From assembly GCF_022045235.1 (NCBI RefSeq), contig NW_027266286.1:27156001-27220000 (forward strand): 64,000 bases of DNA. The letters run 5' to 3'. The notes below the pieces were generated by a model. It was not told the DNA's origin and did not search any database. It saw nothing but the letters and a program-made list of their open reading frames with translations. The stretch's first letter is position 1; the number at the start of each line of letters is the position of its first letter. Shown here one piece after another: positions 1 to 64,000 of the stretch. The position numbers and the translations under genes were made by a program. The DNA is from Haliotis cracherodii (Eukaryota).

Positions 1-113
1 AGCCGAAGACGTGGGTTCGATTTCTCGCATGGGTACAACGTGTGAAGCCCATTTCTGGTGTCCACCGGGTTATTGCAGGAACAATATTATTGCTCAAAGC
101 GGCTTGAAATGAA
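1..113 (+). mobile_element. tRNA-derived SINE family A, cut by window start
   Basis: B-box-like GGTTCGATT, body ATGGGTACAACGTGTGAAGCCCATTTCTGGTGTCC and tail ATTGCTCAAAGCGGC match the other family A copies. Confidence 0.8.
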
Positions 114-228
114 CTGTAAATGATCGAGTCTGGACCAGGCAGTCCATTGAATGCTAGCATGAGAGAAGATCCTACCGTCGGTGTTGAATGAAACACAATC
201 GTAAATTTCTGTGATGTTTTCAGTTTTT

Positions 229-341
229 TTCAGCAATATCACACCAGAAATGGGCTTCACACTTTGTACCATTGTTGGGAATAGAACCCGATCTTTCGTC
301 GTGACGAGCGAACGCTTTAACCACTAGGCATACCGTCTGCC
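229..341 (-). mobile_element. SINE family A, diverged partial copy
   Basis: CACCAGAAATGGGCTTCACAC...GTGACGAGCGAACGCTTTAACCACTAGGC is the reverse complement of the family A head and body. Confidence 0.85.
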
Positions 342-374
342 TCTGACATATTGTAATCACTGACTTCTCACGAG

Positions 375-660
375 TCAGTTCTCACAGGCAGTGCTCACAG
401 GCAGGTCTCACAGGCAGTTCTCACAGGCAGTTCTCACAGGCTGTTCTAACAGGCAGGTCTCACAGGCAGTTCTAACAGGCAGCTTGAGAGCAGGTCTCAC
501 AGGCAGTGCCCACAGGCAGGTCTCACAGGCAGTGCTCACAGGCAGGTCTCACAGGCAGTGCTCACAGGCAGGTCTCACAGGCAGTGCTCACAGGCAGGTC
601 TCACAGGCAGTTCTCACGGGCAGCTCTCACAGGCAGTGCTCACATGCAGTTATCACAGAC
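375..660. repeat. Minisatellite of 13-14-bp units (CTCACAGGCAG core), partly 27-bp dimeric
   Basis: About 20 copies of CTCACAGGCAG joined by GT/TG/TT linkers. Confidence 0.9.
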
Positions 661-1039
661 AGCACGGGGTACCGGGGACTTATTCTGGCGGGATATCCTC
701 GTGAATGTACAGTGCGATAGTGGGTCAGGTTGGTCGTTGTTGTAGTCCTAAATGGATGTGTTAACAGTATTTCAGTTACATCACAACGTATTGGCATATT
801 CTGGAAGGAAAGACCATTGAACTACAGGTGGTAGATGGCGAAATCAACCAGTGCGGTTTTAGCTCTATTTTTGAGGTTAATGTTAGATTCGAACCCACGA
901 TCACCGGATCCTGGCAGCTAAGGGACGTAACTATAAGGATGAGGAAGGCACTGTTGGTGAGCCGTGACACTACATGCGTGGGTGCTGACCGACAGAGGGG
1001 CACTAATTGGTTCTAATCCTGGATTCAAACGCATGACTA

Positions 1040-1800
1040 GGTGAGGGACATAACCCAGTATGCCACCCATCGATCGTAAAGAAGCTGATATGGTTCCTTC
1101 GCGTCTTGGTAGTTACATCTACTTCTAAATGAATCATTGAGCTGAAAGGGCGGCCCATTGACGCAGGAGCGCGGGCAAAGACCAGTCAGCAATATTCCAG
1201 TTCTCACGGCGCCTTTGAAACAATAGCCAATGAATGACAACACGAAGGAAAGGTCATCGTACCAAGGTCAGTATCACAATCTGATGTTCATCGCATCAGC
1301 CTCTGTTTGATCATCTCGACAACTTCTTCATTTTGGGCAGACCGCCTCCGTGGTCTAGCGGTAGAGCGTCCGCCCGGAGAGCGGAAGGTCCGGGTTTGGA
1401 TCCCCGGCCACGTCTGACCAAAAGACGTTAATAGATGGTACTTGTTGTTACCCTGTCTGGCGCTCGGCATTAAGGGGCTAAAACAAGCACTGGTCGGCTC
1501 GGAGTCAGTATACTGTGTCTGAGTGGGGTATTCATGTAAACTGCGGCATGGTATCTCAGTGATCTAGCACTAAAAGTCGGCATCAGTCCGGACTAGTACA
1601 AGCAGCCACACAAACACACACACGTACATGCACGTCGCTATATAAGTGCGATAATCTTGGACGCGACGTTAAACCCCATTTAACCTCACCTCACCTCATT
1701 TTGGGCAACATAGAGGTAGTCAGTAAAAGGGTGTAATATTATTAACATCATTAACATGATTACCATCAGATCCTTTCACTCTGATACCGTACCTCTGATA
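1040..1800 (-). mobile_element. Possible very old non-LTR retrotransposon (RTE/RTE-X-like) ORF2 C-terminal fragment, interrupted by a family C SINE
   Basis: By-eye minus-strand translation gives QNEEV..MIKQRLMR and GPP...YQLLYDRWVAYW, resembling the TNEEL / IRQRRLR / GRP...DR..W motifs at RTE-type ORF2 ends; heavily frameshifted. Confidence 0.3.
1340..1695 (+). mobile_element. SINE family C (tRNA head plus Meta/MESC-like core), full length
   Basis: A box TGGTCTAGCGG; degenerate B box GGTTTGGATCC; core ACCAAAAGACGTT...CTGGTCGGCTCGGAGTCAGTATACTGTGTCTGAGTGGGG...CTAGCACT; (CACCT)n tail; 12-bp TSD TCATTTTGGGCA at 1328-1339 and 1696-1707. Confidence 0.9.
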
Positions 1801-1817
1801 CACATCTGATGACACTT

Positions 1818-2058
1818 GACCGCCTCCGTGGTCTAGTGGTAGAGCGTCCGCCCGGAGAGCGGAATGTCCGGGGTACCAAAAGACGTTAAAAGATGGTACT
1901 TGTTGTTACCCTGTCTCGGCATAAGGGGGCTAAGACAAGGACTGGTCGGCTCGGAATTCAGTATACGGTGTCTGAGTGGGGTATTCATGTTAAACTGCGG
2001 CATGGTGTCCCAGTGGACTAGCACCATAAAATCGGCGTTAGTCCCGATTAGTACAAGC
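1818..2058 (+). mobile_element. SINE family C, 3'-truncated
   Basis: Same head GACCGCCTCCGTGGTCTAGTGG and core as the 1340 copy; ends at a C-rich tract. Confidence 0.85.
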
Positions 2059-2129
2059 ACCCCACCCACCACCCCACCCCAAACCCCCACCACTACCACC
2101 ATTGAGATTCTAAATGGTTGGTGGGAAGG

Positions 2130-2300
2130 TTAGTGAATGAGTTCGTTGACAGGTGACTGTGAGTTGGTCGATAAGTGAGTGAGTGAGTTGGTAGATATAT
2201 GAGTGCGTGAATTGGTAGATGTGTGAATGATTAAGTTTGTAGGTAGGTAGGTGAGTGAGTGTGTTAGTCACTAAATGAGTCAGTGAGTGAGAGAATGAGC
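2130..2300. repeat. Degenerate (GTGA)n low-complexity tract
   Basis: Repeated GTGA/GTAG units. Confidence 0.7.
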
Positions 2301-2745
2301 GAGTTTGACGCCGTATTGTACGTAATAACGGGTGACTGATACGTTCACACACAAACACAACCGGAGGTCGGTGAAATCTCTGTATAATGACAGTTCTCTT
2401 CAAATAACAGCATTCGAGGAAATCCCAGAGGCAATTACCCTCCCGGGGCACCCAGGTCTTGATATCTACACTGGCAAGAATAATAGATCTCAGCAACAGC
2501 GTACAACGTTTAGACGTCCTTTAACGAGCGTCTCCGCCGCTGGTAGATGCACATTGTCTCCTGTCCGGGAGACCGACAATGTATCCTTCAAGAATTCTTA
2601 TAAATAAACATATAACGTGTTGTAACTGAGACTTAATTTATTCGACCACCCTGTTATGATTGTCGTGGCTGATGCGATCGTGACGTCAGGGTCACGTGAC
2701 CCGCTCCACTTTCTTCATCAGTAGCTCAAAGACCTCGGTGGTCTA

Positions 2746-2850
2746 AACTGCCGGGTAAAAGAAAGTATACACCCATGGTGGCTAAAATGAATCAAACAAG
2801 ACATGGTTAGTCGTTGGTGGTGTATTTAATAGGGGTAACATAGAAGTGTG
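2746..2850 (+). mobile_element. Tc1/mariner-type MITE family T, left part
   Basis: TA followed by AACTGCCGGGTAAAAGAAAGTATACAC TIR and GGTGGCTAAAATGAA body, shared with the 26068 copy. Confidence 0.7.
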
Positions 2851-3089
2851 GTGTGTGGTACCCAGGAGGTGAATTGATAAACGAAGCTTGAAAAATACAT
2901 CAAAATATATAGAATAAATAAGACAGAATTGAAAGTGTGGATGCTGGAGAAGAGACATAATTTATTTGGACCTTTCCGAGAGGAGACCTTTTTTCTAGCC
3001 AGGCTGTAGAATTGTAGAATGACCTCAACCTTCGCGGTAGGTTCTGCGCGAAAGGCAGGGTCAGTGAGTTGAGTGTAACATCGCTTTGA

Positions 3090-3252
3090 GTGAGTGAGTG
3101 AGTATGGTTTTACGCCGCTTTTAGCAATATTCCAACATCACGGCGGGGGACACCAGAAATGGGCTTCACATATTGTACCAATGTCGGGAATCGAACCCGG
3201 GTCTTCAGCTTGACGAGCGAACGCTTTAACCACTAGGCTACCCGACCGCCCC
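3090..3252 (-). mobile_element. SINE family A, near full length
   Basis: Minus strand has A box TAGCCTAGTGG, GTC anticodon-like loop, B box GGTTCGATTCC and (ACTC)n tail; TSD AACAYCGCTTTGA at 3077-3089 and 3253-3265. Confidence 0.92.
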
Positions 3253-4450
3253 AACACCGCTTTGAACATTATTTCAGGTACGTCAGCAGTGAAGCCCGAA
3301 GTGATGCTGTATACCACTTTGGTTAACTCGACGAGCGCGGGTGTGGTGCAATATCTTTTATGCCAAGATCTTTTACACCGATGCGATACCTCACTGCGTG
3401 AAGGTCTGAGGACACTTGCATCGGAGGTCAAGGCAGGTGTACCCTTAGCCTAAGTTGACTGAATAATCTAAATGAAGGCTGCGAAGGTTCTTGAGCCAAA
3501 CTGCTGTCAGGATTCTAGATCGATTCGTCTTAATTTTTAACCTCGATTCGGACATTTCGATTTTCACAAATAAAACCCCACACAATACACAAATATTGCT
3601 TTCACTGTACTCCCGTTTTGGGTGTAGCTGCCATGGAGCTCAGAAACGACAGGATGTATGAAATATCCACAATATAATGACGCCACCATACTCTGGTACT
3701 TTTAGTATGTTTTCGAGATACAGAAATCAGAAATGCGGGTTTGAATGCTTCGATCACTCGTACAAAGGATTTAGAAGCCTCGACGCTGATTGGCTGATTA
3801 GAAAGTTCACGCGACCTCCAATGGATGGAGGTGTCATCATATCTTCACGCAGAGAGGCATCGTGTCTGAGTAAAACGCATTATGTTTATGAGATATTGTA
3901 AGGCACTGACAAATCTAGAATTATAATCATGACGAATGTGAGATTCGAACTCAAGATCACAGGGATCTGGCATGCATAAGGGACGCAACTCTGTACAACG
4001 AAAAGTGGCTCCCTTGATGACAGTGTCACCAATATCTAATTACAGTGTTACCCATTTTTAATGTTCGCAACCTCGGCACAATTTCAAGAGTGTCAACCTG
4101 GAGAAGACCATACAGCCTAGCTCTCTTTAATCTCATCTGACTACACAGTGAGTGAGTGAGTGAGTGAGTGAGTGAAAGGTGTTTTGTGCCGTAATCCGAA
4201 ATCTCCCCGGCCTTGTCAAACCGGCACTTTATACCGTTTGATCCGACTAGGATCAGTCAAACCAGAGTGGTTGACGAATGTAGTGAAATAGTCGTTACAT
4301 ACAACCTGGCCCTGGTTCACAGAGCGAGCTCAGCCATACGACTCTCGGTACTCTTATACTGTAACACTGGCTGCAGAATGTGTATGTTGACGTATAGTTA
4401 TTTGTTTGTCGTAGCAGTAATGTACCCTGTGAATATGGACAGTCGACCAT

Positions 4451-4985
4451 GTCCACAGAGAGAATTTAGCGCTACGACTGAAGAGGGTCCACATCAAGAG
4501 ATAGGATTTCTGTCGTAACTCTTGGATGCCTTATTAAAACTTGACCTTATCCACAGAGAGAATTTAGTGCTACGACTGAAGAAAGTCTATATTAAGATGT
4601 AGTATTCTGTCGTAGCTCTTGGATGCCTATTAAACTTGACCTTGTCCACAGAGAGAATTTAGCGCTACGACTGAAGAAGGTCCACATCAAGAGATAGGAT
4701 TTCTGTCGTAACTCTTGGATGCCTATTAAAACTTGACCTTGTCCACAGAGAGAATTTGGCGCTACGACAGAAGAAAGTCTATAATAAGATATAGTATCCT
4801 GTCGTAGCTCTTGGATGCCTTATTAAAACTTGACCTTGTCCACAGAGAGAATTTAGCGCTACGACTGAAGACAGTCTATATTAAGATATAATATTAATAG
4901 TATTCTGTCGTAGCTCTTTGATGCCTTAATAAAACTTGACCTTGTTCACAGAGCGAACTTAGCGCTACGACTGAAGAAAATCTGT
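4451..4985. repeat. Tandem repeat, ~97-bp unit x ~5.5, with internal inverted repeat
   Basis: Unit starts (TCCACAGAG; sixth is TTCACAGAG) at 4452, 4550, 4645, 4742, 4839, 4945; full units carry GCTACGAC...GTCGTAGC (GTCGTAAC in units 1 and 3). Confidence 0.92.
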
Positions 4986-5604
4986 GTTGAGGTACTGTAT
5001 TTGAGTCATCCCACTAAGACACCTTGTTAAACGGGACACTCGACCCTTCCCACTGCACGGGCTTGGGGCAGAAGCGTCTGATGCAGTTACCTTGTTGCGA
5101 CATTAGTGCCTATACCGGTCTGAGGACCGTGGCCAAAGTCTCGACCGAGGATGGTCATCTATTGATGTCATCATTAAAGGTCAGAAGACGCTCTTGATGT
5201 CCCTTATCTACGTAGTGACCAGGCAGCTTGACCAACCGATCTTAATGAGGTCACGAAGCAACTACCGAACTTCACGGGCATGCCGGGGATCACCTAGCCT
5301 TGCTCCAAGGCTATACTGAATGGTAGGTTCATGGGTGTATAGTAATACTATCCTCATAATAGGCAAGTCTAGATAAACACGGTCTGAGGACGCCAGTCTC
5401 TTATTTCTAAAATCTACAAATTCTGCTTTAAACGAATACTTCTTGCCTTAGAGTCTTGTGCAAGTCTAGGGGTCACTCAGTCTTGGAATATACCGAAATG
5501 CTGTGTTTAAGAATCACGACAGTCGTAGTTCAAAGATCGCTTTGGATATGTGCGTGCGTGCATGCGTACAAGTGTGCATGTCTGCGCGTGTGTGTGTACA
5601 TAGA

Positions 5605-5825
5605 TGTAGCTGCAAATAATCCAATATGGTGGACCAGCCAATCCAGTGGTTGATATTATGAAGAGCAACTCCATTGGGGTACAGTCAATCTCATTAAAAC
5701 CTAATATTTCGTTTCGATACGTTTCGTTCACATAGCCTGGCAACACATTAACCAACCCATTAAATCTTCTCTAACGACCAGCATAGGTTACCAGGGACGA
5801 ATTCTAACCCGGAACCATGACGCGT
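5605..5825 (-). mobile_element. Old diverged family B copy
   Basis: TGGACCAGCCAATCCAGTGGTTGATAT and AGCATAGGTTACC...ATTCTAACCCGGA align to the reverse complement of family B. Confidence 0.55.
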
Positions 5826-6548
5826 TTAGAGTAAACTTAATGATGCAGCATGTTCTGGGTACTAAATATAACGGAACCAATCTGCAAGAGTTATTTTCTA
5901 TCGTTACGAGTGTGGTGCCAATCTTTAGGCCCCTTCTCCAGTATTTGAACACTGACTTAAGACCGTCGTTGTGCTGAGACCGCTTTGTGAAGCAGGACCC
6001 TGTACTCTACAACTCTCACAACGCGAATTTCAGAAGGTTCAATTACACTAAATACCCAGATTACACTGCATAATTCAGTTTAATCCCAGAAAGGACAAAA
6101 GGCTCCCACGTAGTTTTGTTTAATACGCAGCACTAAAACAAAACACAATTCATTTTCGCACGTTGTCAGGACGAAAAATAACACTGACATTTTTTGTTGA
6201 GAAATGCTTTTCATTGTACGGGTTTTATGATCTTGTTGCGTCGCTTGCTCTCTCGTCCATCCAAGACAGGCAACCAGTGCATCCGGGTTTGTTTACATCG
6301 GTAACGCTATACCTGTGTTAGCGGGGCTGTTCAGGTGTAAGAAATTTGTCGCTGTTTTGTTACGGGGAACGTAAATGTCAGTTTGATACATGTGCGTGGG
6401 GGATCTACCTCGTGTGATGACTATTAACATCAGATTTTGTGAAAGAGCAAGATGCTGGCGATCGTGTATTAACCCAATGATCAGGAGATAGCTGTGATAG
6501 CACAGGTTACGACGAAGGTATAGCTGTGTATTGAAGTGGTCGGGTTTC

Positions 6549-6821
6549 GACCCCTGAAGATCCAGGGTAGAATAGGTCTTCAGCATCCCATGCTTGTCGT
6601 AAAAGGCGAGTATGCTTGTCGTAAAAGGCGACTAACGGGATCGGGTGGTCAGACTCAATATAGTCTACATACAATAAAGATTGATTGACTCGCTGACTTG
6701 GTTGATGCATTTCATCGATCCCAATTGCTTGGAACGATGTTAATCACTGGATTGTCTGGTCCAGACCGCCATCATATAGATGGAATATTGCTGTGTGCGG
6801 CGTAAAACAACAAACCAAACC
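6549..6821 (+). mobile_element. Short retroposon family B (non-tRNA head)
   Basis: GACCCCTGAAGATCCAGGGTAGAATAGGTCTTCAG head, duplicated ATGCTTGTCGTAAAAGGCGA motif, shared tail; ~30-bp insertion between duplicated GACTC near 6653-6692. Confidence 0.9.
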
Positions 6822-7083
6822 AGTTGGGTATAACGCCGCTTTTAACAGTACTACAGTTATGTCGCGGTGTGTCAGCTTAATGTGTGAGGAAAGCCCGAAG
6901 TGATGCCGGTTTCAGACGGTTACCTCTTCGGTGAAACTCACGAGCACGGATATGGTGCTGACAAACCTAGAAACATAATTGGGGCGAACCGGGATTCGAA
7001 CCACAATCATGGGTTTCTAATGTGCCCAAGGGGCTCTGCACAGCGAATCGCGGCGCCTAAGACGACGGGGCCATCCGTACCAC
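6822..7083 (-). mobile_element. SINE family D (tRNA-Leu-like head), tail-to-tail with a family B copy
   Basis: Homologous to the 20409-20678 and 24743-24975 copies. Confidence 0.85.
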
Positions 7084-7307
7084 CATGTATTGAAGTGTAA
7101 AACAATACAAGGATTACTGATGTGTCAAACACAACATATACGTATTATCATTTTACAGATGGTTTAGTAATTGCCAGCAGATTAGAACAAATAAAAAACG
7201 ATAACGCCTTATTCGTATCTCCGTCACAATACAAATCCAAAGGTAGAAACAAGATTCTGCAACATGGCTTGTTTGATCCTGACCTGATTATTTAAAAAGA
7301 CATTATA

Positions 7308-7541
7308 TAGTAACTGCAAAACAAAGTATACACCCAGTCATGATGATGGCTAAAAATTAAAAAAACAAACAAGAAATGGCTATTCGATGGTGATGTATTT
7401 GATACTGGTATCATGGTTGTATTTTTTACCTTAAGGTTGCAGTGATTCGGCGACTGTTTTCTGCCTAGTAACGTTTTCATGCGTTTGTGAATTGTTGGTC
7501 AACTCCGATTTTAAAGTGTATACTTTTTTTGTCCGGTAGTT
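7308..7541 (+). mobile_element. MITE family T
   Basis: CAAAACAAAGTATACAC / GTGTATACTTTTTTTGTCCGGTAGTT termini; body shared with the 19063 and 26068 copies. Confidence 0.75.
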
Positions 7542-8302
7542 TAGTGTGTTGTATGGCCAGTTTAAACATTCTTGTTTCTTATGATATGTATTTTCAAAAC
7601 TGTCTAGGTCGGGAGGGAGGGAGGATGAGTTTTTAAAAATTCTTCATTAGGTTAGAAATATATAACGTACCCCTTGACCTCTTAGCCACTCCCTACCGCT
7701 TGAAACATGAAGAAATGACCCAACACCATGGTGACAACGACATTGTTCTGTGTATCTGACACACTATATATAACAGGGTGTGTACAAAAAATCGAATCTG
7801 GCTCAAAATGAAATGTGAGCTGAAAATATCGTTTCCTGAAAGCGCTGAAAATATATAAAATATTATTAGGGATGGGAAAGAGGTGAAAGGTGGGTGGCTA
7901 CAAGAAACCCAATATATCATTTTATATACAAACTTAACATAACTGGACAATTGCTGACTGCGCTTTACAACATTCACAGACACATACGTTGTCACAAAGG
8001 CTACAGCCAAACTGTCCATGTATACGTAGTCGTCACCACCTCCTGACATTGTACATAGACCTGTTTATTGAGAAATTCATGATAAGGCTGGACCAATCTT
8101 ATTAGATTTCGTTTTACGGATTTCCCGACCAATATGCCAAGTCGCAGAAACATCAAGGTCACAAGTGAACAAGAAACAGATAGTTGATAAAATATGTTAC
8201 ATATTATTTTGGATTAAAATTAAAGCAAAAAAAACCCACCAAAACAATATGTTAAAATAAGCATATTTTCAATCCAAATCCAAAATAACACTTAGTATAT
8301 AC

Positions 8303-8617
8303 TCCCGTGGGTAAGAATATAGGCCCCTGCGGTCGTAGGAGGTGACAAATGGTCAGGCTTGTTGTTTGCGTGCCATCGTATCTCATTGATCGATGCTCAT
8401 GATGTCAATCACGGTATTTTCTGGTCCAGATTCGATTATTTACAGACCGCCGGCATGTACCTGCCATATTGCTGAGCGCGGCATTAAACATCCTCTATAT
8501 CTCGAAAGGTCGCATTTCTGGGAAAAAAACCACACTTAACTACACTCGAAATGCGAGCCCATGAGATATAGAGGATGGGCATAAAACAACAAACAAACAA
8601 ACAAACAAACAAACAAA
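8303..8617 (+). mobile_element. Family B copy, degenerate head, tail interrupted by a small MITE
   Basis: GATCGATGCTCATGATGTCAATCAC...CTGGTCCAGATTCGATTATTTACAGACCGCC body; (AAAC)n tail. Confidence 0.8.
8489..8577. mobile_element. 89-bp foldback MITE with 15-bp TIR and 9-bp TSD
   Basis: TIR CATCCTCTATATCTC / GAGATATAGAGGATG; inner IR TCGCATTTC / GAAATGCGA; TSD GGCATTAAA / GGCATAAAA. Confidence 0.85.
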
Positions 8618-9085
8618 AGCTGGTGACTTAGTGTGATCCAGGTATATCCACGGATAAGAATGAGAATTCATGATCAGTTAATGTTTAACCCTTCAATGTT
8701 AACGCAAGTAAACCATTGGTAAAACATTCAAAGTCTGAATTGCTGTATGTTATTAACGTTTTAAAAGGTATTTGATCCATCGTTTAATTGATTTTAATGC
8801 ATCTATACACATGCCACCATGCACAGCGAGTGCTGTAGTGCGGCACTTGACATGAACCAGTTCAACAAGACAATGTACACACTGTTGTAAGTGAACACAT
8901 TTCTAGACTTCGTTGTTTTTTTGTATATACACATGCATTAAAATTACCATGTCGACGTGCTTGAAGTTCAGTTTAACCCGGGCAGAGACACTGAAGGTGC
9001 GACACCTGGGCCGCATTCAGCGCTGACCGCAGGCGGAGATCCACCTGTCACCCTACAGCTTACCTTCCTTCTTTGGGCGACTTCT

Positions 9086-9244
9086 AGGTGAGGTGAGGTG
9101 AAATGGGGTTTAACGTCGCGTCCAATATTATTGCACTTACATTGCGACGTGCATGCACGTGTGTGTGTGGCTGCTTGTACTAGTCTGGACTGATGGCGGT
9201 TTATAGCGCTAGCCCACTGAGATACCATGCTGCAGTTTAACATG
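9086..9244 (-). mobile_element. SINE family C, 5'-truncated
   Basis: (AGGTG)n tail and TTTAACGTCGCGTCCAA...GCGACG are the reverse complement of the family C 3' half. Confidence 0.85.
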
Positions 9245-9344
9245 GTCACGTGGTCAAGAGCGGAATAAAACTATATCTCAGTGAGAATTCCTTGTCCCTT
9301 GTCTGCTAATATAGAGATTGTGAGGCTGTCTGTGACATGGGCGA

Positions 9345-9475
9345 CAGTTAGAAGTCAATGTTAAAGTATTGGAGTTGCATGCGGTCGCCTTAGCGCTAAG
9401 ATCGCTTTGCGCAAGTGTGTCTTGTAACCTAGCACTAAGACGACCCATGCGTTAAAAGTAAAGTTGACTTACGAT
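9345..9475. mobile_element. Harbinger-like MITE fragments, related to the 39690 element
   Basis: CCTTAGCGCTAAGAT and TGTTAAAGTA segments shared with 39690-39796. Confidence 0.5.
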
Positions 9476-9482
9476 AGCCCTT

Positions 9483-9786
9483 GACCGCCTCCGTGGTCTA
9501 GTGGAAGAGCGTCCGCCCGAGAGTGGAAGGTCCGGGGTTCGATCCCCAGCCGCGTCATACCAAAAGACGTAAAAAGACGATACTTGTTGTTATCCTGTCG
9601 GACTGGTCGGAGTTAGTATACTGTGTCTGAGTGGGGTATTCATGTTATACTGTGGCATGGTATCTCAGCGGGCTAGCGCTATAAATCGGTATCAGTCCGG
9701 ACTAGTACAAGCAGCCACACACGCGCATTTACGTCGCTATATAAGTACAATAATCTTGGACGCGACGTTAAACCCCATTTCACCTC
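9483..9786 (+). mobile_element. SINE family C with internal deletion
   Basis: A box, B box GGTTCGATCC and core present; 11-bp TSD ACGATAGCCCT at 9471-9481 and 9787-9797. Confidence 0.9.
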
Positions 9787-10375
9787 ACGATAGCCCTCTG
9801 ACAGCTTTTTACGATGGATCCGAACAATATGCTAGATTCTTATTGCGGTTAACCATTACCTCGAGTGCGATAAAGAATAACAACCGTTACACGAGTTTAG
9901 GAGAATGTACGTGCTGAAAGCAATGCAAATGATTACGTTATCTGTGATAGTGGTAGGCGAACTCTCATTCCGTAATCCAGTTATCCGACTTTTTACACTC
10001 AGAGTCTTCATGGCTCGACTTTGGTCAGAGGTCAATTGAATAGTCACATTTACACCTTAAGTAGGTGACATAAAACGGCCTGTCAAGTAGGGAGATTAAA
10101 TCAAGGCATACATATGTAATCTGTACACATCTGTAAACCCTTCATAGACCAAACTAAGAAAAAAATAAAAAAATGATTCGAATAGATTTGAAAACAGATT
10201 GACATTTGAAAACATGTTAGAATATTCAGAAACAATGGGTCTCGTTATTTCAAGTTTATTACATCGCTTTATATGATATAACCCCAGTGTATCCTTATGT
10301 GGTTTAAGATGATAATTATAATTTAATGGTCCTTGCAGCATCAGCACCACTTATATTGTACTCCTCTTGTCTCGA

Positions 10376-10555
10376 GGTGAAGCCCCGTTAATCCGGATGC
10401 TCGAATTCCTTGTGAAATCGAAATCGAGATTTCCGGATTATCGAATCACGTATGGATCAAAGTTCCCTTGTATATGGAGACGTTCCAGAGCAGTATTTGT
10501 CCGGAATCTTAGGGTTCTCTATTGGCGGGGTCTAGACCAGCGAGGTCAGTGTATT
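10376..10555. mobile_element. Possible pogo/Tigger-like MITE remnant
   Basis: GTGAAGCCCCGTTAATCCGGA start and CCAGCGAGGTCAGTGTA end resemble Tigger-type TIRs; similar to 44275-44465. Confidence 0.4.
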
Positions 10556-10700
10556 CGATGGTCCTTTTGAGTTAAGATTTTCGTGTATATGAAAGTATAT
10601 GTATAAATCATACACACGTACGTATAATGTAAGTATGACTTTTCGCAATGCATGCTTGTCTTGCACGTCACGCCTGCCTCTATCACTATGTTGAATTATT

Positions 10701-11114
10701 GGCCTCCGTGGTCTAATGGTAGAGCGGTCCGGTGTTCGATGCCCGGCCGCGTCATACCAAAAGACGTTAAAAGTTGGTACTTCTTATTACCCTGTCTGGC
10801 GCTCGGCATTAAGGGGCTAAAACAAGGACTGGTCGGCTCGGAGTCAGTATACTGTGTCTGGGTGAGGTATTCATGTTAAACTGAGACATGGTATCTCAGT
10901 GAGCTAGCACTATAAATCGGTATCAGTCCNNNNNNNNNNNNNNNNNNNNNNNNNNNNNNNNNNNNNNNNNNNNNNNNNNNNNNNNNNNNNNNNNNNNNNN
11001 NNNNNNNNNNNNNNNNNNNNNNNNNNNNNNNNNNNNNNNNNNNNNNNNNNNNNNNNNNNNNNNNNGCAATAATCTTGGACGTGACGTTAAACCACATTTC
11101 ACCTCACCTCACCT
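10701..11114 (+). mobile_element. SINE family C spanning the assembly gap
   Basis: Core before the N run; GACGTTAAACC and (CACCT)n tail after it. Confidence 0.85.
10930..11065. other. Assembly gap (136 N)
   Basis: Run of N lying where family C copies carry a (CA)n tract. Confidence 0.99.
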
Positions 11115-11161
11115 ATAACTAACGGCATTGTTTCAGTATTAACACAGGTAAATATACGCGT

Positions 11162-11320
11162 ATGGCGACTATGTTTGTTGTAAGAGGCGACAAACGGCAC
11201 CGGGATCCTCACTGAGATTGTCTGGTCCAAACAGATTGCTGAGTGCGGGTTTAAACAAAAAACAAACAGATCACATTACTGGAATATTTCTGCGCGACGC
11301 TAAACAACAAACAAACGAAA
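11162..11320 (+). mobile_element. Internally deleted family B fragment plus a second tail
   Basis: TTGTAAGAGGCGACAAACGG, GATTGTCTGGTCCA, TTGCTGAGTGCGG, then a further GGAATATT...GCGACGCTAAACAAC tail. Confidence 0.6.
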
Positions 11321-11480
11321 CCTCATTAAGTTTTATACAGGTACAGCTTAGTCTGTATTTGCCAAGATGTTCTTTAACAAAGTATACAATTGCATCTTGT
11401 TTATATGTCATGATAGAAGGTCATAAAAGGGGTATATCTACGATGTATTGATGTATTGATTCGAATATAACAATTTTGTT

Positions 11481-11621
11481 AAGCGTTCGCTCGTCACGAG
11501 GAAGACCCGGGTTCGATGCCCCACATGGGTACAATGTGTGAAGACCATTTCTGGTGTCCCCCGCCGTGATATTGCTGTTATAGTGCTAAAAACGGCGTAA
11601 AACCATACTCATTCACTCACT
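11481..11621 (+). mobile_element. SINE family A, 5'-truncated
   Basis: AAGCGTTCGCTCGTCACG...CGGCGTAAAACCATACTC. Confidence 0.9.
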
Positions 11622-11837
11622 GTCATACGTTCAGCATTGAGAGTGGTCGTAACGAAACTATTAGTAGATGTTTAAGCTCTATTGAAAACAGTAAAAAAGG
11701 ACACTATCTTCGGGTTGAAATATTTTCCCAAATTAATAATTTATTATTTACTGATGTTATTTGGTTACATTAAATGCGTGCAAAACATACGCGCATATTT
11801 TAAGACAGATAAAAGAAACCACATAACATAATACATA

Positions 11838-12066
11838 AACTGTCGCGCAAAAGAAAGTATACACTTGAAAATTGGATTTGACCAAAAATGACAAACGTTG
11901 ATATTCTGAAAACAGTGGCCGAAGGGTTAGGGTTAACCTAACCTGAAACACCACAAACTTAAGGTCCAAATACAATACCGACATCAAATAAACATTTATT
12001 GTTTGTTTCAATAATTATTATAACCACCATCAAACATAGATGTATTTTTTCTTTCGCCCGGCAGAT
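11838..12066 (-). mobile_element. MITE family T
   Basis: TA-flanked TIRs AACTGTCGCGCAAAAGAAAGTATAC / TTTCTTTCGCCCGGCAGAT. Confidence 0.75.
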
Positions 12067-12739
12067 TATAAAAAAAAGGTCATTTCTCAATGTAATGGAA
12101 GGTGCTCAAGCTATATTCTGGCAATTATAATGCTATGATTTAAGATGAAGGATCTGTACGTGTCTTTTTGAACAAACTTTGACTGACTGTCTGACACAGT
12201 TTCCATGGGTTTCCGCAGTCGTTACCAAAACAGTTTTTACCAAACACCTTAGTTACAGGTTAAACGACACTGCCGTGCAATGTGTATTTAAAGACCCTCT
12301 CACAGAAACACAACACCAATAAACGGGTTAATAAAATCAAATTCCGGGCAATGACACGCATTGACCAGTCCAGCGTGCCTACCAACACGGCTACCGTGAG
12401 TCACACACCTGTTAATTTCATGGGACGCTACAGGTGGTTTAATAAGAAAACCAACACAGAGTTGAAATAGGGCGTATATAGGCAGTTACGTGTTAGATGG
12501 CCGTTGAAGGTAATATAGCGCTAATATACACCATGGTCAGTGGCGATGGTCATTATTGGGTCTGTGTAAACAGCGTGACCACTCACAGGACAGTTGACAT
12601 GTAAATATATTGAATTTTACATGTAAACTATGTGTTTTAAGACATATGTTACTGTTTTGTGTCTTATTTAATACGAGTATATACAGTGAATGTACTCAGG
12701 CAAGTATTCATGTAGTTATTTATTGCTGTAACGTGCTGC

Positions 12740-13426
12740 AGTGACATTTTCACGTAACGTTTAAGTTCTTCCTGCATGACGTTACGACGTAACGTTTCAG
12801 TTCATCTGTTTGATTTTTAGTGAGTGAGTTAGCATGTTTTTTCGCCGCTTTTAGCAATATTCAAGCAATATATTATACCCAAGTCGGGAATTGAACCCGG
12901 GTCTTTGGCGTGACGAGCGAACGCTTTAACCACCAGGCTACCCGACCGCCCCCGTATGATTTTTAACGCATCGATTCAGTTCTTCATTCATGACGTTTCG
13001 ACGTGACATTTAAGTTCTTCATGCATGACGTTTCAGTTCTTCATGCATAACGTTTGGACTCAAACTTTCAGTTCTTCATGCATAACGTTTTGACGTAAAC
13101 TTTCAGTTCGTTGTGCATGACGTTTGGACGTAAACATTTTAGTTCTTCATGCATAACGTTTTGACGTAAACTTTCAGTTCGTTGTGCATGACGTTTGGAC
13201 GTAAACTTTCAGTTCTTCATGCATAACGTTTTGACGTAAACTTTCAGTTCGTTGTGCATGACGTTTGGACGTAAACTTTCAGTTCTTCATTCATAACGTT
13301 TTGACGTAAACTTTCAGTTCGTTGTGCATAACGTTTTGACGTAAACTTTCAGTTCGTTGTGCATGACGTTTGGACGTACACTTTCAGTTCTTCATGCATA
13401 ACGTTTCAACGTACACTTTCAGTTCT
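12740..13426. repeat. 35-bp minisatellite with two alternating variants (70-bp dimer)
   Basis: AACTTTCAGTTCTTCATGCATAACGTTTTGACGTA alternates with AACTTTCAGTTCGTTGTGCATGACGTTTGGACGTA; degenerate left part carries a SINE. Confidence 0.9.
12820..12953 (-). mobile_element. SINE family A, internally deleted, inserted in the 35-bp array
   Basis: Head and tail motifs present; TSD-like GTWTGATTTTTA on both sides. Confidence 0.85.
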
Positions 13427-15427
13427 TTCATATTCTTTTCGTTCCCAACCGTTGTATAGCTGGAATAGTGATAAAACGGCGAAGAACCAATTCACTCACA
13501 CGATACCATTTTGATTCTACCAATCTGTTCTACAGCGATATCACTTAATTTCTTGACATGATATATGAGTCGAGATAAATCCAAGAATATAAATTGGGAC
13601 TTACAATTTCATTTATGAGAGAAAAAAACCCATGGAAACATAATGTCATATCTACCTTCAGGTACATAATTTGCTACAATACTTACAAAAACCCATCAAT
13701 TATAATCCTAGATTATTGCCGTTCGTTTGAAAATTTAGGTCTCCAATACTTGAATAAACGCACATACGTAAATATCATTCCTTATAGTTGCTATCTGCAC
13801 ACTTGGAGACCTCAAAATGTCTCTGTAAAACTGCCTACAGCGTGAACATTTCGGAAATATTTAATTATCAGCGCCATGGCCAGAAGGATTCTCTATCAGG
13901 GGTCAAGGTATCAAACAAGTGTGTACTTGCAGTATAGTGTTTAAGCCTAAAGGTTGCGTAACATGGCAATTGCTTCGTTTGTCGGGTATGAGATGTGATG
14001 GCGTCCAGGCACAAGGTCGCAGTGTTCCAGAAAGGCATCCTTGACGAAACATTCTACATGACGAAGTGACCTCTGATGTCGTGGTCACTACACGACACTG
14101 CGTGAACGGTTAGTCCAAACACACACCCTCCCTATAAAGAGCTTGCTAATTTTACATAATTATTTGCCGTGTGATCATATAAAGTTTAATTAGCGTGGAC
14201 GAACGCGACTGGAGGAAGAATGCCTCATTGTCGTACACCACTGTGGAACAAAGCTTCCCTTCTTCGCTCGCGAATATCGAATGTCGAGTCGGGTGGTCAA
14301 GCGTTCTAAGACACGATTTTCGAATTATGGGGGTGCACGTTCATTAAGGGGAGACAGTGGGCCCAGTTTTGTTACTCGACGGTCTGAAGAGGGCACTTGA
14401 AAATAGCAACAGAGGAAATTATGCGTGTGATGGCTTCTATTGAACCTCGGTGTGTTGTCCCGGTTCGCCTTCTGTTTGCTCGGCATTGAAGAACGCTGGC
14501 CAGGGTGACGAACAAACTGCCGTCTGTCCTGCTAATAAAATGACCGAGCACAGTCCACGGACATGACAAGGGTCAGTTTTTATTTTCATAGTGAAATGTA
14601 TCCGTAAATGTCAAACACTAGAGACGCTACACTACGGGATACAGGTGGGAGCAGTTAATTACGATCGGATTAAATCTTTTGTACATGTTCTTGTAACAAG
14701 CCCAGGTTGGGATCAGAATGTCCAAATCTTTGAAGACGTCGTGGCCAGATGAAACATCGCCATTGGCCACCATGGCTTTGTTTCAACACAAAGCTTTTTT
14801 ATGAAATGTTCACGTCGTTGGCACATGCCTCAAAGTAACCGCCAAGCTAGAAAGTAAACATAGCAAATAATAAACGATTTGGATAATGGGGTTTTCTGCT
14901 GTTGGTGGCGGTATTGACCGTAGATTGAAAGCCTTGAATTGTCGGCGGTCAGCACTTTGAGATGACGAGTGATATCACTGTTATTTAAAAACGCACTTGA
15001 GGCCTATTGCAATATCAAATAAAGTGGGAACGTTCTATGTTCGTGTACAGAGTGGTATTTATACCTTTGGAATTAGTCTACCAGCTTTATTTGCTTAGCC
15101 GCTTCAGAAGTAATATCTGGCTCTAGAATGCTAACTTATTCACACGTCGGTACACACTATTGTTGACTGGTGTTTATTAAGTGCCCGTCAGATGAAGACA
15201 CAGTAATAACATGCGGCATTATTGAACGGTGTAAACTTGTGGAGGGTGCATATAGGCATACATGGCATCAACTACAGCTCTACTACAGATCTACTACAGA
15301 TGCATGTATGCGTGAAGAGATTGTTTGTGGTATGACAATGCAGTGGAGGGACACATGAGTAATGTGAAGCTGAGTGGAACATTAAATATAATATATTCCA
15401 GTTATTGCGATTTTGTACGGGTCTATA

Positions 15428-15457
15428 CACGGACCTAAATAATTATTTAGGTCCGTG
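15428..15457. repeat. Perfect 30-bp palindrome
   Basis: CACGGACCTAAATAA|TTATTTAGGTCCGTG. Confidence 0.95.
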
Positions 15458-15485
15458 GTATATATTCAAACGTATATAAGTATAG

Positions 15486-15645
15486 TGAGTGAGTGTGGTT
15501 TTACGCCGCTGTTAGCAATATTCCAGCACTATCACGGCGGGGGACACCAGAAATGGGCCTCACATATAATACCCATGTGGGGAATCGAACATGTGTCTTT
15601 GGCGTGACGAGCGAACGCTTTAACCACTGGGCTACCCGACCGCCC
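15486..15645 (-). mobile_element. SINE family A, full length
   Basis: Complete head, body and tail; TSD TATWAGTATAG at 15475-15485 and 15646-15656. Confidence 0.92.
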
Positions 15646-15799
15646 TATTAGTATAGAGTACATTCTGTCACTGCACTACGTATATAGTAATATATAAGTA
15701 TTAGATGGGTAGATCAATCAGTCGTACTTAATCATACTTAATCACAGTATCCTATGACGTATATTTATATTCATAAATACAGACAAATGCACATGGAAA

Positions 15800-16020
15800 T
15801 GAGTGAGTGAGTGAGTTGATTGGGCTTAACGTCGCTCTGAACAGTATTGGAGTTTTTCACATTGTGTCAGTTTGATGTGGGAGTCAAGCTCAAAGCAGTG
15901 CATGCCTCGACGTTTACCACTTTGGTGAAACCTACGAACCCACGTGTGAGTATGACGAACCTAGAAACATAATGAGGGTGACCCGGGATTCGAACTCACA
16001 AGAACCGGTTTCTGGCACAA
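15800..16020 (-). mobile_element. SINE family D, diverged and 5'-truncated
   Basis: CGTTTACCACTTTGGTGAAACC, CCTAGAAACATAAT and CCGGGATTCGAAC shared with the 20409 copy. Confidence 0.7.
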
Positions 16021-16218
16021 CTAATGGAGAGGACCTTTTTGATTTTTCGAACAATTTCACTATACGAAACATAAAAAATAGCAATGGTTTTGGAATAATT
16101 ATCACAGAAATTTATTTTTTTTAAATGGAAATAATTCAGGAAAAGATTTGTGCTTTTTAATTGTTATTTTTGTTGCTACTAAATTATTTACTTTTTATAC
16201 GTCAACATGATGAGTATT

Positions 16219-16343
16219 AAGTCTTTGAATGGCAATTAGACGTGATACACGTAAGAGAGAGTATTTATAGATGGCAAATTAATTTGTAGAACACAACGTT
16301 TCGGAGTATATGCTTACTTCTTCATCGACCACATGAAGAAGTA
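16219..16343 (-). mobile_element. Penelope-like pLTR remnant with degenerate hammerhead-like motif
   Basis: Reverse complement GATGAAGAAGTAAGCATATACTCCGAAACGTTGTGTTC...TTCAAAGACT aligns with 18278-18389; ends in a short inversion TACTTCTTCAT / ATGAAGAAGTA. Confidence 0.6.
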
Positions 16344-17037
16344 TGTGGACTAGTTCCGCGCAAAATGTCTGACTGGCAAATTGGATTCAAGCCGATTAAA
16401 TAAAATCATATATCTGCTACGCTAAATTTCGTAAGTTACATAAATCTAATTTCTCAATGTCATACGGGACATTCATTAAAACGTCTACACCTAAACAGTA
16501 AGTGGGTACTAGAAAGTGGATATGGTCGTCCTTTAAGGATCAACGTTGTCGTTACGAGATCCCATGACCCACATGTTCTGACACAATTCCTGAAACAGAT
16601 GCAGCTTGTCCTGCTTGGATCTACCCAACAGCCGAGGCACGTTAAGCGTTTGTATCGAAATGTGTGCACGTTAAGATTATCTCGATCCCCCGAAAAGCCC
16701 GGATAGCTATAAACATGGCCGTATTCCACTCGTGAAGGTTGACTCTTCCGCTACCGGTGTTAAGAACAAGGATGTTTCACTGGCGAGCAGTCGAGCAGAC
16801 GATCAGACCCGGCGACCCTACCTGGCCCTGTCGTCTGCTCGGATAATTAGCGGGAAATTTGATGTCAGAGAGCAAGGTCAACGCGTGCATTTCAGCAAAG
16901 CAACATTGTACAAGTGTACTTGACTGAATTGCACAAGAAGCTACTAGAAAGGTCGTTTGTTTGATGCCGTGATTAGGATTTTTGTCGAACCAAAGTATAT
17001 TGTTAAATTGTCTTGACTTTTCATATTACGGAACAAA

Positions 17038-17445
17038 AACTGCCGGCAAAAGAAATTAAACACTTGCAAACTGGATTTGACCCCCCCAAAAATACAAACG
17101 TTATCAAAACGTTACTAGGTTAAACACAGACGCCGAAACACTGCAAACTGAACTCCCAAAACACAACTATGATACAGTAGACTGCGATTATAAGGAACTC
17201 GAGGGGGCCACTAATTTTAGTTCGTAATAACCGTAGTTCGTTATAAGCATACATACAGCATATATACAACAAATGGTCTGGACTACAAATAAGTTCGTTA
17301 AATCCGTCAGTTCGTTATAAGCGTGTTCGTTATAAACGTAGTTCACTGTACCTGTATCAAATGCATCACTGAATAACCATTTCGTGTTTGTTTCATTTTT
17401 AGCCACCACCAAACATGGGTGCATACTTTGTTTTACCTAGCAGTT
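17038..17445 (-). mobile_element. MITE family T containing a nested Tigger-like MITE
   Basis: AACTGCCGGCAAAAGAAA...CTAGCAGTT termini; body collinear with other T copies once 17175-17350 is removed. Confidence 0.75.
17175..17348. mobile_element. pogo/Tigger-like MITE
   Basis: TA TSD; imperfect TIRs CAGTAGACTGCGATTATAAGGAAC / GTTCGTTATAAACGTAGTTCACTG; internal GTTCGTTA repeats. Confidence 0.8.
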
Positions 17446-17459
17446 TACATGTTATCAAA

Positions 17460-17702
17460 GACCAGTGAAGATTCGGGTTAGAATTGGTCTTCAGCAACCC
17501 ATGCTTGTCGTAAGAGACGACTATCGGGATCGGGTGGTCAGGCTCGCTGTCTTGGTTGATGCATGTCATCGCATCCAAAATGCATGGATCGATGCTCATG
17601 ATGTCAATCACTGGATTGTCTTGTCTAGATTCTATTATTTACAGACCGCCGTCATATAGCTGTAATATAGCTGAGTGCGGCGTTAAACAACAAACAAACA
17701 AA
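17460..17702 (+). mobile_element. Family B, full length, single head-motif variant
   Basis: Starts GACCAGTGAAGATTCGGGTTAG; 12-bp TSD ACATGTTATCAA at 17447-17458 and 17703-17714. Confidence 0.92.
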
Positions 17703-18217
17703 ACATGTTATCAATACGCAAAATACAACTTAGATGCGGAAGTGTGTATATTTTGTTTAAACCGCATTTAGCAAATTGGCAACAAATACCATGGAGGTGA
17801 CTGCTGGATTCACATCGTACTGTTAGGATACAAACCCGCTCTTCGGCGTGACGAGCAAACGGTTGAACCACTGGCCTATCCAAGTTTATGCAAGTTTAAT
17901 TTGATAAATATGGAACGTCAACACCAGAGAATACCCAGTCGCGATTATCCGACGAAACAGATTCCATTCGGCGTAAATGGCAAAATGGCGGAGAAATTTC
18001 TATGAAAGAAAACTAGAAACCAGTGATGACACCAGGTGTTCGCGAAAAGGTTAAACATCCGGTTGAACTGACACCATCACTCCAGAACCGTACAGTATGC
18101 CGTCAGAACGCTGTACAACTTACTACATAAATATCATTTCTGAAAATTTCAATTCTGAAAATCATTTAATAGTGACGGACATCGTAAAGACCCTTGCAAA
18201 GTTAAAGAAGATAATTC

Positions 18218-18389
18218 ACACAACGTTTCGGAGTATATGCTTACTCCTTCATCAGGTCCATGGTATTTGCTTCATCTGATGAAGGAGTAAGCATATCCTC
18301 CGAAACGTTGTGTTCCTCATAATGAAGAACTTGGCATCCATAAATTCTCCTCCTTATGTGTATCACTTCTAATGTCTTTCAAAGACCTT
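18218..18389 (+). mobile_element. Penelope-like pLTR remnant with inverted duplication of a hammerhead-like motif
   Basis: 38-bp inverted arms (18218-18255 / 18276-18313, 1 mismatch); CTGATGA-A-GGAGTA-AGCATA-TMCTCC-GAAACGTT. Confidence 0.65.
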
Positions 18390-19062
18390 ACAAAATTGAT
18401 CTACTGAGAAAACTACTTATTGAGGAAGGACCAAGTGAAACCCAGAAGCGTCGACGCCATTTCGGCTGTAAAGGCAAATCTGTCACGATCATATGCCGTG
18501 ATGTATACTCCAAAGCCGGCTTTAGAGGAAATGGGAATTAATCATCATAATATTTAGGTAACAGTACCCCTACTAAGGGGAAGATATGACAACGGTATGG
18601 ATTGACAATTACGACCAAGGAATTGATGGATGCTGATAAATTGCCATTCGGGAAGTCTTGAGATGCTTGACAGTCCCACTGACTTCGTTGCACGGACTGG
18701 GGGTATCAGTCAATAGTGTTCTCGTGAGATGAAACAGATTTACTTTATTTCAGAACACGGCCAGGACAGTGATAGCTTTTCCTTCATCTCTGTCATCGAG
18801 CTGCCAATCAAAGTCTTCGGTTTAGTCGGTCAAGGGATCTTGTCATCATAAACATACTCATAAAACAACAGCTCTCGTGACATCAAGCAAATACAATGAA
18901 TAAAACATGAGAACGTCTTGCTCAATACAACTCATGTGATAAAGTGTAAAGCTAGTGTGATTAAGGGTTTGTGATAATGGTTATAACTTTGAGTGGGAGC
19001 GAGTTGGGATTGGAGCGGTAATGCGGTTATATAACTGCGTATTTACCACTTGGTGGTCGTTG

Positions 19063-19349
19063 AACTGCTGGGCAAAACAAAGATTACACCAATTATTTTG
19101 GTTTTTTTATTTATTTTTTTGGTTATTATTTTTTGGGATTACGACCATTTTTTTACGTTGGCTAAACATGAAAGAAACAAGAAATGGTTATTCGATGGTG
19201 ATGTATTTCAGAGGGGTATCATTTTTTTCGTTTTCGACCTTACGTTTGCAGTGTTTCGGCGACCGTTTCAGCCTAGTAACGTTTTGACAACGTTTGTAAT
19301 TTTTTGTCAGATCGAGTTTCAAGTGTATACGTTCTTTTGCCTGGCTGTT
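19063..19349 (+). mobile_element. MITE family T with T-rich expansion
   Basis: AACTGCTGGGCAAAACAAAG / GTGTATACGTTCTTTTGCCTGGCTGTT termini; shared body. Confidence 0.75.
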
Positions 19350-20081
19350 TAGGGCACTGGTGTTGTTCTTGTAAACAAAGGTAAAAATGATAAATTAAAG
19401 TTGAGATATATTAAAGTTCATAATCTTGATGTATTTGTTTTGCGAAGCAATTCGGATAACCTCAGATTTCATCACTTTGAAGATACACAAACGTGTCACA
19501 AATGCTTTTCTGACTATCAGGTAATAAAATCCGGTTTAGTTTTCGCTAGAAGGACCAAACAAGATATAAATCAATATGCCTTGATGTCTGATCTTCGGAG
19601 GTCATAATTGCGTGTTTTGAACGTTCATGTGTCACTCACCTGTCATTTCAAACGGCCATCTTGGACCGACCTGTGACTCGAGCACAGGTGTGGAACACGG
19701 GCAGGGGGTACTCGTCACAGTGATGTCTGCCGACCTGTCCGTCTACAGCCTGTGTTGTGAAATTAAGGAATTTTCTTTCATCCCGCGAATGGTTTTATGA
19801 CTTACATAAATCATATTTCTTTCCCGAGGTATGTGGTACGACTCAGCATTATGAAACGGAATCATTAATTTCTTTGAATTGTTTATGAGGTTTTACGACA
19901 ATGATTACAGGAAATGTGTTTGTCATGCATAATGTTCGTGTCAGACGTATTAATAAACTTATCAAAGTTTAAAATATAAGGATTTTTTAATAGTAAAAGG
20001 TTACCCATGCCAGTCTTCCTTTAGACAAGGGTTAAAGGATTAGAACCAAGGATGACATGACTGGGGGGCTTCAGATACTTT

Positions 20082-20253
20082 TGGGTCGGTGGGGTAGCCC
20101 TGTTGTCAAAGCGTTCGCTCGTCACGCCGAAGACCCGGGTTCGATTCCCCACACTCGTACACTGTGTGAAGCTCATTTCTGGTGTCCCCCGCCGTGATAT
20201 TGCTTGAATATTGCTAAAAGCGACATAAAACCATATAAAACCATACTCACTCA
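20082..20253 (+). mobile_element. SINE family A, full length
   Basis: GGGTCGGTGGGGTAGCC...GGTTCGATTCCCC...CATACTCACTCA. Confidence 0.9.
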
Positions 20254-20408
20254 CAGAGGTTTAAGGTGATAATCGAGAAATGTGTGTAGCCGGACTGTCT
20301 ATTAACGGCCAAATTTTCCGACATGACATTAGTTTGGGCGTCACTTCCAGTACCTTTAAATAATAAACGTCCAAGGAAGAGAATCTGTGGATGACAACTT
20401 TTTTATTA

Positions 20409-20678
20409 TGAGTGAGTTGGGTTTAGCGCCGCTTTTAACAGTATCAAAGTTTTATCACGGCGTGTAAGCTTAATGTGGGAGGAAAGCCCGAAGTGATGCA
20501 GGTCTCAGACGTTTACCACTTCGGTGAAACCCACCGGTATGGTGCTGACAAACATAGAAACATAATCGGGGCGAACCGGGATTCGAACCCACAATCATAG
20601 GTTTCTGGCGTGCCCAAGGGATGCAACTCTGCACAGCGAATCGCGGCGCCTATGACGACTGGGCCACCCGTGCCCCCC
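20409..20678 (-). mobile_element. SINE family D, full length
   Basis: Minus strand: GGGGCACGGGTGGCCCAGTCGTCATAGGCGC head, GGTTCGAATCCC B box, shared 3' module, (ACTC)n tail. Confidence 0.88.
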
Positions 20679-21472
20679 TGAACATTTTCATCCTTAAATA
20701 ACTAATTAGATACAGACTGTGTTACACTATATACACCCATATACGGATATGGGTAGGCGTCAGACCGACCCCGGGAGAACTTCTCTTAGCAACTTTTTTA
20801 ACTGCTTCTTTAAATTTTAAACGTTTTTGTTTAACGGTGTGCATGTGAAAGAATGTATATGATATTTGTCTAACATTTTAACCGTTTCCGTCGTGGCGTT
20901 TAACTCAGCCCGCCGCTCTACCACCGGATGTACACAGGGAAGGTAGTGAGCATGCGCGGAAAGTTTCCGTTTGTGATTGGCGTGTGAAAAAACCTGCTAC
21001 CCGACACATTAACTTCTGATGGGATAGTCAGTGGGAAGTAAATACCTCAACAAAACCAAATAGAAAAAAATATTTATGTTAAAGTGAAATATTATACAAC
21101 ATTTTCTCTCTTTTCGTGGATATTAACAGAATGGTTTGGTCTGAGTGGCTCTTTTTCTCAAAGGCGCAAACTATCCAAATGACAACATTCTATTTACCAA
21201 GACGTGAAGTCTATTCGCGTCTGACACGCAATGTTATTAGCGGCATCAACTTCCAGTTTAAGAGGGGATCAATGCCAGGCGTCTGCCCCACAGATGCCTG
21301 TTTACTGCAGTGTCTACTCCCAGAGAGGATGTAAAAATCAACTTATGGTGTACCTTATGCCTTAGCTCTCATTACATTGTCTCCAAGACCCTAAACTAAC
21401 ATCTAGTCTCTGATTTGTAAATATTTTACTGAAAATCAGTTGCTAAATCATCTTAATAAAGTGTAATACAAA

Positions 21473-21686
21473 GGAGCCCCGAGACGTTTCCAGACTTGCC
21501 AACTATTATAGTCACATGGGATGTATTGGCCACTAAATTGGCCACTAATGGCTCTAAATGACAGGCTGCCGCTCCCCAGACCCTAGAGAATAAATTGAAA
21601 AAAGGAATCCAACTCAAGTCTAGAAGGCTTTGGCAAGTCTAGATTGCCACAGGTCTAGGCTGAAATTAAGCATGGTTCTGGGCTCC
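21473..21686. mobile_element. Non-autonomous TIR element (GGAGCCC...GGGCTCC); related fragments near 41890-41946 and 52020-52130
   Basis: Terminal IR plus internal AGACTTGCCAA / TTGGCAAGTCT IR; segments recur elsewhere in the window. Confidence 0.55.
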
Positions 21687-21904
21687 ATTTGAATTTTACT
21701 TTATATTATGTATATATATATAACATTATTTCTGTTTTATGTTAATTTTCTCGTTACGTTAGTCTATTTTTTCATTGTTTAGTTCTGTCCTGCTTACAGT
21801 CGAAGCCTGTGAGAGTCACAGAGACAGCAGGTCAAGTTTTACCAGATTGTATAATTTCAAGGGATTACAATATATTTGTGATACAAAATATTTTCCACCT
21901 ATAT

Positions 21905-22092
21905 CGGCGTCATGGAAATAATCGAGTTTGGATCAGACAAGCCAGACTTTGATGTCATGAGCAACGGTCCACGCCGTGAGGGTACGATGACACACAATCA
22001 ACCAAGTCACCGCGCCGGACTATTCGACCAATGTTGTTGTCTCTAAAGATAAGCAAGGCTACTTGGGACCAAGGCTAACACGGACCCTACGG
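21905..22092 (-). mobile_element. Old family B copy
   Basis: AAATAATCGAGTTTGGATCAGACAA and ATCAACCAAGTCA match the family B reverse complement. Confidence 0.6.
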
Positions 22093-22446
22093 GGGAATAA
22101 ACCCATAAATGAACGACATAAATGGTGTAAGTTCAGCATATATTTTTAGACCTTATCTAAATATTTATATATGTGTTCCTACACCGTTAGTTTGATAACA
22201 GAGAACTGCTTCATATGGTAAATATTAAAATTAACTTAGAGACAATCATTATACAGCGTGTGTGTGTGCAGTGGAGGTAGACAAATAAATTGTCCCCGAA
22301 ATAAAGTTATGTATAAGTTTAAATAAAATAATAATATTCAATAAAGGAACCATCGAGTTTTAAGGAACCCTCGGGTCTTTTAACATCAGAGCTGAAAGGG
22401 GGATGGATATAGGCTGCCAGAGCTGAGCGGGACTTTTTATCAAATA

Positions 22447-23635
22447 CACTCTTAAAAAAAAGAAACACACAGGTAGAATGTAGTTCATTCAACCTGACTA
22501 TACAAAAAATCCGGTATCTAAATTGGATATATGTTATTGGAAAATGTTGGTGGCCTGATATTCGACAAACGGTGCGTCAAAACGCAGCCATTGTCGATTT
22601 GCAATGTGTTAAACGGAATTGTTTTCACACTTGTTCAAAAATGCCATAGAGGAAAACAGTAAAGCAAAATGCACGTGAAAGCTATGGCATTCGTAACTCG
22701 TGGTAGTGGCTATGAAAAGGAGAGCATAAGCAAATAATTTGTCATTCAATTGTCAACATTTTTCAAGTTTGAAAATGCCGAGACTCAGCGCTACCAATCG
22801 GAACATCGCCATAGGGCGTATCCAAAGAGGATAATCGCAGTCTGCTGTTGTACTCCACTTAAACGTCCACTACAGCACGATTTGCCACCTTTGGGACCGA
22901 TACACACAGTTCAATTCCACTGCAGACCGTCCGAGAACCGGCCGACAAAGAGTTACCACCCCTGCACAGGATCGCTATATTCGACTGTTCCATCTATGTC
23001 ATCGCAATGCCACAGATACGGAGACTGCAGGACGCATCCCTGGTTTGAGGAGGATATCGGACCAGACTGTCAGGAACCATCTTCGCGAGGCTGAAATCCG
23101 ACCCAGAAGACCAGTTATCGTCCCTGTTTTGCAACAGATACATTGACAGCGACGCTTGCGTTGGTGCCATACTGTACAGCCTTGGAATTTGAGAAACTGG
23201 AGACGAGTGCGGTTTAGCGATGAATCACGATTTCTTCTTCACCGGCGAGATGGAAGACAACGTGTTTATCGACGTCAATTCAATATGAGCGTTTTGACCC
23301 TGATTGTATACGTGAATTCACAGCTCGAGTCACGGTAGACTACCTTCATAATTCCAACATCAACGCTTTGCCGTGGCCAACGCGTTACAAGCAGAATGAC
23401 GCGGAATTCAACAGGACAGAATTCGTACACTTGAGATACTGAGTTCAGAGCAACATTGATGACTTATTAGACATGACAATGAACAGTTTTCAATGCCTTT
23501 GTACAACGACAACATGTGACTATCGAGCTCCAAAGTTCCACATTTGTATCTATGATATTAAAATAAATATATCGACTTTCTTAGGTTCAATAAATTTACT
23601 AAAAATCTACCTGTGCGTTTCTTTTTTTGAAGAGT
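22447..23635 (+). mobile_element. Tc1-family DNA transposon, defective
   Basis: TA-flanked ~31-bp TIRs CACTCTTAAAAAAAAGAAACACACAGGTAGA / TCTACCTGTGCGTTTCTTTTTTTGAAGAGT around a transposase pseudogene. Confidence 0.92.
22775..23440 (+). pseudogene. Tc1 transposase pseudogene (HTH domains and first catalytic D; rest of DDE deleted)
   Basis: MPRLSATNRNIAIGRI...DRPRTGRQRVTTPAQDRYIR...ISDQTVRNHL...WRRVRFSDESRF...DGRQRVYRR, with two in-frame stops and a large deletion after 23275. Confidence 0.9.
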
Positions 23636-24742
23636 TAATACCGACCGCTCATTTATCACTAACTGTCCACGTCTGTAACTGTAATGTATGTTCATGTTTT
23701 CATCGTGCTGTAAATATAGCATGACCCACACGGTGAGGAGAAACATTTTTTGAATTTATTTGGGACTTACATGAAGTAATATGTGATGACTATCGCGGGT
23801 TCTACAAGAGCAGATGCATTAAAATGTGCAAATGTTTGCAGTTAATTCAAAGACTTTTAAAGTTCTCAAATTTATCAAAGCTTTTTAATATTTTTAACAC
23901 TGAAATTGCAAATTATAGATTAGAGAGCATTGCTCATTATTACAATTACCGTTATAAGTGCACCGAATGCACTCGCCGCACGCCACAGCCCTGTGACCAC
24001 TGTAACATATTTCGCTGTTTTCACAATATCACAGCTGTGAGCGAGGATAACACAATACGTGATGATATCAATTTACTGTAGCATCTAATACATTCAGCTG
24101 ATAATTAAGCCACGTTTCATACGGACGCATTTGCATACTTGTGTTTTTATACATATGCGTATTTTACAAAGGTATGCAAAATTAAGCATATAACGGGTTT
24201 TACGTACGAATGTAGAATTGCACGATGTCAATGGCACTGCAAATGTGTAATTGCATGTATGCATATTTGATTTAGTTTTTATTTTGGTCATATAACCACA
24301 TAGCATTATACATACGCGATGAAATAAGTGTTTTCCGTTAACATAACTGTTAATGAAACAAGCTACGGAAAAGACATTTGAAGAGTGAATTGTACCGTCC
24401 GTGCGCCATGAACAATTACAGTTTGTTACAAATTGGTTTTTTGGTTGTTTTTGTTTTTGTTTAACGCTACTGTCATCAACATTCCATCAATACAATGTAC
24501 ACATCATCTAAAACAGTTATGGCTCAGCTTGATGATATGGATAGAAAACCATACTGGCACAAACTAAGAAATAAATAAGCAAAATGTCATATTTGGATTT
24601 AATGAAAAACGAAATGACGTACTAAACTTGATTTTCATTCTTACAAAATCATGCATCATCAAATACAAATGTACGAGTCGCACACCAAATATGAATGGTC
24701 TCAAGACTATGTTAACAAATCTTTATCATTTCAACAACTTCA

Positions 24743-24975
24743 GGGGGCACGGGTGGCTCAGTCGTCTAAGGCGCCGCGATTCGCTGTGCAGAGATGCGTC
24801 CCTTGGGCATGCCAGAAACCTATGATTGTGGGTTCGAATCACGAGTCGCCCCGATTATGTTTCTAGGTTTGTCAGCACCATACCCGTGCTCGTGGGTTTC
24901 ACCAAAGTGGTAAACGTCTGAGACCTGCATCACTTGGGGCTTTCCTCCCATATTAAGCTGACACGGCATGATATA
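24743..24975 (+). mobile_element. SINE family D, 3' end lost
   Basis: A box TGGCTCAGTCGTCTAAGGCGC (tRNA-Leu-like) at 24754; B box GGTTCGAATC at 24831. Confidence 0.88.
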
Positions 24976-25165
24976 TATGGAGTGGAGTGGAGTTGGGGTA
25001 GAAGGATACAGTGTGGATAGAGGGAGGGGGATAGAGGGAGGGGGGTAGGGGGTAGGAGTGGTCTCCGAGTTGAGGGGACAGTGTGGATGAAAGGAAAGGG
25101 GTGAAGTTAGGGTAGGAGACACGTGTGGAAGGAGGAAGAAAGAGGGGTGGGGTGGCTAGGGTCAC
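24976..25165 (+). repeat. Purine/G-rich low-complexity tract (G-quadruplex potential)
   Basis: Many GGG+ runs, e.g. GGGAGGGGGATAGAGGGAGGGGGGTAGGGGG. Confidence 0.6.
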
Positions 25166-25959
25166 CCAGTGGTGTCTGCCATTACTGAACTGTATGTCCC
25201 ACTCAAGCACCACACGCCCATTGAAGGCGCATGCTCTGTAATTACAAATAGGGTGTTTTCATATCAATAACATAAAGCTGTTTTTGTGTAACCAACTAAC
25301 ACATATATACCAAAGTAACCTGACACCTCAGACGCAGCCAATTCAACCAGAAGTAATTCGATAAGAAAAGACGAATCTCAAGCCAGTTTACATTTAGAGA
25401 AGAGTAATTTGATTTAAAGTTTAAATCTTCTGAAACGCTTCAGCGAAGGAAAGACATAACTTTAACGTAAATGTGATGGTAATGTTGATAGCGAGCAATT
25501 ATGGTAAAATTGGGCGTAGAATATTGGCTTCATTGACTTTAAACAGGTTTGTTTGACCCCTGCATTAGACGAACCTGCGGGTATTCACCCACCATATAAG
25601 GCTGAGGCCCTGTGTCCACAGAGAGGCTAACTCGGGGGGTAAATATGACTGTGACGGACATTGGCTTTGCTAAATATGTTATTAAAGGAAACCAATTTCA
25701 AATAGTGTGGTCCTTAGGGGAATGTATGCACGCCAGAGTTGGACAGTGGCACCTACAAACCGAATATTGATAGTGTCATTTGAAAAGATTTGGTGAAAGC
25801 GGAGGGCATTGGGTTTACATTTTGCAGCTATGGCGCTGTTGACGTACGTTGAACGTTGTTTTTAAAAATCGTATTGAATGGAATTCTTTCTTATGCGAAA
25901 TGTGTTGCCTTGGGGGATTTTGTTCAATTCTAGATCAATATTGGTTTAATTGGTCCATG

Positions 25960-26560
25960 CTTGTAACAACGCTGTTGGACTATCAAGATTGTGACACAAG
26001 AAAAGAATTCACAAAATTTACCCATGTTTGGAGTCGAATCAGACTTCCCGCAAATGATCGAAAGCTACACTGCCGGTCAAAAGGATTATACACCCATGTT
26101 GGATGGTGGCTAAAATGAAACAAACAAGAAATGGCATTTGATACGGGTATCAAAGTTGTGATTTGGAACTTATGTTTGCAATGTTTCACAGACCGTTTTC
26201 ATCCTACAGTACGTTTTGGTAACGGTCGTAATTCTTTGGTCAAATCCAATTTTCAAGCGTATACTTTCTTTGCCCGTCAGTGTATATTCCCCTCCTACAT
26301 TGTATGATGATGATGTCGTATGTACAATCGTTATAAGAATCATACTGAATGACACTCTTTCTAATTCGCGATTTTTTGTCTCGGGTGTTCTTGTTCCATT
26401 ATAGAGTGAGATTTGGTTAGTGGTGTATGCCTCCTTTAACAATACTGTTGGACTATCACGATTATGAATAAAATCCACAAAATTACCCACCTTTGGATTC
26501 GAACCAGGCATTCTGTGAATGATCGACAGCTATATCCACTGACCATAGGCCCACTGGTCT
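25960..26560 (-). mobile_element. Two old copies (25960-26067, 26415-26560) of a further SINE-like repeat
   Basis: CTGTTGGACTATCA...CACAAAAT(T)TACCCA...TTTGGAKTCGAA...ATGATCGAMAGCTA occurs twice; the minus strand of the second copy has GGTTCGAATCC. Confidence 0.5.
26068..26282 (+). mobile_element. MITE family T, best-preserved copy
   Basis: TA TSD; TIR CACTGCCGGTCAAAAGGATTATAC / GTATACTTTCTTTGCCCGTCAGTG. Confidence 0.85.
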
Positions 26561-26582
26561 CAAAGTCACGCTTTCATCGAAA

Positions 26583-26735
26583 CGGGCGGTTGGGTAGTAT
26601 AATGCTTGAGCGTTTACTCGTCACGCCGAAAGACCGGGTTCGATTCCCAATATTGGTATAGAATGCATGAAACCCATTTTTGGTGTACCTCGTCGTGATA
26701 TTACTGGAATATTGAAAAAAACATACTTACTCACT
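26583..26735 (+). mobile_element. SINE family A, diverged
   Basis: GGGCGGTTGGGTAG...CTCGTCACGCCGAAAGACCGGGTTCGATTCCC...TACTCACTC. Confidence 0.85.
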
Positions 26736-27826
26736 CGTTTATCCAACATCAGAGCACGAGTGACCAAGTTGTCAACACACTATGCAGAGTTGCGTCCCTT
26801 GTGGTACAAGGATCCGCTGATAGTTTCGAATGTGAGATACACCTTGCTCGTTGGTTTCATCAGAGCGATAAACGTCTAAAACTTGCGTTGCTGTTCATTG
26901 TCATCCAACAATAAGCTGACACACTGTGATATTACCCGTTCAACTCTCCGCACTCACTCATCCAAGCGAAAAAAACAAAACAACGTTTACTTCACGACAT
27001 GATAGTCATGGAAGCATGACGACAAGATTGTGACATGTTAGTAAACATTAACATAGGTTTGTACTGTGCTGTCTTCTCAAACAAAAACACAACTAGAACA
27101 CAATGAGTCTAAGATGTCATTAAAGACGTTTGAATGATATAACAACGATAAATTAAATAGCGTCAGTCATGGCTAGGCCGAACTTTGTGATCATGAAAGG
27201 GCACTTGCTTTTTTATTCAAACGTCAACAATATTAACAACCTATTTGTTTGTTGTCAGGATAGCTCCATAATGACACAGCATTACATGACTGTGTAGTTT
27301 ATATATATACATCAGATAGGGATGTTCGTCTTATAACAATTCAGTCAAATGGAACGCAGCCGATGCGTGTCTATCATTATTATGATTAAGGGTTTACGCT
27401 TATAGAACATTTTCCATCAGCGTTGCTTTTGAAGTCGATCGTTATTTGATATCTTAGAGAGTCTCTTTGCTTATTTCTAATTCGTGGGATATTGGTGTTA
27501 AATCAAGCGAAATAACGAAATTACACAACGATGATCACTTGAATGTTCGTCAAGCGTCCCGAATGTCCATTTTATCATACTGTCAGTGAACTTCAAAGTT
27601 TGCGTGTCGATAGAAAATCATGAAATGTTTACAAACATGTTTACAGACAACATTACATTTGGATTTTAACTACAAGCTCCGCTTGTTGGAAGTGAATAGG
27701 GTGCCCTCTTAATAGACTATAACGAGACGGAGACGTGTGCTTGCCCGCCTAACTGAGACGATCGAATCAAGTACGTGTGAGGCTTATAGCTGTAGAGGCG
27801 AGCGTTCGGTTGGATCACTCCGTCGA

Positions 27827-27996
27827 ATTGGCTACCAAACGATCATATGTGCTACTGCTCTACAATCAATTGTTCGCCGCTATCAACCCAGACGAATGCT
27901 ACATGTGTATTTCTCGTGATAAACTGACAGATATGCTCATAATCTGTGACGTCAGAGAGAAAGGGGCGGAGTTAGCAGTGACCGTAAGCCAATGAG
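27827..27996 (+). promoter_or_regulatory. Candidate proximal promoter of the spondin-like gene
   Basis: Inverted CCAAT (ATTGG 27827), CRE palindrome TGACGTCA 27947-27954, GC box GGGGCGG 27963-27969 and AGCCAATGAG (CCAAT 27989-27993), clustered 195-360 bp upstream of the ATG in CpG-rich unique DNA. Confidence 0.6.
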
Positions 27997-28187
27997 CGGT
28001 CTCACGACGAGGACACTCGTATCGCTGTGGAATATCTACTGACGGCTTTACTCTAGAGTCGATGCATTAAAAGTACCGATAGGCTGTACGCAAGTTTTCG
28101 TTGTGTTTGTGGATAAGTGTACGGAGACACGGTTCGGAGTTTTGTGGTCGGCTAGATGAAAGTCGACAGAAGGTAAACTTGAACACG

Positions 28188-28410
28188 ATGTCGCGAGTGA
28201 AAGGATTACCTTGGTTCTGTACCTGTGTTTTAGTGCTGGTCGCGTTGGCACGTGTGTCGCAGTCTTATGACTATGCAAAGAGGATATGTGCCCGATTGCC
28301 CATTCACACAACTGAGCAAAGATCACCCGGGAATAATGGATTTAAGATAATTGTTGAAAGTGACACCGAATCGGACATTACGAAATATCGACCAGGTGAA
28401 AAGTACACAG
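28188..28410 (+). CDS. SPON1: F-spondin / spondin-1-like protein, first coding exon (signal peptide plus N-terminal reeler domain); phase-1 intron follows
   Basis: Hydrophobic signal peptide MSRVKGLPWFCTCVLVLVALARVSQS, then C-x-R-x-P...SPGNNGFKIIV...KYRPGEKYT, resembling the F-spondin reeler start (e.g. PGDNGF.I.I.G....Y.PG..YTV); canonical donor CAG|GTGAGT at 28410/28411. Confidence 0.8.
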
Positions 28411-31194
28411 GTGAGTTCGACCCTTTAACAAATAGTAAGCTTTTTTGGCACTTCTAAAGAACCTGCTTATATAGACTGTCTGGGGTACATGTTTATTTCA
28501 CGCGCCACTACAATCACACCTAGCAGACGACATTTTTCACACGATTTCACTATCGTGTACAGTAGCAACTATACGGAGCTATCCATTTGATCTAGTCGCG
28601 TGGAATTTGAATCTTGTCCTCCCGACAAAGTGGCCTTCGTTTGCCAATGAATAGATAAGCTTAAACTTCAAAACGTGTTAGCTCGCCATTTTTTACGGCT
28701 TTATCTGAGACGGGACACGCACACATCATCCACACAATATAAATTTAACCGTACATTATACATAGAGCTAGGATATTGTGTGATATTAACGTGCTGTTCT
28801 GAACGGTCGATCGATAAGACTACATTAGAATAGGACAATCGTATCTGTTAAATGTATCTATTCAGTAAATGCTATGTTATTATGACAAATATAATTAAAA
28901 ATCATTCCAAATTAGATCGCCTTAAAAAGGAAAACATATCTTTTTAAAGGCACAAATAATAAATTTTATTATAAATATTTTTTAAATAGCATCACAAAGG
29001 TGAAACTAATTAAACACTACCAAGCCATCGTTCCGTTAATGTACTATTGTGTCTATGTCGGATTGAACTTGAATTATGTCAGCTTTGACACGACACGTGA
29101 CTAGTTCTGTGGGTTGTTGTCAGGCTGCGCTACAAAGGCAACCACAAGCATGTAGTCTGTAGTCACTCTCTGTAGCATTTCCTTTAGCACACATTCCGTC
29201 TGCATTACTTGCACAAAACACCCTGCTACAGGAAGGCAATGTGTAGGCGATATACGCAACGTGGCTTAAAAGAAACGTTTGTTTCATGTCTGAGCAAGTG
29301 CCATCGACTTTTCTCTGAAAATAGCAGGGTTATTACTTAAATATTCTTCAGAGGAGGCTTTAGAAAGGTGGTATATGCAAAACGTCGCGTTGTAGCAGTA
29401 TAGGGGGTTAGCGGTATATGGATTATATGTAGCGAAGGTTATTGTTAACCGTAGTCACTACAACTGTTACCTATCAGAATTACAACACTTTGTGTTTATT
29501 CTTCTTCACATACATATAATCGTCAATGTGATTCTAAAATCCTCAGAATGAAGTTCTGTATCACGTTCCAGTGACTTGCGGAAGTTAGTGACAAAATTGT
29601 GAACGAGACACGAGAGCCCAATCTGACTGTAATAGTACTGATATTAATAATGGATAAGAACTGCAATATGGTTTGTGGCTGTTTACTTTTCTATGACTAA
29701 TCGTATATGTATAATATAAACGTATTAATGAATTCGTTTTATCCTGAAGCCTTTTGGGTCGGATTATAAAGTCATAGGTGGAGGGATTGACATATGGAGA
29801 GATCGAGATAAAAGTTCATAAAACGATTTTTATATTCCTTGTGAAAGATAGCTGTTATGTCAGTCTATGTACATATTTGTAAATTACTCTGTGTGATTAG
29901 GTTAGATTTGAAATAACCAAAATAAAGATAGTTGAACAACTAGGTTAATTTGAGACGAAATTGTAAAAAGTGAAATATGTTAGAAATTGTCATATATTTT
30001 GAAAATTAGAGAAAAACGATTTTTTTGTAAGTATACTGATGGAAATAAATAACGCAACGGCTTTGAAAGGAAGCACGTGTATGGAGGTACACATCTATAC
30101 GCATCAAATAAAACATCAGATGCATCATTTCACTATGTGATGTTTTGTATAACAAGCATGAATACGGTAATATAACAGTTTCGTTAATTTCACGAGTTGC
30201 CTTATTTCTGACCATCAGTATGTATAGGCTTGATATCGAGCTTAATTCCTGACTTTTGTATCGATGCAGCGAATACGTAGTGTTATTGAACTGTATCTTA
30301 AATCTCAACCCGCGGCTGATATATACGACAGCAGCGCCGTGATCGTTGGGTGTGACCTGCAATGTATTGTGGAAAGGTATGCTGTGTGATGCCAACAGGC
30401 GCTCCAACATAACAGCATCCCGAGTTTCAGCTTCGCATATTTCTATACACGTGGTCTATTTACATATATATCGTGAATATCTTTGCAAAAAGTCCTTGAC
30501 TATTTTCAGACTGATGGTTAAAGTAAATGCACACGTGTTGCAGTCACGCATCGCATCTCAGCATCAATGCAATCTATAAACCTTTCGCCATTTTCGTTAA
30601 GCGCCATCATGTAATACAAATAACATTTACATATATCTATTTCGTTTTCGATGAAAGAATTTCAGGAAAACTATGAAACTGTGTTAGCATTTGGAATTTA
30701 TTTTTGGTATTTATGTGTTAGCCTTTACACATTTTCCGAATGAGTAAACGGGGTTTATATATACCTCGTGTAAACAGCAGATTTATAAACATCTATCTCT
30801 TGGATCTATCTGCATTGTGTGGGATGCCAGTGACATCACAGTATAATCACCATTCCGCTTGAGTAACCCTCAAATGTTAATCAATACCTCTGTAATCCCA
30901 GCCTCTATTCCCTGGGCTCTCACATGGCCGTGTTTAGAGGCTCTCTCGAGAGCTGACAGATGGACTTGGGAGGTTTTATCAGGCAACACCATCCATGTAA
31001 CTTATTGAGGATCGCGAGAAGGGAGGATAACACAGACACATTATGTAATCAGGATGATGATACCTCGAGACTGTCTAATTGAGCTGCATCCCTGAGTATG
31101 GTCTATGTCGATTGAGCTACCCTCACGAATAATGCAAGAGAAGTCGTCACAAACTCAATCTCATTAAGTTAGGTCCTTTACTCCGGATTGATAC

Positions 31195-31445
31195 CTTTGG
31201 TCCTCTGGTTTCAAATCTGATCCGGATATATCTGGTCCAAAGAGATATTATATCTGATTCGGATATTTCCGGTTCGTAGAGGTCTCAAATCTGATCCGGA
31301 TATCTCTGGTCCGGAGAGGTATCACATCTGATCCGGATACCATTGGTTCAGAAAAGGCATCAAATTTGATCCGGATACCTTTGGTTCAGAAAAGGCATCA
31401 AATCTGATCCGAGTATCTCTGGTCCGGAGAGGTATCAAATCGGAA
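31195..31445. repeat. Degenerate ~37-bp tandem repeat
   Basis: ATCTGATCCGGATA...TGGTYC...GGYATCAA repeated about 6 times. Confidence 0.8.
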
Positions 31446-31789
31446 CTAAAGATGTGATTTTCTTGAGATGGTTCACATACTGAACCCATAGGTAGAAAAG
31501 AACCCAGGAATTTGTATCTATCGAACACATAACCCAGTAGGCTAATTCATCGCTTGTTACAATGAACAAGCAAGTCAACGTTTACATTAAACGAGGGAGG
31601 TGCACGTGGTTACATGATTCTTGTTCGATGCTCGTGGCAATACTAGTGTGTATATCACTGATCTGGCTTCATCAGCCGCCGTTATGGCGATAACAAGGCT
31701 ATTTGCTTTATTGCAAGATGACTGTGGATGAATGGAGAGGGGAAATATGTTAACCGCCAACGGCCGACGATACCATAGTGAGCATACAC

Positions 31790-32138
31790 GGTGAGGTGAA
31801 ATGTCGTGTTCAAGATTGTGGTACTTATAACGACGAGCATGTGCGTGCGTGCGTGTACGCGTGCGTGCGTGCGTGTATGTGCTTTAACTAGTCCGGATTA
31901 ATGCCGGTGTATAGTGCTAGCCCACTGAAATCACATGCCGCAGTTTAACGTGAATGCCCCACTCATACACAGTATACTTGTTCCGAACCGACCAGTCCTT
32001 GTTTTAGCCTCTTAATGCCGAGCATTAGGCGAGGTAACAACAAGTACCTTCTTTTAACGTCTTCTGGTATCACGGGCATCGAACCCCGACCTTCCGCTTT
32101 CCGGGCAGACACTCTGTCCACTAGACCACAGAGGCGGC
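31790..32138 (-). mobile_element. SINE family C, full length, diverged
   Basis: 13-bp TSD AGTGAGCATACAC at 31777-31789 and 32139-32151; internal (GCGT)n tract. Confidence 0.9.
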
Positions 32139-32299
32139 AGTGAGCATACACAGGCATGGAGATAGATACAAGGGTCCTCGTGTGATATGTCATCTATTAT
32201 GCAATGCACTTCATCTCCTTCCATTGTGACAAATACTCTGGACCTATTCGCTACCAAAGCTTCGTTTTTCGACCTATCCTAAAGACACTACGCTGGATG

Positions 32300-33162
32300 T
32301 ATTAAAGGCACCTCGTACAATATACCGTTCACTCTACGAAGGCATGGTGATATATTAAAGGCACCTCGTACAATATACCGTTCACTCTACGAAGGCATGG
32401 TGATATATTAAAGGCACCTCGTACAATATACCGTTCACTCTACGAAGGCATGGTGATATATTAAAGGCACCTCGTACAATATACCGTTCACTCTACGAAG
32501 GCATGGTGATATATTAAAGGCAGCTCGTATGAAACTGTTTACTCTACGAAGGCATGGGGATATATTAAAGGCACCTCGTACAATAAAATGTTTACTCTAC
32601 GAAGGCATGGTGATATATTAAAGGCACCTCGTACAATATACCGTTCACTCTACGAAGGCATGGTGATATATTAGAGGCACCTCGTACAATATACTGTTTA
32701 CTCTACGAAGGCATGGTGATATATTAAAGGCACCTCGTATGAAACTTTTTACTCTACGAAGGCATGGGGATATATTAATGGCACCTCGTACAATATACTG
32801 TTTACTCTACGAAGGCATGGTGATATATTAAAGGCACCTCGTACAATATACTGTTTACTCTACGAAGGCATGGTGATATATTAAAGGCACCTCGTATGAA
32901 ACTTTTTACTCTACGAAGGCATGGTGATATATTAAAGGCACCTCGTATGAAACTTTTTACTCTACGAAGGCAAGGGGCGCCTCGTAAGAGAGTGTTCACT
33001 CTACTGAAGCATGGTGATATAGTAACGGCACCTCGTAAGATCGTGTTTAATCTACAAGGCACCTCGTAAGATACTCTAGATTCAACACAATCAGGGTGAT
33101 ATATTGCACCTACTAAGATATTGTTTACTCTACGAAGGCATGGTGATATATTATTTACTCTA
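32300..33162. repeat. 53-bp minisatellite, ~15 copies, degenerating rightwards
   Basis: TATTAAAGGCACCTCGTACAATATACCGTTCACTCTACGAAGGCATGGTGATA; starts at 32300, 32353, etc. Confidence 0.95.
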
Positions 33163-34964
33163 AACAAGAATAGTTTTAGGCATCTCGTCTGTTTACTCTA
33201 TGCATTCATATATTAAAGGGGCTTTCAGCTGAGTAAGATTGAGTATGTATTGAGGGACAATTATCTTTTTTGTGAAGATTAATTCCATCTTTTATATGTA
33301 TTAGGAATCTTTGACATTTGTCCAGTCGAAACATGTTGCCTTTTAAGGTATCCCCGAGTTTTTATATTGTAAAACCTTTAATCAAATCAAATTACAACTT
33401 GTAGAAAAAGTGTATATATGGCTGTTATGTGAATCGCGTGGAGACCATCTATTTTAGTCTTTGTAAGTCTTCATCATGTTCGGAAGATCATTACCATTTC
33501 CTGTACAAACCTTTGATACCTGTTTGAAGAGAATCGACAAATCGGCAGTTTTATTAAGAGTACCGTATTTCCTCTATTGACGCATACACTTCCTCACACG
33601 CTCTGTATTCATTTCAAATGGCGTTTGCGAGTTTAATTGATAGTGAATTTAAATAACTGTCAAATGGAATAGTTTTCTTTCTCTGCATAGTTGAATAGTC
33701 CGTTTGACTACTAGACACGAGGCTATTTAATAGCGATAAATCACGCTGGTATTACTCCGCGGTGCCTGAAACGCTGTCAATGGAAACAGTCCGTTCTGCA
33801 TGGGGGTGTAATTGTCACTGCTTATGCAATTGATCTTTCAGATCGCTACACACTTACCAAGATTCAAACGTTTTCGATTTAAGCGCTACTTTCTTTCACG
33901 TTTTTTTTCCGTGAGGGCAATATCTGTATACGGTTATACATCTCAATCAGTATTTGCCAACACTCAATTTAGAGAAGAGTCTATTGATCAATTTGTAATG
34001 ATTGTCATTTGAAATTGTATTTCGATTTGTCATTTCGATATGGACGGCAGTTACCATAGCGGGATTCTGATATTAACACGGGGTGAATTATGATATTAAC
34101 GCCGTGATGGCCTATACGTTAACATTGTATGAGCTTCTACGTACATGCTAATCGAAAAGTGACGGTAGTTTCAATTAACAATCTAATAAATAACGCCCTA
34201 GCTTATGAATATCATCAGTATGTTTCAATCAGAGTACTATATAGTACATACGAACGTTATGTAGGGATGAAGGGGTGTACCCCCATAAGTCGATAGCCAG
34301 GGGGTGTAATTAGAATCCTATTATGTAATGGCTGTGGCATGATCATACGTCTTGGGTGATTACACAAATCCAGGTTCCTCAAAAGGGGCAGGTGAGGATA
34401 TCCTCCCTGTCATTTATTCACTCGCCAGCCGCTGAATCCCTGTGCCAAGTGGTTATAGAATACGCTCATTGATGCTCAGCCACTCAGCTGCTAGTTTGAT
34501 TACAGTGATGGCACGAGATTATGACTGAGTATTACATATATCTTCTGGCAGGGTTGTGCTAGACTTCCGTCTGAAAGTGATATATGATATTACTCCACAG
34601 CGGCTACTGGTATTAAGTTCCCAAAATCTGTTATTGAATGGTCATTATGTTTTTTGGATGTGTTTTCAAAACGGACAATTAAGGAGATTATTTATCAAAA
34701 TGTTGAATTCTTGTTTATGTAAGTTATACAATGCTTGTATAAAACGTGTTTAATGTGACATTTATATGCTTTTGATGGTATTATCACAACGAAAAAAATG
34801 TGAAATTTTCAATATTTATTCATTAAATACACTTAGGTTCTGTAAATATTTTTGACTCATTATTTTGTTGACAAGCATTATAGTAGGTTTATGTCAGCAG
34901 ATCAAGCAAGCTCCTTACAGTTCACGTTAGCCCTTGATCGCCTAGTAATGCTGAAAACCGGTAG

Positions 34965-35021
34965 CTCGACTCCCGACGAAGCCCGTCAGCGAGTGCTGAC
35001 GGTTGGTCGGGCGCAGTCGAG
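34965..35021. other. GC-rich 57-nt hairpin
   Basis: CTCGACT/AGTCGAG, CCCGAC/GTCGGG and CCGTCAGC/GCTGACGG stems around a GAGT loop. Confidence 0.75.
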
Positions 35022-35886
35022 TGTTAAAGGGACAGCAGGACTATAAAACGATCGGACTAGATCGGATATTAATAGAGACGCATTTATCGTTGTAAATATA
35101 CACGTAGTTTCGGATTGTCATATCTCATCGGGATTGAGGACATATTTTATTATCTTGTGTGGGTCGTACTTGTTAATTTATTGCCCTTTCGGTCGGTGGT
35201 TAAGGAAAATAAAATATTATGTTGACAGTGCTTTCTTGTGTTGTTCTTTTTAAAAAGTAAAGTACGTCCGTAAAGCGTCTACAAAAAGATGGAAAAGGCA
35301 TGGAACGATTTGAATGTTATACGAACATGTTAATGTAAACGAAATGTTGCCATGGGGATTGATAACACTAAGCCGCAATGGATTAATTTGTTTAATCACG
35401 AATCACAAGATATCAGGATCGGAATTGTATTATCAAAGTAGATTAAGTCTCTTTCACACTTAGGGTGATGATAGTGTGTGGATATAGAATCATTTATTGA
35501 ATGTGTAGTTGTGTATGATTTATACAGTGTTTATCAGGGCGGAGATAGTCGCCTTCAGCCTGGACGGAGCCGGTCATTGGGGCGACCTTCATATAGATAT
35601 CCCAGTCGAGGTCTGACGCTGATAGGTTTACAGTCCGCTGCTAATCTATCGTGTTTGTGTGGAAATTGCTTGATGACAGTTTCATTTATCTATCAATTGG
35701 AGGTTTTAAGTGGATATTTACCGAGGTTAAGTTTAGATGCTATCGTTATGGATGTATGTGTTGGCGTAGTATATTATATCAGCAGCGGGAGTATGGGAGT
35801 AGTGGCAGGCGAAGTAGCAACAGTAGCGACAGTGGACCACAGTTAGTAACAATATCATATGCGCGTCATTCGTGCAGTTCACGATA

Positions 35887-36949
35887 ATACACTCAAGCCT
35901 GTGTTTGGACACAGCTACATGTATACTCAAGTCTATGTTTGGACACAGCTACATGTATACTCAAGTCTATGTTTGGACACAGCTACACGTATACTCAAGT
36001 CTGTGTTTGGACACAGTTACATGTATACTCAAGTCCGTCTTTGGACACAGCTACACGTATACTCAAGTCTATGTTTGGACACAGCTACATGTATACTCAA
36101 GTCTATGTTTGGACACAGCTACACGTATACTCAAGTCTATGTTTGGACACAGCTACATGTATACTCAAGTCTGTGTTTGGACACAGCTACATGTATACTC
36201 AAGTCTGTGTTTGGACACAGCTACATGTATACTCAAGTCTGTGTTTTGACACAGCTACATGTATACTCAAGTCTATGTTTGGACACAGCTACATGTATAC
36301 TCAAGTCTATGTTTGGACACAGCTACATGTATACTCAAGTCTATGTTTGGACACAGCTACACGTATACTCAAGTCTGTGTTTGGACACAGCTACATGTAT
36401 ACTCAAGTCTGTGTTTGGACACAGCTACATGTATACTCAAGTGTATGTTTGGACACAGCTACATGTATATTCAAGTCTATGTTTGGACACAGCTACACGT
36501 ATACTCAAGTCTGTGTTTGGACACAGCTACATGTATATTCAAGTCTATGTTTGGACACAGCTACACGTATACTCAAGTCTATGTTTGGACACAGCTACAC
36601 GTATACTCAAGTCTGTGTTTGGACACAGCTACATGTATACTCAAGTCTGTGTTTGGACACAGCTACATGTATACTCAAGTCTATGTTTGGACACAGCTAC
36701 ACGTATACTCAAGTCTGTGTTTGGACACAGCTACATGTATACTCAAGTCTGTGTTTGGACACAGCTACACGTATACTCAAGTCTGTGTTTGGACACAGCT
36801 ACATGTATACTCAAGTGTATGTTTGGACACAGCTACATGTATACTCAAGTCTGTGTTTGGATACAGCTACATGTATACTCAAGTCTGTGTTTGGACACAG
36901 CTACACGTATACTCAAGTCTGTGTTTGGACACAGTTACATGTACACTCA
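35887..36949. repeat. 34-bp minisatellite, ~31 copies
   Basis: GTATACTCAAGTCTRTGTTTGGACACAGCTACAY; starts at 35921, 35955, etc. Confidence 0.97.
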
Positions 36950-37289
36950 GGTCAATAGAGTTCTCATACGAATTATATACACCAAGTAGCTTCGCATTTC
37001 ACAAGAAGTACCTGCACTTTCGCTGTACACTCTATCACATTCATGCATACACACACGTCCAGTATCCTAGCATTGCAGTACACGATATCACGTGCATATA
37101 CAACTGTTTTGTATGCTACAGTTTTGCGGTACATAGTTGTATTCCATACACAAACCCGCAGTGTGGCACTATCTCTGTCTGAGATCAGATAAGCACATGC
37201 TCCTGGGTGATGTTTCTGCAGCCTTGGTATGTAGGTCAACTCGGGTGTCCTCCCACTATGGACGTACACGTCGCTCACTTCAACACCGT

Positions 37290-38257
37290 CGTCTCAGGTG
37301 TAAAGGGGGGACTGTGACAAAGTCGTCTCAGGTGTTAAAGGGGGGCTGTAACAGAATCGTCTGGGGTGTTAAAAGGGGGCTGTAACAGAGTCGGCTCAGG
37401 TGTTAAAAGGGGGCTGTAACAGAGTCGGATTAGGTGTTAAAAGGGGGCTGTAACAGAGTCGGCTCAGGTGTTAAAAGGGCACTGTAACAGGATCGTCTGA
37501 GGTGTTAATATTGGGCTGTAACAGAGTCGGCTCAGGTGTTAAAAGGGGCTGTAACAGAGTCGGCTCAGGTGTTAAAAGGGGCTGTAACAGAGTCGGCTCA
37601 GGTGTTAAAAGGGGCTGTAACAGAGTCGGTTCAGGTGTTAAAAGGGGACTGTAACAGAGTCGGTTCAGGTGTTAAAAGGGGACTGTAACAGAGTCGGTTC
37701 AGGTATTAAAAGGGGACTGTAACAGAGTCGGTTCAGGTGTTAAAAGGGGACTGTAACAGGATCGTCTGAGGTGTTAATATTGGGCTGTAACAGAGTCGGC
37801 TCAGGTGTTAAAAGGGGCTGTAACAGAGTCGGCTCAGGTGTTAAAAGGGGGCTGTAACAGAATCGGTTCAGGTGTTAAAAGGGGGCTGTAACAGAGTCGG
37901 TTCAGGTGTTAAAAGGGGACTGTAACAGGATCGTCTGAGGTGTTAATATTGGGCTGTAACAGAGTCGGCTCAGGTGTTAAAAGGGGCTGTAACAGAGTCG
38001 GCTCAGGTGTTAAAAGGGGGCTGTAACAGAGTCGGTTCAGGTGTTAAAAGGGGGCTGTAACAGAGTCGGTTCAGGTGTTAAAAGGGGACTGTAACAGGAT
38101 CGTCTGAGGTGTTAATATTGGGCTGTAACAGAGTCGGCTCAGGTGTTAAAAGGGGCTGTAACAGAGTCGGCTCAGGTGTTAAAAGGGGCTGTAACAGAGT
38201 CGGCTCAGGTGTTAGAGGGGGCTGTAACAGAGTCGTCTGGGGTGTTAAAAGGGGGAC
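37290..38257. repeat. 33-35-bp minisatellite with higher-order structure, ~28 copies
   Basis: TCAGGTGTTAAAAGGGG(G)CTGTAACAGAGTCGGY with recurring variant GATCGTCTGAGGTGTTAATATTGGG. Confidence 0.95.
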
Positions 38258-39689
38258 TAGAATCAGGGTTATTTGGCAGTCCAAGCCCTTTTGTGTGTCT
38301 GTCAAGTCACAAATTGTTGCATATATTAATGTGACAGTAAAAGTTTACAATGTCTCAGTTTCAACCGTGGAACTTCAACATCTAGATATAGACTGATAAT
38401 GGCCAGCATCCTTGGATCACAATCCTCCTTTAAAAGCAGCGAACTTTCTGTGTTAATGTTATGTCTCGTCGTGTTTTTGTGTCTATGTATACAGGCTGAC
38501 GAGGGCATACCCCGGGAAGAATAACTCGGGCAAAAAAAAGACTGAAAAAACAATCCTAGACACTGCATTTATGCACATATTTGCTCTGCATTGTCAACAG
38601 GTTGAAGTGCGAGGTGTTTAAATTGTTTGTAAGTCAGTGAAACGTTTTTTAAATAGAAATTCAGACGCACATAGCTATGGTTTAGAAATGTGAAGGATAG
38701 GGATTAATTTGAATTGTTTTGAAGTCAAATCGGTTTCAAAGGGGATTGCTGTGGAAAGAATCTGCCAGAATTGTGAGAAAAGTCTGAATTAATGAAAGAA
38801 ATAAAGCGGAGGGGGAGTTAAAGGGAGGGAGGGGGGGTTTTGGTGCTAGAAAATTGCCCCCAGCTTCCCGTCATGACGCCTGTATGCAAACATGTTTTTT
38901 GTGATTGGTCGTTTCACTTGTCTAACCGTGTTAATGTGTTTGACCACAGCAAATAGTCACAAGACTTGACAAGTTTTACCTGTGTGCGACGTTGCCGGTT
39001 GCCCATGTTAAAGACAGGGGCCCAGCTGACCGCGGACAATGCCCTCGTGTCGGAGATACTAAGTCAATATTTTAGATTTGAACTCCAGATCCCAAAGTCA
39101 AACTTCTATAAAGAGCCTTGTGAAGTCGTTATGTGACTATATTTGACATTTAACAAAGTTAACATTTTAGTATGGGATTGCTGGCAAAGGCTAGCATATA
39201 TACGCATATTCTAGACGTTGATTTGAAGCACACAAGGATTTCAACAGTACCCCACAACCATTTGAATTTTGTGTTGACTTGTGTACAAAGTTTAAAAACA
39301 TAATCGACCCGAATGGCCGTATGCAAAATCAAGAAGCTTGCCTTAAGTGCAACATGAAATATCAACCGATAATAACTTTTGAAATTTGGTTTGAAAAAAT
39401 AAATATATGAAAACAAAAATATACGTTTCTACCTAGTTCCGTTACAAAATGCGATCGTATATATATATCTCCGAATACCGTAAGTCTTTGTTGGCCAGGG
39501 ATACGTCGGCGTTGCTTGTTTCCAGCGAGTCTAGACCTTGACGTCATAATTAACGTCATATGTGAAACTAAGACATTGTGTATTAAGGGTAATAATAATA
39601 ATAATTATTAACTGCTGGATCACATCATACAATTTGAGTTAGTGTGCAACGAAAGATGTTTTAAATGACTTATACTGCCAATTGACCAG

Positions 39690-39796
39690 GGTCTCGTTCC
39701 ACGAAGCGATCTTAGTGTTACGACTATCGTAAGCCAGTGTTAAAGTACGGGACTTACGATCACCTTAGCGCTAAGATGGCTTTGTGGAACTGGGCC
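39690..39796. mobile_element. PIF/Harbinger-like MITE, followed by a second partial copy at ~39803-39890
   Basis: 3-bp TSD CAG; imperfect TIR GGTCTCGTTCCACGAAGCGATCTTAG / CTAAGATGGCTTTGTGGAACTGGGCC. Confidence 0.7.
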
Positions 39797-40358
39797 CAGC
39801 TGGGTCTCGTTCCACGAAGCGATCTTAGTGCTTAAATGACCGTAACGCCCATACTTTAACAAAGGCTTACGGAAGCCGTAGCGCTATGCTCGCTGCAGGT
39901 AAAGGCCGACGTCGTAACCCATGGCGCATACCCCGGGTGTTGCCGCTGGTGTCGTATGCTGGTATGCCTAGAACGCTACGGCATTGTATGTTCATATTTT
40001 GACCGCGCTTAGTTCATGTACACATCCACATGGAGACTAGACTGGAATCGTTTCTTCTGACGGTTACATGACTATAGGCAGTGATCGTCACACTTCAACA
40101 CATAACTCTCGCAGCCGCTCCATAGCATTGGAAATCTAATCGTGTCTAGTTTCTCTCGTTTATAGTCAACGTTAGATGTGTTCCTTACTGGAATCTTTAA
40201 ATGTAATGTTTCAGACATGCTATTTACATGACAAATGTTCTGAAATCCTGGAATCTAAACAATTCACTCAAGGTCTCTGTCGGAAATCTACTACTCCTAT
40301 AGTAGATTATACAGTATGTAAATTATGTCTATCTAACATTTGAATTCAAAATTACATA

Positions 40359-40514
40359 TGAGTGAGTATTGTTTAACGCCGCTTTTAGAGGTTTTCAATA
40401 TCAGACGGGTGACACAGGAAATGGGCTTCCCACATTAGACCCATGTAGGGTATCGAACCTGGGTATTTGAGGTTACAAGCGAACGCTTTACCGACTAGGC
40501 TACCCCTCCACCCC
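40359..40514 (-). mobile_element. SINE family A, diverged
   Basis: GAGTGAGTATTGTTTAACGCCGC...GAAATGGGCTTC...AGCGAACGCTTTA...CTAGGCTACCC. Confidence 0.8.
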
Positions 40515-41610
40515 TTTATCGAAATGTATCATTTTGTACCATGCCGTTAAATGTATGATATATGTCATGTTAAAAACACTCAGTGTCTTTAAATTGTTGA
40601 TGTCGTGCTGGTTCACAGACTATCACAGAATCCGTTCAGCTGTGGACGTTGATAGACACTGAAATTAGGTTAAACAGTGATATAGATAAGCAAAGGTATC
40701 ATCATTGTGTTTCCCCGAAACCAGCCAAGCATTAACACTCATGGGTCATTAAGTCTTTTGGAAATCAATGGAATTGACGGTTCGCGGACAATGGTCGGAA
40801 TGAGGCGCCCAACATTGTATCTTCTGACTTTGTGTAGAGCAATCGTAGAAAACAGTCCGAACCAGTCAATTGATGAACACTGTACCCACATCTGCTCATA
40901 AATCGCTTGTAATGTGAATGCACTAGATGGCGCTGTAAATATCCATGGCAACTGGTGCATAGACACAATGCCATTCACAGAACGTTGCTTCGAATTATGG
41001 GTGTAAAGTATGTAATTGTAAGTAGTTGGAAGGAAATAGCATGAAAGTGAGCATAGTCGTAAGGAAGGCATTATCACAATGCACATGTTGTCAGTGCAGG
41101 CTAAATGCACCAGGATGTTCAGTGAATCATGACAGGAGTGGCCCAAAATGTACCAGGTTGGTATGCTGTTCCTCCTCAACTCAATGTCCCCAGTCTCCGA
41201 GGAAACATTCCCAAAACACATACTGATGTAGACGTGGGTCCGTATCCCAGTTATGTAAGAAAATCATTATCATTACCAAATATGGACAGCCCATTGACCC
41301 CTTCACCTTCAGGAGGATGCTATTGGTGACAACAGCTGCCGGCTGTGGATTCTCACTGTTTCATAAAGATATCATTTTTTGTTGGGTAATAACTAAACAT
41401 TCAAATCGTGCGTGCGTCCGTTCGTTCATGCGTGCGTGCGTGCAAGAAAATGTTCCCTAGAAGCGCTTCATTCATATCCGGTTGGGTGGGGGGTGGAGTG
41501 GATGATGTGTGGTGTGTGTAGGGGAGGGAGAGAGAGAGGGAGAGAGAGATTGAAATGCTTTTAATATAAAGAAAGAAGGTACGCATAGGGTATTTTCATT
41601 TCCTTGTGTT

Positions 41611-41622
41611 GAGTGTGAGTGT

Positions 41623-41653
<31 letters not shown>

Positions 41654-41659
41654 GGGGGG
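41611..41659. repeat. (GT)n microsatellite followed by G23
   Basis: Seen directly; G run at 41637-41659. Confidence 0.95.
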
Positions 41660-42395
41660 TGTTAAACTGTCTTTTAATGTTCAATTAAATGAGGCCCGTG
41701 TATTCCCTTCATTTCCTGAAGCTGAAGAAATCTAGCCGAAGTATTTAGACCTGCATGGTATATTTCATGTATATTTGTCTCACAGCCTGTACAAGAGACT
41801 ACACCAATGGCTGCAGCATGAGAGTCTGTATCATCATCACATGACCCTACTCAGTCTGTCTTACAGACCCTGATACAAATACATCAAATACAGCTCATGC
41901 AAGTCTAAATGTTTGGCAAGTCTAGATTACTGCAGTATCTGGGCTCCCTTATATTATATTTTTATTAAGATAATTGAACAACTGTTTTTTTCTGTACGAT
42001 ATGTTCATTTCAGAGACAAGATGTTAGTCTACACCTTACGTTACAGGAGGAAATGGCAATGCAAGACTTTGTTTCCAGTGATCTCTCCATGTTGGTTAAT
42101 TGCAGGTCACATTTGGGAATTGTGTTTGGTACATATCCATGGTGAGAGTACATCTGGTGTTACACACTTTAGTTTCATGAGAACCCAATAGGCTTCAACT
42201 CCCTACAGGAAACAGATGTAGTTACCACTGTGTAGACAACAACCTGCCTGTCATGTGTAACACTCCTCCGTCAAATTAAACCTGATAAACCCACTGTTTT
42301 TCATATTCCTTTTTAATATGTTTTTCTTAAAATTTTCACCCATCCTATGGAGATTCCAGGTTACTGGTCCCCAGCCACCTATGCTGGTTGTAAGA

Positions 42396-42590
42396 TTTGG
42401 TTTCTTGTTTTACGCCGCCCTCAGCAATATTTAAGCTGTATGACGGCGGTCTGTAAATAATCGAGTCTGGACCATACAATCCAGTGATTGATATAAGCAT
42501 CAATCTACCCGAATGGGATACGATGACATGCATTTTTTACGTCAAGCATTGGTTGCTAAAGACCTATTCTACTCCGGATCTTACAGGTTT
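42396..42590 (-). mobile_element. Family B copy, internally deleted
   Basis: CTCAGCAATATTTAAGCTGTATGACGGCGGTCTGTAAATAATCGAGTCTGGACC and AAGACCTATTCTACTCCGGATCTT. Confidence 0.8.
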
Positions 42591-42608
42591 GTAGCAGATT
42601 GTATCATA

Positions 42609-42887
42609 TGTGGTGTCTCCTTAGGCAAGTGACTTTGCTGGAAATGTGCCTCTGTTCACCAAGCAGTGAATGGGTACCCGGTAGGATGAGATGGTAATGT
42701 GACTGTTAACCTAGTGCCTCGTAGGCAGCTTAGGATGTATACTCCCCAGGGAGAAGAGAATGAAAATCAAGTGCACATTGGATCATTGACCGGGGTAATA
42801 ATATTGTAGCTCTATGAGTATACAGTTGGTGAATGAAAGTTGGTGCATTATAAATGCAAAAATTATTATTATTATTATTTATTATTA
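42609..42887 (+). mobile_element. CORE-SINE-like element with L2-like (TAT)n tail
   Basis: GTGTCTCCTTAGGCAAGTGACTT...TGCCTCTGTTCACC...GTGAATGGGTACC resembles the CORE domain; ends GCATTATAAATGCAAAA(TTA)n. Confidence 0.6.
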
Positions 42888-43720
42888 TGATATAAATCAC
42901 TGGATTGTTTGATTCAGACTTGATTAATTTACAGGCTGCTAGCATACAGCTTGAATATTGCTTAGAGCAGCATGAAACAACCAACAGACAAAACAAGCAA
43001 AGGAACCATCTTTCATCAGAGTAGGTTGGCTTTAAACAACTTGAACATTACAGAATCTGAAAATGAGTCAGTGGCTGCTATATAAATAGATGAATAGATA
43101 GATTGCCAGTCATGCCGTTCATCAGACGAGGTGCTATTCCGATTGTCAAGGAAACATGTATATAGGGACAAATTATAGTAAAGTTAGTCATATCAGTAAT
43201 CTGAAGATAAGTTAACTTCAGCAAAGTCCGAAATAATGATACATTTACGAAGTAAGTATTTTCGTGTGGTTCACAGCTGGGTCAAGAGGTAGATGTTTGT
43301 CGTGGTCAGTCAGGATCTCCCAGCCAACTCGGACCATAAACTGTCTGTATTTCTCTCGTGATGGACATCGCACCAGATTAACCAGTAATTAAAGACTGCA
43401 GGTGTGACTGGGAGAGGAGCAACATATAAATAATGGTCTCGTTGGTCTGGCTGGTCGTGTTAGGGGCTGGCTCGGTGGTCAGGCTGGTCAGAGGTCTGTG
43501 ACATTCTTATGGACTGCTTGACATCATGATGAAGCTGTGGATGTGCGGGGTAGCAGTACCAGATCCAGAGGGGAAGGGGAGTGGGGGGTTTGGGGATTGG
43601 TCTACATCTGAAGACATTTTGTAAGCACATTTCCTACCATGATAACATGTTGGTTTGGTTGTTAAAGTAAAATTATTAATAAATGGTCCAAGTGGAACCC
43701 CAGGGGTAAGGCTGGTAAAA

Positions 43721-43887
43721 GTGAGTGAGTGAGTATTATTTTACGCTGCTTTTAGCAATATTCCAGCAATATCATGGCGGGGGACACCAGAAATGGGCTT
43801 CACACATTGTACCCATGTCAGGAATCAAACCCGGGTCTTCGGCGTGACGAGCGAACGCTTTAACCACTAGGCTACCCGACCACCCCT
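43721..43887 (-). mobile_element. SINE family A, full length
   Basis: 11-bp TSD GGCTGGTAAAA at 43710-43720 and 43888-43898; several CpG-to-TpG/CpA changes. Confidence 0.92.
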
Positions 43888-44274
43888 GGCTGGTAAAATA
43901 CTGCTCCAGCTGGGATTGTCAGTGTTTTGTTTATTTGGTTGTATTTTGAATGTGTTCAGTGATGGTTGTGACGTTGGTTAATTGTCTCATTGGTTTTGAT
44001 ATTACTTCTGGGTTTGATTCCTGTAATTGTTCAGCTGGCAAACAGGACCACAGCCTCTGTAAAATTAATGCATGGTCCCATAGATAATTTAAAAAATCAG
44101 TTAAAATTTGTCCTTAATCAATATTCTATCTTTTGTAGTAATGATATTTCATTTTTTTGCTCCAGATGATTGGAACACCTTGATATTATTTGACTGGCCC
44201 TGATTAATTTTTGATGGCATTTGTCCAGTGGACCCTCATATTTGTCCAATTTGTTGTCCAGACAGTAAATATGT

Positions 44275-44465
44275 AAAATAAAACCTTGTAAATCCGGATG
44301 GCTGTGTTGCCATCGATATTGTCCTGATTAACAGTTTTCCAGATTAATGAATCATGGGTACAGAGTAATGTCCCCTTTGTCTACATACAAGCGTTTGCCG
44401 CTGGAGTTGTGTGAAAGGTGGGGTTTCCCGATTAACAGGGTCCAGACTAACGAGGTTCAGACTAT
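44275..44465. mobile_element. Possible Tigger-like MITE remnant
   Basis: AAACCTTGTAAATCCGGA...TCCAGACTAACGAGGTTCAGACTATA imperfect TIRs. Confidence 0.4.
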
Positions 44466-44514
44466 ATCAGTATATCTTGTGAAATAACCCTTAGACCATA
44501 CCAAGCTCTTGTGT

Positions 44515-44610
44515 TTGAGACCTGTATCACTTTGGGCTTTCCCCCCACATTAAGCTGACACGCTTATTAAGCTTGAATGCTGTTCAAAGGGGCATAAAGC
44601 CCCCTCACTC
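44515..44610 (+). mobile_element. Family D 3' fragment
   Basis: TGAGACCTGTATCACTTTGGGCTTTCCCCCCACATTAAGCTGACACGC. Confidence 0.7.
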
Positions 44611-46449
44611 TTTGCTCATACAACTGGTTTGCCTGGCCCAGACTCTTATCTTATCATGTACCAACCGCATCTGGAATATTGCTAGACTTGCACAAGTCTC
44701 TAAGTCAATTATTATTAGTTTAAATCATAATTTTTTAGATTATGTGAATAATACGAACAAGTTGTCCCTATAAGAGACTGGAGTCCTTGTACTGTCCACT
44801 ATCTAGACATGCCTATTAGGAAGAAAATTTATACACATCCATGGACTTTTCTTTCAGTACAGACTTGGAGCAAGGCTAGAATATTGTTGACTACAGCATT
44901 AAACAACATTCACTGCCTCATAGTTCCAAGTTCACATGTATGGGATTTATGATGGCCTTCAGTTTGTGGTCAGCTGGTCACCTGACAATGACCATCCCAG
45001 TAATGTGTAAGCCGGTTGTTGTCTAGTAGCACTGGTCAGTGGTAGAACCTGCTGATAAGCTTGCACAGCATGTTTAAAGCCAGTCAGACAGAGTGTTGGA
45101 GGTGCATGTCCACAACTTTATTCCAACATGACCTCAGTCTGACCCGGTGGTCTAAGACCTCCACGATGTGTCTGTCTGCTAGTGTTAGGATAAGCTTCTT
45201 CACCTGCTATTATCATTATAGTCAGGATTATGCCTGACTAATGCCTCAATAGTCAATTACACTCCCCATTGGTCTTCCTTACCAGTAAAATTAGCCACTT
45301 GGTAGATGTAGGCTGTGTAAGTTGCAGCTGCTATTTTCCAGACGACTGATTCTGTGGCATGCCATATTTAGAATTCTGTAAATTTTTCCTGCAATTTCTT
45401 TATGTTGACTTTGTCATAACAATTTCATATAATTTTGGTTTTTCATGAAACCAGTCTTGTTCATTTTTAAATTTCTTAAATTCTTTCTGAAATTATATGT
45501 TCATAGTGGTAAGGTCAACACTATCATCTGTATTATCATTTTTATTCATATATTTCTGTATTAGGATTGCCACTTGTCAGCATACTTTCTGACAAGAATT
45601 GAACCTTTATATACATATTTACATTATATAATTTGGGAGATTAATTCTTTTTGAATGTGTCTATCAGTAATACTGCAGGACAAGACTTCTCTTACACTAC
45701 TTTAGGCCCAAACCATCTTGAAGAATTCATAGAATTTGCTTCAATACAGCGCAGCCAGGTACATTAGAAAGGTAAATATGTGTTTGAGTTATTCAATGAA
45801 ATCTCTAAAAGCTCATCCTGCTTTCATTGAATTAAACATCCTCACAATTTGGCTGTATGGGGATATGTGTATTAACTGTGGTTTAAAAGCCTTAAAGATA
45901 TCTAATTTCAAATACATTTCAAGCATGAAACCGGTTAATTACTGCATACTTCCCGGGATAAATATTTACATTGAACATGATCATTGTAATGTTTGAAAGG
46001 ATTTTCATAATCCATTAAGAAATATGTGACGAGAATAGCGTGGTCCTGAGCTTTCCAGGTACTCTCAGACCTCTGACCCATCTCTCCATAATTCACTTCA
46101 ATGCTGTTTTTGTTCTGTTTTAATGCCGTGAAAAAACTGTTTATGTAAATGATTGAGTCGGATCTTGTCGATAAGTGGCATAAGCATGTCTGTGTGCGAT
46201 GTTCTCAGCAGGCGAAGATGTCACAGTGAATCAAGGGCAGGTAATCCATGACCCGATAAGGCTGTAGCAGTGCATCTTTTATATATAGACAATGTTTAAC
46301 ACAGCTGACAGCGGCTTGCACAACTAACCTACATTACGAACCTCCTCTGTTATTATTTACGCTAGTATGCAGTGGATCATTGCTTTATTATCAATCATAT
46401 ATTTTTAATAAACGTTTTGAATGGACTACCACTTATTGCTAAGTCATGC

Positions 46450-47230
46450 CCGAAGACGACATAGCAAGGATTTTTGTGGTAATTGCCAGTAGCTCTGGGG
46501 CAACACTGGAGAGAGGTTTCCGTGAAACCTGCCTTAGATATGCTGACTCTTCTGGGCCGGCTTCCATAATTCTGAATAATGTTATTGAAAGCCTGGTGAA
46601 TATCCTTGATTTCTGTAATGGCGTAGTCGGGTCTGAATAGAAAGGGTTATTGTATAGAAGTTGGGTGGATCAACCTACAGGCTTTCCTTTTGATGCGAGA
46701 TTTTCTGGTGCCTAGCACTTGAAGGGACTCGACCATGGGATAAACACTCGCGTGGTCCTCCCGTCTTCTTACGACCAGTTAGTTCCACTGTAAGGCAATA
46801 GGACTGTATTGGTATCAGGAGTAATATTAATCTTACATTTATCAACATTTGCAGCCGTGATTTAATTTATAGTGAAGTTGACTGTGCCATGTTCTATAGG
46901 GAGTGATTGAAAAGCTGTATGCTTGAGTGGTTCTAATTACGTTGTTATTCCATTAATGTTGACAAGTAAAGAGAGAGGATTTGTTTATTTTATTTAGATT
47001 TTGCCTGTTGTTTGAGTGTGAAGGCATTGGACGAGGACTTGATGATGGTCTTGAGTGACCCTATTGAGAAGAAAGTGTTGTATTTGCATAGATTTTGTCC
47101 ATTGAGGGTTCCTAAGTGGATTTCTCAACAAATTATTCATGGTCATCTGGGACTGCATTAGTAGGTAGACATTCAGATTGTAGGCATTGAGAAAGGATGT
47201 AATTTGATACATGTCATGGCCAGTTTTACA
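46450..47230 (-). pseudogene. Highly degenerate LINE ORF2 reverse-transcriptase fragment (I/Jockey-group-like)
   Basis: Minus-strand motifs in the expected order: AVP.DH (KAFDSVPH-like), IQHFLLNR, PLSLLVNING (PLLF..YIND-like), LFRPDYA (LIRP.LDYA-like); many frameshifts. Confidence 0.45.
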
Positions 47231-47534
47231 TAGATAGGGATCTTGGTTAGAAAGAAAATATTTTTGTTATTTAACAAACTAAGGTAAATCATTCATTTCT
47301 CTTGTTTCCAGTCTGTCTGAAGTGAGAGAGGTTGAGTCTATCTCCACCAGATTGTCTGTCATGCCCCTGAAGGCTTCACCATGGTGGGCTTGCATTTTTT
47401 AACTCCCTGCAATTTTGTATTTTGGGACTGAGACTTTAAAAAATCAACAATGTGTTCCAGATAATGCAGAAAAATAATAATTTGTCCTGTTTTGATGGAT
47501 GATCCAGAAAATAAAATGTTTTGGGTCTTAAAGT

Positions 47535-47701
47535 GAGTGAGTGAGTGAGTATGGTTTTACGCCGCTTTTAGCAGTATTCCAGCAATATCACGGCGGGGGA
47601 CACCAGAAATGGTCTTCACACATTGTACCCATGACGGAAATCGATCCCGGGTCTTCGGTGCGACGAGCGACGCTTTAACCACTAGGCTACCCGATCGCCC
47701 C
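47535..47701 (-). mobile_element. SINE family A, full length
   Basis: 15-bp TSD TTTGGGTCTTAAAGT at 47520-47534 and 47702-47716. Confidence 0.93.
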
Positions 47702-49305
47702 TTTGGGTCTTAAAGTATTGCTTGGCTCTGCCTTTAAGAGAACAAAATGTATGTCTTGAAGTGGTGACGGAATATTAAATGACTGGTCCCCAAGTCCCAA
47801 ATATAGTTGTCATAGTAACTGTTTTGTGAGGAATGATTGGTACCCGAGGGTGACCTGGTCGATGTGGCTCATGCTGTCGATCACTGGCTGCCTGACAGAG
47901 CTTGATTATTTTTAGGCAGCATCTATATAGGTAGAATATTGCTGACTGGGGCATAATTCAAAATTCACTCACTCAATTTTAGTTGAAGTATTGACCTTCA
48001 GTCTCAAAATTCAACATATTCATGTATTCATTGGACAAAGTGTATAAAGTAACTGACAGACTATTCAACAGGTGCAGTTAACTGTCAAATGAAACCCTTT
48101 GAAGCTATATATATATGTGACAAAGTTTTACAGAACTGCCCTTGTTAGCTGGTACATGTTCAATGATTTTCTCAACATTGGGACTGATTTTGGTTTTCTT
48201 GCAGGTGCCTGTTCACATATTGAGCTAATATTAACATTAGCTGTTTCGTGACATCACACCATGTTTGGCTGGAAGCTTTTTATAATCTATATTGACCCAT
48301 GCTTCATTGCATAGCTGCAAGGTGTTCCACTACACATCAAGCCTCTCAAGTTTCACCTTTTCTTTACAATTAGTCATTAGGGAAACAGTATCATTGTCAT
48401 AGCGGTACTCATGAACGTTGCTGCTGCTTATGATGGTTAAGGAATGGAGTTATAAAGAATGATATTTTCTACAAACATGAATGTGCGCTTTGAGATTATT
48501 TTGCCTTTGAAGAATTTTGCTAAATATTAGACTGATGAAGTCGACAGGTTCATGAACTGTGCGGTTAAATGTCCAAGTACCCATCAGGAGTTTGTGCACA
48601 AATATCCAATCCTTTCCTATGTTTGCAGTCATGGGGTTAGGGGTATTGACATTTGCAAGGTACAAAGTAGTTTACTATTGCAATCTGCTTGACACACACA
48701 ATCAACGGCTTGTGTTGCTCACCGGTGGATTAACATGAACTTACCCAAGCTGCTATAGGGGCTAAATCCTGCTGTAAGGCTGCAATGAAAAAAGGAAGAA
48801 ATGGGGTTAAGATAGCAGCCTTATTGACACAAGTGCACAGAACACAAATAGAAGAATATCCCGCAATGAGTCGCATTCTACAAACATCTCAAAACATTCT
48901 GTTTGCCGCGTGTCCGTCTGACTAAACATCGACAGGTCAGTTGAACTCCACGCAGCGATACAACACATAAACACTCCCAACCGGATAAAAAACACAGGAA
49001 TCTTACTCCATCCACGGAAATATTGTCACCAAATTCAACCAATACGCAGACACAATTCTTATGAGCTAGACATAAATGTTTGAAAGGTTTCTTCGCTCCT
49101 GTCTGATCTCATGGGAGGGATGCCACCACGGCAGATATGCTGTATGTGTGTTGAAGTATCTGTAAATTGTCAGTAATGGAGAAATATAGTTGGTAGGCAA
49201 ATAGGATGTCTGAAAAGGGAAAGGTGCTATTTGACAACAACTGCCTGACACTAGCCTCACCCTCTTCAAAGGAGTTTTCAGCACTGTTGAAACGCTTCAA
49301 GAATA

Positions 49306-49450
49306 TGTGAGTCAGTTTGGTTTTTATGCTACTTTTAGCAAAATTCCAGAAATGTGACGCCATGAAATCTTCACACATTACCCGTATGGGGAATCGAACC
49401 AAGGACTTTAACATGATGAGCAACAATTTAATCACTAGGCTACCCCACGG
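49306..49450 (-). mobile_element. SINE family A, old CpG-decayed copy
   Basis: CTTTTAGCAAAATTCCAG...GGGGAATCGAACC...CACTAGGCTACCC. Confidence 0.75.
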
Positions 49451-50479
49451 TCTTAGCAATGTTCCAGAATAGCATGTAAGACCTTGGTATTTGTTGATGT
49501 GACTTTGACATCTCAAATATGCTGGTCAATAATGACATTTTGAGTATTCCGAAGCAAGCTTGACATTATAGAAGCTGGCTCTTGGTTCGCAAAGTGACAT
49601 TTCACTTCTTGTCTTGAAGAATTGTTTTATGTCCCTATCTTGGTATAATTTTTTAAGGTGTTGGACGATTTGTGATTGTGATACGTATCACATAATTTAA
49701 ACATTTCTGTTGACCAAGGCTAGTGATCTCTTGAGATAAGAAAATGTATTTATATCTCCTAGCAATGTTTACTTTGAGATAGATGGATGGGCCTGGAAAG
49801 TTCAGTAGATATTTTAAGATACACCTTAATGCATCGAAGAAATAAATGTATACTATAAAACAAAATTTAGAAAAATTCTACAATACAACACTGTGAAGTC
49901 ATTTTAAAATCCTAAGCAGCATGAAATATATATGGTGAGTTTTCAGATGGTTGAGAGTAACTTGAGACACATGATTGGCACTACCACCCCAAAGTGCCAA
50001 TGTAGAAATAGAATGATATTATTAATAATGAAGTAAGTGAATTTTATGGATTCTTAGCCCATAATATTTTTAGAACTAATATTGAGCTAGAAGCACACAG
50101 AGTGGCTTGTCTGTTCAAGACAATGACATGTTCTTTTACACAGCAGAGGATGTAGATTGACTGTCAGTTCAGCATGGAGGTGAAATCTGTTGTTCCTTGT
50201 TTTCCACTCATCAGATCTCTTATTTGGGACATTTGTGCATCTAAGAACAAGAGCAGGTAACTTTCATCACATTTCAATGTCATGGGTCCAAATGGGTCTT
50301 AACTGGCATTTGCTTTACCGAACAAACTAGTTTAAGAATGGAACAGAAATACAACTTTTGGATTGTTCTAAAAAGTATTCAAGAAATATATGAATATTTG
50401 TCATAATGTATCTATTACTAATGTCTATTTATTACACCCTCATACAATTTATGTGATCCTTTGTAATTAAAACCAAGAA

Positions 50480-50740
50480 GACCCATGAAGATCTGGGCTA
50501 GTATAGGTCTTCAGCAACCTATGTTTGCTGGAACGGGTGACTATGCTTGTCATAAGAGGCGACTAACATGATCGGGTGGTCAGGCTCGCTGACTTGGTTG
50601 ATGCATGTCATCGTATCCCAATTGCAGAGATTGATTCTCATGATGTCAATCACTGGATTGTCTGGTCCAGACTAGATTATTTGCCGACCGCTGTCATATA
50701 GCTGGAATATTGCTGAGTACAGCGTTAAACAAACAAACCA
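50480..50740 (+). mobile_element. Family B, full length
   Basis: GACCCATGAAGATCTGGGCTAGTATAGGTCTTCAG head, duplicated motif, body and tail. Confidence 0.9.
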
Positions 50741-51557
50741 TAAAAACTCCAATTGGTTTTCTCGAACTTTCCAATGTAACCTACTTTAAATGTTTCCACC
50801 TACTAGTCTGGCGAAGCTGAGTGTTTTCGCCTTTGTGAAACCATTTGTCATGTGTCTATTGTTGCAGTCAGAGGCATGTGTGTTTAAGGATCCTCATACA
50901 CTCAATAAACACATCCAGATACGACACACTCATGTACACACGCATGTAAACACGTGACCCTCGTACCATTTCATGAGAGCAGCCACTAAAGGGTACATCA
51001 TTAGTATCGACTTGATGGCGTCACAGTGGAAAATGTTGTATGGGAGGAAGGTTGCTGTCATGAGGGTTTAAGATCATGGATGTCGCCACCTACAAATTCT
51101 TCAAATAGCGCAGATTGATACTCTGAAATTTGGAAATAATGATGGCGTGTGCTGTGTGTAGGGTACATATTACAAACAGGTTTATTTTCGTCATCTCTTG
51201 TTGTACATTGAATGGTACACAAAGCAAGTTTCAGTCTGAATATGTAAGTGGCGATGTTCACAGCTGATGTATCATTAAATGACGATTTCTTTTTGCATAA
51301 AATGGTTATTTTATCAATTTATTATCCCCGATTGGGAAAGGAAGGAGTGAACAAAATATGTTTATAAAGATAATATTAGTATTTATTTATTTAAACATTG
51401 AAGTGTTGCTTTTTCCTTTTACAAACTTTTAAATGATACCTGTGATGGCAGCTGATTGTAGTTGTAGGAAGCTATCTTAGCAGCAGAACTTTAACAACTG
51501 AGTCTTGCTAAGGGTCTGTGACAGCCTTGGTGCTAAGATCCCTTCATAGCAAATAGT

Positions 51558-51824
51558 GACCCATGAAGATGCGGGATAGAATAGGTCTGCAGTAACCCAT
51601 GCTTACAGTAAAAGGCAGCTATGCTTGTCGTAAGAGGCGACTAAAGGGATTGGATGGTCAGACTTGCTGACTTGGTTGATGCACGTCATCAATTCCAATT
51701 GTGTGGATCGATGCTCATGATGTCACTGGTTTGTCTGGTCCAGACTCGATTATTTATAAACTGCCGTCATATAGCTGGAATATTGCCAAGTTAGGCGTTA
51801 AATAACAAACAAACAAACAAACAA
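51558..51824 (+). mobile_element. Family B, full length
   Basis: 13-bp TSD CATAGCAAATAGT at 51545-51557 and 51825-51837; starts exactly at GACCC. Confidence 0.93.
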
Positions 51825-52164
51825 CATAGCAAATAGTACTAAGACAGTTTCATGATAGCCTGTTGCTAAGAAACATATGTGTCTAGTGGAGATATACCAA
51901 CATGTGAAAGGGGGATGTATGACTGTCTTAGCATTAACACAAGACTAGCATTTAAACCCAGAAATAAAGTTATCTTTTTAAGATATATCTATCTACAAAA
52001 TTAGTGTAAAATTCAATATGAAGCACCAAAAACTGCTTAATTTATGGCTCAGCTAGACTTGCCAAAACATTCTCGACTTGAGTTGGATTCAATTTTTCAT
52101 TCATTTTCTGGAGTCTGGGAGACTACGTTAATCCCTTCTTGACTGTTTAGTCATATGGCTATTT

Positions 52165-52451
52165 CCAAGGCTTCCTTACAAAATCTTACACCATTAGGAC
52201 TTGGGATTATCAGAAATATGTATCTCCAAGACTTCCATACAAAATCTTAGAACCATTAGGACCTAGAATTATCAGAAATATGTATCTCCAAAACTTCCTT
52301 ACAAAATATTAGAACCATTAGGACTTGGAATTATCAGAAATATGTATCTCCAAAACTTCCTGACAAAATCTTACACCTTTAGGACTTGGGATTATCAGAA
52401 ATATGTACCTCCAAGACTTCCTTACAAAATCTTGGCACCATCAGGACTTGA
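52165..52451. repeat. 61-62-bp tandem repeat x ~4.5
   Basis: CCATTAGGAC-like starts at 52191, 52253, 52315, 52376, 52438. Confidence 0.92.
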
Positions 52452-52920
52452 CAATCTCAGTTCGATGTCCTCTTAGCATTGGAGAGGGTAGTGTTATCTG
52501 CCAGCTGATAGATCTCACATTGTCAGTATGCTAGGGAGGCCTCCTTCCTAGTTGGGGTGATGGCATCTTATTGGAATGTCCCAGTGGACTTTCCAAACAA
52601 TTCGACTTTGCATTTGTTTGCTGAAGTTTGTGTCCTAGCTATTTCATTGTTGCGTGTCTGGTGTGTGATGTGTACGTGTGAAGTATTGTGTTGATGGAGG
52701 AACTGGATGTCAACCACCGTCTTGTAAATGCTGGGTGCTCTGTTGAAGATGCACAAGGTGGTCCGTTCACAGTCATATTTTCTCAAACTACCTTACAAGT
52801 CGCAAATAAGCTCTCAATTTATAAATGATTTTAATTGTGAAATTTCGTTATATTTATTAAAACCCCATTATGAAACAACATCTTGATAATTTTTAAGTAT
52901 TTTATTTCCCAATGCTGGGG

Positions 52921-53179
52921 TTGGTTGGTTTGGTTTGTTGTTTAACGCCGCACTCAGCAATATTCCAGCTATACTGTAAATAATCGAGTCTGGACCAGAC
53001 AATCCAGTGATTGATATCATGAACATCGATCCACGCAATAGGGACGTATGACATGCATCAACCAAGTCAGCGAGCTTGACCACCCGATCCCGTTAGTCGC
53101 CTCTTACGACAAGCATAGTCGCCTTTTACGGCAAGCATGGGTTGCTGAAGACCTATTCTACCCTGGGTCTTCAGGGGTA
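52921..53179 (-). mobile_element. Family B, near full length
   Basis: 12-bp TSD CCAATGCTGGGG at 52909-52920 and 53180-53191; minus-strand head TACCCCTGAAGACCCAGGGTAGAATAGGTCTTCAG. Confidence 0.93.
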
Positions 53180-54127
53180 CCAATGCTGGGGAACAGTACT
53201 GCCCCTGACTGTTTACAAGACTTTTATCTATATTACAGACCCAGCTATTGTTATTGATTGTAGTTCTTTTTCCCGACATCGTTCAGCAAAGCCCCCCATT
53301 ATTAAACAATTACAGATAATACCTTAAGAATTATTTTTGTATAATTTACATGTATGGATTCAGGTTGTATTGTCAAGTAATGTAAAGCATTAATACCAAT
53401 TATATTCACACAAATATTACTTTGATAAAAAAATGTAGAATCACATTTTCAATCTCAACACTTAGTAAAGTGGTCATAATTTGTCAGTCTCAAAAGAATA
53501 TGTTCTCTAAATTTATTCATTAGTGGCTTAAGAATCCTTTGCTAGCTCGGAGGTGTTTTGGGTTCCATCAGAGCAAGTTAATCACATCAAATAACATTTA
53601 AATGGACTCAGAATGCAAGGATGAACGACTTTTAAAACCTATTTTTCACAGGTGTTATTTTTTTGTTTACAAAAAGAAAAACTTGCATCGTCATTGTTGA
53701 TGACATGAATATGGAACTGCCAATGAGTGCTCTACAAGCTACTGAACTGTAATTTAAAAGACTGTAGAAAGAATAGCTTAAAAGGCTTTATGTTTTCACA
53801 GTGTACTTTAACCACTTAAAGTATCAAATTCAGATTAAAAGATACTATGAAAATATGTTTGTATAAGTATGTGTTTAATATTTAAAAAAATTTAAGTTTC
53901 TTGGTGCAATGTGCCGCAAGGCAAGTAGATAAAAATGTTTATGGAGAAAATGACAGATTTCTTACAGCTGCTTAATATAATTGGCATTTTAGATGTGTTG
54001 AAGCATCATTGCTTTGATTGCCATTGCATGTCACTTGTAATGACACATATCATCACATGCTTTTCTTTCTGTCTTTTGCTATGGTACTGATGTGATTATA
54101 CCATCAGTGTTAAATCTTGCTCGCTGA

Positions 54128-55251
54128 ATCACTCACTCAACCACTCACTCAACCATTCACTCAACCCCTCACTCAATACCAACTCACTCATACACTCGCT
54201 TAACCACTCACTTAACCACTCACTCAATACCCACTCAGCCACTCACTCAACCACTCACTCAACCACTCAACCACACACTCAACCACTCACTCAGCCACTC
54301 ACTCAACCACTCACTCAATCACTCACTCACTCACTCACTCAACCACTCACTCAACCACTCACTCAGCCACTCACTCGACCACACACCCAACCACTCACTC
54401 AACCACTCACTCATCCACTCACTCAACCACTCACCCAACCACTCCACTCACTCAACCACTCACTCAACCACTCACCCAACCACTCACTCAACCACACACT
54501 CATCCACTCACCCAACCACTCACTCAACCACACACTCATCCACACACTCAACCACACACTCATCCACTCACTCAACCACTCACTCAACCACTCACCCAAC
54601 CACTCACTCGACCACACACTCATCCACACACTCAACCACACACTCATCCACTCACTCAACCACTCACTCAACCACTCACTCAACCACTCACTCAACCACT
54701 CACCCAACCACTCACCCAACCACTCACTCGACCACACACTCATCCACTCACTCAACCACTCACTCATCCACTCACTCAACCACTCACTCATCCACTCACT
54801 CATCCACTCACTCATCCACTCACTCATCCACTCACTCAACCACTCACTCAACCACTCACTCAACCACTCACTCATCCACTCACTCAACCACTCACTCATC
54901 CACTCACTCAACCACTCACCCAACCACTCCACTCATTCAACCATTCACTCAACCATTCCCTCAACCACACACTCAACCACTCACTCAACCACACACTCAA
55001 CCACACACTCAACCACACACTCAACCACTCACTCATCCACTCATTCACTCACTCGACCACACACTCAACCACTCACTGATCCACTCACTCAACCACTCAC
55101 TCAACCACTCACTCACCCACTCACTCAACCACTCACTCAACCACTCACTCAACCACTCACTCAACCACTCACTCAACCACTCACTCATCCACTCACTCAA
55201 CCACTCACTCAACCACTCACTGATCCACTCACTCAACCACTCACTCACTCA
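54128..55251. repeat. 12-bp minisatellite (CAACCACTCACT)n related to (ACTC)n
   Basis: About 90 units with variants CATCCACTCACT, CAACCACACACT, CAACCACTCACC. Confidence 0.95.
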
Positions 55252-56179
55252 GCTTTGCTTGCTGTCATATATTACTACACTATCACACATCCCAACAGTT
55301 TTGTAGGACAACAACGCCACACAAATATGCATGTCATCCTGGCAATAATGACGTCTCCAAATACATGGGTGGGACTTCGACAACAAATTAGTCAAAGCAA
55401 ATTTATAAACACATACAATATCATGTGATGTATATCAACCTCTCTCGGCTGATTGTGTATTCTATATGCCAATTTTATGGCTATGCGTCAAACGACAGAT
55501 CAAAGAATATGGCTCGCATGCTTTTGTCAAATTTCAAAGAGCGGTTGTAGGATTAGGCAATTTTGCATTGCCCATGGGTGACCAATGTGTTGTGTAAACT
55601 TAGGCTGCGTTATCTACAAGGCAAAAATGTGAAGATGAAAAGATAGATGAATTCAGGGAATTTGAAGTCAACAGCCTTACTGTATGTTGTATATGAAAGA
55701 CAAATTGAAGGTTACATTTATTCATAGAGTAACCTTGTCAATCTATTTGTGGAATGTGATTTAATAACATCTTGGCATTATAGCAGATCGTGAGCCCCAC
55801 CAACATTTTGCGAGCATCCTCCCTGAGATTGATTGTTACTGTTGAATGATAAATTGCGATTTTGAATTTTATTTGAATTGATTAAGGTGTGTCCGTGACA
55901 AATTTTTTATTGAAAAAAAAGAAGTTTGCGCCTTGTATTCTGTTGGTTGCTTAGAATAACTTTATAAATAGATGGCATTTCTTAACGAAACATGAAACTT
56001 GTACCTGTGAATTAATCATGACGGCCATGTCAGTGTCATTGTCCAAGTAGGGGAACACCTATTATCAAAATTGGTCATCTTAGACCATAATGAATTTTAT
56101 TTCCACATGTTCAAGAGGCGTGTAATATTCATGTTGAAATTGATACACAAAGATCATGACTTTTTTTTATAGCTAATAT

Positions 56180-56320
56180 CAACTGCCAGGCCAGAGAAAG
56201 TATACAGCCATGTTTGATGGCGGCGAAAAATGATGCAAACAAGGCATGGTTATTCGATGGGGATGTATTTGATACGAGTATCATAGTTGTGTTTTGGTCC
56301 TGAAGTTTGCAGTGTTTCGG
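56180..56320 (+). mobile_element. MITE family T, left part
   Basis: AACTGCCAGGCCAGAGAAAGTATACA TIR plus GGTTATTCGATGG body. Confidence 0.7.
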
Positions 56321-56961
56321 TGGACATGAGATAGGTTTATACATGTATATGACTATTTAACGTTGGAACTTACTCATGGGGCTTGAATGAATAGATGACG
56401 ATTGAGATTTCTGTTGTATTAACTTGTGTTTTATAAATGGAAGAAATGCTGGAAGGAGTAATGGCTTTATTTGTCAGTAAGGTTGTAATGAGGGATCCTG
56501 TTTGGGAAAAAGGTGATGTAAATCTGAATGAAAATGGAAACTGGCAATCATGTATGGACATTGAAATATATCAATGAATGGCAGTCATTTATTTTAGGGA
56601 GGATGTTGCTGTGGCACATTCCAGTGAGACTGATAGGTTTTCTTGTTATGATCATAAATGTGTCAAGTTGAAGTTGTTTTATGCCTTTTGTAGTCAGCAA
56701 TATTACAACTGCATCATGGTCTGTAATTTATGGAGTCTTGGCCAGGCAAACCAGTGGTTGATACCATGAGCAAGATCCATGCTGCTAGGAATCCCTGTAG
56801 GGAGATAGGCCTGAGGTATTGTGGACCTATTCTACCCTGGATTCTCCACAGAACAGAGTCGAAAGTGTGTTGATCATTGCTGACTTAAAGGAAGAAGTGC
56901 AGATGTATCTGAGAAACCATCATCTTTTAAGCATATGTTACTGATACAGGCTTGTAAGAAG

Positions 56962-57256
56962 GACCGCCTTCGTGGTCTTGTGGTAAAAAGTCCGCCCGGA
57001 GAGCAGAAGGTCTGGGGTTTTATCCCCGGCTGCGTCATACCCAAAGACGTTAAAAGATGGTACTTGTTGTTACCCTGTCTGGGGCTCGGCATTAAGGGGC
57101 TAAAACAAGGACTGGTCGGCTTGGAGTCAGTATACTGTGTCTGAGTTAAGTATTCATGTTAAATACATGGTACAGCCACACACACACAAATGTGCATGCA
57201 CATCGCTATATAAGTGGAATAATCTTGGACGCGACATTAAACCCCATTTCACCTCA
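56962..57256 (+). mobile_element. SINE family C with internal deletion
   Basis: TSD CTTGTAAGAAG at 56951-56961 and 57257-57267. Confidence 0.9.
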
Positions 57257-58359
57257 CTTGTAAGAAGGACAGGATGTTGCCACCATTAATAACATCAGTA
57301 TTCAAAGTTTGGGAGGACAATAGATAATTTCTATTCCTCTTATTCCTTTGTAATTGCAGTTTTGTATTATTATTCATTTTCAAATTGTTTACCAGACCAC
57401 ACATGGTAGATGAACAGTAGGTTGGATGTTGTTAACAATAACAACCAAATGTATTAGTGCTGCTGGTACTACATGTAATTAATTAACCTTTGCTCAGCTG
57501 TGATTAGATGGATGCTCCTGTTATGGTACTGATGTGATATTGCTGAGGCAGTATTATAACTGTGTGTGCTCCCTCTTCCCCTCTCTCCCACTCATAACCA
57601 CTAACAAAAGCCCACTCACTCACCCACCATCTTCCCGGAGCAAGAGAGTAACTGACTATAAAAGTCCTGTTTCCATCCATGCCTTGAATTCCTGGGCTCG
57701 ATTGTAGCGCCATCAGTGGTTATTACGAGTTTTGTCCCTTCTAAGCCTCAACAGATTCCGACAGATGGACCAACACCTCTTGTATCACCTGCATTTGTTT
57801 CGTCGAGTCAGGACGATCTGATCGATAATCAAGATCTGTTTTGTGATAAAACGGGTCTTACATCGCGAAGTGCATCAAATCACGTGAGCACCTAGATTAA
57901 AAACATGGAAAGATTTGAAAAATATCTGTTGGCAACGAGTTGGCGGTATACACGCTTTGCAAAACTTGCAATCGACCGAAATCTGCACGAACGTTTACGA
58001 ACCAGATTTTGATGTCGTTGCCTGATTTTGATTGGACTATGCATAGACTCGTTAGTCCAGCCAAAATGTAACTCCATAATACCAGCCATAATACCACTCA
58101 CTCACTCACTCACTCTGTATGCAGATTTTATTGTCATGCATCAAACGGCAGATCAAATAATATGGCTCTCTTGCTTTTGTCAAATGTCAAAGAGCGGTTG
58201 TAGGATTAGGCAATTTTGCATTACCAATGGGCAACCAATGTGTTTTAATGGTTCTTTCACTCAAAAGTTCATCTCCTCACTCACAAATACACGAATGAAC
58301 GAACAAATGAATGAGCATGGTGGGATGTTCTGGGAGGAGCTAGAACACTTGTCCCGTGT

Positions 58360-59384
58360 TTGACACCCCTCCTCCCATCTAGCCACCTCGGGGATATAGC
58401 GATCAGCCAGTCTGTCCGTCTATCCGTCTGTCCGTCTGTCCGTCCGTAACCATTTCCTTTTCCGGGGCAGAACTCGAAAACAATTCAGTGTGTTTGATTT
58501 AAACTTTGCAAATCTATCAGTCACATACTAAAGTTGTGCCTTTTGCTATTTAGGAATTTTAGAAATTTTGATTTTATACGTTTCCATGGCAACAAGTTGG
58601 ACTTCGGTTCTATAAGAGTGGTGTTCATTTCCGGAGCATAACTCAAAAACCGTTAAATACTTTCTTACAAAACTTTGCATGTCTGCCAGGCACATACTGA
58701 ACTGGTGCCTTTTGCTATTTAGGAATTTTAGACTTTTTTATTTTTGTATATGTTTCCATGGCAACAAGTTGGACTAAGGTTCTATAAGGGTGGTGTTTAT
58801 TTCCGGAGCATAACTCAAAAAACGTCAAATACTTTAATACAAAACTTTGCATGTCTACCAGGCACATACTGAACTGGTGCCTTTTGCTGTTTAGGAAGTT
58901 TTATTTTTTTATTTTTTTTATGTTTCCATGGCAACAAGTTGGACTTAGGTTCTATAGGGTAGAGTTCGTTTCTGGAGCATAACTCAAAACGCATACAAAA
59001 CTTTCTAACAAAACTTTGCATGTCTATCAGACTCATGCTGAACTGGTGCCTTTTGCTATTTAGGAATTTTATAAGTTTTTATTTTTTACATTTCCATGGC
59101 AACAAGTTGGATTCAAGTTTTAATATAGGGTGGGTTCACTTATGGAGTATAATAAATAAACTGTTAAATATTTCCTTGCCAAACATTGCATGTCAATATA
59201 TAAAGCACATACTGAACTGGTGCCATTTGATATTAAGGAGTTTAAGAAATGTTTATTTTAGAATTTCCATTGCAGCTATTTTGACATGGGCTAAGAGAAA
59301 TGTTGGGTCAGTTACCTGGTTTTTGACCGTAACGTGTTAAAATGGGCTGGGGATATAGATGACTTCATTGATTATACGCTTGTT
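58360..59384 (+). mobile_element. Helentron-associated HINE/DINE-1-like non-autonomous element with ~170-bp internal tandem repeats
   Basis: GGGGATATAG at 58389 and 59349, (GTCC/GTCT)n microsatellite near the 5' end, five 169-172-bp units (starts 58461, 58630, 58802, 58971, 59141). Confidence 0.7.
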
Positions 59385-60679
59385 TAGTTATTGTTTCTTG
59401 TAATTTGTCATTTGTTTGCATAAAAAAAAACCACACACTTGTTTTACTTTCCATTTCATATGGATGCCAGTGCATCATGCCACCATGGTGGATCTTTGTG
59501 GGTAAACAATGTATGCTTCTTCTGAAGAACATTCAACTCTTGACTCATTACATACAGAATTGCACATTTACTTGTGGTTACTTTACAGACAGCTCCTGGT
59601 GGGATATGTCATCTTTCTGATGACTCTTGTTTTAATATAATTTTAAATATTTTTAAAACTCTGTCGCCCTTATAATGAACTGACAGCAAATTAGAAGCCA
59701 GAATAATTCAAACCAACTTGTCTTTATGAGTCATACAGTTTCCGGACAACTTTACATGCATGTTTGATCTTCTGGAAGTGTGACACCTGACATCATACTA
59801 GCTCAACAAAAGTGTTGACACATCACAGGGACGAGGACTTTATATTCTTCTTGATATACCCTTTTCATGTCCCGAGATAAAAGCCAGTGATATGCATCTC
59901 TAAAATACAGTGGCAGTTTTGTGCGCATCTGTGTCAGCGAAACGTCCGCAGTCGCATCAACCTTGACGTTCTGACATGGATGTCGACGCTGGCTTAAAGT
60001 TGACATTATCCGATGGAAACATCAAACGCTTTTAATCGTTGGCGTTCACTGTTCACAGCGACATTGTGGCCTCGTGCGTCATTACATGACAAGTCATTCA
60101 CAGAAAATGAGCTTGACATTTGACCCAAACACACAAATTGACAGATGTTGCGGTAACATGTTACATACAATATTCTGCGTGCTCTTTGCCATTTTTTCGG
60201 ACGAATGTGATACCTCTAGGATTATATTCCTTAATTTGGTTGATTTTCTGTATTCATAGTTTGTTTATTTTACCATTTTGGAACCAATTTTCTAATTGAT
60301 TGATTTGATAATCTAAGTTTGATGACATTATATACTTTATACATTCATACATGCTTGCAATCAAGCAAGTCACAGAGCCTCATACAACAAGATTCATAAC
60401 CTAAGTATCCTGGTATGACTAAGGGACATAACTCTGCATGAACAGATGCAACACTTTAGACTATTGGACAATCTGTGGTTAAGATTGTATGTCTAGAATA
60501 TATTGAATAGGTGCTGAGTATACTATGCTTGTCACAACAGCTGAGTAGTTACAGTGTGTTGCTCATGCTGTCCACCACTGGTTTGTCATGTCCGGTTTAT
60601 TCATGGCTGACTGTGGGTGAAACTCATACAAACTAAACATGATTCCTTCATTGATAAGAAAGAAGAAACACGATCATTT

Positions 60680-61260
60680 GGTGTGTTGTGTAATATTCCA
60701 GCAATATGATGGTGGCCTGTAAATAAGCAAATCTGGACCAGACAATCCTGTGATTGGTACTATGATTTTGTTTGTTTATTGATAACACCGCACTCAGCAG
60801 TATTCCAGCTATATGACGGCGGTCTGTAAATAATCGAGTCTGGACCAGACAATCTAGTTAATGATGTCATGAACATCGATCCATTCAATTGGGATATGAT
60901 GACATGCATCAACTAAGTCAGCGAGTCTGACCACCCGATCCTGTTAGTCGCCTTTTACGACAAGCATTGTCACCTTTTACGGCAAGCATGGGTTGCTGAA
61001 GACCTATTCTACCCCAGAATCTTCACGGGCCAGATAGGGTAGTGAATAGTGTATAGTGTAGTGAGCCTGACCACCCAATCCCGTTAGTTGCCTCCTACGA
61101 CGAGCATAGTCACCTCTTACGGAAAGCATGGTCTGGTGCTATGAATAATGTCAAGGTAGCATGACACATCATCAAGCTAGTCTCTGTGTCTGATCACCTA
61201 ATGCATTAAGTCCCATTAGACAAGCATAGGTTGCTGGTGAGCGATTCTAATTTGAAATAC
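60680..61260 (-). mobile_element. Nested family B cluster: old copy split by a younger composite insertion (60766-61133)
   Basis: Full copy at 60767-61030, partial copy at 61060-61130, flanking TGGTRCTATGA at 60755-60765 and 61134-61144. Confidence 0.75.
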
Positions 61261-62959
61261 TCAAATAAGATCGTAACGAAGTGAAATAAACAAAGTAGGT
61301 TGAGAAATTGAAAAATTAATATATTTAGAGCTTATCAATGCACTTATATATTCCTAGGCTGTTAGATTGATAAGAATTTAAACAGCCCTCAAGATAAGCA
61401 TTAAACTTAACAAATAACAAAGTTACATTGACAATCTCAAATAGCCTTTGAGAGTTACACCAAAAAAAGTTTTAAATATTGCCACACGCCCATGTGTTTA
61501 TATAATTAAATTGTTTAAACATTCTTGCAAAGGAGATTGCGAAAATCTAGGCCCAGTAAAAAGTACAACTTCCTGCGGTAGTCATATATCTAAGAATTTT
61601 GTCACCACAGTCATTGACTGCCTTTCCTGTGGCAGACATGTCGGCTTGTGTGGGCAGAGGAAGACGAACTATGACTGGTCTATTTAAAGCACGTAGAATT
61701 GCATATTACAATTTCTTTGAAGTGCGTCCATTAAACAAATTTTTTTCTTTTCTTTTGAAACGGATGTAGAGGTATAAAAATATTTGAAAGTTCATTTGCT
61801 TTTTGCAACAAAGTATACGACATATATGTAATAGCAAATGGTAGCGAAGAAAGGGGTATATAGAGATTATCGCTTCCAATGTTTCAATTTGGGCTAGTTC
61901 ATTATATTTTCTTGTTTGATATAGATTCAAGGTCAATATTTTAAGTTGCTGGAGGCAAATTAGAGAGAATAAGAAATGTTATCAGGGTTGATTTGCTACT
62001 GATTTCATAATAAATACCTCTTGACGTACATGACAAACATATCTTTCAACTTTTGCACCATTTACAGTCAACTCTTCGGTAAAACAAGAAATGTGCCGTG
62101 TCTAGCTTAATAGATTTGAAATTCATCAATAGCGTAATTGCATGTATATTTTTATCAATAAAATTGAATTTTATCAAAATTCTGTTAAGTGGGAGAAATA
62201 AAGTGAATAAAAACAACAGACACACAAGTCCAAACTGTTTAGTTCCACTCCGCAGCCCAAAACATTTCTATAAGTATGACAAAGTGTTTGAAAAAAAACA
62301 TGTCAGGCAACGAAAAACATCAGTATTCAGTGTCACGACTGGGAGTTAGACAATCAGCTATACAAGAATGTAATAAATCTGCCAATGTCGTTGCCAGTCC
62401 CATACATTTCTGGGTGATAATGTGTAGCAAGGTGTGGACCCGTAAATAAGACAGAATTTTTTACCATGAGGGAGTTAATCACACCAGTATACGGTAAAGT
62501 GATGATTCTGTTGCAGTATCATCGTCATCTTGTCATCACTTATTTACCAACTGACTTAACTTACACAGCCTGTTATTGTCAACCACTTTTTACGTTGCGT
62601 TGCTTTTTTAAGCCAACAGCCAAAATGTCTGCACAAATGATGAGTTACACTTCGGTCTCATGGTTTTTTAATACTGGCATTACGTTTTCAATGACATCCT
62701 ATGTTGAAAGATCTGTAAGTAGATTTAGTGAACATTTTTATTGGATATGAAGGGGTAAGTTCTTGTTGATCAAATAGCAGGCGATATTATACATGTACAA
62801 TGATTGATGATAATTTGATGTTAGTATTTTAAGTGCTGGAATTTGATGATAGTGTCACTCAGTACCAAAGCCTCGTATTTGTGTGATGTCAGTGTAAGTA
62901 ATTAGTTACTCACAAAGGAATGAGTTCGGGATTAAGTCAGATCACTGCGATCTGACTTT

Positions 62960-63190
62960 CCCCATCAATCAGCTTCTTACAGGGTGGAGAAGAATGGGTG
63001 TGTCAGGAAGCGAGAGGGTTGGGTGGGAGAGGTTAGGTGTATGCTTGTGATTTATCGCGTGGTCATGTTCAGTGCGGGTCTGGAACAATATGGAGGCGCC
63101 TGGACCGGTACCATGGATGAAGAGGGGCCAAGGTTGATCATTGGTGTGCTTGAACATCTTTTGGAGGAGACAGTTGATAGATTTATATGG
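62960..63190 (-). mobile_element. Possible old LINE ORF2 C-terminal fragment
   Basis: SILFQTRTEH...NH resembles the RLRTGH..LN.HL motif preceding the C-terminal zinc knuckle of many LINE ORF2s. Confidence 0.3.
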
Positions 63191-63324
63191 CCATCAAGTT
63201 ATTAATTTAACATATGTATACACATGTATAGGTCAGAGAGTCAGAAATGGAAAAGCAAAAGAATGAGAATCCTTGTCCTTAGTTTGCAATGAAATCATTC
63301 TCATTTTACACTTAGTGACCACAT

Positions 63325-63640
63325 GATGAAAGTGAGGACAGTGATGATAATGAGAACATGTGATAACAATGACAAAAGCAAAGATGATGATGATGATAAC
63401 ATGTGATGAAATGACATATGCAATGATGATGATGATGACGATGATGATGAGAACATGTTGACAATGACATATGCAATGATGATGATGATGTTTTGACAGT
63501 GACATATGCAATGATGATGATGATGAGAACATGTGATGACAATGACGTATGCAATGATGATGATGATGAGAACGTTATGACAATGACAAAAGGAAAGATA
63601 ATGATGATGATAACATGTGATGACAATGTCAAAAGCAAAG
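63325..63640. repeat. Degenerate ~40-bp repeat containing (ATG)n
   Basis: (ATG)n-AGAACATGTGATGACAATGACATATGCA-like unit repeated about 7 times. Confidence 0.85.
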
Positions 63641-63654
63641 ATGCTGGTGATTGT

Positions 63655-63870
63655 ATGTTATATCTGCATAAAGGAACTGCATGTACAACTGTAAAACATC
63701 TGCTCGCACTGTCTCGCATTGCAGAACATGTGGTAAACTGGTGCAGCACAACCAAGACCTTGTTTCACACCGGAAGGATAACGGAACCCCCTTGGGTATT
63801 GTCACGAGACATACATTTTATGTAGCGACACATTCCTACAAACTTCTCAAAATCACATTACCCCATTCAT
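63655..63870 (-). pseudogene. Degenerate non-LTR retrotransposon RT fragment (RTE/CR1-like)
   Basis: Minus strand: EKFVGMCR, SGVKQG..CAAP (GVKQGCVLAP-like, 63758-63772) and FLYAD (63662-63676), in the correct order. Confidence 0.5.
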
Positions 63871-64000
63871 GGTTAGGCGTCCTCTTTGTTCTAACAGCAT
63901 GCATCCTGGATATGATACTGTCCATACAACTATGTCCCATATTGTCGACATCCAACAATCATATCACTGACAGTTTATTGTTGGATGGCTATGGAATTTG

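Follow-up and report, generated by a model that had tools for sequence, protein, structure and literature searches.

A predicted two-tier 3′ hairpin common to four SINE families and to Nimb-like LINEs of the abalone Haliotis cracherodii

In the genome of Haliotis cracherodii, intact LINEs and four SINE families (A to D) end in the same 3′ element. With a probability of roughly 0.8, this module represents the 3′ terminus of a Nimb-type LINE carried by the four non-autonomous families, and it likely acts as an RNA handle for the ORF2 protein. All four families are present in the window, the 64,000-nt stretch analysed here (contig NW_027266286.1, positions 27,156,001 to 27,220,000, forward strand), to which the plain coordinates refer. 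The parts of a full-length family C element near its start and the other module copies are listed below.

1328..1339 (+): 5′ target-site duplication (TSD) of the family C copy, 12 bp
1340..1695 (+): full-length family C SINE, 356 nt, of apparent MetaSINE/MESC type from by-eye comparison with a published Meta SINE
1350..1408 (+): predicted tRNA-like head (Rfam tRNA 22.4 bits, E 0.025, under the gathering score)
1608..1623 (+): (CA)n microsatellite, as reported for Haliotis MESC SINEs in the open text of PMC4758252
1633..1668 (+): family C 3′ module
1633-1638 with 1663-1668 (+): outer stem of this module, internal loop 4x3
1643-1646 with 1656-1659 (+): inner stem of this module, 9-nt loop at 1647-1655
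1669..1695 (+): TTAAAC linker and (CACCT)n-type tail (tail at 1683-1695)
1696..1707 (+): 3′ TSD, 12 bp, perfect
9114..9149 (−): family C module
9732..9767 (+): family C module of a full copy (9483-9788) with an 11-bp TSD
57201..57236 (+): family C module, worn
17647..17682 (+): family B module of an element headed by LINE 5′ UTR sequence
42413..42448 (−): family B module
6767..6802 (+): family B module
50689..50724 (+): family B module
51762..51797 (+): family B module
52946..52981 (−): family B module, 5′ arm lost
60786..60821 (−): family B module
47560..47595 (−): family A module of a tRNA-Asp-headed SINE with a 15-bp TSD
15504..15539 (−): family A module
43744..43779 (−): family A module, 11-bp TSD
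11562..11597 (+): family A module
20190..20225 (+): family A module
3113..3145 (−): family A module with a 3-nt deletion, 21-nt spacer
20427..20462 (−): family D module with a V-like body (the copy noted earlier as 20409)
6834..6869 (−): family D module

A second family C copy at 1815-2069 has an internal deletion and a C-rich run at its end, and is without the 3′ module. Elsewhere in the window, an open frame at 28083-28457 (+) is exon-like and has the look of a secreted protein with a hydrophobic stretch; the segment after this stretch is presumably reeler/spondin-like. Minisatellite and low-complexity arrays occupy 32295-33153, 35888-38255 and 54091-55428, the last with ACTC-like units resembling the tails of families A and D and of the LINEs.

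The family C module at 1633-1668 (+) consists of CGTCGC, a 24-nt spacer and GCGACG, followed by TTAAAC and a tail of the (CACCT)n type. When the window is scanned with CGYCGY-Nx-GCGRCG at x = 10-40, eight distinct loci are found at x = 24 and a single degraded family A copy at x = 21, with zero matches at any other length in that range. Genome-wide (1.18 Gb), the pattern with N24, the core of the search suggested in the preliminary description, gives 67,081 + 67,649 = 134,730 strand hits, a count in which self-complementary variants score on both strands, against 101 + 105 = 206 for the reversed control. A chance origin of the pattern is rejected on these numbers, and the initial claim that four SINE families have a common 3′ module is upheld. 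The N23 form reaches 2,066 + 2,067 = 4,133 strand hits and the N25 form 978 + 1,011 = 1,989, the 24-nt spacer thus making up 95.7% of the 23-25-nt total. No model for the module was found with Rfam or ARAGORN. Matches to a relaxed pattern at 23119-23154 and in locus L020 are excluded as part of an unrelated repeated element (22900-23300 in the window), whose short inverted repeat fits that pattern by chance.

In a 384-kb sample comprising the window, its neighbours and 20 spaced regions, 96 SINE modules score well (31 A, 38 B, 9 C and 18 D), from which about 3x10^5 modules are extrapolated for the whole genome. Beyond module and tail, the bodies of the four families have no mutual similarity. 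Their spacers, previously regarded as divergent, are homologous, with 13-20 of 24 positions identical between families, and the majority sequences of A, B, C and D all have 24 nt. The majorities computed for A, B and C equal the consensus modules given earlier; the module first proposed for D derives from one worn copy, and the D majority has the 9-nt loop type of A and B. Indels occur in 11/33 A, 7/44 B, 2/13 C and 1/21 D modules. The 24-nt length within each family is inherited from master copies, and its constancy is not counted as a sign of selection.

The heads of the families differ. Family A begins with a tRNA match (Rfam 34.7 bits, two window copies above threshold) bearing a GTC (Asp) anticodon, which agrees with the tRNA-Asp-like head first assigned to it. 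The front of family C, earlier read as tRNA plus Meta, indeed combines a tRNA-like head (Rfam E 0.025) with a Meta-type domain, and the head and Meta start resemble BivaMeta-SINE1_HyCu by eye. Judged by its sequence, with the tRNA-like head, the Meta domain and the Haliotis-type (CA)n and (CACCT)n, family C is classed as MetaSINE/MESC. In family D, the body is V-like by eye: both Vhc flanks resemble BivaV-SINE2, around a longer central hairpin. The tRNA-Leu-like head ascribed to D finds no match to the Rfam tRNA model.

The pseudoknot head of the original account is found in family B, where a 7-bp helix is kept with three two-sided changes in six rows. Over 62 nt, this head has 77% identity with nt 60-120 of the local LINE 5′ UTR, and the window copies of B give no tRNA hit. 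Because its head matches a LINE 5′ UTR, family B is LINE-headed and LINE-tailed and belongs with the LP-SINEs, not with the tRNA SINEs. Its elements measure ~245-266 nt, in line with the LP-SINE definition of a Nimb 5′ UTR head and a length of ~255 bp. Family B is likely the published Hdi_LP, an identity that stops short of proof because the AATATA hexamer near the published Haliotis LP tail is missing from the B majority. The tails of B (AAAC/AACC) and C (CACCT) are both unlike the (ACTC)n of the LINEs.

The module is predicted to fold in two tiers. Inside the outer 6-bp stem, an inner stem that the preliminary description overlooked is formed by spacer positions 5-8 pairing with 18-21 (4 bp), so that the whole reads as outer stem, internal loop, inner stem and 9-nt loop (U-G-N-A-A-N-A-H-U), followed by a conserved UUAAA and short repeats. 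Across 12 family-level representatives (5 SINE and 7 LINE), 119 of 120 cells hold standard pairs (99.2%), and two-sided changes occur in 7 of 10 pairs, four of six in the outer stem and three of four in the inner. The covariation score is matched by 0 of 500 shuffles, a control that overstates significance because the representatives are related; slid control alignments are 18-59% paired, and RNAalifold, unprompted, recovers both helices. Of the changes in the LINE stems, two are pairs of transitions of CpG type, such as arise neutrally too in dead family C copies. Neither the A-U/C-G change at pair 1 nor any change in the inner stem belongs to this type. The compensation originally seen in family C holds for pair 3, where C-G to U-A is two-sided; at pair 6, the change from U-G to C-G is one-sided. 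The inner stem of family A contains a U-U mismatch. Folded singly against shuffles, copies give z-scores from -1.3 to -4.3, the family C copy at 1627-1680 being weak (z -1.3).

Both stems and the 9-nt loop keep their form in SINE and LINE modules alike. The internal loop alone varies, measuring 4x3 in the SINEs; in the LINEs it is 4x2 (lineage 1) or 3x2 (lineage 2). A total spacer length of 22-24 nt is therefore probably tolerated rather than fixed.

The first lead to these LINEs is a recurrent 23-nt variant of the module that follows an RNase H reading frame at a distance of ~500 nt, and a genome search with this frame yields 150 scored matches. In the older lineage-1 subfamily, which is the closest, the module stands at the terminus of 25 of 30 loci. 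Selection for long ORFs gave a further 20 loci of lineage 1. Each is an element of 6.05-6.5 kb that carries ORF1 and an ORF2 within the range 1230-1261 aa. Their ORF2 matches endonuclease (PF14529/PF03372), reverse transcriptase (RVT_1, PF00078) and RNase H (PF00075) models in Pfam; ORF1 gives no Pfam hit and shows three CCHC-type knuckles by eye. These elements are 75-100% identical to one another, many LINE copies being near-identical, and in 20/20 the module is terminal, with a 23-nt spacer followed by a TWAAA-type linker and (ACTC)n. A pattern for this 23-nt form has 4,141 genome hits against 3 for its control. Lineage 2, revealed late by a divergent query, is ~65% identical to lineage 1 in ORF2 and carries the module with a 22-nt spacer at the end of 12/12 loci; this reading covers 20 of 30 query loci, the omitted 10 ranking among lineage-1 hits. 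Modules of 22 nt, considered as a stand-alone mini-family, proved to be truncated copies of lineage 2. Full-length LINEs ending in the module, as anticipated in the preliminary description, thus exist. From their domain content, a by-eye tail match and the mollusc clades named in the literature, they appear to be of Nimb type (I group): Nimb and Ingi are the sole I-superfamily clades named for molluscs in the open text of PMC10294476, and the lineage-2 module agrees by eye with the published T.granosa_0 I/Nimb tail. The homologues of these LINEs bear no clade names.

Several other features of these LINEs were noted. The first 60 nt of lineage 1 are predicted to adopt an HDV-like ribozyme fold placed exactly at the 5′ end in 20/20 elements; at L052:908-967 (G000:C4), the Rfam model RF02682 scores 27.5 bits (E 0.005, under the gathering score). 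The first ~300 nt of the 5′ UTR, comprising this ribozyme-like fold and the pseudoknot that serves as the family B head, are nearly identical between the two lineages (L052 versus L287 and L289-L292), and the sequences suggest either UTR exchange or strong constraint. Intact lineage-1 LINEs lie dense and nested at ~20.9-21.7 Mb of C2, ~4.2-5.6 Mb of C6 and ~35.5-35.9 Mb of C23, which may mark hotspots of insertion or clusters related to silencing. Another LINE, I-group-like and distant (L130:4028-9740, minus strand, and L217-L246; ORF2 34% identical), is very young, with many 100% identical copies, and ends in a similar-looking 6-bp stem with a 21-nt spacer, TTAAA and (GTAA)n.

SINE and LINE modules are identical at 25-34 of 41 positions, and apart from the B head the homology between SINEs and LINEs is limited to module and tail. 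By small margins, the nearest LINE is lineage 2 for A, B and D and old lineage 1 for C. C has the outer stem of old lineage 1. Pair 3 is common to A, B, D and lineage 2, and the lineage-2 subfamily L257 has exactly the loop seen in A and B. No LINE with a 24-nt spacer was found in narrow genome searches, which covered two patterns and the divergent-query loci. The pattern with LINE-like upstream bases gives 23 hits, mostly SINE-type modules, and is a weak test since its context fits only ~6 of 20 known LINE ends; the GTCAC-stem pattern gives 77 hits, nearly all CpG-decayed family C together with ~4 LINEs with a 1-nt insertion. A query with just the endonuclease domain led back to lineage 1. 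As no 24-nt LINE was found, the real SINE partner may belong to an extinct or unsampled lineage.

Taken to its full extent, this would mean that an extinct or unsampled 24-nt Nimb lineage was the ancient source of the SINE tails, that the present 22- and 23-nt LINEs do not mobilise them, and that each reverse transcriptase is strict on geometry. Such an origin would account for the 24 nt of all four families and of several published bivalve SINE tails, and it fits SINE copies that are mostly 6-10% diverged next to many near-identical LINE copies; the late discovery of lineage 2 with a divergent query implies that more lineages may exist, and L2 LINEs discriminate strictly among cognate loops, as described in the available text of PMC4176376. 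It is nonetheless unlikely, given the presence of young SINE copies (minimum divergence 0-2.4%), the two targeted 24-nt patterns that gave no LINE family and the L257 loop in families A and B. Still less probable is that the hairpin is kept for RNA 3′-end formation or stability while the reverse transcriptase reads the terminal repeats alone. The conserved UUAAA after the stem could conceivably act in 3′ processing; yet the hairpin stays constant where the terminal repeats vary by family, a single processing signal would hardly be expected in both Pol III-type SINEs and long LINE RNAs, and in established stringent LINEs it is hairpins of this sort that ORF2p binds. The original proposal, that one LINE lineage mobilises all four families with the fixed 24-nt spacer as the recognition determinant, is hardly tenable: the 24 nt do prevail in the four majorities and in 95.7% of 23-25-nt hits, but the module occurs at 23 and 22 nt in two LINE lineages whose ORF2s are ~65% identical, tails published for bivalves span 22-24 nt, the SINE length is inherited and broken by indels in every family, and the families divide between old lineage 1 (outer stem of C) and lineage 2 (pair 3 of A, B and D).

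The reading of the module as a Nimb-type LINE terminus borrowed by the SINEs can also be set beside the insertion signatures. TSDs of 11-14 bp flank 16/20 lineage-1 LINEs, and among full SINE copies TSDs measure 9-15 bp in A (7/19), 7-14 bp in B (9/18), 8-12 bp in C (3/5) and 9-15 bp in D (6/10); the signatures of SINEs and LINEs agree in TSD length. By analogy with stringent L2 LINEs, ORF2p would bind the stem and loop of the SINE RNA. The endonuclease would then nick the target, and the terminal repeats may anneal there and prime reverse transcription, leaving TSDs of 11-14 bp. Transcription would proceed from the heads, which would supply Pol III promoters of tRNA type in A, C and probably D, and a piece of LINE 5′ UTR in B.

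The 5′ ends of truncated LINE copies are unevenly placed. Among 30 loci chosen by the 3′ half of the module alone, 9 ends (8 independent), the majority of them TSD-flanked, fall between -3 and +7 nt relative to the stem base. Of the others, 4/30 lie inside the module, 5/30 in the adjoining 93 nt and the remaining 12 still farther upstream. In an overlapping set chosen by the whole module, 15 of the 39 with an assignable start of homology begin at the hairpin foot. Both are small samples from contig C1, with part of the classification done by eye. This pile-up at the hairpin foot suggests that the fold exists during copying. SINE modules without an upstream body number only 5/96. Three small-RNA runs place 10 reads in total on the LINE 3′ end, an uninformative number, and their ends do not accumulate at the hairpin foot. 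As separate observations, L168 and L169 contain a hairpin-only LINE insertion with a 14-bp TSD within a family D SINE body. Just upstream of a family B module, at L004:1465-1495, antisense small RNAs of ~31 nt, a piRNA-like size, share a single 5′ end (63 molecules in X22 and 9 in X23, the run being matched by species label only).

Much of this setting is already in print. The sharing of Nimb LINE tails with mollusc Meta and V SINEs is published: in the open text of Martelossi et al. 2024 (PMC11481361), the tails of bivalve Meta and V SINEs are assigned to Nimb, different SINE superfamilies bearing Nimb tails as here. The bivalve pair Tgra_SINE-7_Meta / T.granosa_0 I/Nimb from that work shows, by eye, a like outer stem, inner stem, 9-nt loop and TTAAA; it differs in a 22-nt spacer, the study deals with bivalves only, and the terms ‘stem’ and ‘secondary structure’ are absent from its main text. 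In Nishihara et al. 2016 (PMC4824008), the tail of the abalone MetaSINE HalSINE1 is described as common to bivalve Meta, MD and V SINEs, and one LINE clade is inferred; the ‘red box’ tail there is that of BivaMeta/BivaMD/BivaV-SINE1/-SINE3. The module is present in its supplementary sequences with spacers of 23-24 nt, whereas its accessible text names no partner LINE and has folds drawn for CR1 and L2 tails instead. The portions available of Matetovici et al. 2016 (PMC4758252) describe Haliotis MESC (Hdi) and LP-SINEs (Hdi_LP/Hmi_LP) with a partner ‘as yet unidentified’. The Hdi MESC has a (CA)n stretch and a (CACCT)n tail as in family C (327 bp), and the LP-SINEs, of 255 bp with a head from the Nimb 5′UTR, resemble family B, the sequences being compared by description.

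For the mechanism, stringent tail recognition is documented for UnaL2/UnaSINE1 and ZfL2-1/-2 (Hayashi et al. 2014, PMC4176376), and the tested cases named in the consulted stringent-LINE literature are L2, R2 and SART1 elements. As here, the LINE and SINE of these systems have in common a 3′ stem-loop with short terminal repeats, and the bipartite reading of stem and loop by ORF2p, as set out in the available text, is the model adopted for the abalone module. They differ in belonging to the L2 clade and in being shown experimentally; the present case, argued from sequence, concerns an I-group LINE with RNase H and a two-tier hairpin. Since the class of mechanism is established and Nimb partners are published, a specialist would find the sharing itself unsurprising. 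A literature search confined to open text found no covarying Nimb-tail fold, abalone partners or truncation peak at the hairpin foot. What is added here is a covariation-backed fold for the Nimb tail, together with LINEs that, intact and TSD-flanked, are candidate partners for those abalone SINEs whose partner had been called unidentified.

In conclusion, about 3x10^5 modules in this genome would rest on tail recognition, and the natural mutational series offered by the SINE and LINE modules, with internal loops of 3x2, 4x2 and 4x3 and several stem variants, makes such recognition by an RNase H-bearing I-group reverse transcriptase directly testable. The truncation peak, if upheld in a full count, would bear on where LINE copies become 5′-truncated. 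More tentatively, and at odds well below even, the ~55-nt hairpin with its tail may be a self-sufficient, portable mobilisation tag that works across Nimb reverse transcriptases only ~65% alike, with the RNA cut or the enzyme stopped at its foot and hairpin-only TSD insertions making up about one third of LINE 3′ ends. If so, the module would be at once a minimal retroelement and a ready cassette, and the joining of any head to it could give rise to new SINE families.
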